Positions 1-60,959 of a DNA stretch of 60,959 bases are shown piece by piece (position 1 is the first letter of the stretch; every line of letters begins with the position of its first letter). Source of the DNA: Candidatus Melainabacteria bacterium (GTDB lineage: Bacteria > Cyanobacteriota > Vampirovibrionia > LMEP-6097); contig JABHOV010000051.1 in NCBI GenBank assembly GCA_018695135.1, forward strand, positions 1 to 60,959, given 5' to 3'. The notes beneath the pieces were generated by a model, which searched no databases, was not told the origin of the DNA, and saw nothing but the letters and a program-made list of their open reading frames with translations. A program made the position numbers and the translations under genes.

Positions 1-245
1 CTGTATTGCCTTTTCGTTTAGATCAAGCTATTCAAGCTTCTGCTCCAGCTGCGCAAGTTCAACAACAAAGCCCTGGTGCTTTTGCTGATCCTAGTTACCA
101 ATATCAACAACCGCAAACTTACCAAGCGCCTCCGAGCTATCAAGCTCCGGCTAGTCCTTATCAATATCAACAAGCGCCAAGCTATCAGGCACCGGCTTAT
201 CCAAGTCAGCCAGCTGCTCCGGCGAATCCTTATTTGTATGATTAA
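1..245 (+). CDS. 3' end of a gene whose 5' part lies outside the window; Pro/Gln/Tyr-rich low-complexity C-terminal tail
   Basis: The frame is open from the window edge to TAA at 243-245. The translation is repetitive (SYQAP, YQYQQ units). No function is recognisable. Confidence 0.4.
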   Translation, partial: VLPFRLDQAIQASAPAAQVQQQSPGAFADPSYQYQQPQTYQAPPSYQAPASPYQYQQAPSYQAPAYPSQPAAPANPYLYD

Positions 246-419
246 ATCGTAACTACTTAGTCGTCATTCTCACTCGCCTGAGTTGTTACCACCCTTAAAA
301 GTCGGCTTCTTTTATGTCGATATTATTAGTCAACTTGCGCAATATACTGTATTTCTCTTTTTATTTCTCGTCCTTTTTGTTAATATTTGTCTTAGATTCG
401 TCACCGTCTAAGGGAAATA

Positions 420-3400
420 TTGAGAAAACCTGTTCTTCTAGCTTTATCATTGTGGATGCTTGGTTCCCAGCTACTATATGCTGCCAGACTAATTAAGCCG
501 TCTCAACTCTTGACTGCTTTGAGTTTTGAGAATGAAGAGAATCTTTTTACTGGTGATCAAGAGCTGGATCTTGAAATTACTACTACTCAAGCTATTAAAA
601 AAGTCTTAGTAAGCTTTAGTCACAAACAAGCGAAGAAAAATCCAAACAAAAGAACCGAACTTGTACAAACAAAGGAATTAGTTAGTGAGATTAACGGTAA
701 CTTTCTTTATCAATTGAAAATACCTTTTGATCAAACTAAAGAACTTGGTGAATGGTTTTTACGGATGAAAATTATTGACAAAAATAATCGTAAAGTTGTT
801 TATAAGACAAAGAAGTTGAAAAATTTAGTAATGGACTATAGTCTGAATTTAATTAACGAAGAAATAATAGATGATACTGGTGCTACTAACCAAGAAGAAC
901 CAACTCCAGTAGAGGAAGAACCAAACAACTCTAATACTAGTTCAGGCTCATCATCCGGCGGAGGCTCATCTCCTCCACCAGTAGATGATCCGACTGTTCC
1001 GCCGGCTCCTGAACCAGAGTCATTATTACAAGTACCTTCTTTGAACCCCAGTAACGGAGATGCTTTAGACAATATTAGTCTGCTGTACAACGGAACCGGT
1101 GCCGTGCAAACCGGTGTGGATGAAACTGCTATTGATGAAGTTAGAGCTTCAATTATAAGAGGCAAGGTTTTTGATCATGATGGTAAGCCCATGACTAATG
1201 TTTTAGTAACTATTCATCACCATTCTGAGTTTGGGCAAACTCAAACGATGAAGAATGGTGAGTACAATATGGTTGTTAATGGCGGTATTCGGACAACGAT
1301 GAGTTATCGAGCGACTGGATTCTCAGATCTGCAAAGAACCATTACAATACCTTCAAGAGATCTTTGGGTTTTAGATGATGTGTATTTAACGAAGTTAGAT
1401 TCGAAGGCTAACGCGATAGATTTAAACGTGAATAATATGCAAGTGACAGAGGCGAGTGTTTGCAATGATGAAGATGGTGAGCGTCAAGCCGTTTTGATTA
1501 TTCCGCCACAGACAGGAGTAACTATGATTTTGCCGAATGGTTCTAGTCTAAGTTTGGAATCTGCGACAGTTCGGGCGACTGAATATACTGTCGGAGCTAA
1601 TGGTCAAAACGCTATGCCTGGTACGCTTCCGCCAACCAGTGGCTATACCTACGCGCTCGAACTAAGCCTTGACGAGGCTATTGCTGCTGGTGCAGCCAAG
1701 GTAGAGTTTGATAAACCATTACCTTTCTATGTAGACAATTTTTTGGATTTCCCTGTTGGTGAACCAGTCCCTATTGGTTACTACGATAGAGATAAAGCCA
1801 CTTGGGTACCGTCAATTAATGGTCGTATTATTAAAATTCTTGATATTGTTGATGGCAAAGCAATATTGGATTTAACGGGTGATGATATTGAAGCGAATCA
1901 GTCTGAACTAGATGAGCTTGGTATCTCCTTATTAGAGCTTTTTGAATTGGGTTCTCGTTATGAAATAGGTAAAAGTATATGGAGAGTAATGATTGAGCAT
2001 TTTACTCCTTGGGATTGTAATTGGCCAGCTGGCCCTCCGACTGATTCTGTACCACCACCTGATGAAGCCCCAGAACAAGATGATGAGAATGATCCAGAAG
2101 ATCCTTGTAAGGAAAGTGGTTCTATTATTGAATGTGAGTCTCAAAACTTAGGTGAGAAAATTCATATCGCTAATACTGGACTAGACTTGGTTTATAACAC
2201 AAGCAGAGTACCAGGTAGGAAAACTGGAAGAACAATTAGAATCAAGCTTGCTGATGACAGAGAAGTACCAGGATCACTTGAAGGGATTGAACTAACTATA
2301 AGGATTGCAGGAAGAAAAATAGTAAAAGATTTTCTGGCAAATAGAGACCAAGAATATATTTTTGTATGGGATGGCAAAGATGTATATGGTAGGGAAATTT
2401 TTGGAAGTGTGACGGCTCATATTGATTTAGCTTATAAGTACCAAATTCGTTATTTGGCTGCTCGTGAGGATGTTGCACGCTCCTTTGCTCTTCCTAATAA
2501 TGATGCAAGTGATTCCCCAGCGAGATATATTGGTCAAAGAGGAAATCAAACTCTCAGGCTGACTCGTTCTTATACAAAGATTTTGAGTAACAACGATATT
2601 AATAAGCGATTAGGTCTAGGTGGTTGGTCATTATCGAATCATCATTATTATGATCCTCAGACTAAGACCATGTTTAAGGGTGATGGTGATGTCATCAAGG
2701 CTAATAATATTGGAGAAGTTTTGGACTTGATATATGAAGATAGATTATTGTTTGTTAATTTGAATGAATTTGTTATTGGAACAGATGGGGAATTCTATAT
2801 ACTTGATTATATTAATTCGGCAATCTATAAGCTTGATTCGTCGGGGAATATTTATAGGATTGTTGGTGGTGGTGATAGTACGGAAGATGGAGCAACTGGA
2901 CTTGATGCCAAAATCCGTTGGCCAACTGCAATTGCTATAAATAATGATGGTGAGATTTATTTTGCGGAATATCGCAAAATCCGTAAGCTTGATAAATTCA
3001 ATAGAGTCTACACTGTTGCTGGTGATGGTAATGTGAGTTTTAATCGTAGTCCGGATGAGACTTTAGCAACTCTTGCTAATATTGGTAATGTTTATGATTT
3101 AGAGTTTGACCCAGAGGGTAATTTACTCTATTCAGACACGTTTAATTTAATCAGGAAAATTGATGCTGAAGGAATACTGTCAACGGTTGCAGGAAAAGCT
3201 CCTGGAGGTCTTTTGGGAGATGATATGCCTGTTGCGAATGCCTCTTTGACTGGTCTAACAGGTTTTGATGTTAGTAATGATGGTTCGATTTATTTGCTTC
3301 AAAGCAATAAAGTTAGGCGGGTAAGTCCTGATGGAATTATTCAGACAATTGCTGGGCAAGATTCTTCTGGTTTTGCTGGTGATGGAGAGGCTGCTATTAA

Positions 3401-6400
3401 CTCTAAATTATCAGGACCAACTGATTTAGTGCAGGATTCAGTAGGTAACCTTTATGTACTTGATGATGGTAATAAACGTGTCAGGATTATTACAAAGGAT
3501 GGTTTGATTGATACTTATGCTGGTAATGGTAAGAATAAGCCAAGTTCGACTAAGCATTATGATGGTGATTTTGCGCTCAATGCGTCGTTTAATTATTTTA
3601 GGGGTATAGCGATTGATAGTGTGGACAATGTTTATATTACAGAAGCAGGAGGGCGAGAATGGCTTTATAAAATTAGTTCAGCTTTGCCAGGACGAGGTAA
3701 AACCAATTTCGTTTTGCCTGATAAATCAGGTAGAGAATACTATGTATTTAACAAGAAGGGAAGGCATCTCAAGACTTTGGATGCTGTTACCAACAGGCTT
3801 ATTTATGAATTTAAGTATAATGGCCAGTATTTAACTAGTATTCAAGATTCTTTTGACAGTGAGACTAGTATTGAAAGAACAGGCAAGGATTTAGAAGCCA
3901 TAGTTAGTTCTTATGGTCTTCAAACGAGCGTTAGCCTTGATGATAATGGTTATATCAATTCTGTAACGAATCCAGAATCTGAGACTTATTCGATGAGCTA
4001 CAGCAAACAAGGTTTGCTTAGCACTTTTACTAATCCTCGCGGCTATAGTTCTTCCATGAGCTATGACGCTAAAGGTAGATTGGTCAAAGATGAAAATGCC
4101 GAGGGTGGTTTTTGGTCACTACTGCGTACAGGCAAGAAGCGCGGTTATGAACTTGTCATGCAATCAGCTCTTGGCAAGAAAGTTATTCACAATATCAAAA
4201 AAACAAAAGATGGGACTTTTGATCGTTCTGTAACGAGGGCGGGGACTCAAGTCAATAAACAAATTGCTAAGAAAGATGGAACAACTACACTAATCAAGGC
4301 TGATGGGACTATTGTAGAATCAAGTATTGGACCAGATCCGAGGTTTAAGCTGCTTGCTCCTGTTTTTTCTGAGCTTAGTGCCACGCTACCTTCAGGCTTG
4401 AAGAGAGTTTTACAAGTGTCACGATCAGCAACTCTTGCAAATCAAAAGGATCTTGGTAGTTTGACCAAGTTTGTTGAAACGAAAACTATTAATGGTCGAA
4501 GATCTATTACTAATTATGATGCTGCAACAATGACCGTTACTAACAGTTCCCCAGAGGGACGAATAGAGACTATCCAGCTTGGTGAGAATAGTGAGATCTT
4601 ATCGCGTCAACTAGGATCTCTGGCCAAGCTTAGTTATGACTATGATGAGCGTGGACGTATTAAGACAGTTACGCGTGGTGAGGCTATCAATGAACGGGTC
4701 ACGGGCTTTGCTTATGATGATCATGGCTATTTGAATTTAATTAGCGATGCATTGAGCAACCACAAGAGTTTTGATCGAGATCAAATTGGACGAGTGCTGA
4801 AAGAACAAACTAATTCGAACAATCCAGTTAGTTATAACTATGATCAAAATAGAAATTTGGTAGGCTTGATACCTCCGAAAAAGGAAGAACATGGTTTTGA
4901 TTACAGTGCTGTTGACTTGCTCACCAACTATAATCCACCACTAGCAAGTAACACTGCCGCTAATTCAACAAATTATAGTTATGACCTAGATAAAAAGATC
5001 GGCATGATTAGTTTGGCAGATTCGCGTGATATTAGTTTTCATTATGATAAAGACAACGAAGAGCTTTTAGAGAAAATCGAACTTGCTAGAGGTGATATTG
5101 AATATAGTTATTACGACTCAGGGCAAGTCCACAAAATCAAAGCCCCTGGGGATGAGCTTAATAATTATTTTTACGATGGATTTTTACCAATCATGGAAGA
5201 TGTTGATGGTACTGTTGATCAGGATTATCGAATTACTTACAACGATAATTTCCAAGTGAGTTCCAGGACCATTAACGGTTCTACGGCAATTGATTTTGCT
5301 TACGATGATGATGGTGTATTAAGTCAGGCAGGTGATTTGAGTATTAGTCTCAATGGTGCAAATGCCTTGATTATGGGCTCCAACCTTGATGGTTTGCTGA
5401 CTCACCTTCGTTACAATAGTTTTGCTGAACCCCTTGGCTACGAGGTTGAGCTGGCAGGGGCTACTTTGTTTTCAGCTGACTATAACAGAGATAAATTAGG
5501 GCGCTTGCAAGCTAAGTCTGAAACAATTCAGGGAATTGAGACTGATTATAGTTATGAATATGATGATCAAAATAGATTGTCGCAAGTCTTAGTTAATGGT
5601 GTTTTAAAGAGTAATTATGAATATGATCAGAACAATAATCGAATCAAGGTTAATGGTATTCAAGTTGCTCAGTACGATGAACAGGATAGGTTAATTAGTT
5701 ATGGTGATAGTACTTACACTTATAACCCAAATGGTGACTTAAGTTCCAATTTGACTGGAGCTGTGACTGTGAATTATGACTATGATGAATTAGGTAATCT
5801 AGTGAGTTTCAATAAGCCTAGTTTGGATATCCAATATCTTATCGATGGAAACAATAGGCGCATAGCCAAAAAACTAAATGGCAATATTGTTCAGAGATTC
5901 CTTTATAAGGATCAATTAGAACCAATTGCTGAGCTTGATGCTTCAGGCAACATTATTACTCGTTATATCTATGGAACCAGACCACATGTCCCTGACTATA
6001 TGATCAAAGCCGGAACGAAATATAGAATCATCTCAGACAATATTGGTTCAGTTCGCTTAGTGCTTGAGGTCGCAACAGGCACTATCGCTCAGAGACTTGA
6101 TTATGATGAGTTTGGTAATGTAATTCTGGATACGAATCCTGGTTTCCAGGCATTTGGCTTTGCTGGTGGTATCTATGATACTGATACGAAGTTAGTTAAA
6201 TTTGGTGCACGTGATTATGATCCAGTAATTGGTCGTTGGATTTCCAAAGATCCAATCTTGTTTAATGGTGGTCAAGTTAATTTATACGTTTATGTAGCAA
6301 ATGATCCGGTTAATTTTGTTGATTTAAGTGGGACTGCGCAATTTGGTTATGGTTTTCTTAATATCCCTGGTACATCAATCAATATTTATAATACTAACCC

Positions 6401-6701
6401 TATTGATAATTTTTTTAATACAGAGTTGATCCATGAGCATTTGTTTTTTGAGGATGGTTCAGCTGATAGAGGCTTGTTTCCTGATAAAGTAAGATCCTTG
6501 AAAGATAAAGGATTTGAACGTGAAAAATATTTTAATAAATTTGGCCCACATTATGATGATGCTTTAATGAGGCAGGCTGTGAAAAATGCCGGAGATCCTC
6601 AGTACTGTCTTATTGGTTCTAACTGCCAAGACTATGCAGATAAATTGAGGGATGAATATGAGAGGCTAAAACAGGAGCAAGAGAGTAAATGCGGAAAATA
6701 A
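420..6701 (+). CDS. Teneurin-like RHS/YD-repeat polymorphic toxin precursor
   Basis: 2093-aa ORF with a TTG start after AAGGGA and signal peptide MRKPVLLALSLWMLGSQLLYA. Carboxypeptidase-regulatory/TTR-like segment (GKVFDHDGKPMTNVLVT). About six NHL-type blades (DGEIYFAEYRKIRKLD, GNLYVLDDGNKRVRII). Many YDxxGR(L/I) repeats. RHS core GARDYDPVIGRWISKDP...YVANDPVNFVDLSG. Confidence 0.9.
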   Translation: MRKPVLLALSLWMLGSQLLYAARLIKPSQLLTALSFENEENLFTGDQELDLEITTTQAIKKVLVSFSHKQAKKNPNKRTELVQTKELVSEINGNFLYQLKIPFDQTKELGEWFLRMKIIDKNNRKVVYKTKKLKNLVMDYSLNLINEEIIDDTGATNQEEPTPVEEEPNNSNTSSGSSSGGGSSPPPVDDPTVPPAPEPESLLQVPSLNPSNGDALDNISLLYNGTGAVQTGVDETAIDEVRASIIRGKVFDHDGKPMTNVLVTIHHHSEFGQTQTMKNGEYNMVVNGGIRTTMSYRATGFSDLQRTITIPSRDLWVLDDVYLTKLDSKANAIDLNVNNMQVTEASVCNDEDGERQAVLIIPPQTGVTMILPNGSSLSLESATVRATEYTVGANGQNAMPGTLPPTSGYTYALELSLDEAIAAGAAKVEFDKPLPFYVDNFLDFPVGEPVPIGYYDRDKATWVPSINGRIIKILDIVDGKAILDLTGDDIEANQSELDELGISLLELFELGSRYEIGKSIWRVMIEHFTPWDCNWPAGPPTDSVPPPDEAPEQDDENDPEDPCKESGSIIECESQNLGEKIHIANTGLDLVYNTSRVPGRKTGRTIRIKLADDREVPGSLEGIELTIRIAGRKIVKDFLANRDQEYIFVWDGKDVYGREIFGSVTAHIDLAYKYQIRYLAAREDVARSFALPNNDASDSPARYIGQRGNQTLRLTRSYTKILSNNDINKRLGLGGWSLSNHHYYDPQTKTMFKGDGDVIKANNIGEVLDLIYEDRLLFVNLNEFVIGTDGEFYILDYINSAIYKLDSSGNIYRIVGGGDSTEDGATGLDAKIRWPTAIAINNDGEIYFAEYRKIRKLDKFNRVYTVAGDGNVSFNRSPDETLATLANIGNVYDLEFDPEGNLLYSDTFNLIRKIDAEGILSTVAGKAPGGLLGDDMPVANASLTGLTGFDVSNDGSIYLLQSNKVRRVSPDGIIQTIAGQDSSGFAGDGEAAINSKLSGPTDLVQDSVGNLYVLDDGNKRVRIITKDGLIDTYAGNGKNKPSSTKHYDGDFALNASFNYFRGIAIDSVDNVYITEAGGREWLYKISSALPGRGKTNFVLPDKSGREYYVFNKKGRHLKTLDAVTNRLIYEFKYNGQYLTSIQDSFDSETSIERTGKDLEAIVSSYGLQTSVSLDDNGYINSVTNPESETYSMSYSKQGLLSTFTNPRGYSSSMSYDAKGRLVKDENAEGGFWSLLRTGKKRGYELVMQSALGKKVIHNIKKTKDGTFDRSVTRAGTQVNKQIAKKDGTTTLIKADGTIVESSIGPDPRFKLLAPVFSELSATLPSGLKRVLQVSRSATLANQKDLGSLTKFVETKTINGRRSITNYDAATMTVTNSSPEGRIETIQLGENSEILSRQLGSLAKLSYDYDERGRIKTVTRGEAINERVTGFAYDDHGYLNLISDALSNHKSFDRDQIGRVLKEQTNSNNPVSYNYDQNRNLVGLIPPKKEEHGFDYSAVDLLTNYNPPLASNTAANSTNYSYDLDKKIGMISLADSRDISFHYDKDNEELLEKIELARGDIEYSYYDSGQVHKIKAPGDELNNYFYDGFLPIMEDVDGTVDQDYRITYNDNFQVSSRTINGSTAIDFAYDDDGVLSQAGDLSISLNGANALIMGSNLDGLLTHLRYNSFAEPLGYEVELAGATLFSADYNRDKLGRLQAKSETIQGIETDYSYEYDDQNRLSQVLVNGVLKSNYEYDQNNNRIKVNGIQVAQYDEQDRLISYGDSTYTYNPNGDLSSNLTGAVTVNYDYDELGNLVSFNKPSLDIQYLIDGNNRRIAKKLNGNIVQRFLYKDQLEPIAELDASGNIITRYIYGTRPHVPDYMIKAGTKYRIISDNIGSVRLVLEVATGTIAQRLDYDEFGNVILDTNPGFQAFGFAGGIYDTDTKLVKFGARDYDPVIGRWISKDPILFNGGQVNLYVYVANDPVNFVDLSGTAQFGYGFLNIPGTSINIYNTNPIDNFFNTELIHEHLFFEDGSADRGLFPDKVRSLKDKGFEREKYFNKFGPHYDDALMRQAVKNAGDPQYCLIGSNCQDYADKLRDEYERLKQEQESKCGK
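6336..6698 (+). other. C-terminal toxin module of the RHS protein; candidate LRAT/NlpC-P60-like papain-fold domain
   Basis: About 120 aa follow the RHS core motif DPVNFVDLSGT. They contain LIHEHLFFEDG and, about 70 aa later, LIGSNCQDYADKLR. This resembles the H...NCEHF(V)xxLR arrangement of LRAT-family enzymes. Confidence 0.4.
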
Positions 6702-7777
6702 ATATTAGACATCCTGCAAAACCCCGTTTTGCTAGTGATGTCGACACAAAAAAGGTCGGAACGGTGCGGTGCACTAGTTCCGTTAGTAAAGATAAAGGGA
6801 ACTTTCGCAGGAACTCTATTATGGTGTTTCTAGCTCTAGGACTAGCTTCTTGTAGTTCTACCGAACAGCCTCGCCTGACGGGGCATGTCTTAGGGACAAT
6901 TTCAACAAGTATATATCATGTGAATCTGGAAGACGATAGCTTAGAGGACGAACTTGTTTATAAGGCTTCGAGCGTAATTGATCAAGTAGATTCGATTAAT
7001 TATGTCTATCCTGACACCATTATTTTCAAAGAAGGTTTTAGGATTGATGAATCTAATATTATAAAATATAATTTGCGAACTAAAGAAAAAACAATAATTG
7101 GCAATGGAATTCGTCCTCAATATATTAAAAAAATCAATGCTATCTTTTATTACAAAATCATTGGTGATAATTATTGGCTTGTACAGAGTAATCTAGATGA
7201 TTTAGATTCAATCAAATTTATTTCCAAAGTTATTGGTAAGTGTACTTTTCAGAATACTATCTCTTCCTCTTTACTGAGGGATATAACCATGATTAGTCCT
7301 AGTACAATTTTGTACGCAGATGAAAATTTTCAAATTAAGAAATATAATGTTATTACTGAGGAGCACCAAGATACCGAATTAGAGAATTGTATCCCTCTGG
7401 GCTATATTGAGCCTCTGGAGCAAATTATCTGTAGAAAGATTGCTTTGCCTATTAATAACTCTCCTGATGATGAGATTGTTACAGTGGATATTAATTCTTG
7501 GCAGGAAGTAGAGAATAGTTTACTGTCTAAGTATGATTTTGTTTCATACCTACCAGATATCAAAGCTCTTATTTATTCCAAAGCAACTTGGCCACCTTAT
7601 TCCTATGACCTCTATTTGTTTTCCTATGATTCAAATCGAGCAGTAAAAATTCGCAAGGGGCTTTTCTTTACTGCTGTTTGGTTGAAGGATTTTGATTATC
7701 CTGGTATTGGCATAGGTGAATCAAGAGATGAAGATGAGAGGCTAAACAAGGAACAGGAGAGTAAATGCGGGAAATAA
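6689..7777 (+). CDS. Putative immunity lipoprotein, paralogue 1, interrupted near its N-terminus by a 111-nt repeat element
   Basis: The ATG overlaps the RHS stop. Lipobox LGLASC follows the insert, and an alternative start exists at 6821 (MVFLALGLASCSS). The protein is paralogous to 7765-8697. Its last 19 aa copy the RHS C-terminal tip. Confidence 0.55.
   Translation: MRKINIRHPAKPRFASDVDTKKVGTVRCTSSVSKDKGNFRRNSIMVFLALGLASCSSTEQPRLTGHVLGTISTSIYHVNLEDDSLEDELVYKASSVIDQVDSINYVYPDTIIFKEGFRIDESNIIKYNLRTKEKTIIGNGIRPQYIKKINAIFYYKIIGDNYWLVQSNLDDLDSIKFISKVIGKCTFQNTISSSLLRDITMISPSTILYADENFQIKKYNVITEEHQDTELENCIPLGYIEPLEQIICRKIALPINNSPDDEIVTVDINSWQEVENSLLSKYDFVSYLPDIKALIYSKATWPPYSYDLYLFSYDSNRAVKIRKGLFFTAVWLKDFDYPGIGIGESRDEDERLNKEQESKCGK
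6707..6817 (+). mobile_element. MITE-like element, family A, full copy (111 nt)
   Basis: Ends TCCTGCAAAA / TTTCGCAGGA form imperfect terminal inverted repeats (TIRs). Internal hairpins GCAAAAC-CCC-GTTTTGC and GGTGC-GGT-GCAC. Near-identical to 54927-55037. Absent from the paralogous position in 7765-8697. Confidence 0.75.
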
Positions 7778-8697
7778 ATATTGTATTGATCTTAGTTTTA
7801 GGATTAGTTTCTTGTAGTTCTACCGAAAAGTCTCGCCTGAAGGGGCATATATTAGGGGCAATTTCATCAAAAATATTCCATGTGAATCTGGAAGACGATA
7901 GCTTAGAGGACGAACTTGTTTATCAAGCTCCGGATGTAACGGGTTTTATAGATTCGATTAATTATATCTATCCTGACACCATTATTTTCAAAGAAGGTTT
8001 TAATATCATGGAGAGCTACATCATAAAATATAATTTGCAAACACAGGAGAAAACTCGGATTGTACAAGGTACGTATCCTAGATATATAAAACAAATTAAT
8101 TCTCTTTTCTATTATAAATTAATTGATGCAAGTTACTGGTTAATGCAGCTTGATTTGGATGATTTTGATTCAATTAAGCCTATTGCCAAAGTTATTGGTA
8201 AATGTAGATTTGAGAATGGAATAGCTTCACCCTTAATATTGGATATAACAGTCATAGGCTCCGATACAATTTTGTATGCAGATGAAAATTTTCAAATTAA
8301 GAAATATAATTTTATTACTAATGAGCACCAAGATACCGAATTAGAGAATTGTATCCCTCTGGGCTATATTGAGCCTCTGGAGCAAATTATCTGTAGAAAG
8401 ATTGCTTTGCCTATTAATAACTCTCATGATGATGAGATTGTTACAGTAGATATTAATTCTTGGCAGGAAGTAGAGAATAGCTTACTGTCTAAGTATGATT
8501 TTGTTTCATACCTGCCAGATATCAATGCTCTTATTTATTCCAAAGCAACTTGGCCACCTTATTCCTACGACCTCTATTTATTTTCGTATGATTCAAATAG
8601 AGCAGTGAAAATCCGCAAAGGACTTTTCTTTACTGCTGTTTGGTTGAAGGACTTTGATTATCCTGGTATTGGCATAGATAAAGAAACTAATAAATAA
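7765..8697 (+). CDS. Putative immunity lipoprotein, paralogue 2
   Basis: MREINIVLILVLGLVSCSS signal peptide plus lipobox. The start overlaps the end of paralogue 1 inside the duplicated toxin-tip sequence. The C-terminal half is almost identical to paralogue 1. Confidence 0.6.
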   Translation: MREINIVLILVLGLVSCSSTEKSRLKGHILGAISSKIFHVNLEDDSLEDELVYQAPDVTGFIDSINYIYPDTIIFKEGFNIMESYIIKYNLQTQEKTRIVQGTYPRYIKQINSLFYYKLIDASYWLMQLDLDDFDSIKPIAKVIGKCRFENGIASPLILDITVIGSDTILYADENFQIKKYNFITNEHQDTELENCIPLGYIEPLEQIICRKIALPINNSHDDEIVTVDINSWQEVENSLLSKYDFVSYLPDINALIYSKATWPPYSYDLYLFSYDSNRAVKIRKGLFFTAVWLKDFDYPGIGIDKETNK

Positions 8698-8780
8698 TGG
8701 CACGCTTTGACATAATTAGACCTGTTGCGAAGCATAGCTTGAGAGTAATTCGGTCTAACAACTCTATGAAGGCTGCTTAA

Positions 8781-8788
8781 GTTATAAT
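8781..8788 (+). promoter_or_regulatory. -10 box (GTTATAAT) 8 nt upstream of the thrS ATG
   Basis: TATAAT at 8783-8788, ATG at 8797, no Shine-Dalgarno (SD) sequence in the gap. Confidence 0.35.
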
Positions 8789-8796
8789 AAATAACG

Positions 8797-10767
8797 ATGA
8801 ATTCCAAAGCAACAGCAGAATCCTTAACAATCAAGCTACCTGATGGTTCGACCAAAGAACTTGGTGCAAAGAGCACAGGTTTAGATCTTGCTAAAGCTAT
8901 TTCTAGTTCACTTGCCAAAAAATCTATTGCTATAGAAGTGAATGGAGATTTGCTTGATTTGAGCACTGCGCTTAATGATGGTGACGAAGTTAAGATTGTT
9001 ACGGTTGGTGATAAAAAGAGCTATGAAGTTTTGCGCCATACGACTTCGCATATTTTGGCGGCTGTAGTTCAAAAGAAATATCCTAATGCCAAGGTTGGAG
9101 TTGGTCCAGCTACAGAGAATGGTTTCTTTTATGATTTTAGGATTGATGATTATAAGATCACAGATGAAGACTTGCTTGAGATAGAAAAAGAAATGAAGAA
9201 GTTTGCTTCAGGTGCTTATACTTTGCAGCGAGAGTTTATTGCAGATGTTGATACTAGGCTCAAAGAGTTTCGTGCGATTGGCGAGAACTACAAGGCTGAA
9301 TTGTTAGAAGAGCATCGTGATGATAATCCATCAGAATATTTTTTCTTGGATAATAACGGTGGCAAGGTTTGGTCAGACTTTTGCCGTGGACCACATTTGC
9401 CTAGTACTAAATTCATTAAGTCAGTCAAACTTACTACTGTCTCTGGCGCTTATTGGCGCGGGGATGAAGCAAAGGATGTGATGCAAAGGGTTTACGGCAC
9501 TGTTTGGTGGAATGATGAAGAACTTGAGCAGCACATGAAACGCAAGGAAGAAGCCGAGAAGCGTGATCATCGCCGCCTTGCTCGCACCATGGATTTATTT
9601 TCGATACATGAAGAAGCAGGTGCAGGACTTATTCACTGGCATAGTAAGCTAGCCACTGTAAGAATGGAGCTTGAAGATTTCTGGAAAAAAGAACACCGCA
9701 AAGCTGGTTATGAGTTTGTCGTTACTCCACATATTGCAAAGACAGAGCTTTGGGATATTTCTGGACATAATTCTTTCTACAAGGACAATATGTACTCACT
9801 TCAAGTTGATGATCAAGAATATATTCTTAAGCCAATGAATTGCCCGTTCCATGTTTTGATTTTCAAAGACAAGAAACACAGTTATAGAGAGCTTCCGGTG
9901 CGTATGGCAGAGATGGGTACGGTTTACCGTAACGAGGCTAGTGGTGCGGTTCATGGTTTGGCTCGTGTTCGTGGTTTTACTCAGGATGATGCGCATATTT
10001 TTTGTACTCGCCAGCAATACGTTGAAGAGATCCAAGGTGTTTACAAGCTAGTTGAAAAGATCTATGGAATTTTGGGGCTTGAATTTACTGTTGAAGTCTC
10101 TACTAAACCAGAGAAAGCAATTGGTGATGATAGTCTTTGGGAATTTGCCGAGGCTGGTTTAAAGCAAGCTCTCAACGAGCTTGGCGCGACTTATGATATT
10201 AATGCTGGTGATGGTGCTTTCTATGGTCCCAAGATTGATTTTCAATTAAAGGACGCGATTGGTAGAGTTTGGCAAGGTGCAACTATTCAGCTTGATTTCA
10301 ATTTACCAGAAAGATTTGATTTGACTTACAACACTGCTGATAATGAAACAGAAAGACCTGTGATGATCCATAGAGCTATCTTTGGATCTATAGAAAGAAT
10401 TTGTATGGTTTTGATTGAGCATTTTGCTGGAGCTTTTCCAACTTGGCTTGCAGCTGATCAAGTAATGCTGGTTCCTGTTGCTGATAAACATAATGCAGCA
10501 GCACAAAAAATTGCTGATGAATTAATCGATAATGATATTAGAGCCAAGGTTGATACCAGAGCTGAGCGCATGAATTACAAGATTAGAGATGCTCAAGAGA
10601 AACAAATTCCTTATATGCTTGTTATTGGAGACCAGGAAATTGAGAATAACGAAGTTAGTGTAAGATACAGGCGAGATAATAAACAAAAAACTATGCCAGT
10701 TAGTGAATTTATTCTGCAAATACGGGAAGAAATTAAGAAGAGAAGTTTAGACAGCTTCCTTGATTAA
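8797..10767 (+). CDS. thrS: Threonyl-tRNA synthetase
   Basis: 656 aa. N-terminal TGS-like region, class II core and anticodon-binding C-terminus. Typical ThrRS strings include RDHRRLA..DLF and FTQDDAHIFC. Confidence 0.95.
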   Translation: MNSKATAESLTIKLPDGSTKELGAKSTGLDLAKAISSSLAKKSIAIEVNGDLLDLSTALNDGDEVKIVTVGDKKSYEVLRHTTSHILAAVVQKKYPNAKVGVGPATENGFFYDFRIDDYKITDEDLLEIEKEMKKFASGAYTLQREFIADVDTRLKEFRAIGENYKAELLEEHRDDNPSEYFFLDNNGGKVWSDFCRGPHLPSTKFIKSVKLTTVSGAYWRGDEAKDVMQRVYGTVWWNDEELEQHMKRKEEAEKRDHRRLARTMDLFSIHEEAGAGLIHWHSKLATVRMELEDFWKKEHRKAGYEFVVTPHIAKTELWDISGHNSFYKDNMYSLQVDDQEYILKPMNCPFHVLIFKDKKHSYRELPVRMAEMGTVYRNEASGAVHGLARVRGFTQDDAHIFCTRQQYVEEIQGVYKLVEKIYGILGLEFTVEVSTKPEKAIGDDSLWEFAEAGLKQALNELGATYDINAGDGAFYGPKIDFQLKDAIGRVWQGATIQLDFNLPERFDLTYNTADNETERPVMIHRAIFGSIERICMVLIEHFAGAFPTWLAADQVMLVPVADKHNAAAQKIADELIDNDIRAKVDTRAERMNYKIRDAQEKQIPYMLVIGDQEIENNEVSVRYRRDNKQKTMPVSEFILQIREEIKKRSLDSFLD

Positions 10768-10782
10768 ATTGGGAGATTTATC

Positions 10783-11397
10783 GTGGCCAGCAATAATTCT
10801 GATGAAGACAAAACAGTAATGTGTCTTGGCGCTCCTTTGCCAAAAGAAATTTTTGAGGAGCTAAAAAAAATCCATCGCCCACAAATTGGAGGTATTCGTT
10901 GGAATGATCCACGTAATTGGTTTATTAATTTCCAAAGTTTTTTTAAAGCAAGACCAGAGCTTGATATGAAAAAACTTAAAAACGCTTTGACTGAAAAGAT
11001 CTATTACCCATATTATCCGATACTTTTGCAACCCAGAGATTTGGTTTTATCTCCGACTAATGCGAAGCCAAGAAGTTTGGAATGGAAATTTGATATTCTG
11101 AAACTCAAAGATCCGAATGCTAAGATACAAGATCAAATCACTGGTTTAACGAATGCAATGCAACAGGTTTTGAAGGAATGTACATCTTTACATCAAACTA
11201 TGGAATGTAACCCTTCTTTAATTTGGGCAAGGATTCCTGAATCAATGCACCAACAACCAGAACAAATGAAGGCATTAGAAAAGCTAGTGCACACGACCAT
11301 GGATGAAAAACAATTCTATTTAGAGAAGCTGTATATGGTTATGGTGACGAGGGATGAGTTTGGGTTGGACTATGACTATACCATTATCGAAGAATAG
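10783..11397 (+). CDS. Hypothetical protein
   Basis: 204-aa ORF with a GTG start 15 nt after thrS. No motif recognised. Its stop codon TAG is the first triplet of the palindromic element 11395-11601. Confidence 0.5.
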   Translation: MASNNSDEDKTVMCLGAPLPKEIFEELKKIHRPQIGGIRWNDPRNWFINFQSFFKARPELDMKKLKNALTEKIYYPYYPILLQPRDLVLSPTNAKPRSLEWKFDILKLKDPNAKIQDQITGLTNAMQQVLKECTSLHQTMECNPSLIWARIPESMHQQPEQMKALEKLVHTTMDEKQFYLEKLYMVMVTRDEFGLDYDYTIIEE

Positions 11398-11601
11398 TAA
11401 TTAAGCTCACTTTGTTCGCGGTTGCGTTCGCTTTGCTCACTGGTTGTGTTCGCCTTTCAGGCTCTCTGTTTGCTTCGCTGCCTCTTTCAATGTTATTTAC
11501 TGTAAGAGGCAGGAGCTTTAGCTCCGCAAGCAGCGAACAATAGAGAGCGCAACCAGTGAGCAAAGCGAACGCAACCGCGAACAAAGTGAGCTTAATTACT
11601 A
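11395..11601. repeat. Family B palindromic element, complete copy (about 207 bp, arms about 52 bp)
   Basis: TAGTAATTAAGCTCACTTTGTTCGCGGTTGCGTTCGCTTTGCTCACTGGTTG pairs with its reverse complement at 11550-11601. The interior is also largely self-complementary. The element lies between convergent genes. Confidence 0.8.
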
Positions 11602-13104
11602 TTTTTTCAACGACTTTTTATAACGTTCAACTTCTTCTTGTCTAATCACCAAGTCAAGAATAGTACTGGATCCAACAGGATCTTGCAAGCCGCCTTGAAC
11701 AATTGTAATCAGCATGTCCTGCATACAAAACTGTGAAAGATATTTTTCGTTTTGTTCAGGGATTATGGTTTGAATTACTACTGCCTTGTTATCAATTAAG
11801 TATTTGCCTAAAGCAATAATGTGATTGTCGATTAATGATTGATGGTTAGATTGCCCAACTAGGTCATCAAGACAATCAAGTGATTTGCTGTTGACATGGT
11901 CTTGAGCTGGTTTGCCCCAGTAGATTTGTTCAAGAACAAGTTTATTGTCTTTTTTGAATAATAATTCCAAGTCAGAGTGATGGTTAGCTGTTCCAACACC
12001 AGGTACTTGAATCGTTGAAGCAACTCCTGTCTTGTTGAGTGATTCACCTTTGAGCTGGGCTCTGAATTTATTTAGTGCTTCAAAAGAATCTGCGTAAACC
12101 ATACTGTAACGATTTTGCAGTCCTTTTTGAGTTAGTAAAATATCAAGAGCTGCTATTTTAGCTGCTTCAGATTCTTGAATTGATTGAGCAGCTTTGAAAT
12201 CCTCAAAGACATCTGCTGCTGCTTTGATCATTGCATCTGAATCAAGTCCCATTAATTCAGCAGTGAACATGCCAACTGGCGAGAACATTGAAAAACGTCC
12301 GCCAATATTAGGGTCGTTTGCCAGGAATGGAGGCTCTGTTCCTGTCTTAGCCTTGAGTTCAGTTCTTAGGTCATGTAAGAAATTCTTTTTACCTTCGCGA
12401 GCTGGTTCGGTGATGAATACAGATTGAGCTGCAAATTTAGCATGACAGTTTTGTGATTCCTCGCGACAACTATCACCATTCGTGGAACTAGTGCTTTGCA
12501 CCGTTCCAACCTCTTTTGTGTCGACATCACTAGCAAAACTCTGTTTTGCAGGATGTCTATCCCAGTGATCAAGAATAGTTGCTACATTACGCCTCACTTC
12601 ATCAGTAGTACCTGATTTGGAAATGAAAACAAAAAGAGTAGAGTCTAAATCAATTGAATCTAGTCTTGCAAGTAAAGAACTTGGGTCTAAGTTATTTTGT
12701 ACCGTGAATTTGTTGCCGCTTGGAGTGAATTCATTTAGTGAGTTTTGTAAAACTAATGAATTGATTCCAGAACCACCCATGCCAACTATTAAGTAGTGCT
12801 GGTAATTCTTGGCGAGCATTGCTTTGGCTAATGCTTTAGTTTCTTGATTGGCTTCTAGTAGATAATCAAAGTCGAGCCATTTATAATATTCAAGTGGTTT
12901 AGCTCCATTTGCAGTAACAAGATTGTTTTGGACTTCTTTGAATTTAGCTTCTAGTGAAGAAAGAAGTTGGTCGTAGTCGGCTTGGTGTAGAGCGACTGCG
13001 TTGTCAATATTGCTTAGTTTCTTGGTTAGTGTTTTGGTCATGCATGGAATTATACCAGCCAAGCTTAACCCTGTTATAATCTCAGTATTATGCGGATTCA
13101 TCAT
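11599..13104 (-). CDS. pgi: Glucose-6-phosphate isomerase carrying an in-frame repeat-element insertion
   Basis: PGI signatures GMGGSGI, ISKSGTTDE and NIGGRFSMFSPVG are present. A segment of about 37 aa (RHPAKQSFASDVDTKEVGTVQSTSS...) corresponds to repeat family A. Confidence 0.88.
   Translation of the reverse strand: MMNPHNTEIITGLSLAGIIPCMTKTLTKKLSNIDNAVALHQADYDQLLSSLEAKFKEVQNNLVTANGAKPLEYYKWLDFDYLLEANQETKALAKAMLAKNYQHYLIVGMGGSGINSLVLQNSLNEFTPSGNKFTVQNNLDPSSLLARLDSIDLDSTLFVFISKSGTTDEVRRNVATILDHWDRHPAKQSFASDVDTKEVGTVQSTSSTNGDSCREESQNCHAKFAAQSVFITEPAREGKKNFLHDLRTELKAKTGTEPPFLANDPNIGGRFSMFSPVGMFTAELMGLDSDAMIKAAADVFEDFKAAQSIQESEAAKIAALDILLTQKGLQNRYSMVYADSFEALNKFRAQLKGESLNKTGVASTIQVPGVGTANHHSDLELLFKKDNKLVLEQIYWGKPAQDHVNSKSLDCLDDLVGQSNHQSLIDNHIIALGKYLIDNKAVVIQTIIPEQNEKYLSQFCMQDMLITIVQGGLQDPVGSSTILDLVIRQEEVERYKKSLKK
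12450..12558 (-). mobile_element. MITE-like element, family A, copy inside the pgi coding sequence (right end diverged)
   Basis: The reverse complement reads AGACATCCTGCAAAACAGAGTTTTGCTAGTGATGTCGACACAAAAGAGGTTGGAACGGTGCAAAGCACTAGTTCC..., colinear with 6707-6817. Confidence 0.7.
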
Positions 13105-13142
13105 AGATTTGCTGCGAAAATCCCATTTGCCCTACTCATCGG
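13105..13142 (-). mobile_element. Truncated family A element (right-end fragment) abutting the pgi start codon
   Basis: AGATTTGCTGCGAAAATCCCATTTGCCCTACTCATCGG aligns with the reverse complement of the right end of the other copies (AGAGTTCCTGCGAAAGTTCCCTTTATCTTTACTAACGG). Confidence 0.5.
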
Positions 13143-13278
13143 CTGTTTGATTGGTGCAAGTCCAGTAAGTGCGAAACTTAGTTTCTGGGATAGTATGATG
13201 CTCAATATCAAAAAATCTTTAACACCGTCTGAATTTATTTGCGATAAATACGAAGAATGAGCTTATGAGACTCGGGTT

Positions 13279-13485
13279 TTGCGACCTGGCATGAAGCTAC
13301 CATTTACTGAACTTAAATCAAACACGCGTTATTGTATCGAATGGCAAGAAGCCCCAGATGCAGCAATCGGTAAGAGTTGTAAAAAATATGCCTATGAAAA
13401 CAGTTCGGGAACCGAAAATGAGCAGTTCTATCAAAAAGTGACTAGATACCGTACTGTCTGCGTTGAAGGGCATAATAGCCGTTAA
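13279..13485 (+). CDS. Small hypothetical ORF (68 aa)
   Basis: Only an ORF call, with no motif. A terminator-like hairpin on the same strand lies 150 nt downstream. Confidence 0.2.
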   Translation: MRPGMKLPFTELKSNTRYCIEWQEAPDAAIGKSCKKYAYENSSGTENEQFYQKVTRYRTVCVEGHNSR

Positions 13486-13632
13486 TCCTTGCTATTATGA
13501 CGAATAATGCCCATTGAAGCGAAGAGCTAGTTCTTTTGGATTAGAACTTTCATTGAAAAATAGACCATTTAATGGATACAAATATTATCAGGTTTGGGAT
13601 TGAATATAATATTACGTCAGTACATACCCCGT

Positions 13633-13681
13633 AAACAGCAACGCTCTTAACCCCATAAGAAAGTTGCTGTTTCTTTTTTTT
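13633..13681 (+). terminator. Rho-independent terminator-like hairpin
   Basis: AAACAGCAAC...GTTGCTGTTT stem (10 bp with an inner CTTA/TAAG extension), followed by CTTTTTTTTT. Confidence 0.6.
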
Positions 13682-14054
13682 GCGCTCATTTTAAACTCCA
13701 ATTGCGTCGTTATGCAAGTCCTCATTGGCTAGAGCCAACTTCGAACACGCCCCTATTGGGGGCTTTGCATGTCTCGCACTTGGAGCTTATAATGGCGCAA
13801 AACTGAATAATGCTGGATCCCGTCGTAGCAAAGTAAAGACGGAAAAGGAAAGCCAGCTAGCAGGTCAAACTGCTAACTGACTCGAACAAATCCAAATCAA
13901 GCTAACCAAAGGCAATAAATTAGTTTGATTTTGGATATACAATAGAGTCGTTGAGAAAGGGCAAGCCCATTCGTAACAACTCTACCCAAACCTACGGTTT
14001 TGTAGATTTGTGTTAGACCTGATTAAACTCAAGCTGTGCTTTCGTAACAGGTCT
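13681..14054 (+). ncRNA. Candidate structured RNA or repeat-derived region, class unknown
   Basis: No ORF of 60 aa or more in any frame. A 25-bp outer stem pairs 13681-13706 with 13775-13799, followed by consecutive hairpins. An internal CTTATAAT box sits at 13786-13793. No known RNA family motif was recognised. Confidence 0.25.
13786..13793 (+). promoter_or_regulatory. -10-like box (CTTATAAT) inside the ORF-free structured region
   Basis: Same box type as the gene-proximal GCTATAAT boxes. No plausible ORF lies downstream. Confidence 0.25.
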
Positions 14055-14182
14055 TGGTCAAATTGAAAATGGAAATGAAAATGTAACTTATATACTTATT
14101 AGGCCACAAATCGACATGTTTATAACATCAAAAAGATCAAATTAATGAGAATTAATTTTGCCTAGGCCTTTCGCTGGGCACG

Positions 14183-15058
14183 CTAACTATAGTGAACCAG
14201 TTTCTTGGAACTATAAAACGCCATCGAACTTGCAGCTAAGACAATTATAAAAAGTAACCAAGCAAGTGAAGAAGCGTAGCCCATGCGAAAGTCATCAAAG
14301 GCTGTCTGGTAGGTGTATAGCGAGTAGAACATTGTTGAGTTTTGTGGACCACCACTAGTCATCACATAGGCAGGTACAAAATATTGAAAGACTTGAATGA
14401 TTCCTATTACTACATTGAAAAAAATAGTTGGCGATAAAATTGGTAGCGTAATATGAATGAACTTCTCTAGTTCAGTTGCTCCATCTATTTCTGCTGATTC
14501 ATAAAGTGACTCAGGAATATTTTGCAAGCCGGCTAAATAGATGAGCATGGGATTACCTAGTGACCAAAAGCTCATAATAATTAGTGCTGGCAAAGCCCAA
14601 TGAGGGTCGCCAAGCCAAAGCGGACCTTGAATATGGAAGATAGCTAGAAACTGGTTAATCAGCCCGCTAGCATCGCCTTTGAAGATCCAGATCCAAGCAA
14701 CACTGGATGCCACTATCGGAACTACGCTCGGTAAATAAAGACAACTGCGATAGAAGCTGCGCCCTTTGACTTTTTGATTTAGCAAGATTGCCATTGCTAA
14801 AGCAATCATGCTACCAAGTGGCAAACTAATAATCGCAAAGATCAGAGTTACTTTTAAGGAAGCAACTAGAGTCTTGTCTTGAAGCATTTCGATGTAATTA
14901 GCAAGTCCGGTAAATTCGGCGCTGCCAATGCCATCGTAGTGAGTAAAGGAAAGACAGAGACTTGCAATAATTGGTCCAAGTAAAAAAACTACTAGCCCAA
15001 TGATCCACGGACTAAGAAAAAAGACTGCAGTCAAGGGTCTATGGCGTAGGCTTGGCAT
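14183..15058 (-). CDS. ABC transporter permease (MalF/UgpA-type, carbohydrate-uptake family)
   Basis: 291 aa with six predicted TM segments. EAA-loop-like ESAEIDGATELEKFIHITLPIL. Confidence 0.85.
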   Translation of the reverse strand: MPSLRHRPLTAVFFLSPWIIGLVVFLLGPIIASLCLSFTHYDGIGSAEFTGLANYIEMLQDKTLVASLKVTLIFAIISLPLGSMIALAMAILLNQKVKGRSFYRSCLYLPSVVPIVASSVAWIWIFKGDASGLINQFLAIFHIQGPLWLGDPHWALPALIIMSFWSLGNPMLIYLAGLQNIPESLYESAEIDGATELEKFIHITLPILSPTIFFNVVIGIIQVFQYFVPAYVMTSGGPQNSTMFYSLYTYQTAFDDFRMGYASSLAWLLFIIVLAASSMAFYSSKKLVHYS

Positions 15059-15060
15059 AA

Positions 15061-15813
15061 TTAGTTGCGCAACAAGGATTGAATAGAGAAAGCAGTCGCT
15101 TCTTTGTTTGCTCTTGCAATACTGTCAGTCAGAGGGATATCCTTTGGACAGGCCTTCACACATTCTTGTGCGTTACCACAATTGTTGAGACCGTTTTCAA
15201 TTAGTGCACTAGTTCTTTCATCCTTAGTGCTTTGACCATTGGGGTGGCTATTAAACAATACTGCTTGTGAGATTGCTTGAGCTCCAATAAAACCATTGTC
15301 GTTTGTCCATTGCGGGCAAGCTTCCAGGCAGCAACCACAAGTCATGCAACGACTGAGGCTATAGTTTTCTTCTTGGATACTTGGATCAACCCTTGGTCCT
15401 TCACCTAAGTCATAGACACCGTCTACTTGAATCCAGGCTTTGACTTTTTTGAGAGCTTCAAACATATTGGATCTATCAACCATCAAGTCGCGTTGAACAG
15501 GAAACTTGGTCATTGGTGCAATAGAAATTGGATGAGATAAATTATCAACTAGCGCTGTGCAGGCTTGCTGAACTTTGCCGTTGATTACCATTGTGCAAGA
15601 ACCGCAAACCTCTTCAAGGCAGGCAGATTCGAAACTGACTGGTGTGGCATCTTTGCCTTGGGTATCTTTGGGGAATTGTCTTGTCGCCATGAGTAATGAA
15701 ATTACATTCATTCCATGCTCATATGGCACCTCAAATTCTTGGTTATATGATTTAGACTCTGGGCAGTCTTGCCTCTTAACCTTGAATTTGATTCCCTCTG
15801 TTTTATTCGTCAT
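15061..15813 (-). CDS. sdhB: Succinate dehydrogenase/fumarate reductase iron-sulfur subunit
   Basis: Cys clusters CLEEVCGSCTMVINGK....C, CMTCGCCLEACP and CGNAQECVKACP. Start chosen at MTNKTEG (15813), because the longer ORF runs into the inverted repeat. Confidence 0.85.
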   Translation of the reverse strand: MTNKTEGIKFKVKRQDCPESKSYNQEFEVPYEHGMNVISLLMATRQFPKDTQGKDATPVSFESACLEEVCGSCTMVINGKVQQACTALVDNLSHPISIAPMTKFPVQRDLMVDRSNMFEALKKVKAWIQVDGVYDLGEGPRVDPSIQEENYSLSRCMTCGCCLEACPQWTNDNGFIGAQAISQAVLFNSHPNGQSTKDERTSALIENGLNNCGNAQECVKACPKDIPLTDSIARANKEATAFSIQSLLRN

Positions 15814-15822
15814 TACAAAGAA

Positions 15823-15830
15823 ATAATAGC
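15823..15830 (-). promoter_or_regulatory. -10 box (GCTATTAT on the minus strand) 9 nt upstream of the sdhB ATG
   Basis: The minus strand reads GCTATTATTTCTTTGTAATG, with no SD. Confidence 0.3.
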
Positions 15831-15855
15831 AACAATTTGGGTTTTTGCCACACGG

Positions 15856-16064
15856 TAGCCACACACGTCTCAACCTTTACCACTTTTTGAGATAAGATCC
15901 CACCCGCTGCGTGACATACGCCACTTTTAAGATAAAAAGTGCCTTTGCCAGGTCCAACATGGAAATACCAATGTGGTATGTTATTTATCTTGAAAGTGGC
16001 GTATGTCACGCAGCGGGTGGGATCTTATCTCAAAAAGTGGTAAAGGTTGAGACGTGGGTGGCTA
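15856..16064. repeat. Large near-perfect inverted repeat (81-bp arms, 47-bp spacer)
   Basis: 15856-15936 is the reverse complement of 15984-16064 with about 2 mismatches. It produces mirror-image spurious ORFs on both strands (MTYATFKI...GVCHAAGGILSQKVVKVET). Confidence 0.9.
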
Positions 16065-16076
16065 AACTTTATCTGC

Positions 16077-16084
16077 GCTATAAT
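16077..16084 (+). promoter_or_regulatory. GCTATAAT -10 box 6 nt upstream of the ATG at 16091
   Basis: GCGCTATAATATCTTAATG, with no SD. Confidence 0.4.
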
Positions 16085-16090
16085 ATCTTA

Positions 16091-18301
16091 ATGCGAGCGA
16101 CAGAGCAAGTTAAACTGAATATTATTTGCCCTCAAGACATTGGTGGCAAGAAAGCAGAGCTTTTAAATCATATTGGGGAATTATTTAGTTTGAAAGCCGC
16201 TCAAGTCTCTGAGAAGCTTGATATCAGTGTTCACCAAGTTGCTGAAACGGATCTTGTGGCTCAGGCTAAGTCTTTAGAAAATACTCGTAGTCGTAATGAA
16301 ATTACTCTGTTGTTTATGCCTGAAAATAAAACTAAGTCACGGCAGGCTGGGTTCGAGCAAGCAAAATCGGCTCATCAGCTTAATGATTTAGTAGGGCACT
16401 ACCGCACGAAGAGACCAGGTCATTCTCTTTATACTGTTTTACTTTCTGATCAATCAAAAAATGCTTTTGGAGATATTAGCTCAAATCACAATCTTGTAAA
16501 TAGCTTGATGACAAGATCTACAAAGGGGAAACTTCGTTTGCGAGATGATAAGTATGAAGCTTTAGCAAGAGTGAATTTAGATGATTTAGAAACGAAGCAA
16601 GACCAGCAAGACTTGGTTAGCAAAGTTTTGCGCAAAGTTTTTTATGATTCGAGAAACGCCATCTCTAAAACGAAGTTAAAGGAAAAGTCAGTTGCAAAAT
16701 TTCATGATATTGCAGATGCTGCACAAGTGCGTTTGCGCAAAAACACGCTGCCTGACTTGCATAAGTTGTTTAAGGTCTATAACAAGCTTACCGGTGAGAA
16801 GGTGCTTGCAGATGAATTACTAGAACTGCGCAGATGTGGCATTAATGCAAAGACGCATTATAAAGGTTACCTTAATGAGCTAGATTTAGTTTCAATCCGT
16901 CTTTGGACTGAGCAGCAAAAAGAACCGATTGCGACTGACGCTTTATTGAATAAATTTGTAGAGATTACTAAGAGAGTTCCTAAAGCTAAACAGTTAGCTC
17001 AAGTTGTATATCGACTTGAGCTTGATTTGGCTGATGATGGTTTTGGGCTTAAGACCTTGGCTGCAGAGATGAAAGCAAATGAATCAGCAGATGATGCACA
17101 AATGAGGCAAGCAAAAAAAGCACTTTGGGCTCCAATAAAAGAAATTGGATTAAAGGCAAAAGAGCTTGCTGGTTTTACAGCTCCCAATGCTGTTGATTAT
17201 TACAATGCTTGTATAGAGCTTGGGCATGGTCCTGTGCTTCTAGATGAAATTAAAGTCTTTGCTCGTGAGTCTGGGATTGGTTTTGCTGGTGCTACCACTA
17301 AGGTATTAACGGGCGTGGAGAAAACTCTTTTAGAAGAATGGCTTGCCGCACAAATTAAAGAATACGGCAGTATTACTGCAAACGAATTTCTATCGATTTA
17401 TATGGCTGTGATTGATCACAAGGCTGTCTTGAGCCGGAATAGTCTTGATAAATTGGTTGAGGCTAATGAGCTTAGTTTGGCTCGTCGTGAAGAGCAAAAT
17501 CTGATTGTTGATAGACCAGCTATTGCCACGGCAGTTGTAAAAAAACCTAAGTATGAAATTCAAATAGATGAGTTTAAATCCAAGTTCGAAGAATTAGTAA
17601 AGAGCCAGCCCAAGCACATAGCCCTGTTCAATGCTTTTGTGGATGTTTATAAATATATTCCAGCTGATACTGTGGGTGCACTTACACTGCAATCTCGTTC
17701 TATTCAAGCGATTGAGAACGATGCAAGTTTTGCCAAGGAAGAGATTATGAGCACTAATGATTTGACACCTTCTGTTCTAGCAAGAATTAATGCTTGGGCT
17801 GCAGCTCAAATTAGTGCTGGTAAGAGATTGAGTAATCGAGAATTGGCACATATGGCATTCCATGTACTTGAGAAGTTGCCCTCAAGGACTACTGTCAATG
17901 AGATTGTACAGAAATGCCCAGAGAACGTAGCTCCTTATGATCAGGATAAAGCTATCGTTGATTTGGTTGATGAGCCCGAATTGTCTAAGACTGATTCGCA
18001 AGTTAACCTTCGTTCTTTGCTCAAGGACTTAGATTCTGAAGAGATGGATCGTGATCAAGCTTTGACTTGGGTCGCTGAGTATTTAAGAATCAATCGCGCG
18101 ACTACAGAAGTTGATGAAGGTATCACTTCTCTGCAATTTGATGATTTTTGTAATGATCGCTGGTCACCTGGTACAGATGCTCAAAGACTCGGTTTAGCTT
18201 TGTTTGCTTTATATCAAGAACCATCAAACAGGTATGGATCTTTACTAAGAACAGAGCATAATTGGGATCATTTTGTTGCTCGATTGGGTTCTTCGCTATA
18301 A
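16091..18301 (+). CDS. Large hypothetical protein (736 aa), no recognisable domain
   Basis: Long uninterrupted ORF. Start moved to MRATEQ (16091), because the upstream part of the ORF is inverted-repeat sequence. Confidence 0.6.
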   Translation: MRATEQVKLNIICPQDIGGKKAELLNHIGELFSLKAAQVSEKLDISVHQVAETDLVAQAKSLENTRSRNEITLLFMPENKTKSRQAGFEQAKSAHQLNDLVGHYRTKRPGHSLYTVLLSDQSKNAFGDISSNHNLVNSLMTRSTKGKLRLRDDKYEALARVNLDDLETKQDQQDLVSKVLRKVFYDSRNAISKTKLKEKSVAKFHDIADAAQVRLRKNTLPDLHKLFKVYNKLTGEKVLADELLELRRCGINAKTHYKGYLNELDLVSIRLWTEQQKEPIATDALLNKFVEITKRVPKAKQLAQVVYRLELDLADDGFGLKTLAAEMKANESADDAQMRQAKKALWAPIKEIGLKAKELAGFTAPNAVDYYNACIELGHGPVLLDEIKVFARESGIGFAGATTKVLTGVEKTLLEEWLAAQIKEYGSITANEFLSIYMAVIDHKAVLSRNSLDKLVEANELSLARREEQNLIVDRPAIATAVVKKPKYEIQIDEFKSKFEELVKSQPKHIALFNAFVDVYKYIPADTVGALTLQSRSIQAIENDASFAKEEIMSTNDLTPSVLARINAWAAAQISAGKRLSNRELAHMAFHVLEKLPSRTTVNEIVQKCPENVAPYDQDKAIVDLVDEPELSKTDSQVNLRSLLKDLDSEEMDRDQALTWVAEYLRINRATTEVDEGITSLQFDDFCNDRWSPGTDAQRLGLALFALYQEPSNRYGSLLRTEHNWDHFVARLGSSL

Positions 18302-18302
18302 T
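18295..18302 (+). promoter_or_regulatory. GCTATAAT -10 box 7 nt upstream of the smpB ATG
   Basis: CGCTATAATAGCCCTGATG. The box overlaps the stop of the preceding ORF. Confidence 0.4.
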
Positions 18303-18309
18303 AGCCCTG

Positions 18310-18813
18310 ATGGGTCGAGCCAAAAAACAAATTGCCAAGAAAAAAAAGAAAGCAGAAACTAAATCTGGTTCGGCTACTGTCGCGCGCAATAAACGTGCTG
18401 GTTTTGATTTTCATCTTGGTAAAGACATTATTGCCGGTATCGTGTTGACTGGTGCTGAAGTTAAATCTGTGCGGCTTGGCAATATACAAATGCGCGGCGC
18501 TTATGCCAAGGTCATTGATGGAGAGGTTTGGCTATTCAATTGTCACATCTCTGAATATAAATATGCTCATGGCGCCAAGCAGGATCCAGACAGAGTACGT
18601 AAGCTACTACTCAAGCGTTATGAAATAGCACGTATTGAAATGGAGCTTGCCAAAACTAATCAAACTTTGATCGCCAGTAAAATATTTTTTAAGGGTAATT
18701 ATGCCAAAGCACTCTTGCATCTTGGAGAAGGTAAAAAACACGCTGATAAGCGTGCGACTTTGAAGAAGCGTCAACAGGATTTGGATATTAATAGGGCCTT
18801 GAAGGATTACTAA
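18310..18813 (+). CDS. smpB: SsrA-binding protein
   Basis: ARNKRAGFDFHL...GIVLTGAEVKSVR...DPDRVRKLLL are typical SmpB strings. Start chosen at MGRAKKQ. Confidence 0.9.
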   Translation: MGRAKKQIAKKKKKAETKSGSATVARNKRAGFDFHLGKDIIAGIVLTGAEVKSVRLGNIQMRGAYAKVIDGEVWLFNCHISEYKYAHGAKQDPDRVRKLLLKRYEIARIEMELAKTNQTLIASKIFFKGNYAKALLHLGEGKKHADKRATLKKRQQDLDINRALKDY

Positions 18814-18819
18814 TCCCCC

Positions 18820-18870
18820 GATCTTTTTTGTGTCGACATCACTAGCAAAACGGGGTTTTGCAGGATGTCT
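18820..18870 (-). mobile_element. Truncated family A element (left half)
   Basis: The reverse complement reads AGACATCCTGCAAAACCCCGTTTTGCTAGTGATGTCGACACAAAAAAGATC, identical in layout to 6707-6757. Confidence 0.55.
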
Positions 18871-19647
18871 AATGCTAAAATAAAAACCATGACTGAAGCA
18901 GTACTAGAGCAAGTAAATATGAACAAACAACTTAAGGACAAAGTAGCAATTATCACTGGTGGAACAAGAGGGATTGGCAAAGCCATCGCTGAATTGTTTG
19001 CCGAACAAGGTGCTCAAGTGATTATCACCGGTAGGTCTCCCGAATCACAAGTAGCCGCCCAGATTGGTGACAATGTTAAATACATCGGCTGTGATATTGG
19101 CGATAAGCTAGCTTGCGAGAATCTCATCAAGTCGGTTCTTGAAGAATTTGGCAAGATTGATGTATTGATTAATAACGCTGGTATCACTCAAGACAACTTA
19201 TTTGTGCGCATGAAAGAAGAAGAATGGACAAGTGTGATGGACGTCAACCTCAATTCTTTGTTCTATCTATGTCAGCCAGTTATTAAAGCAATGTCTAAAC
19301 AAAGATCAGGAGCGATTATTAATATGAGTAGCGTGGTTGGTTTACACGGTAATCCAGCTCAAGTGAATTACTCGACAAGCAAAGCCGGTTTGATTGGTTT
19401 TACAAAGTCACTTGCTAAGGAATACGGACGTCGCGGAATCAGAGTAAACGCGATAGCGCCAGGCTTCATTCAGACTGATATGATTGGTCATGTTGCTGAA
19501 GAAACACAAAATAAATATAAAGAAAACATCCCACTTGGTGGCTTTGGATCTGGTAAAGATATAGCAGAAACGGCGTTATTCCTTGCTGGCAGTGCTAATT
19601 ACATCACCGGTCAAGTAATACAGGTTGATGGTGGCTTGTTTATGTAG
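18865..19647 (+). CDS. fabG: 3-oxoacyl-ACP reductase
   Basis: [18 protein letters not shown] and YSTSKAG motifs. The first ATG lies inside the repeat fragment, so the true start is more likely 18889 or 18919 ([15 protein letters not shown]). Confidence 0.9.
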
Positions 19648-19708
19648 TATTCTTGAATCCCTAGAGGGACAAAGTACACAGTACAAGGGTTTTAAAGGAC
19701 AAAAGGAT

Positions 19709-19966
19709 ATGACAACAGCTATGGATCGTGCAGAAATAATAACTAGAATTACTAAAGTTGTGGCAGCGCAATTAAGTGTAGGAGAGGATGAAGTAAAAGA
19801 AACTTCAAGCTTTACTACTGACTTGGGTGCTGACTCACTGGACACAGTTGAATTGGTTATGGCTCTTGAAGATGAGTTCAGTGTAGAGATACCTGATGAC
19901 GAAGCTGAGAAGATTACTACAGTGGGCGCAGCAGTTGACTTTGTAGAACAAAAATCTAAGGCTTAG
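19709..19966 (+). CDS. acpP: Acyl carrier protein
   Basis: 85 aa with [20 protein letters not shown] (phosphopantetheine attachment Ser). Start chosen at [10 protein letters not shown]. Confidence 0.9.
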
Positions 19967-19972
19967 TAGCCA

Positions 19973-21268
19973 TTGCTTACCAAACTTAACAGAACTAAAT
20001 CGCAAAAACTTTTTGCGGATGCAACGCAGTTGATGCCAGGAGGTGTCAACTCGCCAGTAAGAGCGTTTAAGTCAATTGACTCTTCGCCAATATTTTTTAA
20101 AAAAGCCAAGGGTGCTTACCTTTGGGATGAAGATGATAATCAATATATTGATTTCGTTGGTTCTTGGGGGCCGATGATTCTTGGTCATGCGGATCCTAGT
20201 ATTGAAGCGGCTTTACAAGCGGCTATCGTTAATGGAACTAGCTTTGGGGCACCGACGCGCCTAGAGAATGAAATGGCCGCTGAAGTTATTAAGCTGGTGC
20301 CGTCTATTGAGATGGTGCGCATGGTCAATTCTGGAACCGAGGCGGTGATGTCGGCAATTCGTTTGGCTCGCGCTTATACAACTAGAGAGAATCCTGAACA
20401 AACTAAAATCCTTAAGTTCAAGGGCTGTTACCACGGGCACGCTGACGCGCTCTTAGTGCAAGCAGGTTCAGGCGTCGCTACTCTTGGTTTGCCAGATAGC
20501 CCTGGAGTAACTAAAAACGCTACTCAGGATACTATCCTTGCTGATTACAATAGCCCAGAAGCTGTTACAGAGATTTTTGAAAAATATAAGGGGCAGATTT
20601 CCGCTGTGATTTTGGAGCCGGTAATGGGCAATGCTGGTTGTATCCTACCAAAGCCTGGTTACTTAGAATTTTTGCGAGAGATTACTACAGCGAATAATAC
20701 ATTATTGATTTTTGATGAGGTGATGACCGGATTTCGCGTAGCACTTGGCGGCGCGCAACAGAGATTTAATGTGATGCCTGATTTGACTACTCTTGGCAAA
20801 GTCATTGGTGGTGGTCTTCCTGTCGGCGCTTATGGTGGTCGCCGTGAAATCATGGAGATGGTTGCTCCTGCCGGACCAATGTACCAAGCCGGAACCCTTT
20901 CTGGTAACCCACTTGCGATGTCAGCGGGCTTAGCTTGTTTGAAGAAAATACAAGAACCTGGATTTTACGATGAGCTTGAGAAAAAATCTCAATATCTGAT
21001 TGATGGAATGACCCGGGTGATTGACGCACCTTTGCAGACTACTGTCTGTGGTGGAATGTTTGGTTTTGCTTTTAGTTCATCGCCAATTTATAATTATGCT
21101 GATACTAAGACCGTTGATTCTGATAGTTTCAAAAAGTTTTATTTATCAATGCTTGAGCAAGGTGTTTACTTTGCGCCATCGGCCTTTGAAGCGGGCTTTG
21201 TTTCTGGAGCTCATAGTTATGAGGATTTGGATAGGGTGATTGAGGCTTGCCGCTTGACTAATCTGTGA
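19973..21268 (+). CDS. hemL: Glutamate-1-semialdehyde 2,1-aminomutase
   Basis: [13 protein letters not shown]. Class III aminotransferase with the GKVIGGGLP lysine region. 431 aa. Confidence 0.93.
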
Positions 21269-22110
21269 CTAAGAATTGTATTTATCTAAAAACAAATTCA
21301 AAAGACTTTAGTGAGAGTTTAAGATCAGTAGTTTTTGATTATTCGGTTAATAATCCAGAAATCAATTTTGATTCGATTGCAGAGCTGCAACTTGAGCATA
21401 ACAAATTTGGTAATAATATTTTTATTGGAGATGTTCATGAAGATGAGGCTTTTGTGTCTTTGGTTGCACCGCAGCGAGTGGGTATGTATTCTGCTTTGCC
21501 CTATTTGAATTATTTGATTATGCAAAAGTCTCCTGGTACAAATTTACTGGCTAGGACTGGTTTTGAATTGCCTCAATGGTTTTTTAGAAGTACTTGTACA
21601 GATATTGCGCTTTCTACTTTTGCTCGTGATTATTATTTCAAAATCAAACTCAAAGATAGGGATTTTGGTGAAGAAATGGAGCTTTGGTATGAGATGGTGA
21701 GAATCAAGGATGATTTTGGCAAAATGCTGAGGATGCTAGTTTATTATTCTGTGTTTCCTGTAGCCTTGCTTGCACTGCTGACTGATTTTGCTATTTTGCC
21801 TGTTCTTAATACCATGATGCCAGTTGAAATCAAAACAGTTTATATTTTTGCTTTTATTATATTTTTTCCGGTACCCTATAGTGTGAGATCTCACCATAAG
21901 TTTGCTCTTTTGATCAATGCTGGAATAATTGCTTCGTCATATCTTATTACTATAATCCCAGATCGTTATTTGTTGCCAGATAGTGGCTTAGTCTTGATGA
22001 TTTTAGGTCTGTTTTTTCTAATGTTTTTTGCGATGAATTTTTATACTATATCCAAGATGCCACTAGTGATTGAGGGGATATTTGTGAAGGCCATCAGAGG
22101 TCTAAAATAA
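21265..22110 (+). CDS. Hypothetical integral membrane protein
   Basis: 281-aa ORF overlapping the hemL stop (GTGA). The C-terminal half has several hydrophobic segments. Confidence 0.5.
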
Positions 22111-22118
22111 GCTATAAT
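22111..22118 (+). promoter_or_regulatory. GCTATAAT -10 box 10 nt upstream of the lemA ATG
   Basis: GCTATAATTAAATTTATAATG, with no SD. Confidence 0.35.
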
Positions 22119-22128
22119 TAAATTTATA

Positions 22129-22701
22129 ATGAAAAAAATCGCTATTGTCATTGGTATCATTGTTGTTTTGTTTGCTGCTTTAGCAAGCCCTTACAACAAT
22201 CTTGTTTCAAAACGAGAGACTGTTGAAGCGCAGTGGGCACAAGTAGAGAATGTTTACCAAAGACGTGCTGATTTGATTCCTAATTTGGTGAGCACTGTTA
22301 AGGGTTATGCTAGTCATGAAAAATCTACACTTGAAGCTGTGATTCAAGCGAGAAGCAATTTAACCAAGGTTGATTTTGGCAATATGAGTCAAGAACAGCT
22401 GGCAAGCTTTCAGTCTAGCCAAGGTGCTTTGTCTGGTGCTCTTTCACGCTTGATGTTGGTAATGGAAAGATATCCAGACCTTAAAGCCAACCAAAACTTT
22501 TTGGAGCTTCAGTCACAACTTGAGGGAACCGAGAATAGGATTGCTTTTGAGCGTAAGGGCTTTAACGATGCTGCTAGATCTTACAATACGGACTTGCAGA
22601 CCTTCCCTAACAATTTATTTGCTAAGCTCTTTGGTTTTGCTAAGAAACCATACTTCGAGGCTGAAGAAGGCAGCAAGACTGCTCCAAAGGTAGAGTTTTA
22701 A
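22129..22701 (+). CDS. lemA: LemA family protein
   Basis: N-terminal TM segment, then YNNLVSKRETVEAQWAQVENVYQRRADLIPNLV..GYASHE, characteristic of LemA. Confidence 0.85.
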   Translation: MKKIAIVIGIIVVLFAALASPYNNLVSKRETVEAQWAQVENVYQRRADLIPNLVSTVKGYASHEKSTLEAVIQARSNLTKVDFGNMSQEQLASFQSSQGALSGALSRLMLVMERYPDLKANQNFLELQSQLEGTENRIAFERKGFNDAARSYNTDLQTFPNNLFAKLFGFAKKPYFEAEEGSKTAPKVEF

Positions 22702-23148
22702 GTGACTAGCCCGCAAGAATTCTTTTCGCCGGATCAAGTCAAAGCTATCACTGATGCAGTTGCAGCAGCAGAGAAAAACACATCTGGTGAGATCTGTGTT
22801 CATGTAGACCAGAGCTGTAGTGGCGACCCTGTAGAGAAAGCCAAGCAAGTCTTTAAGGCAAGAGCATTGCACAAGACCAAGTTTAGAAACGCAGTTCTAT
22901 TTTATATCGCGCTCGATGATCACAAATTTGCAATTTGGGGTGACAAGGGTATCAACGACAAGGTTGCTGATGATTTTTGGGATAATGAAGCAGCTTTGCT
23001 TTTGCAGCATTTTAAGCAGGGACAGTATGCAAGTGGTTTGATCGAAGTTATTAATTTGGCTGGCGAGAAATTGCAGGAATACTTTCCTTATGAACAAAAG
23101 GGTTCTCTAAATGAAATAGAGAATGAGATTAGTTTTGGAAGGGACTGA
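22702..23148 (+). CDS. TPM-domain protein (DUF477-like)
   Basis: FFSPDQVKAITDAVAAAEKNTSGEICVHV is typical of small TPM proteins that follow lemA. Confidence 0.7.
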   Translation: MTSPQEFFSPDQVKAITDAVAAAEKNTSGEICVHVDQSCSGDPVEKAKQVFKARALHKTKFRNAVLFYIALDDHKFAIWGDKGINDKVADDFWDNEAALLLQHFKQGQYASGLIEVINLAGEKLQEYFPYEQKGSLNEIENEISFGRD

Positions 23149-24037
23149 AATACGACGTGGACCATATTGGGTTATTCTGGTATTGGTTTATATAGCATTT
23201 GGTTTTATTTTGTTTGATGGTGGTGCGCTTATGAATTACAAAGTTGTTGACTATGCTCACCGAATAGTAAATCCGCATCCTTTCTTTTATAATGACACGG
23301 ATATTTTCCAGTCTTTTACTAGTCCTGTAGGGGATGTTCATCTTGCACGCAAGTTGAATAAATTCAATAATCTTGGATTTGGCACTATGGCTATGGTTGT
23401 TACGGAGAAGGACTTTTATGATAGTGAGAATCAAAAATTAATTTATAAGAAGCTTGGGATTAGCGCTCATGACAAAAAATTGATTGTCTTTGTCGTTGAT
23501 AAGATCAAAGCCGTTGATGAAATGGATATGACTATTGTTATTGGTAGCAACTTGCAGAAGATTATTGATTATGACAAGGAGAAATATATTCTCCATAGTT
23601 TATTGCGCGATTCGATTATGCAAGATGGCAATAGTTTCAAGGCTTTTAATCAAGCTATTAATTATACTGTCACCCAGCTTGCTGGTCAGGAGCTTGCCAA
23701 GAGTTTTGTTGCGATGAATATAAATGAAGAAAACTCTAGGTCTAATGTCAAGCTTTTTCCAGGTTATGAAACAAGAAGTCTCATTAATTTGGGAACGATC
23801 TTTTGTCTCTTTATGATTATATTTGCAAGAATGGCTTTTGCTTTTATTAGTAATGGTGGCGTATTGTTTAAGTCTCACGCCAAGTCTAAACAAAGTCCTT
23901 ACCAAAAATTTTATTCTGAAAACTTCAACTCACTCAAGGTAATCTGGTGGTTCTTGATGGGAACTCGTTTGCTTGGAGGTTTTGCTGGCAAAGGTGGCGG
24001 AGCTTCTGGTGGTGGCGGTGCAGGAGGTAAGTGGTGA
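23123..24037 (+). CDS. Membrane protein with Gly-rich C-terminal tail (YgcG/TPM-like)
   Basis: TM segments and a GGFAGKGGGASGGGGAGGKW tail, as in YgcG-type TPM proteins. The N-terminal domain is divergent. Confidence 0.5.
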   Translation: MRLVLEGTEIRRGPYWVILVLVYIAFGFILFDGGALMNYKVVDYAHRIVNPHPFFYNDTDIFQSFTSPVGDVHLARKLNKFNNLGFGTMAMVVTEKDFYDSENQKLIYKKLGISAHDKKLIVFVVDKIKAVDEMDMTIVIGSNLQKIIDYDKEKYILHSLLRDSIMQDGNSFKAFNQAINYTVTQLAGQELAKSFVAMNINEENSRSNVKLFPGYETRSLINLGTIFCLFMIIFARMAFAFISNGGVLFKSHAKSKQSPYQKFYSENFNSLKVIWWFLMGTRLLGGFAGKGGGASGGGGAGGKW

Positions 24038-24816
24038 AAAAGAGTTTATTAGTTTTATTGTTTGTATTTATTGTTCAGGGGCTGAGTGCTGAAACTCCTG
24101 AATTCATTAAGGCATTTAATCATTCTTCTTATGTCAACAACTTCTCTATTGAGTTTCCTCGCTTCATCTCTGAACAAGAAAGAGCTTATTTACATGCCAA
24201 GATCGCTTCACTGATAGCTACTGGCAACGGTGAAATGGCAATAGCAATTGTTGATGACTTTTATGGGCTAGAAGCCAATGAGTTTTCAACTGCCTTGTTT
24301 AATCATTGGCAAATCGGTCAAGCCGGCAGAGACAATGGAGTTTTGATTACTATCAAGCCGACGCAGTCTGGCCCAGGAAGGCAAATCTATATTTCAACTG
24401 GCTATGGAGCTGAGTCTCTAGTCACGGATGCTTTGGCTAAACGGATTATAGAGCTGGAAATTAAGCCTGCTTTTATTCAAGGCAATATTTTTGAAGGACT
24501 TAATTTGGCTACTGATTCTATTATTCTGCTTTTGAATGATGGTGTTCCATTAGAACCAAGTGTTGAGAAACCCCGAATCAGTAGTAAGCAAAGTAGCTTA
24601 AAGGATTATGGGATTCTTTTATTAATAATGCTGTGGGTATTTATGTTCATGTTTAGACTTGGCTCAGGACGTCATAGCACTAGAAATTTGCTTTTGGGTT
24701 CCCTGTTACTTGGTTCTGGTCGCAGTTCATCTTCAGGCTTTGGCGGTGGCGGCTTCGGTGGTGGTGGTTTCGGTGGTGGCTTTGGTGGCGGCGGCGGAGC
24801 TGGTGGGTCTTGGTAA
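24031..24816 (+). CDS. TPM-domain membrane protein (YgcG-like)
   Basis: Signal peptide, TPM-like core (GNGEMAIAIVDD..., GVLITIKP...IYISTGYG), TM segment and a GFGGGGFGGGG tail. Confidence 0.7.
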   Translation: MVKKSLLVLLFVFIVQGLSAETPEFIKAFNHSSYVNNFSIEFPRFISEQERAYLHAKIASLIATGNGEMAIAIVDDFYGLEANEFSTALFNHWQIGQAGRDNGVLITIKPTQSGPGRQIYISTGYGAESLVTDALAKRIIELEIKPAFIQGNIFEGLNLATDSIILLLNDGVPLEPSVEKPRISSKQSSLKDYGILLLIMLWVFMFMFRLGSGRHSTRNLLLGSLLLGSGRSSSSGFGGGGFGGGGFGGGFGGGGGAGGSW

Positions 24817-24827
24817 AGCTCGAGGCT

Positions 24828-25619
24828 TTATCCTTGCACCTTCTCAAGTCTTTTGTACATTGCTGGATGAGTAGCAAGTTTTTCTGAGAGCCAAGTCCAG
24901 AAGCCGCCGTTATCACGAGCACTTTGGATCATATCGTTTATATTCAAATTTCCAAATAGTTTTTTGCCTAAGCAAAGAACGGACAAGCCTTGTCTTGCAG
25001 CCTCCTGCCCAACCAGAGCGGTAGCAATTTTGTCGCAAGTATATTCACAAGCTCTATAATAGGCTTGATTGATAAAAGGGATAAATAAAATCATCGGCAT
25101 TAAGAGATATCTTTTGTCAATGTGATTACGTTTGATATGAGCTAGCTCGTGAGCTATTACAAATTCAATTGCTCCTTCCCCTTTATTGAAAGCGAGATCT
25201 AGTATGTCAGAATACAGTACTACAAAGGATTTTGAGCCAAGAAAGAATTTTGTTGCAAAGGCGTTTAATAGTCCACCACTTTCTATGATGTAAATCTCAG
25301 GGATTTTTTTAAGTCCCATTTGAGCTGAGAGTTTTTCTGCAGATTTAAGCACACCTGGCATTTGATTCTCTGTAACTTTGACACCATGGTTTTTGATACC
25401 GCCAATAAATATGCCTTGTGAAAAGATGATTATGCTGCTGAGTGTGATGAAATAAAAGACCAATACTGGTAATATTTTTGCAACTTGAGGATTTAGTGCA
25501 GCTGTTGTAAACAGAAGTCCGACCAACGCAAAGAACAAGAGGTTTGCGATTGCAAGAATTAAGAAATATAATTTCTCTTTGCCGGTAACTAATTTGCCAA
25601 TATCTATATTTTCAGTCAT
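24828..25619 (-). CDS. M48-family zinc metallopeptidase (membrane)
   Basis: N-terminal TM segments and an HELAH motif (IAHELAHIKRNH). Confidence 0.75.
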   Translation of the reverse strand: MTENIDIGKLVTGKEKLYFLILAIANLLFFALVGLLFTTAALNPQVAKILPVLVFYFITLSSIIIFSQGIFIGGIKNHGVKVTENQMPGVLKSAEKLSAQMGLKKIPEIYIIESGGLLNAFATKFFLGSKSFVVLYSDILDLAFNKGEGAIEFVIAHELAHIKRNHIDKRYLLMPMILFIPFINQAYYRACEYTCDKIATALVGQEAARQGLSVLCLGKKLFGNLNINDMIQSARDNGGFWTWLSEKLATHPAMYKRLEKVQG

Positions 25620-25749
25620 AGATTAGTTGTTTCCCTTGTGCTGATTCGACTTAACAGTTTTGCTTAAATATGGGTTGTTTATTTGAGTCTTAGGCTGTCC
25701 ATAAGCCTTTCATAACCTAAGTTTGTTATTCATAAGGCAAGGGAGATAT

Positions 25750-27873
25750 ATGGGGATGAATTTTTTAAATAGATTAGTATTAGTTTTGGCAATTTTGCTC
25801 AGCATGACTGCAGTAAAGGCTATTGAGGGCAAAGTAGAGATGGAAGGTGCACTTCTTCCTATCTATATAGATGGAGATGCTACTAAGCACCATCATGCTG
25901 GTTCTTTAGAGTACCGCTTTGCTAGCAAGGGCAAGCTTTACAAGGCGAAGTTCAAGAATAATGAACCTCGCAACCCAAAAAATCTTCGTAAGATCAAAAT
26001 TCGTGGTCAAATGCATGATGGATCTATTGAGATTGATTCTTTTATAAACAAGAGTCCTAAGACTCTTTTGGTTAATTCAACAGCTGCAGCTGCAAGGGGC
26101 GAGAAAAGAGTCCTGGTTGTGCCTTTGAAAAATACTTATACGACAACGGCTTTTATTTATGATACGGCTAGCTTGGCTAATTTATATTTCTCAGCTAGCA
26201 GCAATAGTATTAAAAAATATTACACTGAAGTATCTGCAGGTCAAGTATCTCTTAGTGGTGAAGTTACTAATCAATTACAACTTGATAATGTTTGTGGATC
26301 TTCTTATAGATCTTTAGAAGGTGATTCATTGCTTACAGCATTACAGGCAATTGCAGCTAGATATGATCTAAGCAATTTTGATATTCTTTCAATTGTTGTA
26401 CCGAGTGGTGGATCTTGCATGCAACATGGAGTTGAAGGACTTGGTTCATTAGGGAAGGTCAACTTTGCAGCGCTAGGTATTAGTGGAATCCCTGAAATTG
26501 CTTTTAATGTGGTTAAATCAACTCAGGTACCAACTGGAAACTTGAATACCTTTATAGCTATAACGTCTCATGAGTTTGGTCACAATTTTGGATTGAAACA
26601 TGACAATGGTAATGTTTGTGGCAAGAGCATTTTTTATAATCAATGTGCAAGTCTTGCTTATGGTGGTGCTCACAGTATAATGGGCAATGCTCCAAATCTT
26701 GCTCCAATTAATGCAATCCATCAAGAAGATCTTGGTTGGATGAACAGTCAAACTATTATTAATTTATCAGGCAATGTTGATCAAAGCTATACTATTGCTG
26801 CACTTGAATCTAGAACGCTTGCACCCAAAGCAATAAAGATCAATCGAGGTGATGGTGTAAATTATTTTATTGAATATCACAAGCCTCTCAATATGGCTGC
26901 AAGCAAAGCTTTTACTCATAGTGCTAGTTATGAAGGTTTCAAAGTGTATGTGAATGATGATAGAGCGAATAATGATTCTCTTTTATTAAGAGCAGACATG
27001 CGTGATATCAAAAGTCAAATGCAATATTATATACCGGAGAGTAAGGAGTACTTGGATCCTTATGACGCGCCAGATTTTGCAAAGACTTCTGACTTTACTG
27101 CAGAGTTTTATGACTCAGTAAACCATGTCAAAGTAATTTTTGAATCTAGGTCAGCTGATTCCCTTACGCTACGTGTGATTCTTGGTGAGAACGCTCTTAA
27201 GAAAGCAGAAGCAGATGCTATTGCAGCTTTCTTGTTCATTTACCCAAGTGTTGAAAACGCGAAGCTTGAGACTTATAACGGATACCACGGTAGAATTGCA
27301 TCAACTCGTTATAGTCAACAGGAATTAAGTAATCTGATTGACAAAATAGAATTTGATATGGACGGCGACAATATTATTGATATTGTAACCAGCTCTGTTT
27401 ATAGTTCCGAAAACTATACATACTTAGAGCCAGGGACTTATACTCGCAAGGCTAAGGTTTACTTGAAGAATGGTGAGATCATCAAGCTTGAGTCTAAAGA
27501 GTTTACAGTTGTTGAAGCATTTTCTGTAAGCTTGAGACAGGGAAAGGCATCTATTAGTAGTGAGCCTGTTTTAAATGAGAACAAGCCTACTAAACTGAAA
27601 TTAGAATATCAGTTTTCAAATGAATACCTTGCAAGATATAAAAAGAAAGCAAAATTGGTGAACTATGGACCGTTCAAGCTAAAGAGATCCAAGACTATGC
27701 TCAAAAACACTGTGGTTTTCAAGCTAGCTTTGCCACCAGAAAAGAAAATTTCTAGTTACTATTTGAAACCTGATGGCTACTATGAATTTACTGTTGATTT
27801 AGCTGTCAGCCAAGGATATGGCTTTCTTGAATATAAAACAGTTACTTTACGAGTGAAATCAAGTAGGAATTAG
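25750..27873 (+). CDS. Secreted metzincin (reprolysin-like) zinc metalloprotease
   Basis: GGGAGA SD before the ATG at 25750. Signal peptide MGMNFLNRLVLVLAILLSMTAVKA. HEFGHNFGLKHD at 26569-26604 (HExxHxxGxxHD). Confidence 0.75.
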   Translation: MGMNFLNRLVLVLAILLSMTAVKAIEGKVEMEGALLPIYIDGDATKHHHAGSLEYRFASKGKLYKAKFKNNEPRNPKNLRKIKIRGQMHDGSIEIDSFINKSPKTLLVNSTAAAARGEKRVLVVPLKNTYTTTAFIYDTASLANLYFSASSNSIKKYYTEVSAGQVSLSGEVTNQLQLDNVCGSSYRSLEGDSLLTALQAIAARYDLSNFDILSIVVPSGGSCMQHGVEGLGSLGKVNFAALGISGIPEIAFNVVKSTQVPTGNLNTFIAITSHEFGHNFGLKHDNGNVCGKSIFYNQCASLAYGGAHSIMGNAPNLAPINAIHQEDLGWMNSQTIINLSGNVDQSYTIAALESRTLAPKAIKINRGDGVNYFIEYHKPLNMAASKAFTHSASYEGFKVYVNDDRANNDSLLLRADMRDIKSQMQYYIPESKEYLDPYDAPDFAKTSDFTAEFYDSVNHVKVIFESRSADSLTLRVILGENALKKAEADAIAAFLFIYPSVENAKLETYNGYHGRIASTRYSQQELSNLIDKIEFDMDGDNIIDIVTSSVYSSENYTYLEPGTYTRKAKVYLKNGEIIKLESKEFTVVEAFSVSLRQGKASISSEPVLNENKPTKLKLEYQFSNEYLARYKKKAKLVNYGPFKLKRSKTMLKNTVVFKLALPPEKKISSYYLKPDGYYEFTVDLAVSQGYGFLEYKTVTLRVKSSRN

Positions 27874-27962
27874 TCTCTATCAATTCACTAGACTAGCTAT
27901 CATGTATTCAAACTAGGTAAAATTAAGCATCAATATTTTTGTCAGAGTGGCATATAAACATA

Positions 27963-28706
27963 ATGAGAAAATTATCAATTTGTTTATTACTGACTTGCCT
28001 GCTATGGCAACCAGCGTCTGCCAAGAAACAAGAATACATTAGTTATTTTCTTGCTGCTAAGCGTGCGGGTGTTGCGATTGGTAAGGCTGTTGGTGTTGCG
28101 CTGGCATTGGCTTTTGGCGGAGCCCCGCAAACCAATGACCCTGTCAACACCGCTTTGATAATGATCACCCCAGAGTTTCGCAAGAAACAACTTGATGCGT
28201 ACAATGCAAAAGTACAAAAGAAAATTGATAAACTCAATAAAAAAATTGCTAAGGCTCAAGCCAAAGGCAAAGATGTTGAAGAATATCAAGCTAAACTTGG
28301 AGATGATAAATACAGACTATTGAAAGATCCAAAATGGAATCAAGATCAGGCTTTGGTTTCGTTTATCGTTTTACCAATTGACGCCGGTGCACCATTCCTT
28401 GTCTCTGATTTCAGGGTGGCGGATCAAACAGGAGTAGGTTCTGTCTGTAAGCCAGTTGTAAGTGAAACTATAGACTTTGATTCGATGGATAAAGAATATT
28501 TGGATGAGATTTATGGCGTTGATTTAAATGACCATCTTTGGATCGGATTGAAGAGATCTTATGACCCTGAATGTATTGTAAAAGATACAGCTACGCAGTA
28601 TATAATGACTGTGAACGGTGGCCGCTTAGATGATTTTGATTTGGACTTTAGTCTAAGTCAAGGAAGAAAGAATGTAATTCGAGATGATTTTGAGATTTTG
28701 GAATAA
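27963..28706 (+). CDS. Secreted hypothetical protein
   Basis: Signal peptide MRKLSICLLLTCLLWQPASA, then a Lys-rich coiled segment. No catalytic motif. Confidence 0.5.
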   Translation: MRKLSICLLLTCLLWQPASAKKQEYISYFLAAKRAGVAIGKAVGVALALAFGGAPQTNDPVNTALIMITPEFRKKQLDAYNAKVQKKIDKLNKKIAKAQAKGKDVEEYQAKLGDDKYRLLKDPKWNQDQALVSFIVLPIDAGAPFLVSDFRVADQTGVGSVCKPVVSETIDFDSMDKEYLDEIYGVDLNDHLWIGLKRSYDPECIVKDTATQYIMTVNGGRLDDFDLDFSLSQGRKNVIRDDFEILE

Positions 28707-29473
28707 TGAAAAATAAATTTGTTTGTTTATTGATGATTCTTTTGTCTTTGCCGAGCTCTGTTTTGGCAAAGACAAAAGACCCTCTTGTTATTCAACTAGA
28801 GGCCAATCTTGGCAAGCAACTGGATCTTAATTTGCAAGAATGGCGATATCACAAATATCCTGACTTCAAGTTTAGTGTCAACAAAGAAGGTAATTTAGAA
28901 GGTTTGGAGAGTGTTAAAGCTTCGCGTGATTATAATACAAGAGTTTGTAAATCAACGATCAAAAAGATGCAACCATTGGCAAGTGAATTTCGTGATCATG
29001 AATATAGAATTGAATGCCAGCCTGAATTTGAGTTAAGCAAAAAAGAACAGAAAGCTGCATTGAAGTACCAAGAAAAATATGCTGCAGAAATTGGAAAACA
29101 AATCTTTTTGAGGGCTGAAGGCTCTAGTTTTGAAGAACTGGAGGCAAAACTATTAGCCTTGGAGCTTAAACTGGCTCCCTCTGGTAAATTATTAAGTGTA
29201 ACTACAATCAATAGTTCTGGCTTTGAGGAGATTGATTCGGCGTTTATTAAAGCTTCTCAAGAAATTGCTAAGTTTGCAAAACCAGATCTTAATCAATATC
29301 GATTAAAGGCTGGTAAAAATCCTCAATCTGCTAAATTAGATCTATATTTCTTACTAGGTAAGGATTACAAAGGCATTAGTGCAGAGGACGCTATTGCTAC
29401 AGGGGCAACTTTGGGAGCAATTGGCATAACAACAGCGTCAATTATTCAAAATATTATTTTATTGGCTAGATAG
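28706..29473 (+). CDS. Secreted hypothetical protein with C-terminal hydrophobic anchor
   Basis: Signal peptide MKNKFVCLLMILLSLPSSVLA. Start overlaps the previous stop (TAATG). The two internal TonB-C-like segments are only a loose impression. Confidence 0.5.
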   Translation: MKNKFVCLLMILLSLPSSVLAKTKDPLVIQLEANLGKQLDLNLQEWRYHKYPDFKFSVNKEGNLEGLESVKASRDYNTRVCKSTIKKMQPLASEFRDHEYRIECQPEFELSKKEQKAALKYQEKYAAEIGKQIFLRAEGSSFEELEAKLLALELKLAPSGKLLSVTTINSSGFEEIDSAFIKASQEIAKFAKPDLNQYRLKAGKNPQSAKLDLYFLLGKDYKGISAEDAIATGATLGAIGITTASIIQNIILLAR

Positions 29474-29501
29474 TATGATGTTAGTTAGGTAACGGAAGTT
29501 A

Positions 29502-30674
29502 ATGCTCAAAATCAGTTTCAAAGACAATAAATTAATTCTCTTAACTCTGTTAGTCGGTTTGATTTTTACTAGTTCGATAATGACTTATATTCGTTATAAG
29601 AATATTGAAGATGCCAAGATACTTTATAAACAGGCGCTTGATTCATGGAAGCTTGGCAAGAAAAAGACAGCAGAGAAATATCTCGGTGCAGCAATCAAAA
29701 AACACAAAAAGGGAGAATATTACTATACAGCCTATCGTATACTTGCTGGTCAAGGCAAGATTGGTCTAGCAGAGCTTTATGTCAAGAAGGCATTGAAGGC
29801 TGCCCCTAAGAATACCGAGTACTTATACAAGACTGCACAACTTGTCGCTTACTACAACCCAGAAGAGGCAGTTGGCTATTTAAAGCAAGCACAGCAGCTC
29901 AAGCAGGATGATTGTAGGTTTTCAATTTTGCTTGCACAGATTAGCGTTGAAGCTAATGATGTGGCAGAAGCGATTGATGAATTGTATCGTTGTCTTGAGC
30001 ATGAGCCAGCTCATGAAGGTGCTTGGAACAATATTGCTGTTTATTACTTGAGACAAAAAGAAAAGGACAAGGCTGTCGAGGTTTTGAACAAGGCTTGCGC
30101 GACTAACCCGAATTCTGCTTATCTCTGGCAGCAAAAGGGCTTGATTGAAAAGCAGTTAGGCAAGCTCGATCAGGCTGTGATTTCTTTAGCCAAGAGTGTT
30201 GAATTGCAACCATATACTGGGATGTCTGCTGTCAAGATCATAGAAAAAATCACCGGTACTAAATACCAAGGTGAGCATGCTGAATATTTTGAAGATATGA
30301 AAGCACGTGTACCGTTTAAGATAGAAGGCAAACATATTTTCTTGCAAGTTGAGATTCAAGGAAAACCAGGATGGTTTCTGTTGGATACCGGTGCTACTGA
30401 TTCGATCATTTACAAGCATTTCGCTAACGAAAAGCAAATCAAATTTGACAAGCTTTATTATAGTAGCTACGAAACAGTTGCTGGTATCTTTGACGCCCCG
30501 GTTTCATACCTGGATATCAGCCTTGGAGCGATCGATCTAGAGAATGTCAAGTTTGCCATGGTTGGCAAAGATCAAGTCTCGCACAGTGATGGAATCATTG
30601 GACAAAATGTCCTTAACAACTTTGATATTAATATCAATTATAATGAATATTTTGTGACTATGAAGTTGCATTAG
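29502..30674 (+). CDS. TPR-repeat protein with C-terminal retropepsin-like aspartic protease domain
   Basis: N-terminal TM segment and several TPR-like helices (AWNNIAVYYLRQKEKDKAVEVLNKA). LLDTGATDSIIY (DTGA at 30384-30395). Confidence 0.65.
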   Translation: MLKISFKDNKLILLTLLVGLIFTSSIMTYIRYKNIEDAKILYKQALDSWKLGKKKTAEKYLGAAIKKHKKGEYYYTAYRILAGQGKIGLAELYVKKALKAAPKNTEYLYKTAQLVAYYNPEEAVGYLKQAQQLKQDDCRFSILLAQISVEANDVAEAIDELYRCLEHEPAHEGAWNNIAVYYLRQKEKDKAVEVLNKACATNPNSAYLWQQKGLIEKQLGKLDQAVISLAKSVELQPYTGMSAVKIIEKITGTKYQGEHAEYFEDMKARVPFKIEGKHIFLQVEIQGKPGWFLLDTGATDSIIYKHFANEKQIKFDKLYYSSYETVAGIFDAPVSYLDISLGAIDLENVKFAMVGKDQVSHSDGIIGQNVLNNFDININYNEYFVTMKLH

Positions 30675-31978
30675 GACTGTTGCGACAGGATCGATTCAAG
30701 TTCGTCAAAAGCAGCCTCTATCCCGTGATAAAAGCCAGTTTCTAGTAAATCCTTTGGCTCAAGTCTATCTCTATAATGCTTCTTGACCCACGTTACCAGT
30801 TTCCCATAAAGCTCATCGTTAAGTAGGTAATGAGGATTCATTGCTGCTAGCTCTTCATCACTAACTAGGACTCGTAGCCTCAGGCAGGCAGGACCGCCAC
30901 CATTGTTCATGCTTTCACGAAGGTCAAAGTATTCAATTTGAGAGATTGGGTTATTGACTTTAATGAGCTTAGTCAAGAATTGATTGACTGCTTTATTTTC
31001 TTTGCATTCAATTGGAGCGAGAATAAGCATACTGCCATCATCAAGACTAACTATTTGAGAGTTGAATAAATAACTTGAGACAGCTTGCTTTAAACTAATC
31101 TCGCTATCTTTGACTTCAATTAAAACCAGCTCTTCATTTGTTGTTGCTTTGTATTTAGAAGCAAGTTCTTCGATGACTTGAGATTGATTTTCAAAAGAGT
31201 ACTCGTGATAGAGAAAGAGATTGAGATTGCCTGTGCTAATTACATCGTTGTGAAAGACACCAGCGTCAATGGCTTTGATAGACTGTTGTGCAAGGACGGT
31301 GCGTTGTAAGTCCAAGCCATGATTCTGAATGATCGTTTGAGATGCTTCAAGAGCTTGTCTTGCAGTAAAAATATTCGGAGCTAAGATCTTGGGGTTTTCA
31401 AGAGAGTAACCGTAAACAAATAAATCAATCCCTGGTTTGGAGTGTGATGGAGCAAGCCTAGTGTGATTGGCAGCTCCTTCATCACTAAGCATTAAATCAA
31501 GTGCGGGTTTATGATTTGCCTGAGGGAAAATAGTTTGGAGTCTTTGAGCTGTTTCTATAGTTTCAATAGACCGATGAAACTTGCAGCTGAGATTGGCTGG
31601 AGTGATGGTCAAAGTCTTGGCTTCAAGACTAGAGCTAATAGTTGCAGCATTTGCTGTCCACATTGATGATGAGCTTGAGACTGCGCAGAATAATTCATAA
31701 TCTTGCTCGTAAGCTTGTTTGAGAATTGATTCTGGATCACCTTGAAACCCTTGTGCTCGCAGAATATCTAATCGAGGTCTGAGTTGTGCTGGCATTACTG
31801 CTTGTTTGAGACCAAGATCAGCAAGGTATTTCATTTTGGCAAGTCCTTGAAGAGCTGCTGCTTTGGGGTTTGAGATACTACCCTTGTGAGTTTCAGAAGC
31901 TATATTGCCATGGCTTAAGCCAGAGAAGAGGTGGGTGGGACTGGCAAGTCCGTCGAGATTTAGTTCGTGGTATTTCAT
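30671..31978 (-). CDS. astB: N-succinylarginine dihydrolase
   Basis: MKYHELNLDGLASPTHLFSGLSHGNIAS matches the AstB N-terminus, and GGGPACLRLRV occurs near the C-terminus. Start set at 31978, because the upstream ATG lies inside a repeat arm. Confidence 0.88.
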   Translation of the reverse strand: MKYHELNLDGLASPTHLFSGLSHGNIASETHKGSISNPKAAALQGLAKMKYLADLGLKQAVMPAQLRPRLDILRAQGFQGDPESILKQAYEQDYELFCAVSSSSSMWTANAATISSSLEAKTLTITPANLSCKFHRSIETIETAQRLQTIFPQANHKPALDLMLSDEGAANHTRLAPSHSKPGIDLFVYGYSLENPKILAPNIFTARQALEASQTIIQNHGLDLQRTVLAQQSIKAIDAGVFHNDVISTGNLNLFLYHEYSFENQSQVIEELASKYKATTNEELVLIEVKDSEISLKQAVSSYLFNSQIVSLDDGSMLILAPIECKENKAVNQFLTKLIKVNNPISQIEYFDLRESMNNGGGPACLRLRVLVSDEELAAMNPHYLLNDELYGKLVTWVKKHYRDRLEPKDLLETGFYHGIEAAFDELESILSQQS

Positions 31979-31984
31979 GTGATC

Positions 31985-32069
31985 CGTCATTGCGAGGCTT
32001 TAGCCGAAGCAATCTAGTGGATAGTTTTCCTTGTATTGGATTGCCACGCCCTGCGGGCTCGCAATGACG
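31985..32069. repeat. Family D small palindromic repeat (CGTCATTGCGAG ... CTCGCAATGACG)
   Basis: 12-bp perfect terminal inverted repeats with an inner GCAATC/GATTGC pairing. A half copy lies at 43909-43937. Confidence 0.6.
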
Positions 32070-32077
32070 TATATAAT
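32070..32077 (+). promoter_or_regulatory. -10 box (TATATAAT) 8 nt upstream of the ATG at 32086
   Basis: TATAATTATAAGCTATG, with no SD. It sits immediately after the repeat. Confidence 0.35.
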
Positions 32078-32085
32078 TATAAGCT

Positions 32086-32484
32086 ATGGAAGAAATTTTG
32101 ACTAAAGTCAAAAAAGAACACGATGAGATTTACTTAAAGCTCGATTATTTGCTGCATGAATTGACCAAGGTCAAAAAAGACAGAGATGATGAGCATTTAC
32201 TCAAGACTAGTAAAGTGATGCTCGATTATGTCAAATGGCTTTTGGAGAGTCATTTTAAGGATGAAGAGAGGGATTTGTTTCCCGGGATTGAAGATCTTGA
32301 GTTTAAAGAGAGATTGCTAGCGGACCATAAAGAAATAGAACTCAAGTATAATAAAGTACTAGAGGCATTCAATAGTTTTGATGCCCAAGAGGATTATCGT
32401 CAGCAGCTTTTGTATCCAGCTTATAACTTGATAGCGACAATTAACCATCATGCCCAAAGAGAAGACAGAGCCCTTTTTAATTAG
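32086..32484 (+). CDS. Hemerythrin-like (HHE cation-binding) domain protein
   Basis: H/E-rich helices: LESHFKDEERDLFP, LLADHKEIE, INHHAQREDRALF. Confidence 0.6.
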   Translation: MEEILTKVKKEHDEIYLKLDYLLHELTKVKKDRDDEHLLKTSKVMLDYVKWLLESHFKDEERDLFPGIEDLEFKERLLADHKEIELKYNKVLEAFNSFDAQEDYRQQLLYPAYNLIATINHHAQREDRALFN

Positions 32485-33436
32485 ACCAATTCAGGAGACT
32501 GATCTTGATGCCGTTTTCAACTTGGCTTCGCAAACTGGTCCAGGAATGACCAGCCTGCCTGCTGACAAAGCGATACTTGAAGCTAAGATTCAAGAGTCAA
32601 TCAATAGTTTTAAAATCAATCCAACCAAGCCAGGAAATGAATCATATCGATTTGTTATGGAGCTTGATGACAAGATAGTTGGTATAGCTGCAATTCGCGC
32701 TCGAGTGGGAGGTTTTGACCCTTCTTATTCTTATGAGATCTGCAAAGCTAGGCATCAATCTGAAGCACTTGGAGTTGATAAAGAAGTCGAATATCTCAAG
32801 CTCAGCAAAGAGCATAAGGGAGCTTCTATTATCAGCTCACTTTTTGTTTCACCTGATTACCGTTCTATGGGACTGGGTCAGTATTTGAGTCAAGCTCGTT
32901 TTTTGTTTATTGCTGATTTTCCTGAACGTTTCACTGAGACCATTACAGCAGAGATGCGCGGAGTGATTGATGAAGCTGGACGTTCGCCTTTTTGGGAAGG
33001 TACAGTACGACATTTTTTTGATATGGGTTTTGAGAAGGCTGATTATCTCAGTACTAAAGACAAAGGTTTTATTGCTGATCTCATGCCGCAATATCCAATT
33101 TATATTCCACTACTAAGAGACTCAGTGATTGAAGTGATTGGCAAGGTCCATGATAAGACCAAGCCGGCGATGAAATTCTTAGAAGCTCAAGGTTTTGCGA
33201 GAGATGGACATGTAGATATTTTTGATGCTGGTCCTCGGGTTGCGGTGAAGACTAATGAGATTAAGACTATTAAAAAATCTCAAGCGGCTACTCTTGAGAT
33301 TGGGATGGATATTGGTGCCGCTCTTGTATCTAATTCTAAACTTGATTTTAGAGTGAAGTTAGTTTCTGGGGCTATGACTAAAGAAGATACTGATTCTTTG
33401 AATCTATCTCAGGGAGAGGAGTTTCGTTATGTTTAG
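32450..33436 (+). CDS. astA: Arginine N-succinyltransferase
   Basis: IRPIQETDLDAVFNLASQTGPGMTSLPAD, AEMRGVIDEAGRSPFW and ADLMPQYPIY closely follow E. coli AstA. Confidence 0.88.
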   Translation: MPKEKTEPFLIRPIQETDLDAVFNLASQTGPGMTSLPADKAILEAKIQESINSFKINPTKPGNESYRFVMELDDKIVGIAAIRARVGGFDPSYSYEICKARHQSEALGVDKEVEYLKLSKEHKGASIISSLFVSPDYRSMGLGQYLSQARFLFIADFPERFTETITAEMRGVIDEAGRSPFWEGTVRHFFDMGFEKADYLSTKDKGFIADLMPQYPIYIPLLRDSVIEVIGKVHDKTKPAMKFLEAQGFARDGHVDIFDAGPRVAVKTNEIKTIKKSQAATLEIGMDIGAALVSNSKLDFRVKLVSGAMTKEDTDSLNLSQGEEFRYV

Positions 33437-34940
33437 TTCTATCAACCCAGCTACAGCTAAAGAGATTTGGCAAGGCAAAGCAGCTGGTGCTAAAGAGATT
33501 GATGCGGCTGTTGCAGCAGCGCGCAAGGCATTTCCTGCTTGGGCAGCATTGAGCCTGGAAGAGAGACTAGTTTGCTTGCAACGATTTGTTGATCTAGTTG
33601 AAAAGAACGCTGATCGTTTAGCTCAGATTCTTTGCCAGGATACTGGCAAGGCGATTTGGGAATGTGCCATGGAGGTCAAAAGCCCTATCGCCAAGCTCAA
33701 GATTTCTGTGGATGCTTATAAAGACAGAACTGGCACCAAGGTCAATGGACTAAGCGTCGTTAGGCACAAGCCTCATGGGGTGATTGCAGTTTTTGGTCCG
33801 TACAACTTTCCGATTCATACTCCGCATGGACATATTTTACCTGCACTTCTTGCTGGCAACACTGTTGTTTTTAAACCTAGTGAGCTTACACCATTGATTA
33901 GTGAAGAAGTGATGAAGCTTTGGCAGCAAGCTGGTTTGCCGGAGGGAGTGATGACTATGGTTCAGGGTGAAGTTGAGACGGGCAAATTGCTTGCTGCTCA
34001 TGCTGGGATAGATGGAATATTTTTCACTGGTAGCTCACGCACCGGTAAGATCTTGCATGAACAATATGCAGGGCATCCTGGCAAGATTTTGGCGCTGGAG
34101 CTTGGAGGTAATAACCCACTTGTGGTGCATCAAGCTAGTGATATTGATGCAACTGCTTACTTGATTATTCAGTCGGCGTTTATTACAGCAGGTCAGCGCT
34201 GCACTTGCGCGCGTCGTTTGATTTTAATTGACGATGAGGCTGACGCTGTGTTAGCGCGACTTGTTAAAATGACTTCTATGATTAGGATTGGTGATCCCGC
34301 TGATGAAACTAATTTCATGGGTCCGGTGATTAGTGAAACTCAAGCTAATAAATTACTTCAAGCGCAAAGATCTTTGGAGACCAAGGGTGGCAAGGTTTTG
34401 TTGAAGATGAAGCATATTGGTGGAGCATATATTAGCCCGGGAATAATCGACTGTACTGGATTAGTAGTAGCTGATGAAGAAAATTTTGGACCTTTACTTA
34501 AAGTCTACAGAGTTAAAACCTGGGACGAAGCGATCGACAAAGCCAATGACACAGACTATGGACTTAGCTCTGGCTTGATTAGTGATAGTCAAGAATTATA
34601 TGATGATTTCCGTCAAAGAATTAGAGCAGGGCTTTGCAACTGGAATATGCAAATCACAGGAGCCACTAGTGCTGCACCTTTTGGAGGGATTGGACTGAGC
34701 GGTAATCACAGACCTAGTGCTTACTATGCTGCTGATTATTGCTCGTATCCTGTTGCTTCAATGGAGACTAAGGAATTAAAGTTGCCAGAAAAATTGAGCC
34801 CAGGCTTAGAAAGTATTTACGAAGAGATTGAATCTACTAAGGCTTACGATAGAGCACGAAAGAATGATTCAGAAGCTATCAGTTTAGATGAGATGTTGAT
34901 AGACGTTGATTCCGAAAGATCAGGAGGGGCAGATGAATAA
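33429..34940 (+). CDS. astD: N-succinylglutamate 5-semialdehyde dehydrogenase
   Basis: Aldehyde dehydrogenase with ELGGNNP and GQRCTCARR (catalytic Cys). Overlaps the astA stop. AST context. Confidence 0.85.
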   Translation: MFSSINPATAKEIWQGKAAGAKEIDAAVAAARKAFPAWAALSLEERLVCLQRFVDLVEKNADRLAQILCQDTGKAIWECAMEVKSPIAKLKISVDAYKDRTGTKVNGLSVVRHKPHGVIAVFGPYNFPIHTPHGHILPALLAGNTVVFKPSELTPLISEEVMKLWQQAGLPEGVMTMVQGEVETGKLLAAHAGIDGIFFTGSSRTGKILHEQYAGHPGKILALELGGNNPLVVHQASDIDATAYLIIQSAFITAGQRCTCARRLILIDDEADAVLARLVKMTSMIRIGDPADETNFMGPVISETQANKLLQAQRSLETKGGKVLLKMKHIGGAYISPGIIDCTGLVVADEENFGPLLKVYRVKTWDEAIDKANDTDYGLSSGLISDSQELYDDFRQRIRAGLCNWNMQITGATSAAPFGGIGLSGNHRPSAYYAADYCSYPVASMETKELKLPEKLSPGLESIYEEIESTKAYDRARKNDSEAISLDEMLIDVDSERSGGADE

Positions 34941-35043
34941 TCTTGCCACCACCACAGGTATCTTGTTTGGACAGTCGTAGACGGAGTCCTGGGTTTACTA
35001 TACGCACGAACAAAGACTAAAGCGAATTTAAAACTCTAGATTC

Positions 35044-35574
35044 CTAACCAGCATCATAGCCAATACGATTTTCATCTAGAGTTGCAATGACTTCACCCAT
35101 AAGTCTTTGCATTGTCTGAGTGTCGCCAGTAATTTCTTGGTGAAGATCTGTGACTTGTTGTTTTAATTTAGCTTTTTTGCTGGTATCATCTCCTGCACAA
35201 TGGAATGATTCACCAATATTGCTAATCTGTGCAAGGCGCTCAGCTGAAGCGCTTTGGTCGGTTATTGTTTGCGTGCCACCGAGATCAACAAGTTTGATTT
35301 GCCCATCATTATTAATAAAATTGCCTGCAGACCAGTCTGTAAGTTCTTGACCTAGCATTTCATGCAAGAGAGCGGTTTTGACAATTTGCTCATAAACTTC
35401 TTTGGTGAGAGATTCAGGTTTTGCTACTGCTTGAGTTTCCAAGTTGTCACCTTCTACTGTGCTTTGTATTTCTAAGCCGGTTAGTAGTGAGAGTTTAGTG
35501 TCAATGCCTATTGCTTTGGCGAGATCTTCGACTCTATTTTTATAAATTCTATCTTCAATTTGACCCCTAGCCAT
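35044..35574 (-). CDS. Hypothetical protein
   Basis: 176-aa ORF lying 5 nt downstream of the M20 peptidase gene on the same strand. No motif. Confidence 0.45.
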   Translation of the reverse strand: MARGQIEDRIYKNRVEDLAKAIGIDTKLSLLTGLEIQSTVEGDNLETQAVAKPESLTKEVYEQIVKTALLHEMLGQELTDWSAGNFINNDGQIKLVDLGGTQTITDQSASAERLAQISNIGESFHCAGDDTSKKAKLKQQVTDLHQEITGDTQTMQRLMGEVIATLDENRIGYDAG

Positions 35575-35579
35575 TACTA

Positions 35580-36776
35580 CTATTGAGTATTTGCAAGCCT
35601 CGTCAAAATAGCCAAACTCAAATCAACCCTCTCTTCAATAGAATCCAAACAAACAAACTCTTCTGCTGAGTGGATCTTGCCGCCGCGCACCCCAAGGGTA
35701 TCGATATTGACTAAGCCATGTTCATAGAGATTATTACCATCACAGCAACCGCCGGTATCTTTTTTAGAAATGGGGATATTAAGCTCTTTGGCGCAGCTGG
35801 CAATTAAGTCATAAAGCTCTTCTAGTCTGGAGTCTGGGATTTTGGGTTTGCGATTGAATTTGCCGTGAAGTTCTAATTTGATATTTTCTGTTTGCTTAAT
35901 TTTGTCGATGATTTTATTCAACTGATTTTCAACAGTGACCATGTCTTCGTTATTTTCTATTCTAATATTGATGCCGAGGCTCGCTAGGTCAGGAACTACA
36001 TTCAAGGGGCCGCCACCCTCTATTTTGCCAAAGTTGATGATGATGGATTCAGAGTTGAGCTTGTTGGCTGCTTGAATGAAATCTGAAACAGCAAGGATCG
36101 CACTTGCCCCCTCGTTAAAAGCTCTACCAACATGAGCGGCTTTGCCGCGGGCAATTAGTTTGAAGTTGCCAGCTCCTTTGCGGCGATAGGCTATAGAACC
36201 ATCTTCAAGACCGGGTTCATAAATTAATGCAAGGTCATTGTTTGACGCAAGGTCTTTGAATAAAGTCTGCGAACCTGGTGAACCAATCTCCTCGTCTGGG
36301 TTCAAGAATACTTGCCAAGCTATTTTGCCGGCATGTGCGCTTGCTTCAAATTCTTCAAGTGCCTGCATCATTACTACCAAGCCGCCTTTAAGATCAGCCA
36401 CGCCAGGTCCGTTTAAAATATTGTCGTTAATCTCTTTGCAAGTCTGAAACTTGGAATCAATAGGAAAGACCGTGTCCATATGCCCCATCAGCAAAATTGG
36501 TTTTGCGCCAGCATTGGCATTAATTCGTTTGATACGAAGAGCCTTGCCCAGTGGGATTTTGAGTTCTTGACCATTGTCATCGACGCTGATTTGATCAGGA
36601 AGCTCGATTTCCTCGATTTGTATATTTTTAAATCGTTTTTGATACTCTGCTTGGATTTTCAGAGAGACCTGAGCGATGCCGTCTAAGTTATAAGAATGCG
36701 AGTTGATATTGGCTAGAGCCTTAATTAACTCAATTGCCTCTTGATAATGATTACTCTTGTCTTGTTTATTGCTCAA
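35580..36776 (-). CDS. M20-family metallopeptidase/deacylase (carboxypeptidase G2-like)
   Basis: LLMGHMDTVFP, GPGVADLKGG and EEIGSPGS motifs. TTG start. Confidence 0.8.
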   Translation of the reverse strand: MSNKQDKSNHYQEAIELIKALANINSHSYNLDGIAQVSLKIQAEYQKRFKNIQIEEIELPDQISVDDNGQELKIPLGKALRIKRINANAGAKPILLMGHMDTVFPIDSKFQTCKEINDNILNGPGVADLKGGLVVMMQALEEFEASAHAGKIAWQVFLNPDEEIGSPGSQTLFKDLASNNDLALIYEPGLEDGSIAYRRKGAGNFKLIARGKAAHVGRAFNEGASAILAVSDFIQAANKLNSESIIINFGKIEGGGPLNVVPDLASLGINIRIENNEDMVTVENQLNKIIDKIKQTENIKLELHGKFNRKPKIPDSRLEELYDLIASCAKELNIPISKKDTGGCCDGNNLYEHGLVNIDTLGVRGGKIHSAEEFVCLDSIEERVDLSLAILTRLANTQ

Positions 36777-36799
36777 TCCTTATATTGTACGGTATTTTT

Positions 36800-36807
36800 G
36801 CTAGAAT
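36800..36807 (+). promoter_or_regulatory. -10 box (GCTAGAAT) 7 nt upstream of the pheT ATG
   Basis: GCTAGAATATTGCCAATG, with no SD. Confidence 0.35.
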
Positions 36808-36814
36808 ATTGCCA

Positions 36815-39373
36815 ATGAAACTTTCTTACAACTGGTTAAACGATTTTGTTGATTTGAGCGATATTAGCTTAGAGAAATTAGCCGAGGAGCTTACAATGTC
36901 AGCTTTTGAGGTTGAAGGAATTGAGACTACTGGTAATGCACTTGGCAATGACGTTGTTCTTGGGCAAATCAAGGAAATCATTAAGCACCCAGAGGCTGAT
37001 AAATTACAAATCACCCAGACCCAAATTGGTTTTAATAATGATGGTACTGAGAATATTCAGCAAATAGTTTGCGGCGCATCCAATATTGCTGTTGGACAAT
37101 TAGTGCCAGTGGCAACTGTCGGCTCCAAAGTGATTAATAGACATGATGGCACTGAGTTTCAAATCAAAAAATCTAAAATCAGAGGAGTTGAGAGTCTGGG
37201 TATGCTTTGTTCGCCTGATGAACTTGGACTTTCTGAAGCTGCTTTAACTAAGATTAAAGAAAAACAAGCTGACGGTATTTATATCCTAGAGACTACTGAA
37301 AAGATCGGTACGCCTATCGCCAAAGTATTAAATCAAAAACAAGACTATGTACTTGATGTTGGTGCAAGAAGCAATCGCGGGGATGCTCTCTCTGTCTACG
37401 GGCAGGCGCGTGAGATTGCTGCAATCTTTCGCAAGAACCTGTCTGTAAAGCTCCATTCACAAGCCTTGCATCTGGAAGCTTTTCAAACAGGTTCTGAAAC
37501 ATTAGAATTCGATACTTCAGTAAAATCCATCAAACCAGAAATTACCGACAGCAAGGACTGCCAGCTTTTTTATACTATCGCTATTGAAGGTATCGAGATT
37601 AAAGAGTCGCCGCAATGGCTGCAAGATCGGATCAGCGCGATGGGCATTAATCCAATTAATAATGTAGTTGATATTAGTAACTATGTTTTGCTTGAGCTTG
37701 GTCAGCCGATGCATTTCTATGATAGAGCTAAGATCGCCGGAGATAGCTTGACAGTAAGACGCGCGCAGGCAGGCGAGAAGATACTGACTCTCGATGAAAG
37801 CGAAGAAGAGTTGACTGAAATTAATTTGGTGATCGCTGACGGGAAGGGGCCAAGCTCTCTTGCTGGTGTTATGGGCGGTATGGACTCTTCTATTACTGAT
37901 ACAACCAAAGATATAGTGATTGAAGTTGCTGTCTTTGATCCAGCGACTGTGCGTAAAAGCTCAAGAGCTGCAGGGATTGAATCGGAATCTAAGCGCAGGT
38001 TTGAACGCGGTGTTGATAAGGCAATGAGCAAGACCGCTTTACTTAGGGCAGTAGATTTATTGAAAGAATTAGCGAGCCCGGTAGGAGCCCAGTTGAAGTT
38101 GGGTGAGATCTTAGTTGCTGGTTCTGAAGATATTTCTGAACAATCTGTAAGTCTGCGCACTACAGAAATTAAAAGACATCTTGGAATAGATATTGAGTCT
38201 AAACAAGCAATTGATTTACTCGATAGACTCGGTATTAAGTACCAAGGTGGCTCAGATTCCAAGCTCAAATTCTCTATTCCTAGTTTTAGGCAAATTGATA
38301 TAACAAGAGAGGCTGACTTGATTGAAGAATTGGGTAGGCTTTATGGCTTTAGTAATATTCCGGCTCAAAAACCAGTATCCACTGTCGCTGTGCTGCAAGA
38401 ACAAGACCAAAAACAAAAAACTATGGCGAGATTGCGTCAGGCTTTTGTTGCTGCGGGCTTTGCTGAAGCCTGCTTGAGTAGCTTGATTGGGGATAGTCTA
38501 ACAGCCTTGGATGCAATTCCTGCACAGATTACCAAAGCCAAACGTGGTAACTCAATAGCAATGGATAATCCATTGTCACGCGAGCATTGTGTTTTAAGAC
38601 AATCGATGTTGCCAGCTTTGATTCAAGCTGCTAGTAGAAATTATGCTTATGACAAGACTATAGATATTAAATTATTTGAGCTTGGCAAGATTTATCATTT
38701 CATTGGTGACGCTGGTAAAGCCACAGCTAATGACGCCAAGGAAGAAAACAAAGTCGGAGCTATCATGGTTAAGACTGAAGCAGACTGGACTCAAAGCAAG
38801 ACTAAAACCTTGGCTGAGAATTTCTTTTATTTCAAAACTATAATTGAGAATCTTTATCCAAGAGCGAAGTTTCAGGCTATTGATGCTAACGCAGCAGTTG
38901 GGGATTTGCGGGCTGACTCCTTTGTGCATCCGGGAATTTCGGCAGTGGTGCTTCAAGACAACCGTTGTATTGGTTTGATTGCAAAATTGCATCCTAGCCT
39001 TGCCGCTGAGTGGGATTTACCTGATGAGACTTATATTTTAGAGTTGGATCATCCTAAATTGGCACAAGTCAAGTTTAAGCCTATTGCTTCAACACCAATT
39101 ACAGAAAGAGATATAACGGTTGATAGTAATGACCAGACCAATTGTGAAGTGATTCAATCAATGATAGAGAAATCCAAGCTCAAGGATCTTAAGGGTATTA
39201 AGTTGTTGAGTCTTTACCGCAGAGCAGATGAAGAAACAGTATCCAAGAGTTCTACCTTTAGGCTTAAGTTTCAGTCAGAGACTGAGACTTTGAGTGGTGA
39301 AGAGATTGACCAAGAGATTGCAAAATTGAAAAGCAAGCTTGAAGCTGAATTGGGTGTTGCTTTTAGGGTTTAA
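36815..39373 (+). CDS. pheT: Phenylalanyl-tRNA synthetase beta subunit
   Basis: MKLSYNWLNDFVDL N-terminus with tRNA-binding, B3/4, B5 and FDX-ACB regions. No pheS adjacent. Confidence 0.93.
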   Translation: MKLSYNWLNDFVDLSDISLEKLAEELTMSAFEVEGIETTGNALGNDVVLGQIKEIIKHPEADKLQITQTQIGFNNDGTENIQQIVCGASNIAVGQLVPVATVGSKVINRHDGTEFQIKKSKIRGVESLGMLCSPDELGLSEAALTKIKEKQADGIYILETTEKIGTPIAKVLNQKQDYVLDVGARSNRGDALSVYGQAREIAAIFRKNLSVKLHSQALHLEAFQTGSETLEFDTSVKSIKPEITDSKDCQLFYTIAIEGIEIKESPQWLQDRISAMGINPINNVVDISNYVLLELGQPMHFYDRAKIAGDSLTVRRAQAGEKILTLDESEEELTEINLVIADGKGPSSLAGVMGGMDSSITDTTKDIVIEVAVFDPATVRKSSRAAGIESESKRRFERGVDKAMSKTALLRAVDLLKELASPVGAQLKLGEILVAGSEDISEQSVSLRTTEIKRHLGIDIESKQAIDLLDRLGIKYQGGSDSKLKFSIPSFRQIDITREADLIEELGRLYGFSNIPAQKPVSTVAVLQEQDQKQKTMARLRQAFVAAGFAEACLSSLIGDSLTALDAIPAQITKAKRGNSIAMDNPLSREHCVLRQSMLPALIQAASRNYAYDKTIDIKLFELGKIYHFIGDAGKATANDAKEENKVGAIMVKTEADWTQSKTKTLAENFFYFKTIIENLYPRAKFQAIDANAAVGDLRADSFVHPGISAVVLQDNRCIGLIAKLHPSLAAEWDLPDETYILELDHPKLAQVKFKPIASTPITERDITVDSNDQTNCEVIQSMIEKSKLKDLKGIKLLSLYRRADEETVSKSSTFRLKFQSETETLSGEEIDQEIAKLKSKLEAELGVAFRV

Positions 39374-39457
39374 TCGTCTTTGGGTTTAATTCCCCGCAGC
39401 TTGCTGCGCAAAAGGGAAGGTTTTTGAATGAGGGAATTAAAACCAAGTAGACGATTA
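39371..39457. terminator. Long hairpin after pheT (about 24-bp imperfect arms); terminator or small palindromic repeat
   Basis: TAATCGTCTTTGGGTTTAATTCCC ... GGGAATTAAAACCAAGTAGACGATTA. It begins at the pheT stop codon and is followed by AAAAAATAAC (A-rich, no T tract). Confidence 0.4.
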
Positions 39458-39651
39458 AAAAATAACAAAAGATTGCATCGGGGAGCTTCATTCTTGTCAT
39501 CACAGACTTGTTGGTATCGTAAACTAGCAAAATCATCCTCGTATTTACAAAGCTCCTCTCCGATTCGGCGCAGCTGTTGTGGCAGCCCAAGAGCTAGACC
39601 CAATTGCATTTGTAACACACGGATGCCAAATCTCAGCTTCGGTGTTAAGAT

Positions 39652-40497
39652 ATGAACATGCCGCGTAATAAAGAAGTACGGTTTAGTTTCTTGGCTCAGG
39701 CTCTTTTGCTCACTGTTTTATTCACAGCGCCAATGCCTTTTTTATTGCAATTGACTAAAGCTATTCCACTAATAAGTTTGGTACTCGGTGAAGTTAGTTT
39801 GATCTTTTTGATTATTCTTGCGACTATGCCGAAGTCACAAATGCGTAAGATCACCAAGGTCGGAGCCTACTATCTTGGTTTTGTTGCTACGAGTTTTGCG
39901 CTTTTGAGTTTTGTGCCTTTTGATATTAGTCACAAACTCTTTGCTTTTAATGAAGCTAGTTTAGGAGTGCCTAGTTCCGTTACGGTAAATATACTTGGCA
40001 TTATTGTCTTGAATCTCGTTGCCTCACTTGCTTTTGGCTTAGAGCTTAACCGTCATGGTGCGGCTGTACAAGTTGAAGCAGAATCAAGTACTGGTTCACT
40101 TTATGAACTCTATCTTGAGGATTATGAGCAAGGCAATAATAAAGAAGAAACCAAACTTGGAAATATCGAAAGAGCTTTATTGGAGAATTTGCATCCGGAT
40201 ATTACTAGTGCAATATGCGTTGACAACGATGGTAATAGTTTGACGAGTACTTTTTTTCAGTGGAATGGCATGCCACAAGAAACTTTGATTTCTGCTTTTA
40301 CTGAACACAATAGTATAAGTAGAGAGATTAATGGTTCTTCTTTGTGTCAGCTATTGTTGAAGGATCATCACCATTGGTATATGGTTTCAAAATACCGTGG
40401 TAAGTATTTACTATTACAAGCTGCTAATACAAATACCTCGCCTTTGATGGATACTGGTTATAAGGTATTCAAAACTTGTGAAGCGGGTATAAAATAG
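39652..40497 (+). CDS. Membrane protein with C-terminal Roadblock/LC7 (MglB)-like domain
   Basis: About four TM segments. The C-terminus (ITSAICVDNDGNSLTSTF...HHWYMVSKYRGKYLLLQAA) resembles the Roadblock fold pattern. The call is weak. Confidence 0.4.
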   Translation: MNMPRNKEVRFSFLAQALLLTVLFTAPMPFLLQLTKAIPLISLVLGEVSLIFLIILATMPKSQMRKITKVGAYYLGFVATSFALLSFVPFDISHKLFAFNEASLGVPSSVTVNILGIIVLNLVASLAFGLELNRHGAAVQVEAESSTGSLYELYLEDYEQGNNKEETKLGNIERALLENLHPDITSAICVDNDGNSLTSTFFQWNGMPQETLISAFTEHNSISREINGSSLCQLLLKDHHHWYMVSKYRGKYLLLQAANTNTSPLMDTGYKVFKTCEAGIK

Positions 40498-40501
40498 ACA
40501 T

Positions 40502-41587
40502 ATGATCAAGAAGTTTTTACAGTTAGTTTTAGATACAGGGGCTAGTGATTTACACATTTCTGCTGGTGAGCCGCCAATGCTTAGAATCAATGGTGTTTTA
40601 CAGAGAACAGATTTTGCGATTTTTGATAAAGAACAAGTCAAAAAAGTTTGCTATAGCTTTCTTACTGAAAAACAAGCCAAGACACTTGATGAAACGAATG
40701 AGCTTGATCTTTCTCATGGTATCGATGGCATGGGTAGATTCAGGATCAATGTTTATAAAGATAGACTTGGTTATGCTGCTGCTTTCAGAATTATTACTGA
40801 AAATATCCCTTCACTTGAGCAGTTGGGTTTGCCGGCTACTACCAAAGATGTAGCGAAATTACCAAGAGGTTTAGTTTTGGTTACCGGACCTACTGGTTCT
40901 GGTAAATCAACTACACTTGCTGCAATTATGGACTGGATTAATACTCACAGAGCTGAGCATATTTTGACGATTGAAGATCCAATTGAGTTTGTCCACAAAT
41001 CCAAGAAGAGTCTGATTAATCAAAGGGAAGTTGGAGCTGATACTTATAGTTTTAGTGCCGCTCTCAAGTCTGCTCTGCGTGAGGATCCTGATGTGATCTT
41101 GATTGGTGAGATGCGTGACCTTGAAACAATTTCACTTGCAGTTACTGCAGCTGAAACCGGTCACTTGGTTTTTGGTACTTTGCATACTAGCTCTGCTGCT
41201 ACAACTATCGATAGATTGGTTGATGTATTCCCGCATGAACAGCAAGCACAAATCAGAATTCAATTAAGTGGTTCACTCAAGGCTGTGCTTTCACAAACCC
41301 TACTTCCCAAGAAAGACGGTAGCGGTAGATGTATGGCTATGGAGATCATGACAGTGACTCCTGCTATCTCCAACTTGATCCGTGAAGGTAAGACTTCACA
41401 GATCTATTCAGCGATTCAAACAGGCCGTAAAGAAGGTATGCAGACACTTGAGTCCTCACTAGCTGACCTTTACAAACAAGGGCTTGTCCGGATTGAAGAC
41501 ATTATCGCCAAAAGCTCCAAGGCTGATGAATTGCGTAATTTGCTTGGTTCTGATGTGATTACTCAAGAATTGCTTGCGGCTGGTTAG
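40502..41587 (+). CDS. pilT: Type IV pilus retraction ATPase
   Basis: GPTGSGKSTTLAA Walker A, ILIGEMRD and GHLVFGTLHT. 361 aa. Confidence 0.92.
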   Translation: MIKKFLQLVLDTGASDLHISAGEPPMLRINGVLQRTDFAIFDKEQVKKVCYSFLTEKQAKTLDETNELDLSHGIDGMGRFRINVYKDRLGYAAAFRIITENIPSLEQLGLPATTKDVAKLPRGLVLVTGPTGSGKSTTLAAIMDWINTHRAEHILTIEDPIEFVHKSKKSLINQREVGADTYSFSAALKSALREDPDVILIGEMRDLETISLAVTAAETGHLVFGTLHTSSAATTIDRLVDVFPHEQQAQIRIQLSGSLKAVLSQTLLPKKDGSGRCMAMEIMTVTPAISNLIREGKTSQIYSAIQTGRKEGMQTLESSLADLYKQGLVRIEDIIAKSSKADELRNLLGSDVITQELLAAG

Positions 41588-41789
41588 GTAAAAGCTCAAT
41601 AATTTGAGGACAAGGTTTTTCTCTATTCATAAACATAGACGGAGCAGAAACAAAACGAATTTTCAAAAAAGCAATCTCGCAAAGCCAGCAGCTTCTTTGA
41701 AGCTGTGCTGTAGTCGCTTTGCTACAAAACCTTTTTTGAGAAATTGTTTTGTCCACGCTCCTTAATTCCTCAAATTATTGAGCTTTTAC
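41588..41789. mobile_element. MITE, family C (202 bp) with 23-bp perfect TIRs and an 8-bp target-site duplication (TSD)
   Basis: TIR GTAAAAGCTCAATAATTTGAGGA (41588-41610) pairs with its reverse complement (41767-41789). Direct repeat CTGGTTAG at 41580-41587 and 41790-41797. Confidence 0.8.
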
Positions 41790-41997
41790 CTGGTTAGGGG
41801 AATCTTAATTTAAGATATTATATGTAAACTAGGGTTCTCCTTGTGTTTCCTGGTGATTCCAGGTATGGGGTTTTTGTGATACCCGGGGTGTGCTTTTGAG
41901 ATTATCGATTTTTAATAGACTTGTAGCTTAGATGTCGGTAAAATAATAATCAATGGTTCTTCCTGGTCTGATTTTATTTACTCTTTATTTATTGCAC

Positions 41998-42585
41998 ATG
42001 ATTTTTTATGCGCCGGGGAATTTGGTTGATTGGCAAATTCGTTTGTATATGATGCTTGGTTTATTGCGCATTGATAATTATCGCAAGGAAGCTGTCCAGC
42101 CTAATAGTCTTGATGTGCATATGGCTAGAGACTTTGCTAGACAAATGGCAGATGGAAGTTTTGAAACTTTTGAAGCGGATTTTATTACGCTTAGCCCAGG
42201 TGAGTTTGTACTCGCAACTACCGAAGAGTATTTTTATTTTCCGAGTTATATCCACGGAGTACTGCAAGGCAAAAGCTCTTGGGCAAGGCTTGGGCTCTAT
42301 GTTGAGTCAGCTGGTTTGTTTGATAGTGGTTTTCAAGGAGAGGCTGTTGTTGAACTAACTAATCAAGGCAAGACACCTTTGGTGCTGCAATCGGGTAAAG
42401 CAATTGCACAAATGATTTTTGCTAAAAATCTTTTTGTTGCTAATCCTTACGGTAAGAAAAAACATGGTGCGAGTAATTATCAAGGACAACGCGGCGCTAA
42501 GCAAAGTGCACTTGATAGAGTTATTGCCAAGGACCGTAATAAGCAAGATGAGTTGAGCTTTGCAACTAAGGCCGAGCTTAACTAA
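41998..42585 (+). CDS. dcd: dCTP deaminase
   Basis: QPNSLDVHM, GKSSWARLGL and GFQGEAVVELTN..IAQMIF follow the Dcd/dUTPase-fold pattern. The start is uncertain (41953-42049). Confidence 0.8.
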   Translation: MIFYAPGNLVDWQIRLYMMLGLLRIDNYRKEAVQPNSLDVHMARDFARQMADGSFETFEADFITLSPGEFVLATTEEYFYFPSYIHGVLQGKSSWARLGLYVESAGLFDSGFQGEAVVELTNQGKTPLVLQSGKAIAQMIFAKNLFVANPYGKKKHGASNYQGQRGAKQSALDRVIAKDRNKQDELSFATKAELN

Positions 42586-43503
42586 ATGTCCATCAAGCCC
42601 TTAACTGCATTTGCTTTGAGTCTTGGGCTTGGAGCTTCTAGTTTGGCGACTGCTGCTGATAAACCAACTATCGCTAAAGCCAAGCCTGAAGTCACTCAAG
42701 AAGAATTACATAGCCCGCTTGTTAGAAATGAGTCGAATCTTTTACAGACGAAAGTTGCTCAGCTAAGAAAACATGCCCCTTCTTTTAGTGCAAATGATTT
42801 GCGTGAAGAGCTAAACGACTTGGTTGATTTATTTAAAGAGCGTAGTTTGATTTCTAATGATGAAGCTCGAGATATCAAAGATCCTTTGATTCAGGAAACT
42901 ACTGATGCAGACTTGCACGAACTTGCTGATAATTTATTTGTGACTTTTGCACATACTTTAAGTGAAGCGCTTAAAGAATACAAAGTCAAAATTGCAACTG
43001 AGCGTAGAGCAAGTCGAGCTGCTGAAGAGAAAGAGAAATTACTTTTGTTTCTTGGTTATTCTGAGCTTGTGAGCCCAGCTGAGCTTAAAAAACTTGCTAA
43101 GCAGACCTTAATAGAAATTCGAGGATACGAACGCAAAGCACAGCGACGTGACACTTTAATCAAAACAATCAAAACCCTTGATGATATTTTCGGTCTCTTT
43201 GATCCTGCGATGAAGGAGCGCTATGAACCGGAAGTGAGAGCTATCAAAAAGAAGAGCTTGAAAGACAAAGATATAAATGAAACTCTCGAGCGTTTAGAGT
43301 TTTTAAGATTTAAGATGCTTGCGGCATTGAAAGGGCATCAAGTTGCTTCAAATAGTTCTTCTGAAACTCATCGGTCTGGATATCTGGAGTCCAAAGGATC
43401 AAGGCAGATTCCCCGTCACTTTCATAATAGTTCTTACGTATCCCCTGTTGCTGAAAATCATAACGGGCATAGAGCTTTTGGGCAGCGGCGTTACTCAACC
43501 TAA
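42586..43503 (+). CDS. Secreted coiled-coil hypothetical protein
   Basis: Signal peptide MSIKPLTAFALSLGLGASSLATA. The last roughly 64 codons run antisense to rimI. Confidence 0.45.
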   Translation: MSIKPLTAFALSLGLGASSLATAADKPTIAKAKPEVTQEELHSPLVRNESNLLQTKVAQLRKHAPSFSANDLREELNDLVDLFKERSLISNDEARDIKDPLIQETTDADLHELADNLFVTFAHTLSEALKEYKVKIATERRASRAAEEKEKLLLFLGYSELVSPAELKKLAKQTLIEIRGYERKAQRRDTLIKTIKTLDDIFGLFDPAMKERYEPEVRAIKKKSLKDKDINETLERLEFLRFKMLAALKGHQVASNSSSETHRSGYLESKGSRQIPRHFHNSSYVSPVAENHNGHRAFGQRRYST

Positions 43504-43888
43504 CCTCAAGGCTAATAGATTTGATTTTGGCAGCGATAGCATCAGCAATGAGCGCGATGATAATTGATTCAGCGATTTTTTGGCGACGATAATCTGGATC
43601 GGTACCAAGAGTCATGATGTGCATTTCATCGAGGACGTGCCAGGCGCCGCCGTAACCTAAGACCTCACTAGTGTCTACACCTGCTTCATCAAGTTTGGAA
43701 GCCACAAAGTAACTAGCATTGGGGTTAGCTAGCTCATTCGTAAAAATATTGCGGGTCCAATGCATTTCACCAAATACAATTGGATCAAGTTCTGCAACTC
43801 TGTCTACATCACTAAGATACATTTTGCGGATGCAGTAGCGAGGGTTGGTTGCAAGGGCTGCTTTGGCTTGACCTACAACTTTGTTCAT
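43310..43888 (-). CDS. rimI: GNAT acetyltransferase (RimI-like)
   Basis: GNAT core LGTDPDYRRQKIAESII..., SLEVRLSNAAAQKLYARYDF. ATGA overlap with the folK stop. Confidence 0.8.
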   Translation of the reverse strand: MNKVVGQAKAALATNPRYCIRKMYLSDVDRVAELDPIVFGEMHWTRNIFTNELANPNASYFVASKLDEAGVDTSEVLGYGGAWHVLDEMHIMTLGTDPDYRRQKIAESIIIALIADAIAAKIKSISLEVRLSNAAAQKLYARYDFQQQGIRKNYYESDGESALILWTPDIQTDEFQKNYLKQLDALSMPQAS

Positions 43889-44382
43889 TTAGCGTAACCT
43901 TTTGCATTGGATTGCTTCGCTGTCGCTCGCAATGACGTTTGATGACGCTTAATTTCTTCAAGCGGCTTCATCACAAAATCACGTTCTTGCATTCTTGGAT
44001 GCGGCAATATCAATCTTTCTTCGTCCATCTCAAGATCACCAAAGCGAAGAATATCGATATCAAGTTGGCGCGATAATTTGCGGCCTCTTGAATTGCGATC
44101 TGGATCAATGTGCATTTCAAGGTCTAATACAAAATCAAGTAATTGAATTGGATTGAGACTAGTTTGGATTTCGATAACTGAATTAAGGAAGTCTTGAGGA
44201 CCAGCACCCTCAATTGCTGGGTTGTCGTAATGACTCGATTGGGCAATTACTGAAATAGCAGTGTGATTATCAAGTAATTCGATTGCTCTATTAAGATGAT
44301 CTGCTCTATCGCCAAGATTAGACCCTAAGCCAAGGTAGGCTGTAGTAAAATTGTTTTTGACATGATGTTGAATTTGGTCCAA
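43885..44382 (-). CDS. folK: 2-amino-4-hydroxy-6-hydroxymethyldihydropteridine pyrophosphokinase
   Basis: AYLGLGSNLGDR and RQLDIDILRF motifs. TTG start. The C-terminal tail is encoded by a half copy of repeat family D. Confidence 0.85.
   Translation of the reverse strand: MDQIQHHVKNNFTTAYLGLGSNLGDRADHLNRAIELLDNHTAISVIAQSSHYDNPAIEGAGPQDFLNSVIEIQTSLNPIQLLDFVLDLEMHIDPDRNSRGRKLSRQLDIDILRFGDLEMDEERLILPHPRMQERDFVMKPLEEIKRHQTSLRATAKQSNAKGYAK
43909..43937. repeat. Family D repeat, half copy inside the folK 3' end
   Basis: GGATTGCTTCGCTGTCGCTCGCAATGACG compares with GGATTGCCACGCCCTGCGGGCTCGCAATGACG at 32039-32069. Confidence 0.5.
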
Positions 44383-45426
44383 AGTTTTAGCCCTGCGTTA
44401 GCAATTATAGCTTTTTTCTTTGGTAGTTTTGCCAATGTTTTGATTTATAGAGTGCCACTTGGCCATTCGATACTGGTGCCACGCTCACATTGTCCCAGTT
44501 GCGGTCATCAACTTCTTTGGTATGAAAACATTCCACTAGTAAGTTATGTTTTTCTCAAGGGTGCTTGTAGCCAATGCAAAACAATCATTCCAATCACTTA
44601 TCCTATTGTTGAAGCGATAGTAGGGATGCTTGGTATTTTTATGCTTGAGCATGTTGCAAGTCTGCAAGAATATTTTTTCACTTTGATTTTGATTACCATC
44701 GCAGTTGCACTGGGCTTCATTGATGTCAAGCATCATCGCTTACCTCATGCTCTTACTTATACTGGAACTATTTTTGTAGTTTTGTATATTTCACTATTCT
44801 CTAGCCCCTTCTATGATTCGGTTCTAGCCTATACTAAGCTACCAGATACATTGGCTGAATTGCTGACAGGGATTGGTTACTATGGCTTAAGTATTTTTGT
44901 TATTGATGCTTTGACTCATACTGCTAATTTATTTTATTTCAAGGAAAAAGCTCTGCGTATTGCTAGTTCAGGAATTTGTTTTAGAAATGAATTTTTGCAG
45001 AAGCATGTCACTTGGATCTATCTGATTTTGATTGCGACTGAATTATTTTTGGCTTATCAATATCCATTGACTATCTTTTTCTGGTTCAATCTTGCACTCG
45101 GCTTGTCTTATTTGGTTAATGAAATTTGTATCGATTATGTTTTTGCAAATAAGGGCGCAGAAGAAACAGATGAACAGACTTTGACTGTTTTTGGTGGAGG
45201 CGATGCTAGTTTTCTTGCCTTGATGGCTTTAGCCTTGGGCCCGGTTATTGCGCTGATAGTTTTTATTGTGGCTTGCTATATTGCTTTGTTTCAAGTGATT
45301 CTTGGCAAGATAAAAGCCTTTTTTTCTAAGGAGCAAGTAAAGCCTGCATCAAAATATACCCCACTGGGAGGCGCATTGGCTTTTGCATTTATTGCTGCTA
45401 TGATGATTTTGGAAACTCGTTTCTGA
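44362..45426 (+). CDS. pilD: Prepilin peptidase (A24 family)
   Basis: FGSFANVLIYRVP, Zn-finger-like CPSCGH...CSQCK, GGGDASFL aspartate motif, multiple TM segments. Confidence 0.85.
   Translation: MMLNLVQSFSPALAIIAFFFGSFANVLIYRVPLGHSILVPRSHCPSCGHQLLWYENIPLVSYVFLKGACSQCKTIIPITYPIVEAIVGMLGIFMLEHVASLQEYFFTLILITIAVALGFIDVKHHRLPHALTYTGTIFVVLYISLFSSPFYDSVLAYTKLPDTLAELLTGIGYYGLSIFVIDALTHTANLFYFKEKALRIASSGICFRNEFLQKHVTWIYLILIATELFLAYQYPLTIFFWFNLALGLSYLVNEICIDYVFANKGAEETDEQTLTVFGGGDASFLALMALALGPVIALIVFIVACYIALFQVILGKIKAFFSKEQVKPASKYTPLGGALAFAFIAAMMILETRF
44404..44411 (-). promoter_or_regulatory. GCTATAAT -10 box on the minus strand upstream of folK, inside pilD coding sequence
   Basis: The minus strand reads GCTATAATTGCTAACGCAGGGCTAAAACTTTG(start). 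Confidence 0.3.
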
Positions 45427-45427
45427 T

Positions 45428-46768
45428 ATGAGCAAAGATAACCTAATACTAGACTTCAGTGAAGAATATATAACTATGCAATGTCGCGGCATTGAGTTTA
45501 GTTCTGATATCAGTTGCGAATATTTTTGGAATAATACAGACGATGCAGTTGAGCACCTTAAATCAGAAATAAGTTCTAAGGGATTTATTAGTTCTGACTT
45601 GATTATCAGCTTCCCTATTACTTGTATTAATTATCAAATAGTTACTTTGCCTGACAATGTTTCTGACAAAGAGAAGTTGGTTTTTCTTGGTCTTGAGTTG
45701 AATCATAAACTCATTGGTAAGAGATTTGGTATTCGTAGACTTGATGTAACTTCTAGAGTTGAAGCAGAACAAGAGCTTTGTGATTATATTGTGTTGGCTC
45801 CAAAAGCAGAGGCATATGCCAAAGTCGCATTGTTGGCAAAAGCGCTTGAGCGCAATATTGCAATGATAGTGCCTAGTTTTACTTTGCTTGGTGCAGAGCG
45901 CCACAATGAACTTCGCGCTACGGCTTGGCTTGGTGATGATAGAACCGAGATTGTGATTTGGGGTAAAGACAACCCATTAGCTCTTGCTTATATTCCTAAT
46001 ACAGGAAATCAAATTGGTGATATTAATAGATTTATTGTTGAGTATTTTGATCATGTTGATGATTTAAGTCTTTCTATGGTTTATCTCTTTGGACCTAAGA
46101 TGCGAGATGAATCTCTTGGTTTTGCTTTGAGTTATCCTCATGCGATTTTTGCTGATCCGGTTAAATATTTATCGCGTAATTTACACAAGGCTCCTGACCA
46201 GCTCAATATTGCCAATGTTACTAAGTTGCCTAAACCACCACTGGCATTGACTCCTCGTAATTTAACTTATCTTGGTTCTGCTCTTGCTGTTGCAATCCTG
46301 GTTTTCTTGACGGTGTTTACTCAAGCGGGCACTCTTCGCGAGAAAGGCAAGATAGCTGTACTAGAAAGAAAATCAAGTAGCTATCGTAAACAAATTACTA
46401 CTTACAAAAGACTCGAACAAGAACAGGCTGAATTGAATGCAGAGAAAGATTTTTATATGGGAATCACCAAACGTAGAACTCCTTGGGCAACGATTCTTGC
46501 TGACTTGAGTGATTTGACTCCAGCTGAAATGTGGTACGAAAGAGTGAATGCCACCAAGAGTAAAATCTTAGTTCTCGGTAAAGCAAGAACGACAGAAGAT
46601 GTTTCGGCTTTGTCAATCAACCTCAATAATAATTCGCACTACTTTCATGATGCTTTGATTATTGGTACTCGAGATTATGAAGATGAGTCTAACGCAAAAT
46701 ATAGTGAATTCCAACTTCAGGCTAAATTGAAGTCTCCGACTGGAATGTTTACTGAAGATAATAACTAA
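45428..46768 (+). CDS. Type IV pilus assembly protein, PilM-like N-terminus fused to a PilN-like TM/periplasmic part
   Basis: Cytoplasmic domain of about 280 aa, a single TM segment (LTYLGSALAVAILVFLTVF), then a coiled segment and a PilN-like C-terminus. Follows pilD by 1 nt. The motif match is weak. Confidence 0.5.
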   Translation: MSKDNLILDFSEEYITMQCRGIEFSSDISCEYFWNNTDDAVEHLKSEISSKGFISSDLIISFPITCINYQIVTLPDNVSDKEKLVFLGLELNHKLIGKRFGIRRLDVTSRVEAEQELCDYIVLAPKAEAYAKVALLAKALERNIAMIVPSFTLLGAERHNELRATAWLGDDRTEIVIWGKDNPLALAYIPNTGNQIGDINRFIVEYFDHVDDLSLSMVYLFGPKMRDESLGFALSYPHAIFADPVKYLSRNLHKAPDQLNIANVTKLPKPPLALTPRNLTYLGSALAVAILVFLTVFTQAGTLREKGKIAVLERKSSSYRKQITTYKRLEQEQAELNAEKDFYMGITKRRTPWATILADLSDLTPAEMWYERVNATKSKILVLGKARTTEDVSALSINLNNNSHYFHDALIIGTRDYEDESNAKYSEFQLQAKLKSPTGMFTEDNN

Positions 46769-46850
46769 AAAGGTGTCAAGCCGAGGGTCTTTGCCTATGA
46801 ATACTACGCTCCGACAATGATAGGATCTAGGCTTGTCCCTCTAGATTCTA

Positions 46851-48392
46851 ATGATTGCCCCCCCACCAACAAGCGCTGCAACTAGCTATAAAGAGGCCGA
46901 GAACTTACTTGGTATTAAAGAACTTTCTGAAAAAGACAGGATTAGTTTTACCAGTTTGGTTGGCTGTTCTAGATCTAGAGTTGCCATTGCCTCTTGTCCT
47001 CGCGATAAAGATGCTAGTTATAGAGACAATATCAAATTGCATCAAATTGAACTGACTGGTGCTAATCAATGTGACACCATCAAAATCATTTTAGATATTT
47101 TTCAAGCGCTGTCAGCCAAGGGACTTGAGATTGCCAATTTTAATTTCCCTGGTTTTGCTGTGCAAGAAGATCCGGAGAAGGCTGAAGCTATTCTTCAAGC
47201 TGAAATCCCAAACCCTAGTCCAGGTTTGTATGCTGTTTCTAATGTTGACTTGACTGATATTGATGGTAGTACGCCGCTGCATGCTAGTTCTAATCATTTG
47301 ATTGATTTGCCGCAACAATTACATCAGCGAAGTCAAGATCGCCGGCTTGTATTTATCGATTCTTATAATCCTCCTTCCATGCCCTTTACACTTGGTGAAG
47401 GTAAAAATTTGACAGTTCATGTTTGTAATAATTCTGTACGTACAATGCTTGGAGCTTTGTGTTCAGCTCATGATCAAACAATCCAAGAAATGGTTCGACA
47501 GGACAAGATTACTAGTGTTGGAGGATTCATTAATGGAACTGAGTTTGGATTTGGTTTAGGACGGAATTATAATCCAAGAGCAGTTAGTTTTAATGAAGTT
47601 GTTAATGATGAACTTGGTTACCAAGCGCTTCCTGATTCCTTGGTTGGACCACTTGATAGACTAGATGGAGAGACAAAGCCAGTGAAGGCTGAGCAGTGCT
47701 TTGCTGGTGGTCAAGAAGGGGCAACTGATTTCGCAAGGCTCAAAGGTATTCGTCGCGAAATTGCAATTTTGTATAATGCGCTTTATTCTAAAATCAATCA
47801 GCCCCAAGAGCTAGATGCTTATTTGCAGAAGCTTGCGATTTATTATAATGATGCAGCTAAAAAATACAAACTAGATGCACAGATTACGATAGAAGATATT
47901 AAAGCAAGTCAATTCTATAGGGCTTTTAAATCAGGACTTACAGCTGCAGAATTTGTGATTCCTACTAATCAACAAGTAGTTAGTTTTGCTAGTGCTGACG
48001 GTGAGGGAGTCGACAAATTTGCGCATATGCTGATCCTTAATCTATTTGCTAGGCAAGGTGAGTTTATTACAAGAACATACAAAGATGAGATTCCAAAGAT
48101 GAAAATATTGGCAATTGCAGGTAATCATGTAGTTGATAGCTTGGATAGATTAAAGTCAGTGAGAGAAGCCTTTATGAGACCATTTCTGGCAATAAATCCT
48201 GAGCTTCATCTCTTTTTGCATGCCTTACACGGTTCAGCAGGACTTGAAAATACGGCTGTCGATATACTGAGGCTGTCTGCTGGATTGGTTCCGAGTAGAG
48301 AAAAGCCTGTGCCGGTTCAAATTCGTGATAGTAATCAGGCGGGTATTATAGGACGATCTTGGGCTTGGTTTAAGTCTCTTTTCGGTGGTTAA
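46851..48392 (+). CDS. Hypothetical protein (513 aa)
   Basis: Long ORF with no recognisable motif and no signal peptide. Confidence 0.5.
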   Translation: MIAPPPTSAATSYKEAENLLGIKELSEKDRISFTSLVGCSRSRVAIASCPRDKDASYRDNIKLHQIELTGANQCDTIKIILDIFQALSAKGLEIANFNFPGFAVQEDPEKAEAILQAEIPNPSPGLYAVSNVDLTDIDGSTPLHASSNHLIDLPQQLHQRSQDRRLVFIDSYNPPSMPFTLGEGKNLTVHVCNNSVRTMLGALCSAHDQTIQEMVRQDKITSVGGFINGTEFGFGLGRNYNPRAVSFNEVVNDELGYQALPDSLVGPLDRLDGETKPVKAEQCFAGGQEGATDFARLKGIRREIAILYNALYSKINQPQELDAYLQKLAIYYNDAAKKYKLDAQITIEDIKASQFYRAFKSGLTAAEFVIPTNQQVVSFASADGEGVDKFAHMLILNLFARQGEFITRTYKDEIPKMKILAIAGNHVVDSLDRLKSVREAFMRPFLAINPELHLFLHALHGSAGLENTAVDILRLSAGLVPSREKPVPVQIRDSNQAGIIGRSWAWFKSLFGG

Positions 48393-48429
48393 TTAGCTCA
48401 ACAAGTATCATCGAGGCTTGTTGAGCTAA
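48393..48429 (+). terminator. 13-bp stem hairpin directly after the stop of ORF 46851-48392
   Basis: TTAGCTCAACAAG-11 nt-CTTGTTGAGCTAA. No T tract follows. Confidence 0.45.
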
Positions 48430-48565
48430 AAGACAATCAGAATAAAACATTAATATATATATGACTTATTGTTTCTAGCTTCCATAAAGACCTAGAATAG
48501 ATAGATATAGACGTCATCTAGCGCTCTGCGCGCTCGAATAAACGTTAGATCTAAAGGATAAGAAA

Positions 48566-50680
48566 ATGGCACGTAAAATTAAGTACGAAGATTATAGAAA
48601 TATCGGTATTGCTGCGCATATTGATGCTGGTAAAACTACTACAACTGAGAGAGTTTTATTCTTCTCAGGCAAGATTCACAAAATTGGTGAAGTTCATGAA
48701 GGTACTTCCGTTACTGACTGGATGGATCAAGAGAAAGAGCGTGGTATTACAATTACTGCTGCTGCAATTTCTACAGGGTGGAAAGGCAAATACATTAACT
48801 TGATCGACACTCCGGGTCACGTTGACTTTACGATTGAAGTAGAGCGTTCAATGCGTGTATTAGATGGTGTGATCATTTGTTTATGCTCAGTTGGTGGTGT
48901 TCAACCGCAAACTAAAACTGTTTGGAGACAAGCTGATAGATATAAAGTTCCACGTATTGTTTTTGTAAACAAAATGGATAGACAAGGTGCTGATTTCTTT
49001 AGCGTTGTAAACCAATTGCAGAAAGACGTTCGTGTCAATGCTAGACCTTTGCAGTATCCTATTGGTGCTGAGGATCAATTCACGGGTGTTGCTGATTTGC
49101 TTGAGAAGAAAACATATATCCATAAGGATGAGATTGGATCTGATATTGAAATCACTGATGGTTTCCCTGCTGATATCGCGGATGAATGTGCAGTATTGAG
49201 AACTGAATTAGTTGAATCAATTGCAGAAAATGACGACGATATGATGAATAAATACCTTGAAGAAGGTGAAGATGCGTTTACTGTTGAAGAGCTTAAAGAT
49301 GGACTTCATAATGCAGTTGCTAAATTGCAAGTGATTCCTGTTCTTTGTGGTTCGGCTTTCAAAAACAAAGGTGTTCAAAAATTACTTGACGCTGTTGTTG
49401 ATTACCTTCCTAATCCTCTTGAAGTAGAAGCGATCAAAGGTTTAGATTTGAATGATAATGAAATTGTTCGTGAGTGTGATGATGAGAAGCCAATGGCTGC
49501 ACTTGCATTTAAAGTAATGACTGACCCATTTGTAGGTCGTCTTACTTTTATTAGAATGTATTCTGGTGTTATTGAGTCAGGTTCTTACGTTTACAACGCT
49601 ACTCGTGGCAATAAAGAACGTGTTTCACGTTTGATCAAGCTTCAGTCTGATGATAGAGAAGAGATTCCTGAGATTCGCGCTGGAGATATTTGTGCGGTTG
49701 TTGGATTTAAAGATACAACGACTGGAGATACTATCTGTGCTGAGAAAAACCAAGTGATTCTTGAGTCACTTCATATCCCAGAACCGGTTATTTCAGTTGC
49801 AATTGAACCAGCTACAAAAGTAGACCAAGAAAAACTTTCTTCAGGGCTACATAAGTTAGCTGAAGAGGATCCTACATTCAGAGTTAAGGTTGATCATGAA
49901 ACAGGTCAAACAATTATTTCTGGTATGGGTGAGCTTCACTTAGAAATTTTGGTAGATAGACTCAAGCGTGAATTCCAAGTTGAAGCTACTGTTGGTAAGC
50001 CGCAAGTTGCATACAGAGAGAGCATTCGCAAGCCAGCTACTGTTGATATGAAATACGCTAAACAGTCTGGTGGTCGTGGTCAATATGGTCATGTTGTTAT
50101 TGATTTTGAACCAGCTCCAATTGGTAAGCAAGAAGATGGCGAAGAGTATCCGCCACTTATATTTATCAACAAGATTGTTGGTGGTATTATTCCAAAAGAA
50201 TATATCCCAGCAGTTGAGAAAGGTATTAAAGAAGCTATGGCTGGTGGTGTACTTGCTGGTTATGAAGTGCTTGGTATTCAAGCGACACTTAAGCATGGTT
50301 CTTACCATGATGTTGACTCGAATGAGATGGCATTTGGTATCGCTGGATCTATGGCGCTTAAAGAAGGTGTTGCCAAGGCAAGTCCTGCAATTCTTGAACC
50401 TGTGATGAAAGTAGACATCGAAGTGCCTGAAGAATTTATGGGTGATGTTATTGGTGATATCTCTGCTAGACGTGGACGTATTGATAAGATGGAAACAGAC
50501 AAAGGACTTTCACAAGTTGCTACTGTAGTACCTCTTGCAAATATGTTTGGTTATGCTACTGATATTCGTAACAAAACTAAAGGACAAGGTACATTTACTA
50601 TGGAGTTCTTGGCTTACGAAGAAGTTCCTGCTAATGTGGCTGAAGAAATTAAGACTGGAAAGCAGAAGGCTACTGCGTAG
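48566..50680 (+). CDS. fusA: Elongation factor G
   Basis: [33 protein letters not shown]. 704 aa. AAAGGA SD upstream. Confidence 0.95.
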
Positions 50681-50909
50681 CAGTAGACCCTACTTTTCGC
50701 TGCTTGCGTCCCTACGGGACTGGTTGTGTCAGCATGCTGCTGACTGGTTGCGGTCACTTCGTTCCCTGCCTCTTCTACCACAGTCTATAATGCTTCCTTC
50801 GTCTTTATACGAAAGAAGCAGCGAAGCGCAACCAGGCATCTTTGATGCCGCAACCAGTGAACGATAGTGAACGCAACCGGCTTGCGAAGCAAGCTCATTA
50901 AGCTATAAT
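50678..50909. repeat. Family B repeat, second copy, starting at the fusA stop codon and ending in a GCTATAAT box
   Basis: Shares CTGGTTGTGT, TGCCTCTT, AGCAGCGAA and GCGCAACCAG...GCCGCAACCAGTGAACGATAGTGAACGCAACC blocks with 11395-11601 and 51838-51913. Confidence 0.65.
50902..50909 (+). promoter_or_regulatory. GCTATAAT box abutting the pabA/trpG ATG (6 nt before the in-frame GTG at 50916)
   Basis: AAGCTATAATATGCAAGTGCCC. Confidence 0.3.
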
Positions 50910-51512
50910 ATGCAAGTGCCCACCGTCCTAGTAATCGACAACTACGATTCATTCGTTTACAACCTAGTTCAGTACTTTGCTGAGCTTGGTGCTGACACTG
51001 TCGTTTGGCGTAATGATGATTGTACGCTTGATCAAGTCAAAGCGAAAGTACAAGAGCTTAACCCGAGTCATATACTTATTTCGCCTGGTCCTGGTAAACC
51101 AAATGACTCTGGAATTAGTCTTGAGATTATCAGGGAGTTCAAAGGCAAGATTCCTATCTTGGGAGTTTGTCTTGGTATGCAAGCCATGGGCGAATTGCAT
51201 GGAGCCAAAGTGGTTCATGCGCCAGAGTTGATGCATGGCAAGACTAGTGAAATAAGTCATATGGGTAGCCATGCGATATTTAAAGATATTCCAAAGACCT
51301 TTATTGCAACTCGTTATCATTCACTTGTAGTTGATAGAGCTAGTCTAGATTCAGCCCCTGAACTAATATTAGAGGCAGAGACTGCTGACAAAACGGTAAT
51401 GGCATTAAGTCATAGAGACTATCCAAGTTTGATTGGGGTGCAATATCATCCGGAGTCTATACTTTCTGAGTTTGGGCATAAGCTACTCAGTAATTTTCTT
51501 GACATTGCTTAA
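50910..51512 (+). CDS. Glutamine amidotransferase of anthranilate/aminodeoxychorismate synthase (component II)
   Basis: VLVIDNYDSFVYNLVQY, GVCLGMQA (catalytic Cys), QYHPES. Confidence 0.9.
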   Translation: MQVPTVLVIDNYDSFVYNLVQYFAELGADTVVWRNDDCTLDQVKAKVQELNPSHILISPGPGKPNDSGISLEIIREFKGKIPILGVCLGMQAMGELHGAKVVHAPELMHGKTSEISHMGSHAIFKDIPKTFIATRYHSLVVDRASLDSAPELILEAETADKTVMALSHRDYPSLIGVQYHPESILSEFGHKLLSNFLDIA

Positions 51513-51518
51513 GTTTGA

Positions 51519-51755
51519 TTATCTAGTTTCTCTTTGAGGTGTCCACATGTTACTCTTCAAGATTCTATCGAGACATTCAATTAGGGGATTTTTAGGATCT
51601 TGTGTCGATTCGAAAATTCTATATGCGAGTTCTCCTGAAAAGTCACATAGCGCTTCAATAGTGTCATAGAGTTTAGGTGGATCAGGGTCAAAAAGATCCC
51701 CTTTCTTAACTTTTGCTAGCACTTCTACCCACTGTTCTTTATTTAATTTAGCCAT
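51519..51755 (-). CDS. Small hypothetical protein (78 aa)
   Basis: ORF only. AGGAG-like sequence upstream (AATAGGAGTATAAGTATG on the minus strand). Confidence 0.4.
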   Translation of the reverse strand: MAKLNKEQWVEVLAKVKKGDLFDPDPPKLYDTIEALCDFSGELAYRIFESTQDPKNPLIECLDRILKSNMWTPQRETR

Positions 51756-51837
51756 ACTTATACTCCTATTTTAGTTCAATTAGTTGTTTAGTATACGGGG
51801 GGATAGCCAGTAAAGGAACTGAGCCCCGTAATAACGA

Positions 51838-51913
51838 CCACAAACAGGCAGCTTTGCTGCCGCAACCAGTGAACGGATAGTGAACGCAACCAGTATTAGA
51901 GCTAAGCTATAAT
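51838..51913. repeat. Family B repeat, right-half copy ending in a GCTATAAT box
   Basis: CAAACAGGCAGCTTTGCTGCCGCAACCAGTGAACGGATAGTGAACGCAACC is colinear with 50828-50878. The hairpin GGCAG..CTGCC replaces GGCAT..ATGCC. Confidence 0.6.
51906..51913 (+). promoter_or_regulatory. GCTATAAT -10 box 9 nt upstream of the anmK ATG
   Basis: GCTATAATACCCATTACATG, with no SD. Confidence 0.4.
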
Positions 51914-51922
51914 ACCCATTAC

Positions 51923-52996
51923 ATGCTTGTCCTTGGTGTAAATACAGGTACCTCCGTTGATGGAGTTGACTTTAGCTTAGTTGATTGGGATCTTAATGAT
52001 CTCAAGAACTACAGTATTGTCAAAGAACAGAGTTATCAATTTGATCCACAGGTAAAACATGATGTTGAGATATTGATTGGTAAGCAAAGAGGCATACTTG
52101 AAGATATTTCTAATCTCAATTTTCTGTATAGTCAATTTATTGCAGCCTTGGTTCGTGAGTTTCAAAAAGACCTGACTGGAAAAATAGAGCTGATTGGAAT
52201 ACATGGACAAACTATTTTTCATGGAGCCAAGAGCACCTTTCAATTGGGCAATCCTAGTATCGTTGCTGAACTTACTGGTATAAGTACAGTTGCTGATTTC
52301 CGGTCTGCTGATATTGCAGCTGGTGGTTGCGGAGCGCCATTAACAAGCTATCTTGATCATGTGCTAATTCGCTCAGAGACAGAGTCTCGTGGGACTCTCA
52401 ACCTTGGAGGTATTGCTAATATCAGCGTGATGCAAGTTGGTAAAGATATCATTGCTTATGATACAGGTCCGGCGAATACATTAATTGATTTACTCAGTAG
52501 AAAACTATTTCATGTGGATTTTGACAAGGATGGCAAGATTGCAGCCGGCGGCAAAGTCGATGAGAGATTTGTTGATAAATTAATTTCTAAAACAGCATAC
52601 TTCGCTCAAGCTGCGCCTAAATCTACTGGGCGTGAATTATTTGATGAGAAGTATGCAGATAAATTTCTTGATCTTGGTAACAAAGACAATATCTTGGCAA
52701 CTGTGACTTACTTTACTGCCAAGACAATTAGTAATGAGTTGCAAAAATATAATTTAAAGAAGGTATATATTTCTGGTGGCGGAATGCGCAATAAATCCAT
52801 CATGGACAACTTGAAAAAATTGAACCCAGTCCTAGAATTCTTGTCTCATCGTGAATTTAACATTAATTGTCAATACAAAGAAGCGATATTGTTCTCCTTG
52901 CTAGCCTTTACCTGTTATCATAAGATACCGAACAACCTTCCTAGTTCAACCGGTGCAAGACGTGCCACGATTCTAGGGGTTTTAGCGCAGAGATAA
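51923..52996 (+). CDS. anmK: Anhydro-N-acetylmuramic acid kinase
   Basis: GVNTGTSVDGVDFSLV N-terminus, RSADIAAGGCGAPL, ISGGGMRN. Confidence 0.88.
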   Translation: MLVLGVNTGTSVDGVDFSLVDWDLNDLKNYSIVKEQSYQFDPQVKHDVEILIGKQRGILEDISNLNFLYSQFIAALVREFQKDLTGKIELIGIHGQTIFHGAKSTFQLGNPSIVAELTGISTVADFRSADIAAGGCGAPLTSYLDHVLIRSETESRGTLNLGGIANISVMQVGKDIIAYDTGPANTLIDLLSRKLFHVDFDKDGKIAAGGKVDERFVDKLISKTAYFAQAAPKSTGRELFDEKYADKFLDLGNKDNILATVTYFTAKTISNELQKYNLKKVYISGGGMRNKSIMDNLKKLNPVLEFLSHREFNINCQYKEAILFSLLAFTCYHKIPNNLPSSTGARRATILGVLAQR

Positions 52997-53000
52997 ACAT

Positions 53001-54542
53001 ATGACAACAGAAACTAAGAACTCACTTACCAAAATCGTAGCGACACTGGGACCATCTAGTGATAATGAAGCTACTATCCGCAACATGATCGAAGCTGGCA
53101 TGAGCGTTGCTCGTATCAATTGTTCTCATGGAGATTGGAAAGATCGCAAAGACAGAATCGAACTTATTAGACGACTTTCTATTGAATACAAAAGACCAAT
53201 CGGGATATTGGTTGACCTGCAAGGTCCCAAAATCAGAACAGGTACTTTGCCAGAGGGTGGAATTGAAATTATTATTAATGAGACTATCGTATTGACTGTC
53301 GATGAGTCAGCAGCAGATTATAATGCTAGCCCTCGCAAAGTTTTTATTCGTAACTATCCAGAATTACCTACTGAGGTGACTCCAGGACAGAGAATTCTTT
53401 TGGATGATGGTCTTTTGAGATTAGAAGTTGTTTCTATTCAGGACAAAGATGTAATCACTAGAGTGGTAGTAGGTGGAATGCTTAAATCCAACAAAGGTGT
53501 TAACTTGCCAGAATCCAAGCAATTGGGGCTTGTTGCAATCACTGTCAAGGATAGAGAAGATATTATCGAGGCTGTTAAAGTGGGTGCTGATTTTATCGCA
53601 CTATCTTTTGTGAGACAAGCGGCAGATATTATTGAGCTGAAACAATTAGTGGATGCACAGAGACCAGCATGTCCAATCAAGCTGATTGCCAAGATTGAAA
53701 AACCTCAGGCAATGGAGCACCTTGATGAAATTCTTCAAGAGGTAGATGGAGTTATGGTTGCTAGAGGAGATCTTGGGGTTGAATTAGAGCCCGAGAAAGT
53801 GCCTTTGCTCCAAAAGAAAATTATTCGTGATGCCAACCTTAGTGGCAAGTTTGTGATTACTGCAACTCAAATGATGGAATCGATGATCAATAGTCCATTC
53901 CCGACAAGAGCGGAAGTGAGTGACGTTGCCAATGCTATTTTGGATGGTACTGATGCTGTGATGCTTTCTGGTGAAACTGCAGCTGGTTCTTACCCAGTAG
54001 AGGCTGTTAACTATATGCGTAAGGTTGCTCTTGAAGTTGAGGCTGGTAGCGTAATCTCAGTCCCTCAAAGGGATATACACGAAGGTAATTTTACTGAAGA
54101 TGAGGTTAATTATATTGCGATTGCTCAATCGATTAACAACTTTGCTAAGATCGTCCATATCAAAAATATAGTGGCGTTTTCTTGTTCTGGTAGAAGTATT
54201 CAGCGTATTTCGAAATTGAGACCCAAGGCTAATTTGATTGCTGCTACAACTTACGAGCATAGTTATAGATACCTCTCCATTATTTGGGGAGTTACTCCAA
54301 TTTATTTTGATAGAGTTCAAAGAACAACTCAAACAATAATGAATATTGAAGATCATTTGATTAAAGAAGGCTTTATTGAAAAGGGTGAGACTATAGTTAT
54401 TACTGGCGGTATTCCAATTGCTGCAAGAAGTACAGCCAACTTCATTAAAGTACACAAGTGTGACGGCTCCATGAAAGAACAAATTAAGACACAGGAAGAA
54501 AGATTTAAAGATAATCTTGGACCTAGTCTTGTGAATTCTTAG
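53001..54542 (+). CDS. pyk: Pyruvate kinase
   Basis: TKIVATLGPSS, ARINCSHG, VDLQGPKIR, MVARGDLGVE. Confidence 0.93.
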   Translation: MTTETKNSLTKIVATLGPSSDNEATIRNMIEAGMSVARINCSHGDWKDRKDRIELIRRLSIEYKRPIGILVDLQGPKIRTGTLPEGGIEIIINETIVLTVDESAADYNASPRKVFIRNYPELPTEVTPGQRILLDDGLLRLEVVSIQDKDVITRVVVGGMLKSNKGVNLPESKQLGLVAITVKDREDIIEAVKVGADFIALSFVRQAADIIELKQLVDAQRPACPIKLIAKIEKPQAMEHLDEILQEVDGVMVARGDLGVELEPEKVPLLQKKIIRDANLSGKFVITATQMMESMINSPFPTRAEVSDVANAILDGTDAVMLSGETAAGSYPVEAVNYMRKVALEVEAGSVISVPQRDIHEGNFTEDEVNYIAIAQSINNFAKIVHIKNIVAFSCSGRSIQRISKLRPKANLIAATTYEHSYRYLSIIWGVTPIYFDRVQRTTQTIMNIEDHLIKEGFIEKGETIVITGGIPIAARSTANFIKVHKCDGSMKEQIKTQEERFKDNLGPSLVNS

Positions 54543-54547
54543 GCTTC

Positions 54548-55054
54548 CTATTTACCAATGATCCATGCTTTTACTCCCAAGCTTGTATCAAGACTGCTTT
54601 CTGTAGCATAGTCATTCCAGTTATTGTCATCATAAATATCTATAGCTTTGCTTTGTGTTTGGGTAGTTTGAGGTTTTGGTTTTTGGACTATGATTTGCTG
54701 ATGGATTTTTTGGGGATTGGCAAAGACTCCTGTGAGCTTCGCCGATCTTGGGTAGTTGATTTGAGAATTGCGCTGCTGGCTTTGAGGACTTGCCTTGAAA
54801 GCAGTTTGCTCTTGCATAAAAACAAATTTGTAATCAAGTAAGGCTTTTTTCTTGGCTGTTTTGCGTTTGATTACTATGGTGTTTTGATTGGCTGATATCG
54901 GATTGATCAAGCCGATGAGTATGACTAGGCATCCTGCAAAACGAAGTTTTGCTAGTGATGTCGACACAAAAAAGGTCGGAACGGTGCAAAGCACTAGTTC
55001 CGTTAGTGAAGATAAATGGGACTTTCGCAGGAATTTTATTAAGATGATGAGCAT
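54548..55054 (-). CDS. Hypothetical protein; N-terminal about 40 aa encoded by the antisense strand of a family A element
   Basis: 168-aa ORF. Residues KFLRKSHLSSLTELVLCTVPTFFVSTSLAKLRFAGC are element-derived. The true start may lie downstream. Confidence 0.4.
   Translation of the reverse strand: MLIILIKFLRKSHLSSLTELVLCTVPTFFVSTSLAKLRFAGCLVILIGLINPISANQNTIVIKRKTAKKKALLDYKFVFMQEQTAFKASPQSQQRNSQINYPRSAKLTGVFANPQKIHQQIIVQKPKPQTTQTQSKAIDIYDDNNWNDYATESSLDTSLGVKAWIIGK
54927..55037 (+). mobile_element. MITE-like element, family A, full copy (111 nt)
   Basis: Colinear with 6707-6817 and the same length. Hairpin loops differ (GAA, AAA). Confidence 0.75.
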
Positions 55055-55065
55055 TGTTTTCTCCT

Positions 55066-55689
55066 TTAGAAAATTAGGTCGATAGCTTTCTTGGCGATGT
55101 TTTGTACTAGTGGGCTGGTCATACGATAATTCATATAGTCGTAGTCAATTTTTTTTGCTTGTACTCGTTTATTGACAGGGACTGGATAGGAGTTGAAGTA
55201 AGGTGGATAATGTGGGGCTTGTGCCTTGAATTTTGATGGTTCAACTATGCGTTTTGGTTTTGCTGGATTTTGGAAAGCGTGTGCTTGTTTTTTATCACTG
55301 TTTACAATCTCCATAGCCTGCGCATTAGCAATCTGCCAGCTGGTGATCTCATCTTGCAAATGGCTTAGCCTGACTGGAATCGGTCCCTTTTGTTTGTCAC
55401 CAAAGATAGCAGTTTCTAGTCTTTCGAGCCGTTTGCCAGGGTTCTCTAGTTTGAAATCTCTTCCCGGATAAATCAAGAATTCTAATTGGTCCAAGAAAGG
55501 ATAGCCCTTGATTTTGGGAGCTAGCACTCTTGCTTGCGGGTGTTGATTGTAGCTGCGACCTAGCTGCACACCGGGATCTGTCATTGGATTGATGATGATT
55601 GGTTTTAATTGTTGCTCCAGTAATTTACTGCTGCCGTTATAAGCGCAGACTGCTGGCTGAACTAAAATCAATAAAAGAATTATGATCAT
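55066..55689 (-). CDS. Secreted hypothetical protein
   Basis: Signal peptide MIIILLLILVQPAVCA. Overlaps the upstream gene by 53 nt. Confidence 0.5.
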   Translation of the reverse strand: MIIILLLILVQPAVCAYNGSSKLLEQQLKPIIINPMTDPGVQLGRSYNQHPQARVLAPKIKGYPFLDQLEFLIYPGRDFKLENPGKRLERLETAIFGDKQKGPIPVRLSHLQDEITSWQIANAQAMEIVNSDKKQAHAFQNPAKPKRIVEPSKFKAQAPHYPPYFNSYPVPVNKRVQAKKIDYDYMNYRMTSPLVQNIAKKAIDLIF

Positions 55690-56275
55690 TGTTTTCTCCT
55701 GTTATTTCTATGCTGAATTTATATACTCCGGTTCTAGTTGGCACGACAATATCAGTTGTACCTGTTTGATCTTTGCTGACTAAAGCAAAGACTTTGAGGA
55801 AATCTGTCTCGTAGTAGTCTTTGATATTGTTATAAGAGACAAGCTCTGGGTTTGCTGCAAGTATATATTGATTGATATGAGAATCTAGTTTGACAATAGT
55901 GGATCTAGATTTGCTTAGTGTGAACTTTTTAGTGATAATCCGAGAACGGCTTCGTTGCCCGAGCATAAGATCCTTCCCCTGACCGGGATTGAGTTTGAGG
56001 TGGATTTGATAAATGCCTGCTTGGGTATCTACTGTAAGATCAGTCTCTCCTGTTTTGCTGAGTCCTTGAATAGCAATGATGCTCTTAGCTTCATCATCGT
56101 CAAGTCCGGAAATTGAATAAACCCTGGCTTTGCTTTTATCAACGACTAAGGGCTCAGAATTGATTAGTGAACCAAAATCAATTAGGCTAAATCTGCCATA
56201 GCCAAGTTCAAGCGGGATGCTATTGGCTTTTACTTGATTCACGAAGAGTATAAATATAATTAGTATCAATCTCAT
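55637..56275 (-). CDS. Secreted protein with two beta-rich repeats resembling pilus-assembly N-terminal (T2SS/T3SS pilotin-N-like) domains
   Basis: Start set at MRLILIIFILFVNQVKA (ATGA overlap with the upstream stop). Two similar segments of about 90 aa (…TGETDLTVDTQAGIYQIHLKL; …TGTTDIVVPTRTGVYKFSIEI). Confidence 0.5.
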   Translation of the reverse strand: MRLILIIFILFVNQVKANSIPLELGYGRFSLIDFGSLINSEPLVVDKSKARVYSISGLDDDEAKSIIAIQGLSKTGETDLTVDTQAGIYQIHLKLNPGQGKDLMLGQRSRSRIITKKFTLSKSRSTIVKLDSHINQYILAANPELVSYNNIKDYYETDFLKVFALVSKDQTGTTDIVVPTRTGVYKFSIEITGENNDHNSFIDFSSASSLRL

Positions 56276-56835
56276 TGCCTGCCACCTTTGATTAGTGATT
56301 CGATTTGTGTGACTACTTCTTGCCCGCAAGCGAGCTGGAGTCTCTCTGCGGCTCTGATACTGAGTTTGCGGGCTTTGTTATCAAGTTGATAGCGCTTTTG
56401 ATAGTAGTTAGCAAAGTCTTCATAGTCAGTTTTGATTTGGCTTTTGCGTTCATCAAGGTACTCATTTGCTATTTCTTTTGCTCGTAAGCGAAATGAATTT
56501 TGACTATCTTTTTGTGCCTTGGCAAGTTGAGGATCTGTTTTGCTAGCAGCTTCTAACAAGAGTGCAAGTGCTTGTTGATCTCTGAATTCTAATTCAGTAC
56601 TAGTGAATTCCCTTATTAATGATTTATAGGAAGGAAGTTCGACCAATATTGCTGAGCCGAGTGGGGCTTTTGCTTTGTGAATAGTTTTCTTTATCTGGCG
56701 TCTTGGTTTTGCTTTGACTTGTTTGACTGGCTTAGTAATTGGTTTTGAGAAGCTTCGTAGTGAAGCAGCTTGAACCAGGCTTGATGACAAGGTAAAGCAA
56801 CTAAGCAAGAGGCTTAGTTTGTATATGGTTTGCAT
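56272..56835 (-). CDS. Secreted hypothetical protein
   Basis: Signal peptide MQTIYKLSLLLSCFTLSSSLVQA, then a Lys-rich region and a helical C-terminus. Confidence 0.5.
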   Translation of the reverse strand: MQTIYKLSLLLSCFTLSSSLVQAASLRSFSKPITKPVKQVKAKPRRQIKKTIHKAKAPLGSAILVELPSYKSLIREFTSTELEFRDQQALALLLEAASKTDPQLAKAQKDSQNSFRLRAKEIANEYLDERKSQIKTDYEDFANYYQKRYQLDNKARKLSIRAAERLQLACGQEVVTQIESLIKGGRQ

Positions 56836-56844
56836 TTATTAGCT

Positions 56845-57033
56845 TCATTTAACTAGACCGTCCAGGAATACAATTCTCAAGACGTATTTGAGACTATTTC
56901 TTGGTCGTGTTTGTGGGTCTTCTTCAGACAAGAAGATCATCCTGCCAAACATAAATAGTGCAATAAGTATTCCAGTGAATCCAATAATGTCATTTTGATA
57001 TTCAGACATAAATTTTAGTAATATATCGCTCAT
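56845..57033 (-). CDS. Small membrane protein (62 aa)
   Basis: One hydrophobic segment (IIGFTGILIALFMFG). ORF only. Confidence 0.3.
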   Translation of the reverse strand: MSDILLKFMSEYQNDIIGFTGILIALFMFGRMIFLSEEDPQTRPRNSLKYVLRIVFLDGLVK

Positions 57034-57256
57034 CTCTTAGAACCATTATAGCGTAGCTATGAAAAAGTAAAAAAATGGCAACTCCTAATAAAACTGTTTC
57101 AAAAAATAAATTCCACGGATTAAAAGCTTGACCATCTGCTAAAAAATGTAGTGTATCCCAGCAAAAGGGTGTAGCTAGTACGAAGCTACTATATTTTGTA
57201 TATTCAGCTTTGAATTTATCAGAATCAGCATAGTTGATTTTGTGTTTCGACCTCAT
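57002..57256 (-). CDS. Small membrane protein (84 aa)
   Basis: Two hydrophobic segments. TATCAT lies 6 nt upstream of the ATG on the minus strand. Confidence 0.35.
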   Translation of the reverse strand: MRSKHKINYADSDKFKAEYTKYSSFVLATPFCWDTLHFLADGQAFNPWNLFFETVLLGVAIFLLFHSYAIMVLRDERYITKIYV

Positions 57257-57290
57257 GTTTCAATGATACCGAAGCTGCTTGTTAAACGAA

Positions 57291-57308
57291 AGGGGTCATT
57301 TAACCCCT
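57291..57308. repeat. Palindromic motif AGGGGTCATTTAACCCCT, copy 1
   Basis: GGGGT-6 nt-ACCCC. A near-identical copy lies at 57386-57404. Confidence 0.5.
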
Positions 57309-57385
57309 GGCTTCAAGACCGAAAGTCTAGATATATCAACAGTTTCACCTCAGTTTCTAAAAAATTAGCTAAAGAATTCAATTTA

Positions 57386-57404
57386 AGGGGGTCATTTAAC
57401 CCCT
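57386..57404. repeat. Palindromic motif AGGGGGTCATTTAACCCCT, copy 2
   Basis: Same motif, 7 nt upstream of the TACAAT box that precedes tRNA-Ser. Confidence 0.5.
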
Positions 57405-57411
57405 GATCCAG

Positions 57412-57417
57412 TACAAT
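57412..57417 (+). promoter_or_regulatory. -10 box (TACAAT) 7 nt upstream of the mature 5' end of tRNA-Ser
   Basis: TACAATACTGAGT followed by GGACGGG, the start of the tRNA. Confidence 0.35.
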
Positions 57418-57424
57418 ACTGAGT

Positions 57425-57512
57425 GGACGGGTGCCAGAGCGGTTTATCGGAGCAGTCTTGAAAACTGTCGTAGTGAAAGCTACCGAGGGTTCGAATCCCT
57501 CCCCGTCCGCCA
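57425..57512 (+). tRNA. tRNA-Ser (anticodon UGA), CCA encoded
   Basis: Acceptor stem GGACGGG/CCCGTCC. Anticodon loop CTTGAAA. Long variable arm CGTAGTGAAAGCTACCG. T arm GAGGG-TTCGAAT-CCCTC. Discriminator G plus CCA. Confidence 0.93.
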
Positions 57513-57531
57513 TTTTTTTCTCAACTCACAC

Positions 57532-59115
57532 TCAAAGGCAGAAGCCGCCTCGGCAGACTTCGCCGGTCTCAGAAATCCGAGCTTCGCTTCCCCTTTGGCT
57601 TTTCAGATCTTTTTTGCTCGTAGTCGTCTGTGGGCTGGTGAAGTTCCTAAGCCCAAAGACACTTTCACTAAAAAAACAAAACGGTTTAAGCAGTTTTATT
57701 TTGTACTCACGATCTTTAAGAATCGGGTTCGAGCCAACTTTTTTCAAAATCTTGCCCATTTGCACAAAATCTTTTTTGACTATGCTGTGATGCGCTTGAT
57801 TGCTAATCTTGAGAGAAGCGACTAGTGGTTCGAGCCAATCGCTACCCTTGACTTTAATTTCACCAATTCTGGATTCAAGATCTTGGGATTTGCTGACTAT
57901 GATATTTTTCTTGCTTTTGTATTCATTGGAATCAATAGCGCCATCTATATGTATATCAAGTAGTCTTTCTAATCTCTCACGATTTGTATCTAGTTCTGTC
58001 TGCACTGTGGCAATTTGAGAATCAATATCTCCTTGTTCCTCCTTATGCCAAGAGTTAATCTCATCCAGGCACCATTGATACCAATAATCATCTATTGCCA
58101 CATCTGCTAATAGATTTTCAATTTGTGGAGCTAAGTCCCTTTCGCTAATAGCTGGCTCCTTGCAGGTACAGGCTTTTGATTTACGAGTGCATTTGTAGTA
58201 TCTAAACTCAAGTCCAGATTTCTTACGGTGATAGTCTTGCACGATGGTATAGCCGCAATTACCGCATTTGCCTAGATCTTGAAACCAGAATCCTTTACCT
58301 TTTCTTTTCTCCTCACGCCAATCTACTTTCCTGGATTCACACTCAAGTCGAGATTGGACTTTATTAAAAAGCCCTTGGTTAATCATCGCAGGGTGTGATC
58401 CTGGGTGCAGTTCTCCTTTAAGCCTAAAGACTCCGGTATAAAAAGGATTAGATAGCATTCTTCTTATGGTGTTTAAACTAATAGGTCTACCAGTGCGAGT
58501 TCTTACTCCTCCTTCAAACAACTTCGCTCTAATCTCAAAGAAGCGAAGCTCACCTGCTGCATATTTATGAAATAAACCACGCACTAAATCAAAAGACTTA
58601 GGATCAGCCTCTATATTTTTCTTCTTGAGATTGTTAACATAGCCAATCGGTGCTGGTCCAGGAAATTCTCCGCGTCTAATTTTTTCACGGATTCCTCGTT
58701 TAACATTTTGAGACAAGTTATCAACATATAGTTTTCCAAAATTAAACGCCAAGGATAAATTAAATATCCCTTGTGGTCCAGATTCAAAATAGAAGCTTGG
58801 GAATTTAAGATCTTTTACAACTCCTCTATCAAGCAAGTCAACAATCAAAGCTCCCTCTGGTGCGTTTCTACTAATTCTATCTGGAGCCCAACTTAAAATC
58901 CCACCTGCTTGCCCAGCCTGAATCAATCCAAGCATCTCATCAAACACAGGTCTATTGTTTGGCTTGCGAGCTGATTTACTCTCAGTGAAAACATCAACTA
59001 CGAACAATCCATGTTTCTTAGCATAATCCCTAAGCTCTTGTAATTGAGACTCAATAGACAAAGCTTGACGTTCCTCTTCCTCAGAACTCTTACGGCAGTA
59101 TATAAAGTATTTCAT
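57532..59115 (-). CDS. Large serine recombinase (integrase)
   Basis: Resolvase-type N-terminus MKYFIYCRKSSEEEERQALSIESQ (catalytic Ser region), recombinase domain, CGNCGY...YYKC zinc ribbon and coiled-coil C-terminus. The stop lies 20 nt from the tRNA-Ser 3' end. Confidence 0.9.
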   Translation of the reverse strand: MKYFIYCRKSSEEEERQALSIESQLQELRDYAKKHGLFVVDVFTESKSARKPNNRPVFDEMLGLIQAGQAGGILSWAPDRISRNAPEGALIVDLLDRGVVKDLKFPSFYFESGPQGIFNLSLAFNFGKLYVDNLSQNVKRGIREKIRRGEFPGPAPIGYVNNLKKKNIEADPKSFDLVRGLFHKYAAGELRFFEIRAKLFEGGVRTRTGRPISLNTIRRMLSNPFYTGVFRLKGELHPGSHPAMINQGLFNKVQSRLECESRKVDWREEKRKGKGFWFQDLGKCGNCGYTIVQDYHRKKSGLEFRYYKCTRKSKACTCKEPAISERDLAPQIENLLADVAIDDYWYQWCLDEINSWHKEEQGDIDSQIATVQTELDTNRERLERLLDIHIDGAIDSNEYKSKKNIIVSKSQDLESRIGEIKVKGSDWLEPLVASLKISNQAHHSIVKKDFVQMGKILKKVGSNPILKDREYKIKLLKPFCFFSESVFGLRNFTSPQTTTSKKDLKSQRGSEARISETGEVCRGGFCL

Positions 59116-59189
59116 AGATATAATTCTAAAAAATCTCAGCCAATTTGGCCAGTTAAATCTATATCATCTACGATTGTTCTATGTTAATA

Positions 59190-59363
59190 CTAACCAGCAG
59201 GACAATCAGTGCCAGGACAAGGTTCTCTACTTGGCCTTTCTTGTGGTTGTTTTGGTCGTGATGGCAATGGTGCTGGCTGAGGAGGAGGGGCTGCCGGTGG
59301 CTGCTCCTTTGGTTTTGGCTTCGTTGTAGGTGGGGTACTGGGTGCTGCTGTTGTTAATCTCAT
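59190..59363 (-). CDS. Unlisted small ORF encoding a 57-aa proline-rich peptide
   Basis: AAAGGAGAAGATATG SD plus start. Manual translation: MRLTTAAPSTPPTTKPKPKEQPPAAPPPQPAPLPSRPKQPQERPSREPCPGTDCPAG. It lies 13 nt downstream of the preceding gene on the same strand and is below the 60-aa cut-off of the ORF track. Confidence 0.4.
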   Translation of the reverse strand: MRLTTAAPSTPPTTKPKPKEQPPAAPPPQPAPLPSRPKQPQERPSREPCPGTDCPAG

Positions 59364-59375
59364 ATCTTCTCCTTT

Positions 59376-60959
59376 TTATACTATTTGATTCCTGTTATAA
59401 AACCTCAAGGCTTTGGTTAGTAATTCATCATGGATTCTTGAATAAACCTCAGAGCCCCAAGTTGTTTTAATTGCTGCTGACCAATCTTCTCTCAATGTAT
59501 CATCCGCAGGAGGATCAGGTAAAGTTTGTACCGTCACATCACCAGTCTCCATATCTCTAATACTTAGTTCAACCCCATCCGTCCCCGCAGGATCTAGCTT
59601 AATAGTCCAATTTCTCTCATCACTAATTCGAAAAGGATCTGCATCAATTAAAACAGGAGTACCAGCTTTAGAGTCTGAGTTCAAATACCACTCTCGCCAA
59701 TTATAGACTTCATTAAGCATAAAGTCTGTTTGATTGAAGTTTGGAGCTAACTCTGGCCTGATATTGAAAGTCCCATTAGTCAAGTGCTTATTATGATCCT
59801 GAAACCCTCTATCTAATAGAGACAGCACCAACTGCAATTTCCTCCAAATAGATTTGTATGCCATGACGGCTTGATAAACATCTTGATGACTGTTATTGCA
59901 ATTACCAAAACCACCACGCAAAGTATCAGCGGTACATAAATTATAGACATCAGGATCCTTCATTAGTGAATGAGCATCAAGACCAGCAGTTAAAATATCT
60001 GATTTTGATACATCGTGACCAGAGTAATTTCTTAGTTCAACTTTACTAGCATTGATTTTGTCTTTAATTTTTTTGCTTGGTACCATTAGGATTACTGTAT
60101 TAGTTGGATTATCGAAGTGATCATTATAAAAAATTGGAGAATAATCTTGAACTTGTCCAGCGCTATCTTGGAGTGTGACTGATGAGTTTGACATAATGAC
60201 ACCACCACGCATAATGCTTATTTCGGTTGCTTCCAAATCGTCAAAATTGTTAGAAGCAATTCCAACGGTATCTAAATATCCACTTGGTATACTTTCAAGG
60301 ATTTGTTTTTGTATCTCAGGAACTCGTAGATTGTCAAAGTGCCAAGCAATACCTGGAAACTCTAAATCTAAGTGTTTTTCTTTAGAACAATTAAGACGAT
60401 ATGAATCACTTTCACTATGTGCAAGATGTCTTAAATTACGCTCTAACAAAGAAACTAGTGGTTTTTCAATTCCTCTGATTGGTCTTGCAGCCTGGGTCAA
60501 TGCTTCAAAGCCATGGAAAATATCTAAACCAAAATCATAGACTTCACCAATTTGATGAGGAAAGTGTATTGGACTACCAGCAGGGTAATTAGCAATTGAA
60601 TGAGAGATAGTTGGTAGGACTGTATCTCTTTCATTTATCAGCCCTCTTCGATTAAGTTCTTCAAAAGCAAGGGTAGATAAATCATTTACTGCCTTTGTAA
60701 ATTCTCCTTGGTTGGAATATAGATTTTTACTGAGAGCTTTTTTGAAATTCCTTAGGGCTATATTAACTGATGGCAAAGTGTTTTCAACTTGAACTAAAGC
60801 GACAAAGTCGTTAGTGTAGTCATCAGGATAGAATCCGTGTTGTTTGCAAGCCGCCAGACCTTGTTCATATATTGCTAACTGTTCGTCGGAAGGATTTTTT
60901 TGAACTAAAGCGACAAAGGCGTTAGTGTAGTGATAAGTATTAAATCCGTGTTGTTTGCA
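59376..60959 (-). CDS. Hypothetical protein, 5' end outside the window; N-terminal 37-aa tandem repeats
   Basis: The frame stays open from the listed TTG (60776) to the window edge. The upstream part encodes repeated ...CKQHGF(Y/N)..YTN(D/A)FVALVQ units. Confidence 0.55.
   Translation of the reverse strand, partial: CKQHGFNTYHYTNAFVALVQKNPSDEQLAIYEQGLAACKQHGFYPDDYTNDFVALVQVENTLPSVNIALRNFKKALSKNLYSNQGEFTKAVNDLSTLAFEELNRRGLINERDTVLPTISHSIANYPAGSPIHFPHQIGEVYDFGLDIFHGFEALTQAARPIRGIEKPLVSLLERNLRHLAHSESDSYRLNCSKEKHLDLEFPGIAWHFDNLRVPEIQKQILESIPSGYLDTVGIASNNFDDLEATEISIMRGGVIMSNSSVTLQDSAGQVQDYSPIFYNDHFDNPTNTVILMVPSKKIKDKINASKVELRNYSGHDVSKSDILTAGLDAHSLMKDPDVYNLCTADTLRGGFGNCNNSHQDVYQAVMAYKSIWRKLQLVLSLLDRGFQDHNKHLTNGTFNIRPELAPNFNQTDFMLNEVYNWREWYLNSDSKAGTPVLIDADPFRISDERNWTIKLDPAGTDGVELSIRDMETGDVTVQTLPDPPADDTLREDWSAAIKTTWGSEVYSRIHDELLTKALRFYNRNQIV

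Follow-up and report, generated by a model that had tools for sequence, protein, structure and literature searches.

Correia elements (NEMIS), abundant in Neisseria, are MITEs of ~100-155 bp with terminal inverted repeats and a TA insertion site; they frequently lie near gene starts, where copies can supply expression signals, and are known as promoters, terminators and RNase III substrates. REP/REPIN sequences with RAYT transposases and the MITEs derived from IS200/IS605, such as Nezha in cyanobacteria, have neither terminal inverted repeats nor target duplications; they possess similar subterminal hairpins at both ends or a GTAG-hairpin unit, and use a fixed 4-5 nt target on the left side only. 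To our knowledge, in-frame selfish repeats within essential enzymes have been regarded as close to a peculiarity of Rickettsia. The palindromic elements of this genus, RPE-1 to RPE-10, are hairpin-rich sequences of ~105-150 bp that are present in many copies, some of them intergenic, and are found in frame in unrelated housekeeping genes, where they encode one conserved peptide and the fold of the host protein is predicted to be kept (Ogata et al. 2000 Science 290:347, as summarised in PMC10969869 and PMC3184786). Among bacterial MITEs, some copies of QMITE1 and QMITE2 in Coxiella burnetii are in frame within ORFs (PMC5896051), and intragenic ERIC sequences and the Anabaena repeats MITEb and MITEe are sometimes in frame, adding residues to proteins (PMC10969869).

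A repeat of ~112 nt with inverted ends and two internal hairpins, present in the 60,959 nt stretch of DNA analysed here (the window), is best read, with a probability of about 0.8, as a non-autonomous MITE that can reside in frame within genes. It appears to represent a new MITE family, analogous in behaviour to the Rickettsia palindromic elements. The host, related to the cyanobacteria but uncultivated and non-photosynthetic, belongs to the Vampirovibrionia (Melainabacteria) near Caenarcaniphilales. An earlier note on this DNA reported near-identical units at 6707-6817 and 54927-55037, an inverted copy at about 12450-12558 and partial copies at 18820-18870 and 13105-13142, all of which are present (Table 1), the inverted copy being inside the pgi ORF. 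The first two are 88% identical over 121 nt. The shortest relic is below the length range of nhmmer and was instead scored with a degenerate right-end pattern, which its core AAATGGGATTTTCGCAGCAA (13109-13128, minus strand) matches fully against an expectation of 0.01 matches; a conserved 26-mer of the element occurs four times, with none expected.

Table 1. Positions of repeat copies and associated features in the window.
Feature	Position	Strand	Details
Canonical full copy	6705-6819	+	flanks TT..TT; nhmmer E 4e-39
Empty site in tandem paralogue	7765-7800	+	MREINIVLILVLGLVSCSS
pgi CDS	11599-13041	-	480 aa + stop; start MTKTLTKK
Full copy in pgi	about 12452-12560	-	nhmmer E 3e-28
Right-end relic	~13105-13148	-	~44 nt, 68% identical; core 20/20
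Left half of element	18818-18872	-	hairpin 1 + A-run; nhmmer E 9e-18
Canonical full copy, GAA/AAA-loop subfamily	54925-55039	+	nhmmer E 2e-36

The repeat is not confined to the window: metagenome contigs from this population or its sister populations yielded at least 17 further distinct sites. Individual contexts there can be chimeric, two short contigs (L018 and L008) mixing the flanks of different copies. Together with the window and a sister MAG, the contigs provide 22 distinct copies with unrelated flanks. The majority are intergenic or adjoin gene ends, in both orientations relative to the neighbouring genes, and roughly a quarter to a third of those observed are intragenic. An exact 22-mer of the element had no match in 185,579 species-representative genomes, and the family is thus absent from GTDB representatives at this stringency. 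The family profile gave no significant nhmmer match in 409 kb covering the pgi loci of 30 further genomes, from Vampirovibrionia or allied groups, nor did BLAST of the element match plasmid and phage collections; the 17 nt left end had five matches in viral contigs, which were dismissed as chance, there being no similarity past the seed. The open frames of so small an element encode at most 37 residues, leaving no coding capacity for a transposase, and the 61 kb of genome plus the short contigs revealed neither a transposase nor an autonomous partner sharing these ends.

The copies are delimited by terminal inverted repeats of ~16 nt (TAGACATCCTGCAAAA and TTTCGCAGGAACTCTA), rightly described in the earlier note as imperfect: 13 of the 16 consensus positions are complementary, and over 22 copies the paired fraction of cells is 86%, falling to 25-48% when the partner is slid by one to three columns. 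Two internal hairpins with retained stems and varying loops had also been proposed, and this pattern holds (stems 98.9% paired, with four compensatory pairs; 3 nt loops hypervariable, with an entropy of 1.7 and 1.3 bits vs 0.03-0.24 in the stems and linker), but the first hairpin is larger than was described, having a 15 bp stem that extends to the left end of the element. The two hairpins are dissimilar and the right end has none. TA is present on both sides of most copies, the right-hand TA being constant even where the left is not. In 11 of 17 copies, the base preceding the left TA is identical to that following the right one, in better agreement with a 2 bp NT duplication; such a duplication matches nine of 17 copies, and a 4 bp TAWT duplication five of 13. 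Full and empty sites differ in size by 114, 114 and 105 nt.

A second, diverged family shares the arrangement of hairpin 1, A-run and hairpin 2, with a folding z-score of -10.7. It was first met as a marginal full-length nhmmer match (L036, E = 0.74) in the pgi-locus set, and is carried by a distant relative with a 60% identical PGI, in which one copy is directly upstream of fabG, the same intergenic place as the half copy in the window. The near-invariance of the ~112 nt element outside its two loops and the layout of this second family hint at a structural requirement beyond simple inverted-end transposition.

The copy in pgi, which encodes glucose-6-phosphate isomerase, adds a net 105 nt (35 codons) compared with the empty site of the orthologue; its left end (TAGACATCC) is intact, its right end is eroded, and it has a 6 nt internal deletion in frame, the loss in frame amounting to 6-9 nt. 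The insert encodes DRHPAKQSFASDVDTKEVGTVQSTSSTNGDSCREES, and translation bears out the peptide given in the earlier note (RHPAKQSFASDVDTKEVGTVQSTSSTNGDSCREESQNC), located between SKSGTTDE and GGRFS. The 501-codon ORF (11599-13104, minus strand) reported there is open, but the true CDS is the 480 aa version starting at 13041, the 21-codon N-terminal extension being found in no orthologue and not in the 480 aa database entry. None of 73 PGI orthologues, including one of 96% identity from the syntenic sister MAG, carries a segment at the position of the insert. The empty site in the sister MAG reads GGGG-TA-GCAATT, against GGGA-TA-GACATCC... in the window, and both flanks are collinear.

Relative to the 96% identical orthologue, pgi has a dN/dS of 0.086 (dS 0.27), indicative of strong purifying selection. 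The identical 501-codon ORF was recovered from at least four independently assembled samples, and variants diverged by ~4% retain the insert in the same place, with 16-19 of 444 residues differing outside it and 1-3 of 36 within; these observations argue against the gene being a pseudogene. None of the outcomes that the earlier note named as refuting its reading was borne out by the comparisons made here. In the AlphaFold model (mean pLDDT 92.3), the insert is predicted to be coil with a pLDDT of 50-69, the rest of the model averaging >90, and fold comparison recovers the PGI fold (TM 0.72-0.83). The additional residues would form a loop, modelled as low-confidence coil between helices 147-162 and 191-205, and it is exactly at this point that PGI orthologues differ in length. 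Pfam marks residues 97-180 alone, a weak match that is common to the whole PGI clade and not caused by the insert. An over-long PGI match (L060) was discounted, its sequence containing masked Ns. Judged from sequence and model, pgi with its insert is in all likelihood functional, and PGI activity would be retained. An intein or mini-intron was rejected because the insert is just 35-38 residues long, the same element is also intergenic, and conservation is at the DNA level.

Residence in frame appears to be a habit of the whole family, with toleration in a housekeeping enzyme, as proposed for pgi, extending to several other enzymes. Copies in the same orientation and frame (RHPAK...) are found in genes for EPSP synthase, TsaE, MurI, a VTC-domain protein and one unnamed protein as well as in pgi, and a peptide search added an acyl-CoA synthetase-like protein. 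All six in-gene copies from the DNA search have one orientation and one frame; given equal tolerance of the four open frames, the probability of this would be ~(1/4)^5 = 0.001. The element consensus lacks stops in four of its six frames, and the RHPAK frame is the sole strongly hydrophilic one (GRAVY -1.39, vs +0.35, +0.01 and +0.47 for the others). A Pfam domain is split by the insert or spans it in EPSP synthase, TsaE and the VTC protein; for MurI, the match to the racemase domain ends five residues before the insert, and the orthologue alignment resumes beyond it. One MurI orthologue (P0148) is empty, a 38 aa difference, and in another (P0147) the insert is reduced to its 3' third. An exhaustive HMMER search of 1.84 billion representatives with the peptide returned 13 matches, three of them chance matches to repeat-rich giant proteins; the peptide is carried by ~10 unrelated proteins in this collection, several through over-extended gene calls. 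A word-indexed protein search, which is uninformative on abundance, found five matches and missed PGI.

Other copies are located at gene ends. That in ORF 6689-7777 separates the n-region of a lipoprotein signal peptide from its h-region and is directly followed by ATG and MVFLALGLASCSS, with AGGA 8 nt upstream, so it may not be translated; the earlier note correctly assigned it the same frame as the pgi copy, but its status as a translated insert is doubtful, insertion at the 5' end or in the signal peptide being the more probable reading. Comparison of 6689-6860 with the tandem paralogue at 7765-8697 reveals a 114 nt (38-codon) insertion flanked by TATT, the paralogous empty site being at about 7779-7782. 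The GAA/AAA-loop copy is situated between minus-strand genes, namely 55066-55689 and the true start of 54548-55054. The half copy that separates the smpB stop (18813) from the fabG start (about 18889) is also found at the orthologous place in the sister MAG, and hence predates the split of the two lineages. The right-end relic, read on the plus strand, supplies the opening codons (MRIHHRFAAKIPF) of an ORF for a small secreted protein, transcribed divergently from pgi, and lies within the conserved 5' coding end of this neighbouring small gene. The pgi copy occurs only in the window and a copy at the 5' end of fabG, non-canonical in having a truncated right end and AAAGAC flanks, only in the sister MAG; such differences in filled sites suggest that the element has been mobile recently. 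In several cases the copy ends only a few bases ahead of a start codon, and AGGA or GGGAGG stands at Shine-Dalgarno distance; these are position 6821 of the window, the fabG gene of contig L001 and a SpoU-family methylase gene in L006.

These features are consistent with an element moved in trans by a transposase, which would insert it at AT-rich, TA-containing sites (T-A-W-T) and generate a short duplication. Insertion would add 111 or 114 nt, both multiples of three, and, four of six frames being stop-free, would cause neither a frameshift nor a truncation. Selection would then act as a filter on the reading frame of in-gene copies, the survivors being those that place the hydrophilic frame in a permissive surface loop. 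These would persist as a disordered loop of ~36 residues, slowly eroded by in-frame deletions, of which the 6-9 nt missing from the pgi copy and most of the insert in MurI P0147 may be examples. In pgi, the element would have landed at a TA in a variable-length loop, beyond the SKSGTT phosphate-binding motif and the helix after it, leaving the enzyme functional. A more speculative extension, which we regard as rather unlikely, is that these elements form a lineage-wide selfish superfamily adapted to genes, mobilized through their two-hairpin architecture rather than their sequence; the length in multiples of three, the stop-free frames and the hydrophilic, 'loop-friendly' peptide would be its adaptations to dwelling in genes. 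If true, the Rickettsia phenomenon would have arisen independently in free-living or predatory Vampirovibrionia, perhaps with a hairpin-recognising transposition mechanism not yet described. The elements might also furnish new gene parts: the small secreted protein at 13090 may have received its N-terminus from one, and in the sister genome fabG may owe its ribosome-binding site and start codon to another.

The conserved secondary structure could instead reflect a functional structured nucleic acid, similar to REP/BIME or Correia elements, with hairpins that influence the stability, termination or processing of mRNA or the start of translation, and with in-gene copies as by-products. The highly paired, compensated stems with hypervariable loops, a folding z-score of -3.9 as DNA, the recurrence of the layout upstream of fabG in the second family and the copies placed just before start codons would all accord with this. 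Yet four compensatory pairs over 22 closely related sequences constitute weak covariation; Rfam 15 found nothing besides tRNA-Ser in the window at the gathering score, and no match to the element itself at E values up to 1; and a scan detected no promoter-like or terminator-like site within the element. Copies also occur in both orientations relative to their neighbours and mid-gene in six unrelated enzymes, and their flanks and empty sites point to insertion events rather than conserved regulatory leaders, making such a function improbable as the primary explanation.

It is also very improbable that the 37-residue peptide is the selected unit, a mobile coding module through which its host proteins would acquire something in common, for instance a tag for interaction or localisation, or a site for a protease or for modification. 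The single frame of the in-gene copies would be expected of such a module, but the hydrophilicity of that frame explains the bias. In old in-gene copies, the peptide has drifted in its 3' third but is well preserved over the 5' two-thirds (RHPAK.SFASDVDTKKVGTV.STSS), and the insert differs little between pgi variants; what is conserved is nevertheless the DNA, synonymous positions and hairpin stems included, and the peptide is predicted, at low confidence, to be disordered. Moreover, most copies are not in genes, carriers are very few among the representatives searched, and genes are kept when the insert is mostly deleted (MurI P0147) or missing (sister MAG). That the pgi insertion is an artefact of a repeat-induced misjoin, or the mark of a decaying pseudogene, might be suspected from the mixed flanks of the short-read contigs carrying the repeat and the partial Pfam match, but this seems extremely improbable given the recovery of the ORF in four independent assemblies and of the insert in diverged variants, the collinearity with the orthologue on both sides, the low dN/dS and a model displaying a complete predicted PGI fold, the weak Pfam match being a clade-wide trait.

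A MITE family resident in frame in this little-known bacterial class would be a second, unrelated clear-cut case, implying that the phenomenon recurs. With full, empty and partly deleted alleles available, pgi and murI offer a natural experiment on which protein loops take ~36 extra residues. For the annotation of these MAGs the family serves as a warning, as the repeat lengthens ORF calls (at 6689, 13104 and 54548-55054), depresses domain-model scores and can create chimeric contigs.

Compared with the systems described above, the element resembles REP/REPIN sequences and IS200/IS605-derived MITEs in being small and dominated by hairpins with conserved, compensated stems, but it has inverted ends, dissimilar hairpins and no hairpin at its right end, and membership of either group was accordingly rejected. 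With Correia elements it shares its small size, inverted ends, TA at the insertion site and copies by gene starts; these differ in being mainly intergenic, with 26 bp inverted ends and an IHF site, and in-frame residence is not their hallmark. The in-frame cases of QMITE, ERIC, MITEb and MITEe mostly involve gene ends or hypothetical proteins, whereas those found here are in conserved enzymes. The likeness to Rickettsia palindromic elements drawn in the earlier note, of a family colonising the genome in frame, stands for behaviour and not for homology, the resemblance being one of analogy. The host is a member of the Vampirovibrionia from aquatic metagenomes rather than an obligate intracellular alphaproteobacterium, no more than about one in four to one in three of the copies seen here are intragenic, and, compared with RPEs by description only, the element has terminal inverted repeats and TA-containing flanks. 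What is shared with RPEs is the size, the hairpins, the many copies, both intergenic and in frame within unrelated enzymes with a single peptide, and, in the AlphaFold model of PGI, an insert predicted to sit where the fold of its host can accommodate it.

The approximately 112-nt repeat found in the window represents a genuine MITE family, newly recognised, whose copies are tolerated in frame within housekeeping enzymes of a Vampirovibrionia bacterium; a probability of about 0.8 is given to its being mobile and non-autonomous, and tolerated where it inserts in frame. The unit size comes from coordinates read directly and from a whole-window repeat search; the 111-nt units, with inverted and truncated copies, that the earlier note had described were recovered through this search, a profile built from the copies (E-values from 4e-39 to 9e-18) and a right-end pattern. 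The conserved 26-mer GTTTTGCTAGTGATGTCGACACAAAA occurs four times in the window and never in 100 shuffles. The fragment near 13105 was missed by the profile, and its core (13109-13128, minus strand) fits the right-end pattern AAATGGGAYTTTCGCAGSAA at 20 of 20 positions, with 0.01 such matches expected. An Rfam search found no family on the element, and the only tRNA in the window is a tRNA-Ser.

Copies of the element in the window
Feature	Coordinates	Strand	Basis
Element, full	6705-6819	+	profile built from copies
Element, full	54925-55039	+	profile built from copies
Element, full, in pgi	12456-12560	-	profile built from copies
Element, left 55 nt	18818-18872	-	profile built from copies

Beyond the window, one scan with a 20-mer of the element core returned 29 public metagenome contigs. 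Together, window, sister MAG and metagenome contigs provide 22 distinct copies with unrelated flanks, bearing out the supposition that the repeat is not confined to this stretch. A composite 184-nt variant, carrying a nested 69-nt (23-codon) insertion in the loop of hairpin 2, is present on three contigs (L005 1483-1666, L009 328-511 and L012 2201-2384) representing at least two different loci; the hydrophilic RHPAK reading frame of the element is open through the nested insertion in L012 and closed in L005. In some short contigs the left flank belongs to one copy and the right flank to a different one (L018 compared with L016 and L021; L008 compared with window 54925-55039). The cause is recombination among copies or else chimeric assembly across the repeat, and contexts drawn from short contigs call for caution.

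The consensus of the 22 copies is TAGACATCCTGCAAAAC-nnn-GTTTTGCTAGTGATGTCGACACAAAAAAGGTCGGAACGGTGC-nnn-GCACTAGTTCCGTTAGTAAAGATAAAGGGAACTTTCGCAGGAACTCTA. Its ends are imperfect inverted repeats, as had been noted, complementary at 13 of 16 positions; over all copies 86% of cells are paired, against 25-48% when the partner is slid by one to three columns. As single-stranded DNA the element folds (z = -3.9) to give two hairpins, one of 15 bp in which the left end takes part and a bipartite one of 10 bp. The description of two hairpins with preserved stems and differing loops likewise held: stems are 98.9% paired across copies, with four compensatory pairs, and variation is greatest by a wide margin in the two 3-nt loops (1.7 and 1.3 bits versus 0.03-0.24 in stems and linker). 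This hypervariability partly reflects subfamilies, CCC/GGY loops being those of the canonical copies, which are mostly intergenic, and RAA/ARA loops occurring in many in-gene copies.

The insertion in pgi can be read from filled and empty sites. The segment is absent from all 73 aligned orthologues, none having a homologous segment at that position, including the closest, a 96% identical PGI from the syntenic MAG 'Cyanobacteria bacterium' GCA_027618255.1. The empty site in sister MAG DNA reads CACTGGGG-TA-GCAATTGC and the filled site in window DNA CACTGGGA-TA-GACATCC...GGAATCACA-AAACTGTC, a net gain of 105 nt. Judged from the gene sequence and a structural model, the insert-bearing pgi is very likely functional. 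Its dN/dS against the insert-free relative is 0.086 (445 codons), which, with six in-frame host genes, upholds the proposal that the family is tolerated within a housekeeping enzyme. The same PGI protein is encoded in four independently assembled samples, and the insert is kept in variants differing at 16-19 of 444 residues outside it and showing one to three changes in 36 inside. An AlphaFold2 model built on a 74-sequence alignment (mean pLDDT 92.3; TM 0.72-0.83 to solved PGIs) places residues 163-190 as coil (pLDDT 50-69) between helices 147-162 and 191-205, consistent with the loop previously envisaged, and orthologues differ in length by up to eight residues exactly at the insert point. 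The 501-codon ORF described earlier does stay open through the insert, although its start was over-extended by 21 codons: the true start is ATG 13041, the sequence is conserved in the relative from some 30 nt before that codon, at GCTGGTATAAT, and the protein collection includes a 480-aa form from NCBI, encoded on a 60,959-nt contig. An extended -10-like box, TGGTATAAT (window 13042-13075), ends about 8 nt before the true start and is conserved in the relative, which suggests from sequence a leaderless or very short-leader pgi mRNA.

Other sites record comparable events. The tandem paralogue at 7765-8697 shows the unfilled counterpart of the copy at 6705-6819; the two sites differ by 114 nt, with TATT flanks. 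On a metagenome contig, MurI carries an element; in its closest orthologue exactly 38 residues are missing at that place, and only the last third of the insert is left in a third allele. The MurI proteins P0146-P0149 form an allelic series at this loop (full 38-aa insert, 14-aa remnant, none), and in a more distant orthologue the loop contains about 27 aa of an unrelated insert; different inserts at one loop mark it as a permissive hot spot. Across 14 kb of syntenic sister-MAG sequence, pgi lacks the element, an additional, non-canonical copy in the 5' end of fabG supplies GGGAGG and a new ATG, and a half copy adjoining smpB is common to both genomes. These differences imply that each branch gained insertions after the split (dS 0.27) and that one insertion is older than it. 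TA is found at both element ends. The right-hand TA does not vary, even in copies where the left one does, and in 11 of 17 copies the base preceding the left TA is identical to the one following the right TA. The target duplication is possibly TA (111 nt added) or a 2-bp NT (114 nt added); under either, the added length is a multiple of three.

The consensus is stop-free in four of six frames, the other two beginning with the terminal TAG. The DNA search is unbiased as to frame, and among the contexts that it gave, six long ORFs have a copy well within them: those of pgi, TsaE, EPSP synthase, MurI, a VTC-domain protein and an unnamed protein. All six copies share one orientation and the RHPAK frame; were each of the four open frames tolerated alike, this outcome would have a probability of about 0.001. 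This frame has a GRAVY of -1.39, the three other open frames being neutral to hydrophobic, and selection for a soluble, loop-like peptide would explain the bias. Pfam matches continue on both sides of the insert in three hosts, spanning it in VTC (residues 18-262) and forming two stretches each in TsaE and EPSP synthase; the MurI racemase match stops at residue 182, five residues short of the insert, and orthologue alignment shows continuity beyond it. An exhaustive search of 1.84 billion representative proteins gave 13 matches to the 38-residue peptide. Among these, an acyl-CoA synthetase-like protein has its copy internally, several are over-extended N-termini and three are due to chance; so small a number of matches implies a narrow distribution.

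The copy in ORF 6689-7777 sits within a lipoprotein signal peptide (MRKINI / 38 aa / MVFLALGLASCSS). It offers poor evidence that the element is translated: an AGGA 8 nt ahead of the downstream ATG 6821 favours a shorter protein from that ATG, on sequence the more plausible product. This gene is the first of two tandem paralogous lipoprotein genes (window 6689-8697; 962-nt period, 74-84% identical), and the element is in the first alone. The 13105 fragment, built from the right end of the repeat, provides the opening codons (MRIHHRFAAKIPF) of a gene for a small secreted protein. This gene, N-terminus included, is shared with the relative, which makes the fragment an old relic turned gene part. 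In the sister MAG the gene is one uninterrupted ORF of 131 aa (L002 9290-9685), and in the window (13090-13485, plus strand) it is split into ORFs of 56 and 68 aa by an in-frame TGA after DKYEE (13258-13260), which could represent a pseudogene, a strain variant or read-through.

Other repeats were seen in the window. A large inverted repeat at 11390-11606 (62-nt arms, 95% complementary, 93-nt spacer), between a convergent 204-aa ORF and the pgi stop, is probably another family; its motif CGCAACCAGTGAGC recurs at about 50.7-51.9 kb (repeat-search families D8, D13 and I9). A near-perfect inverted repeat at 15856-16064 (81-nt arms, 98%, 47-nt spacer) is located between 15061-15873 (minus) and 15911-18301 (plus), which are divergent genes, and overlaps both ORF-called starts. 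Two 60-nt direct repeats at the very end (60789-60959; 90% identical, 111-nt spacing), unrelated in sequence to the element, probably belong to a tandem repeat that the edge of the window truncates.

Among species-representative genomes, those with PGI relatives are labelled Candidatus Melainabacteria, Caenarcanales/Caenarcaniphilales or Vampirovibrionia (best 69% identical), indicating a non-photosynthetic bacterium of the cyanobacterial lineage near Caenarcaniphilales, with no close representative genome among those searched. A 22-mer of the element had no match in 185,579 species-representative genomes, and the profile found no copies of this family in 409 kb around pgi from 30 representative genomes. 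One marginal match, at the pgi locus of a distant relative (L036) whose PGI is only 60% identical, has the same layout in unlike sequence, with a TAGAC hairpin at its end, an A-run and a further hairpin; it folds with z = -10.7 and is located directly upstream of fabG. This second family (TAGACCTCTTTCGAAAC...) is seen at L036 5932-6042 (minus) and L001 9843-9900 (plus), the sister MAG having the 17-nt end of the L036 element upstream of its pgi. The smpB-fabG gap of the window is taken by the half copy of the first family. The shared hairpin/A-run/hairpin architecture suggests a broader superfamily.

Full-text searches turned up no description of MITEs or palindromic elements in Melainabacteria or Caenarcaniphilales; both terms occur together in one paper, a general insertion-sequence survey. 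The element is unlike IS200/IS605 or REP/RAYT elements in having inverted ends. Rickettsia palindromic elements (RPE) are presented, in the reviews PMC10969869 and PMC3184786 citing Ogata et al. 2000, as palindromic repeats of 105-150 bp that lie in frame within metabolic genes unrelated to one another, with a conserved peptide specified by each family. The element behaves in the same way, residing in frame in unrelated genes and encoding a conserved peptide, but its Vampirovibrionia host differs; the earlier RPE-like reading thus stands for behaviour and not for membership, and the element would be an analogue. Closer in form are Correia elements and IS630-type MITEs, the element being a MITE with inverted ends and TA-containing flanks.
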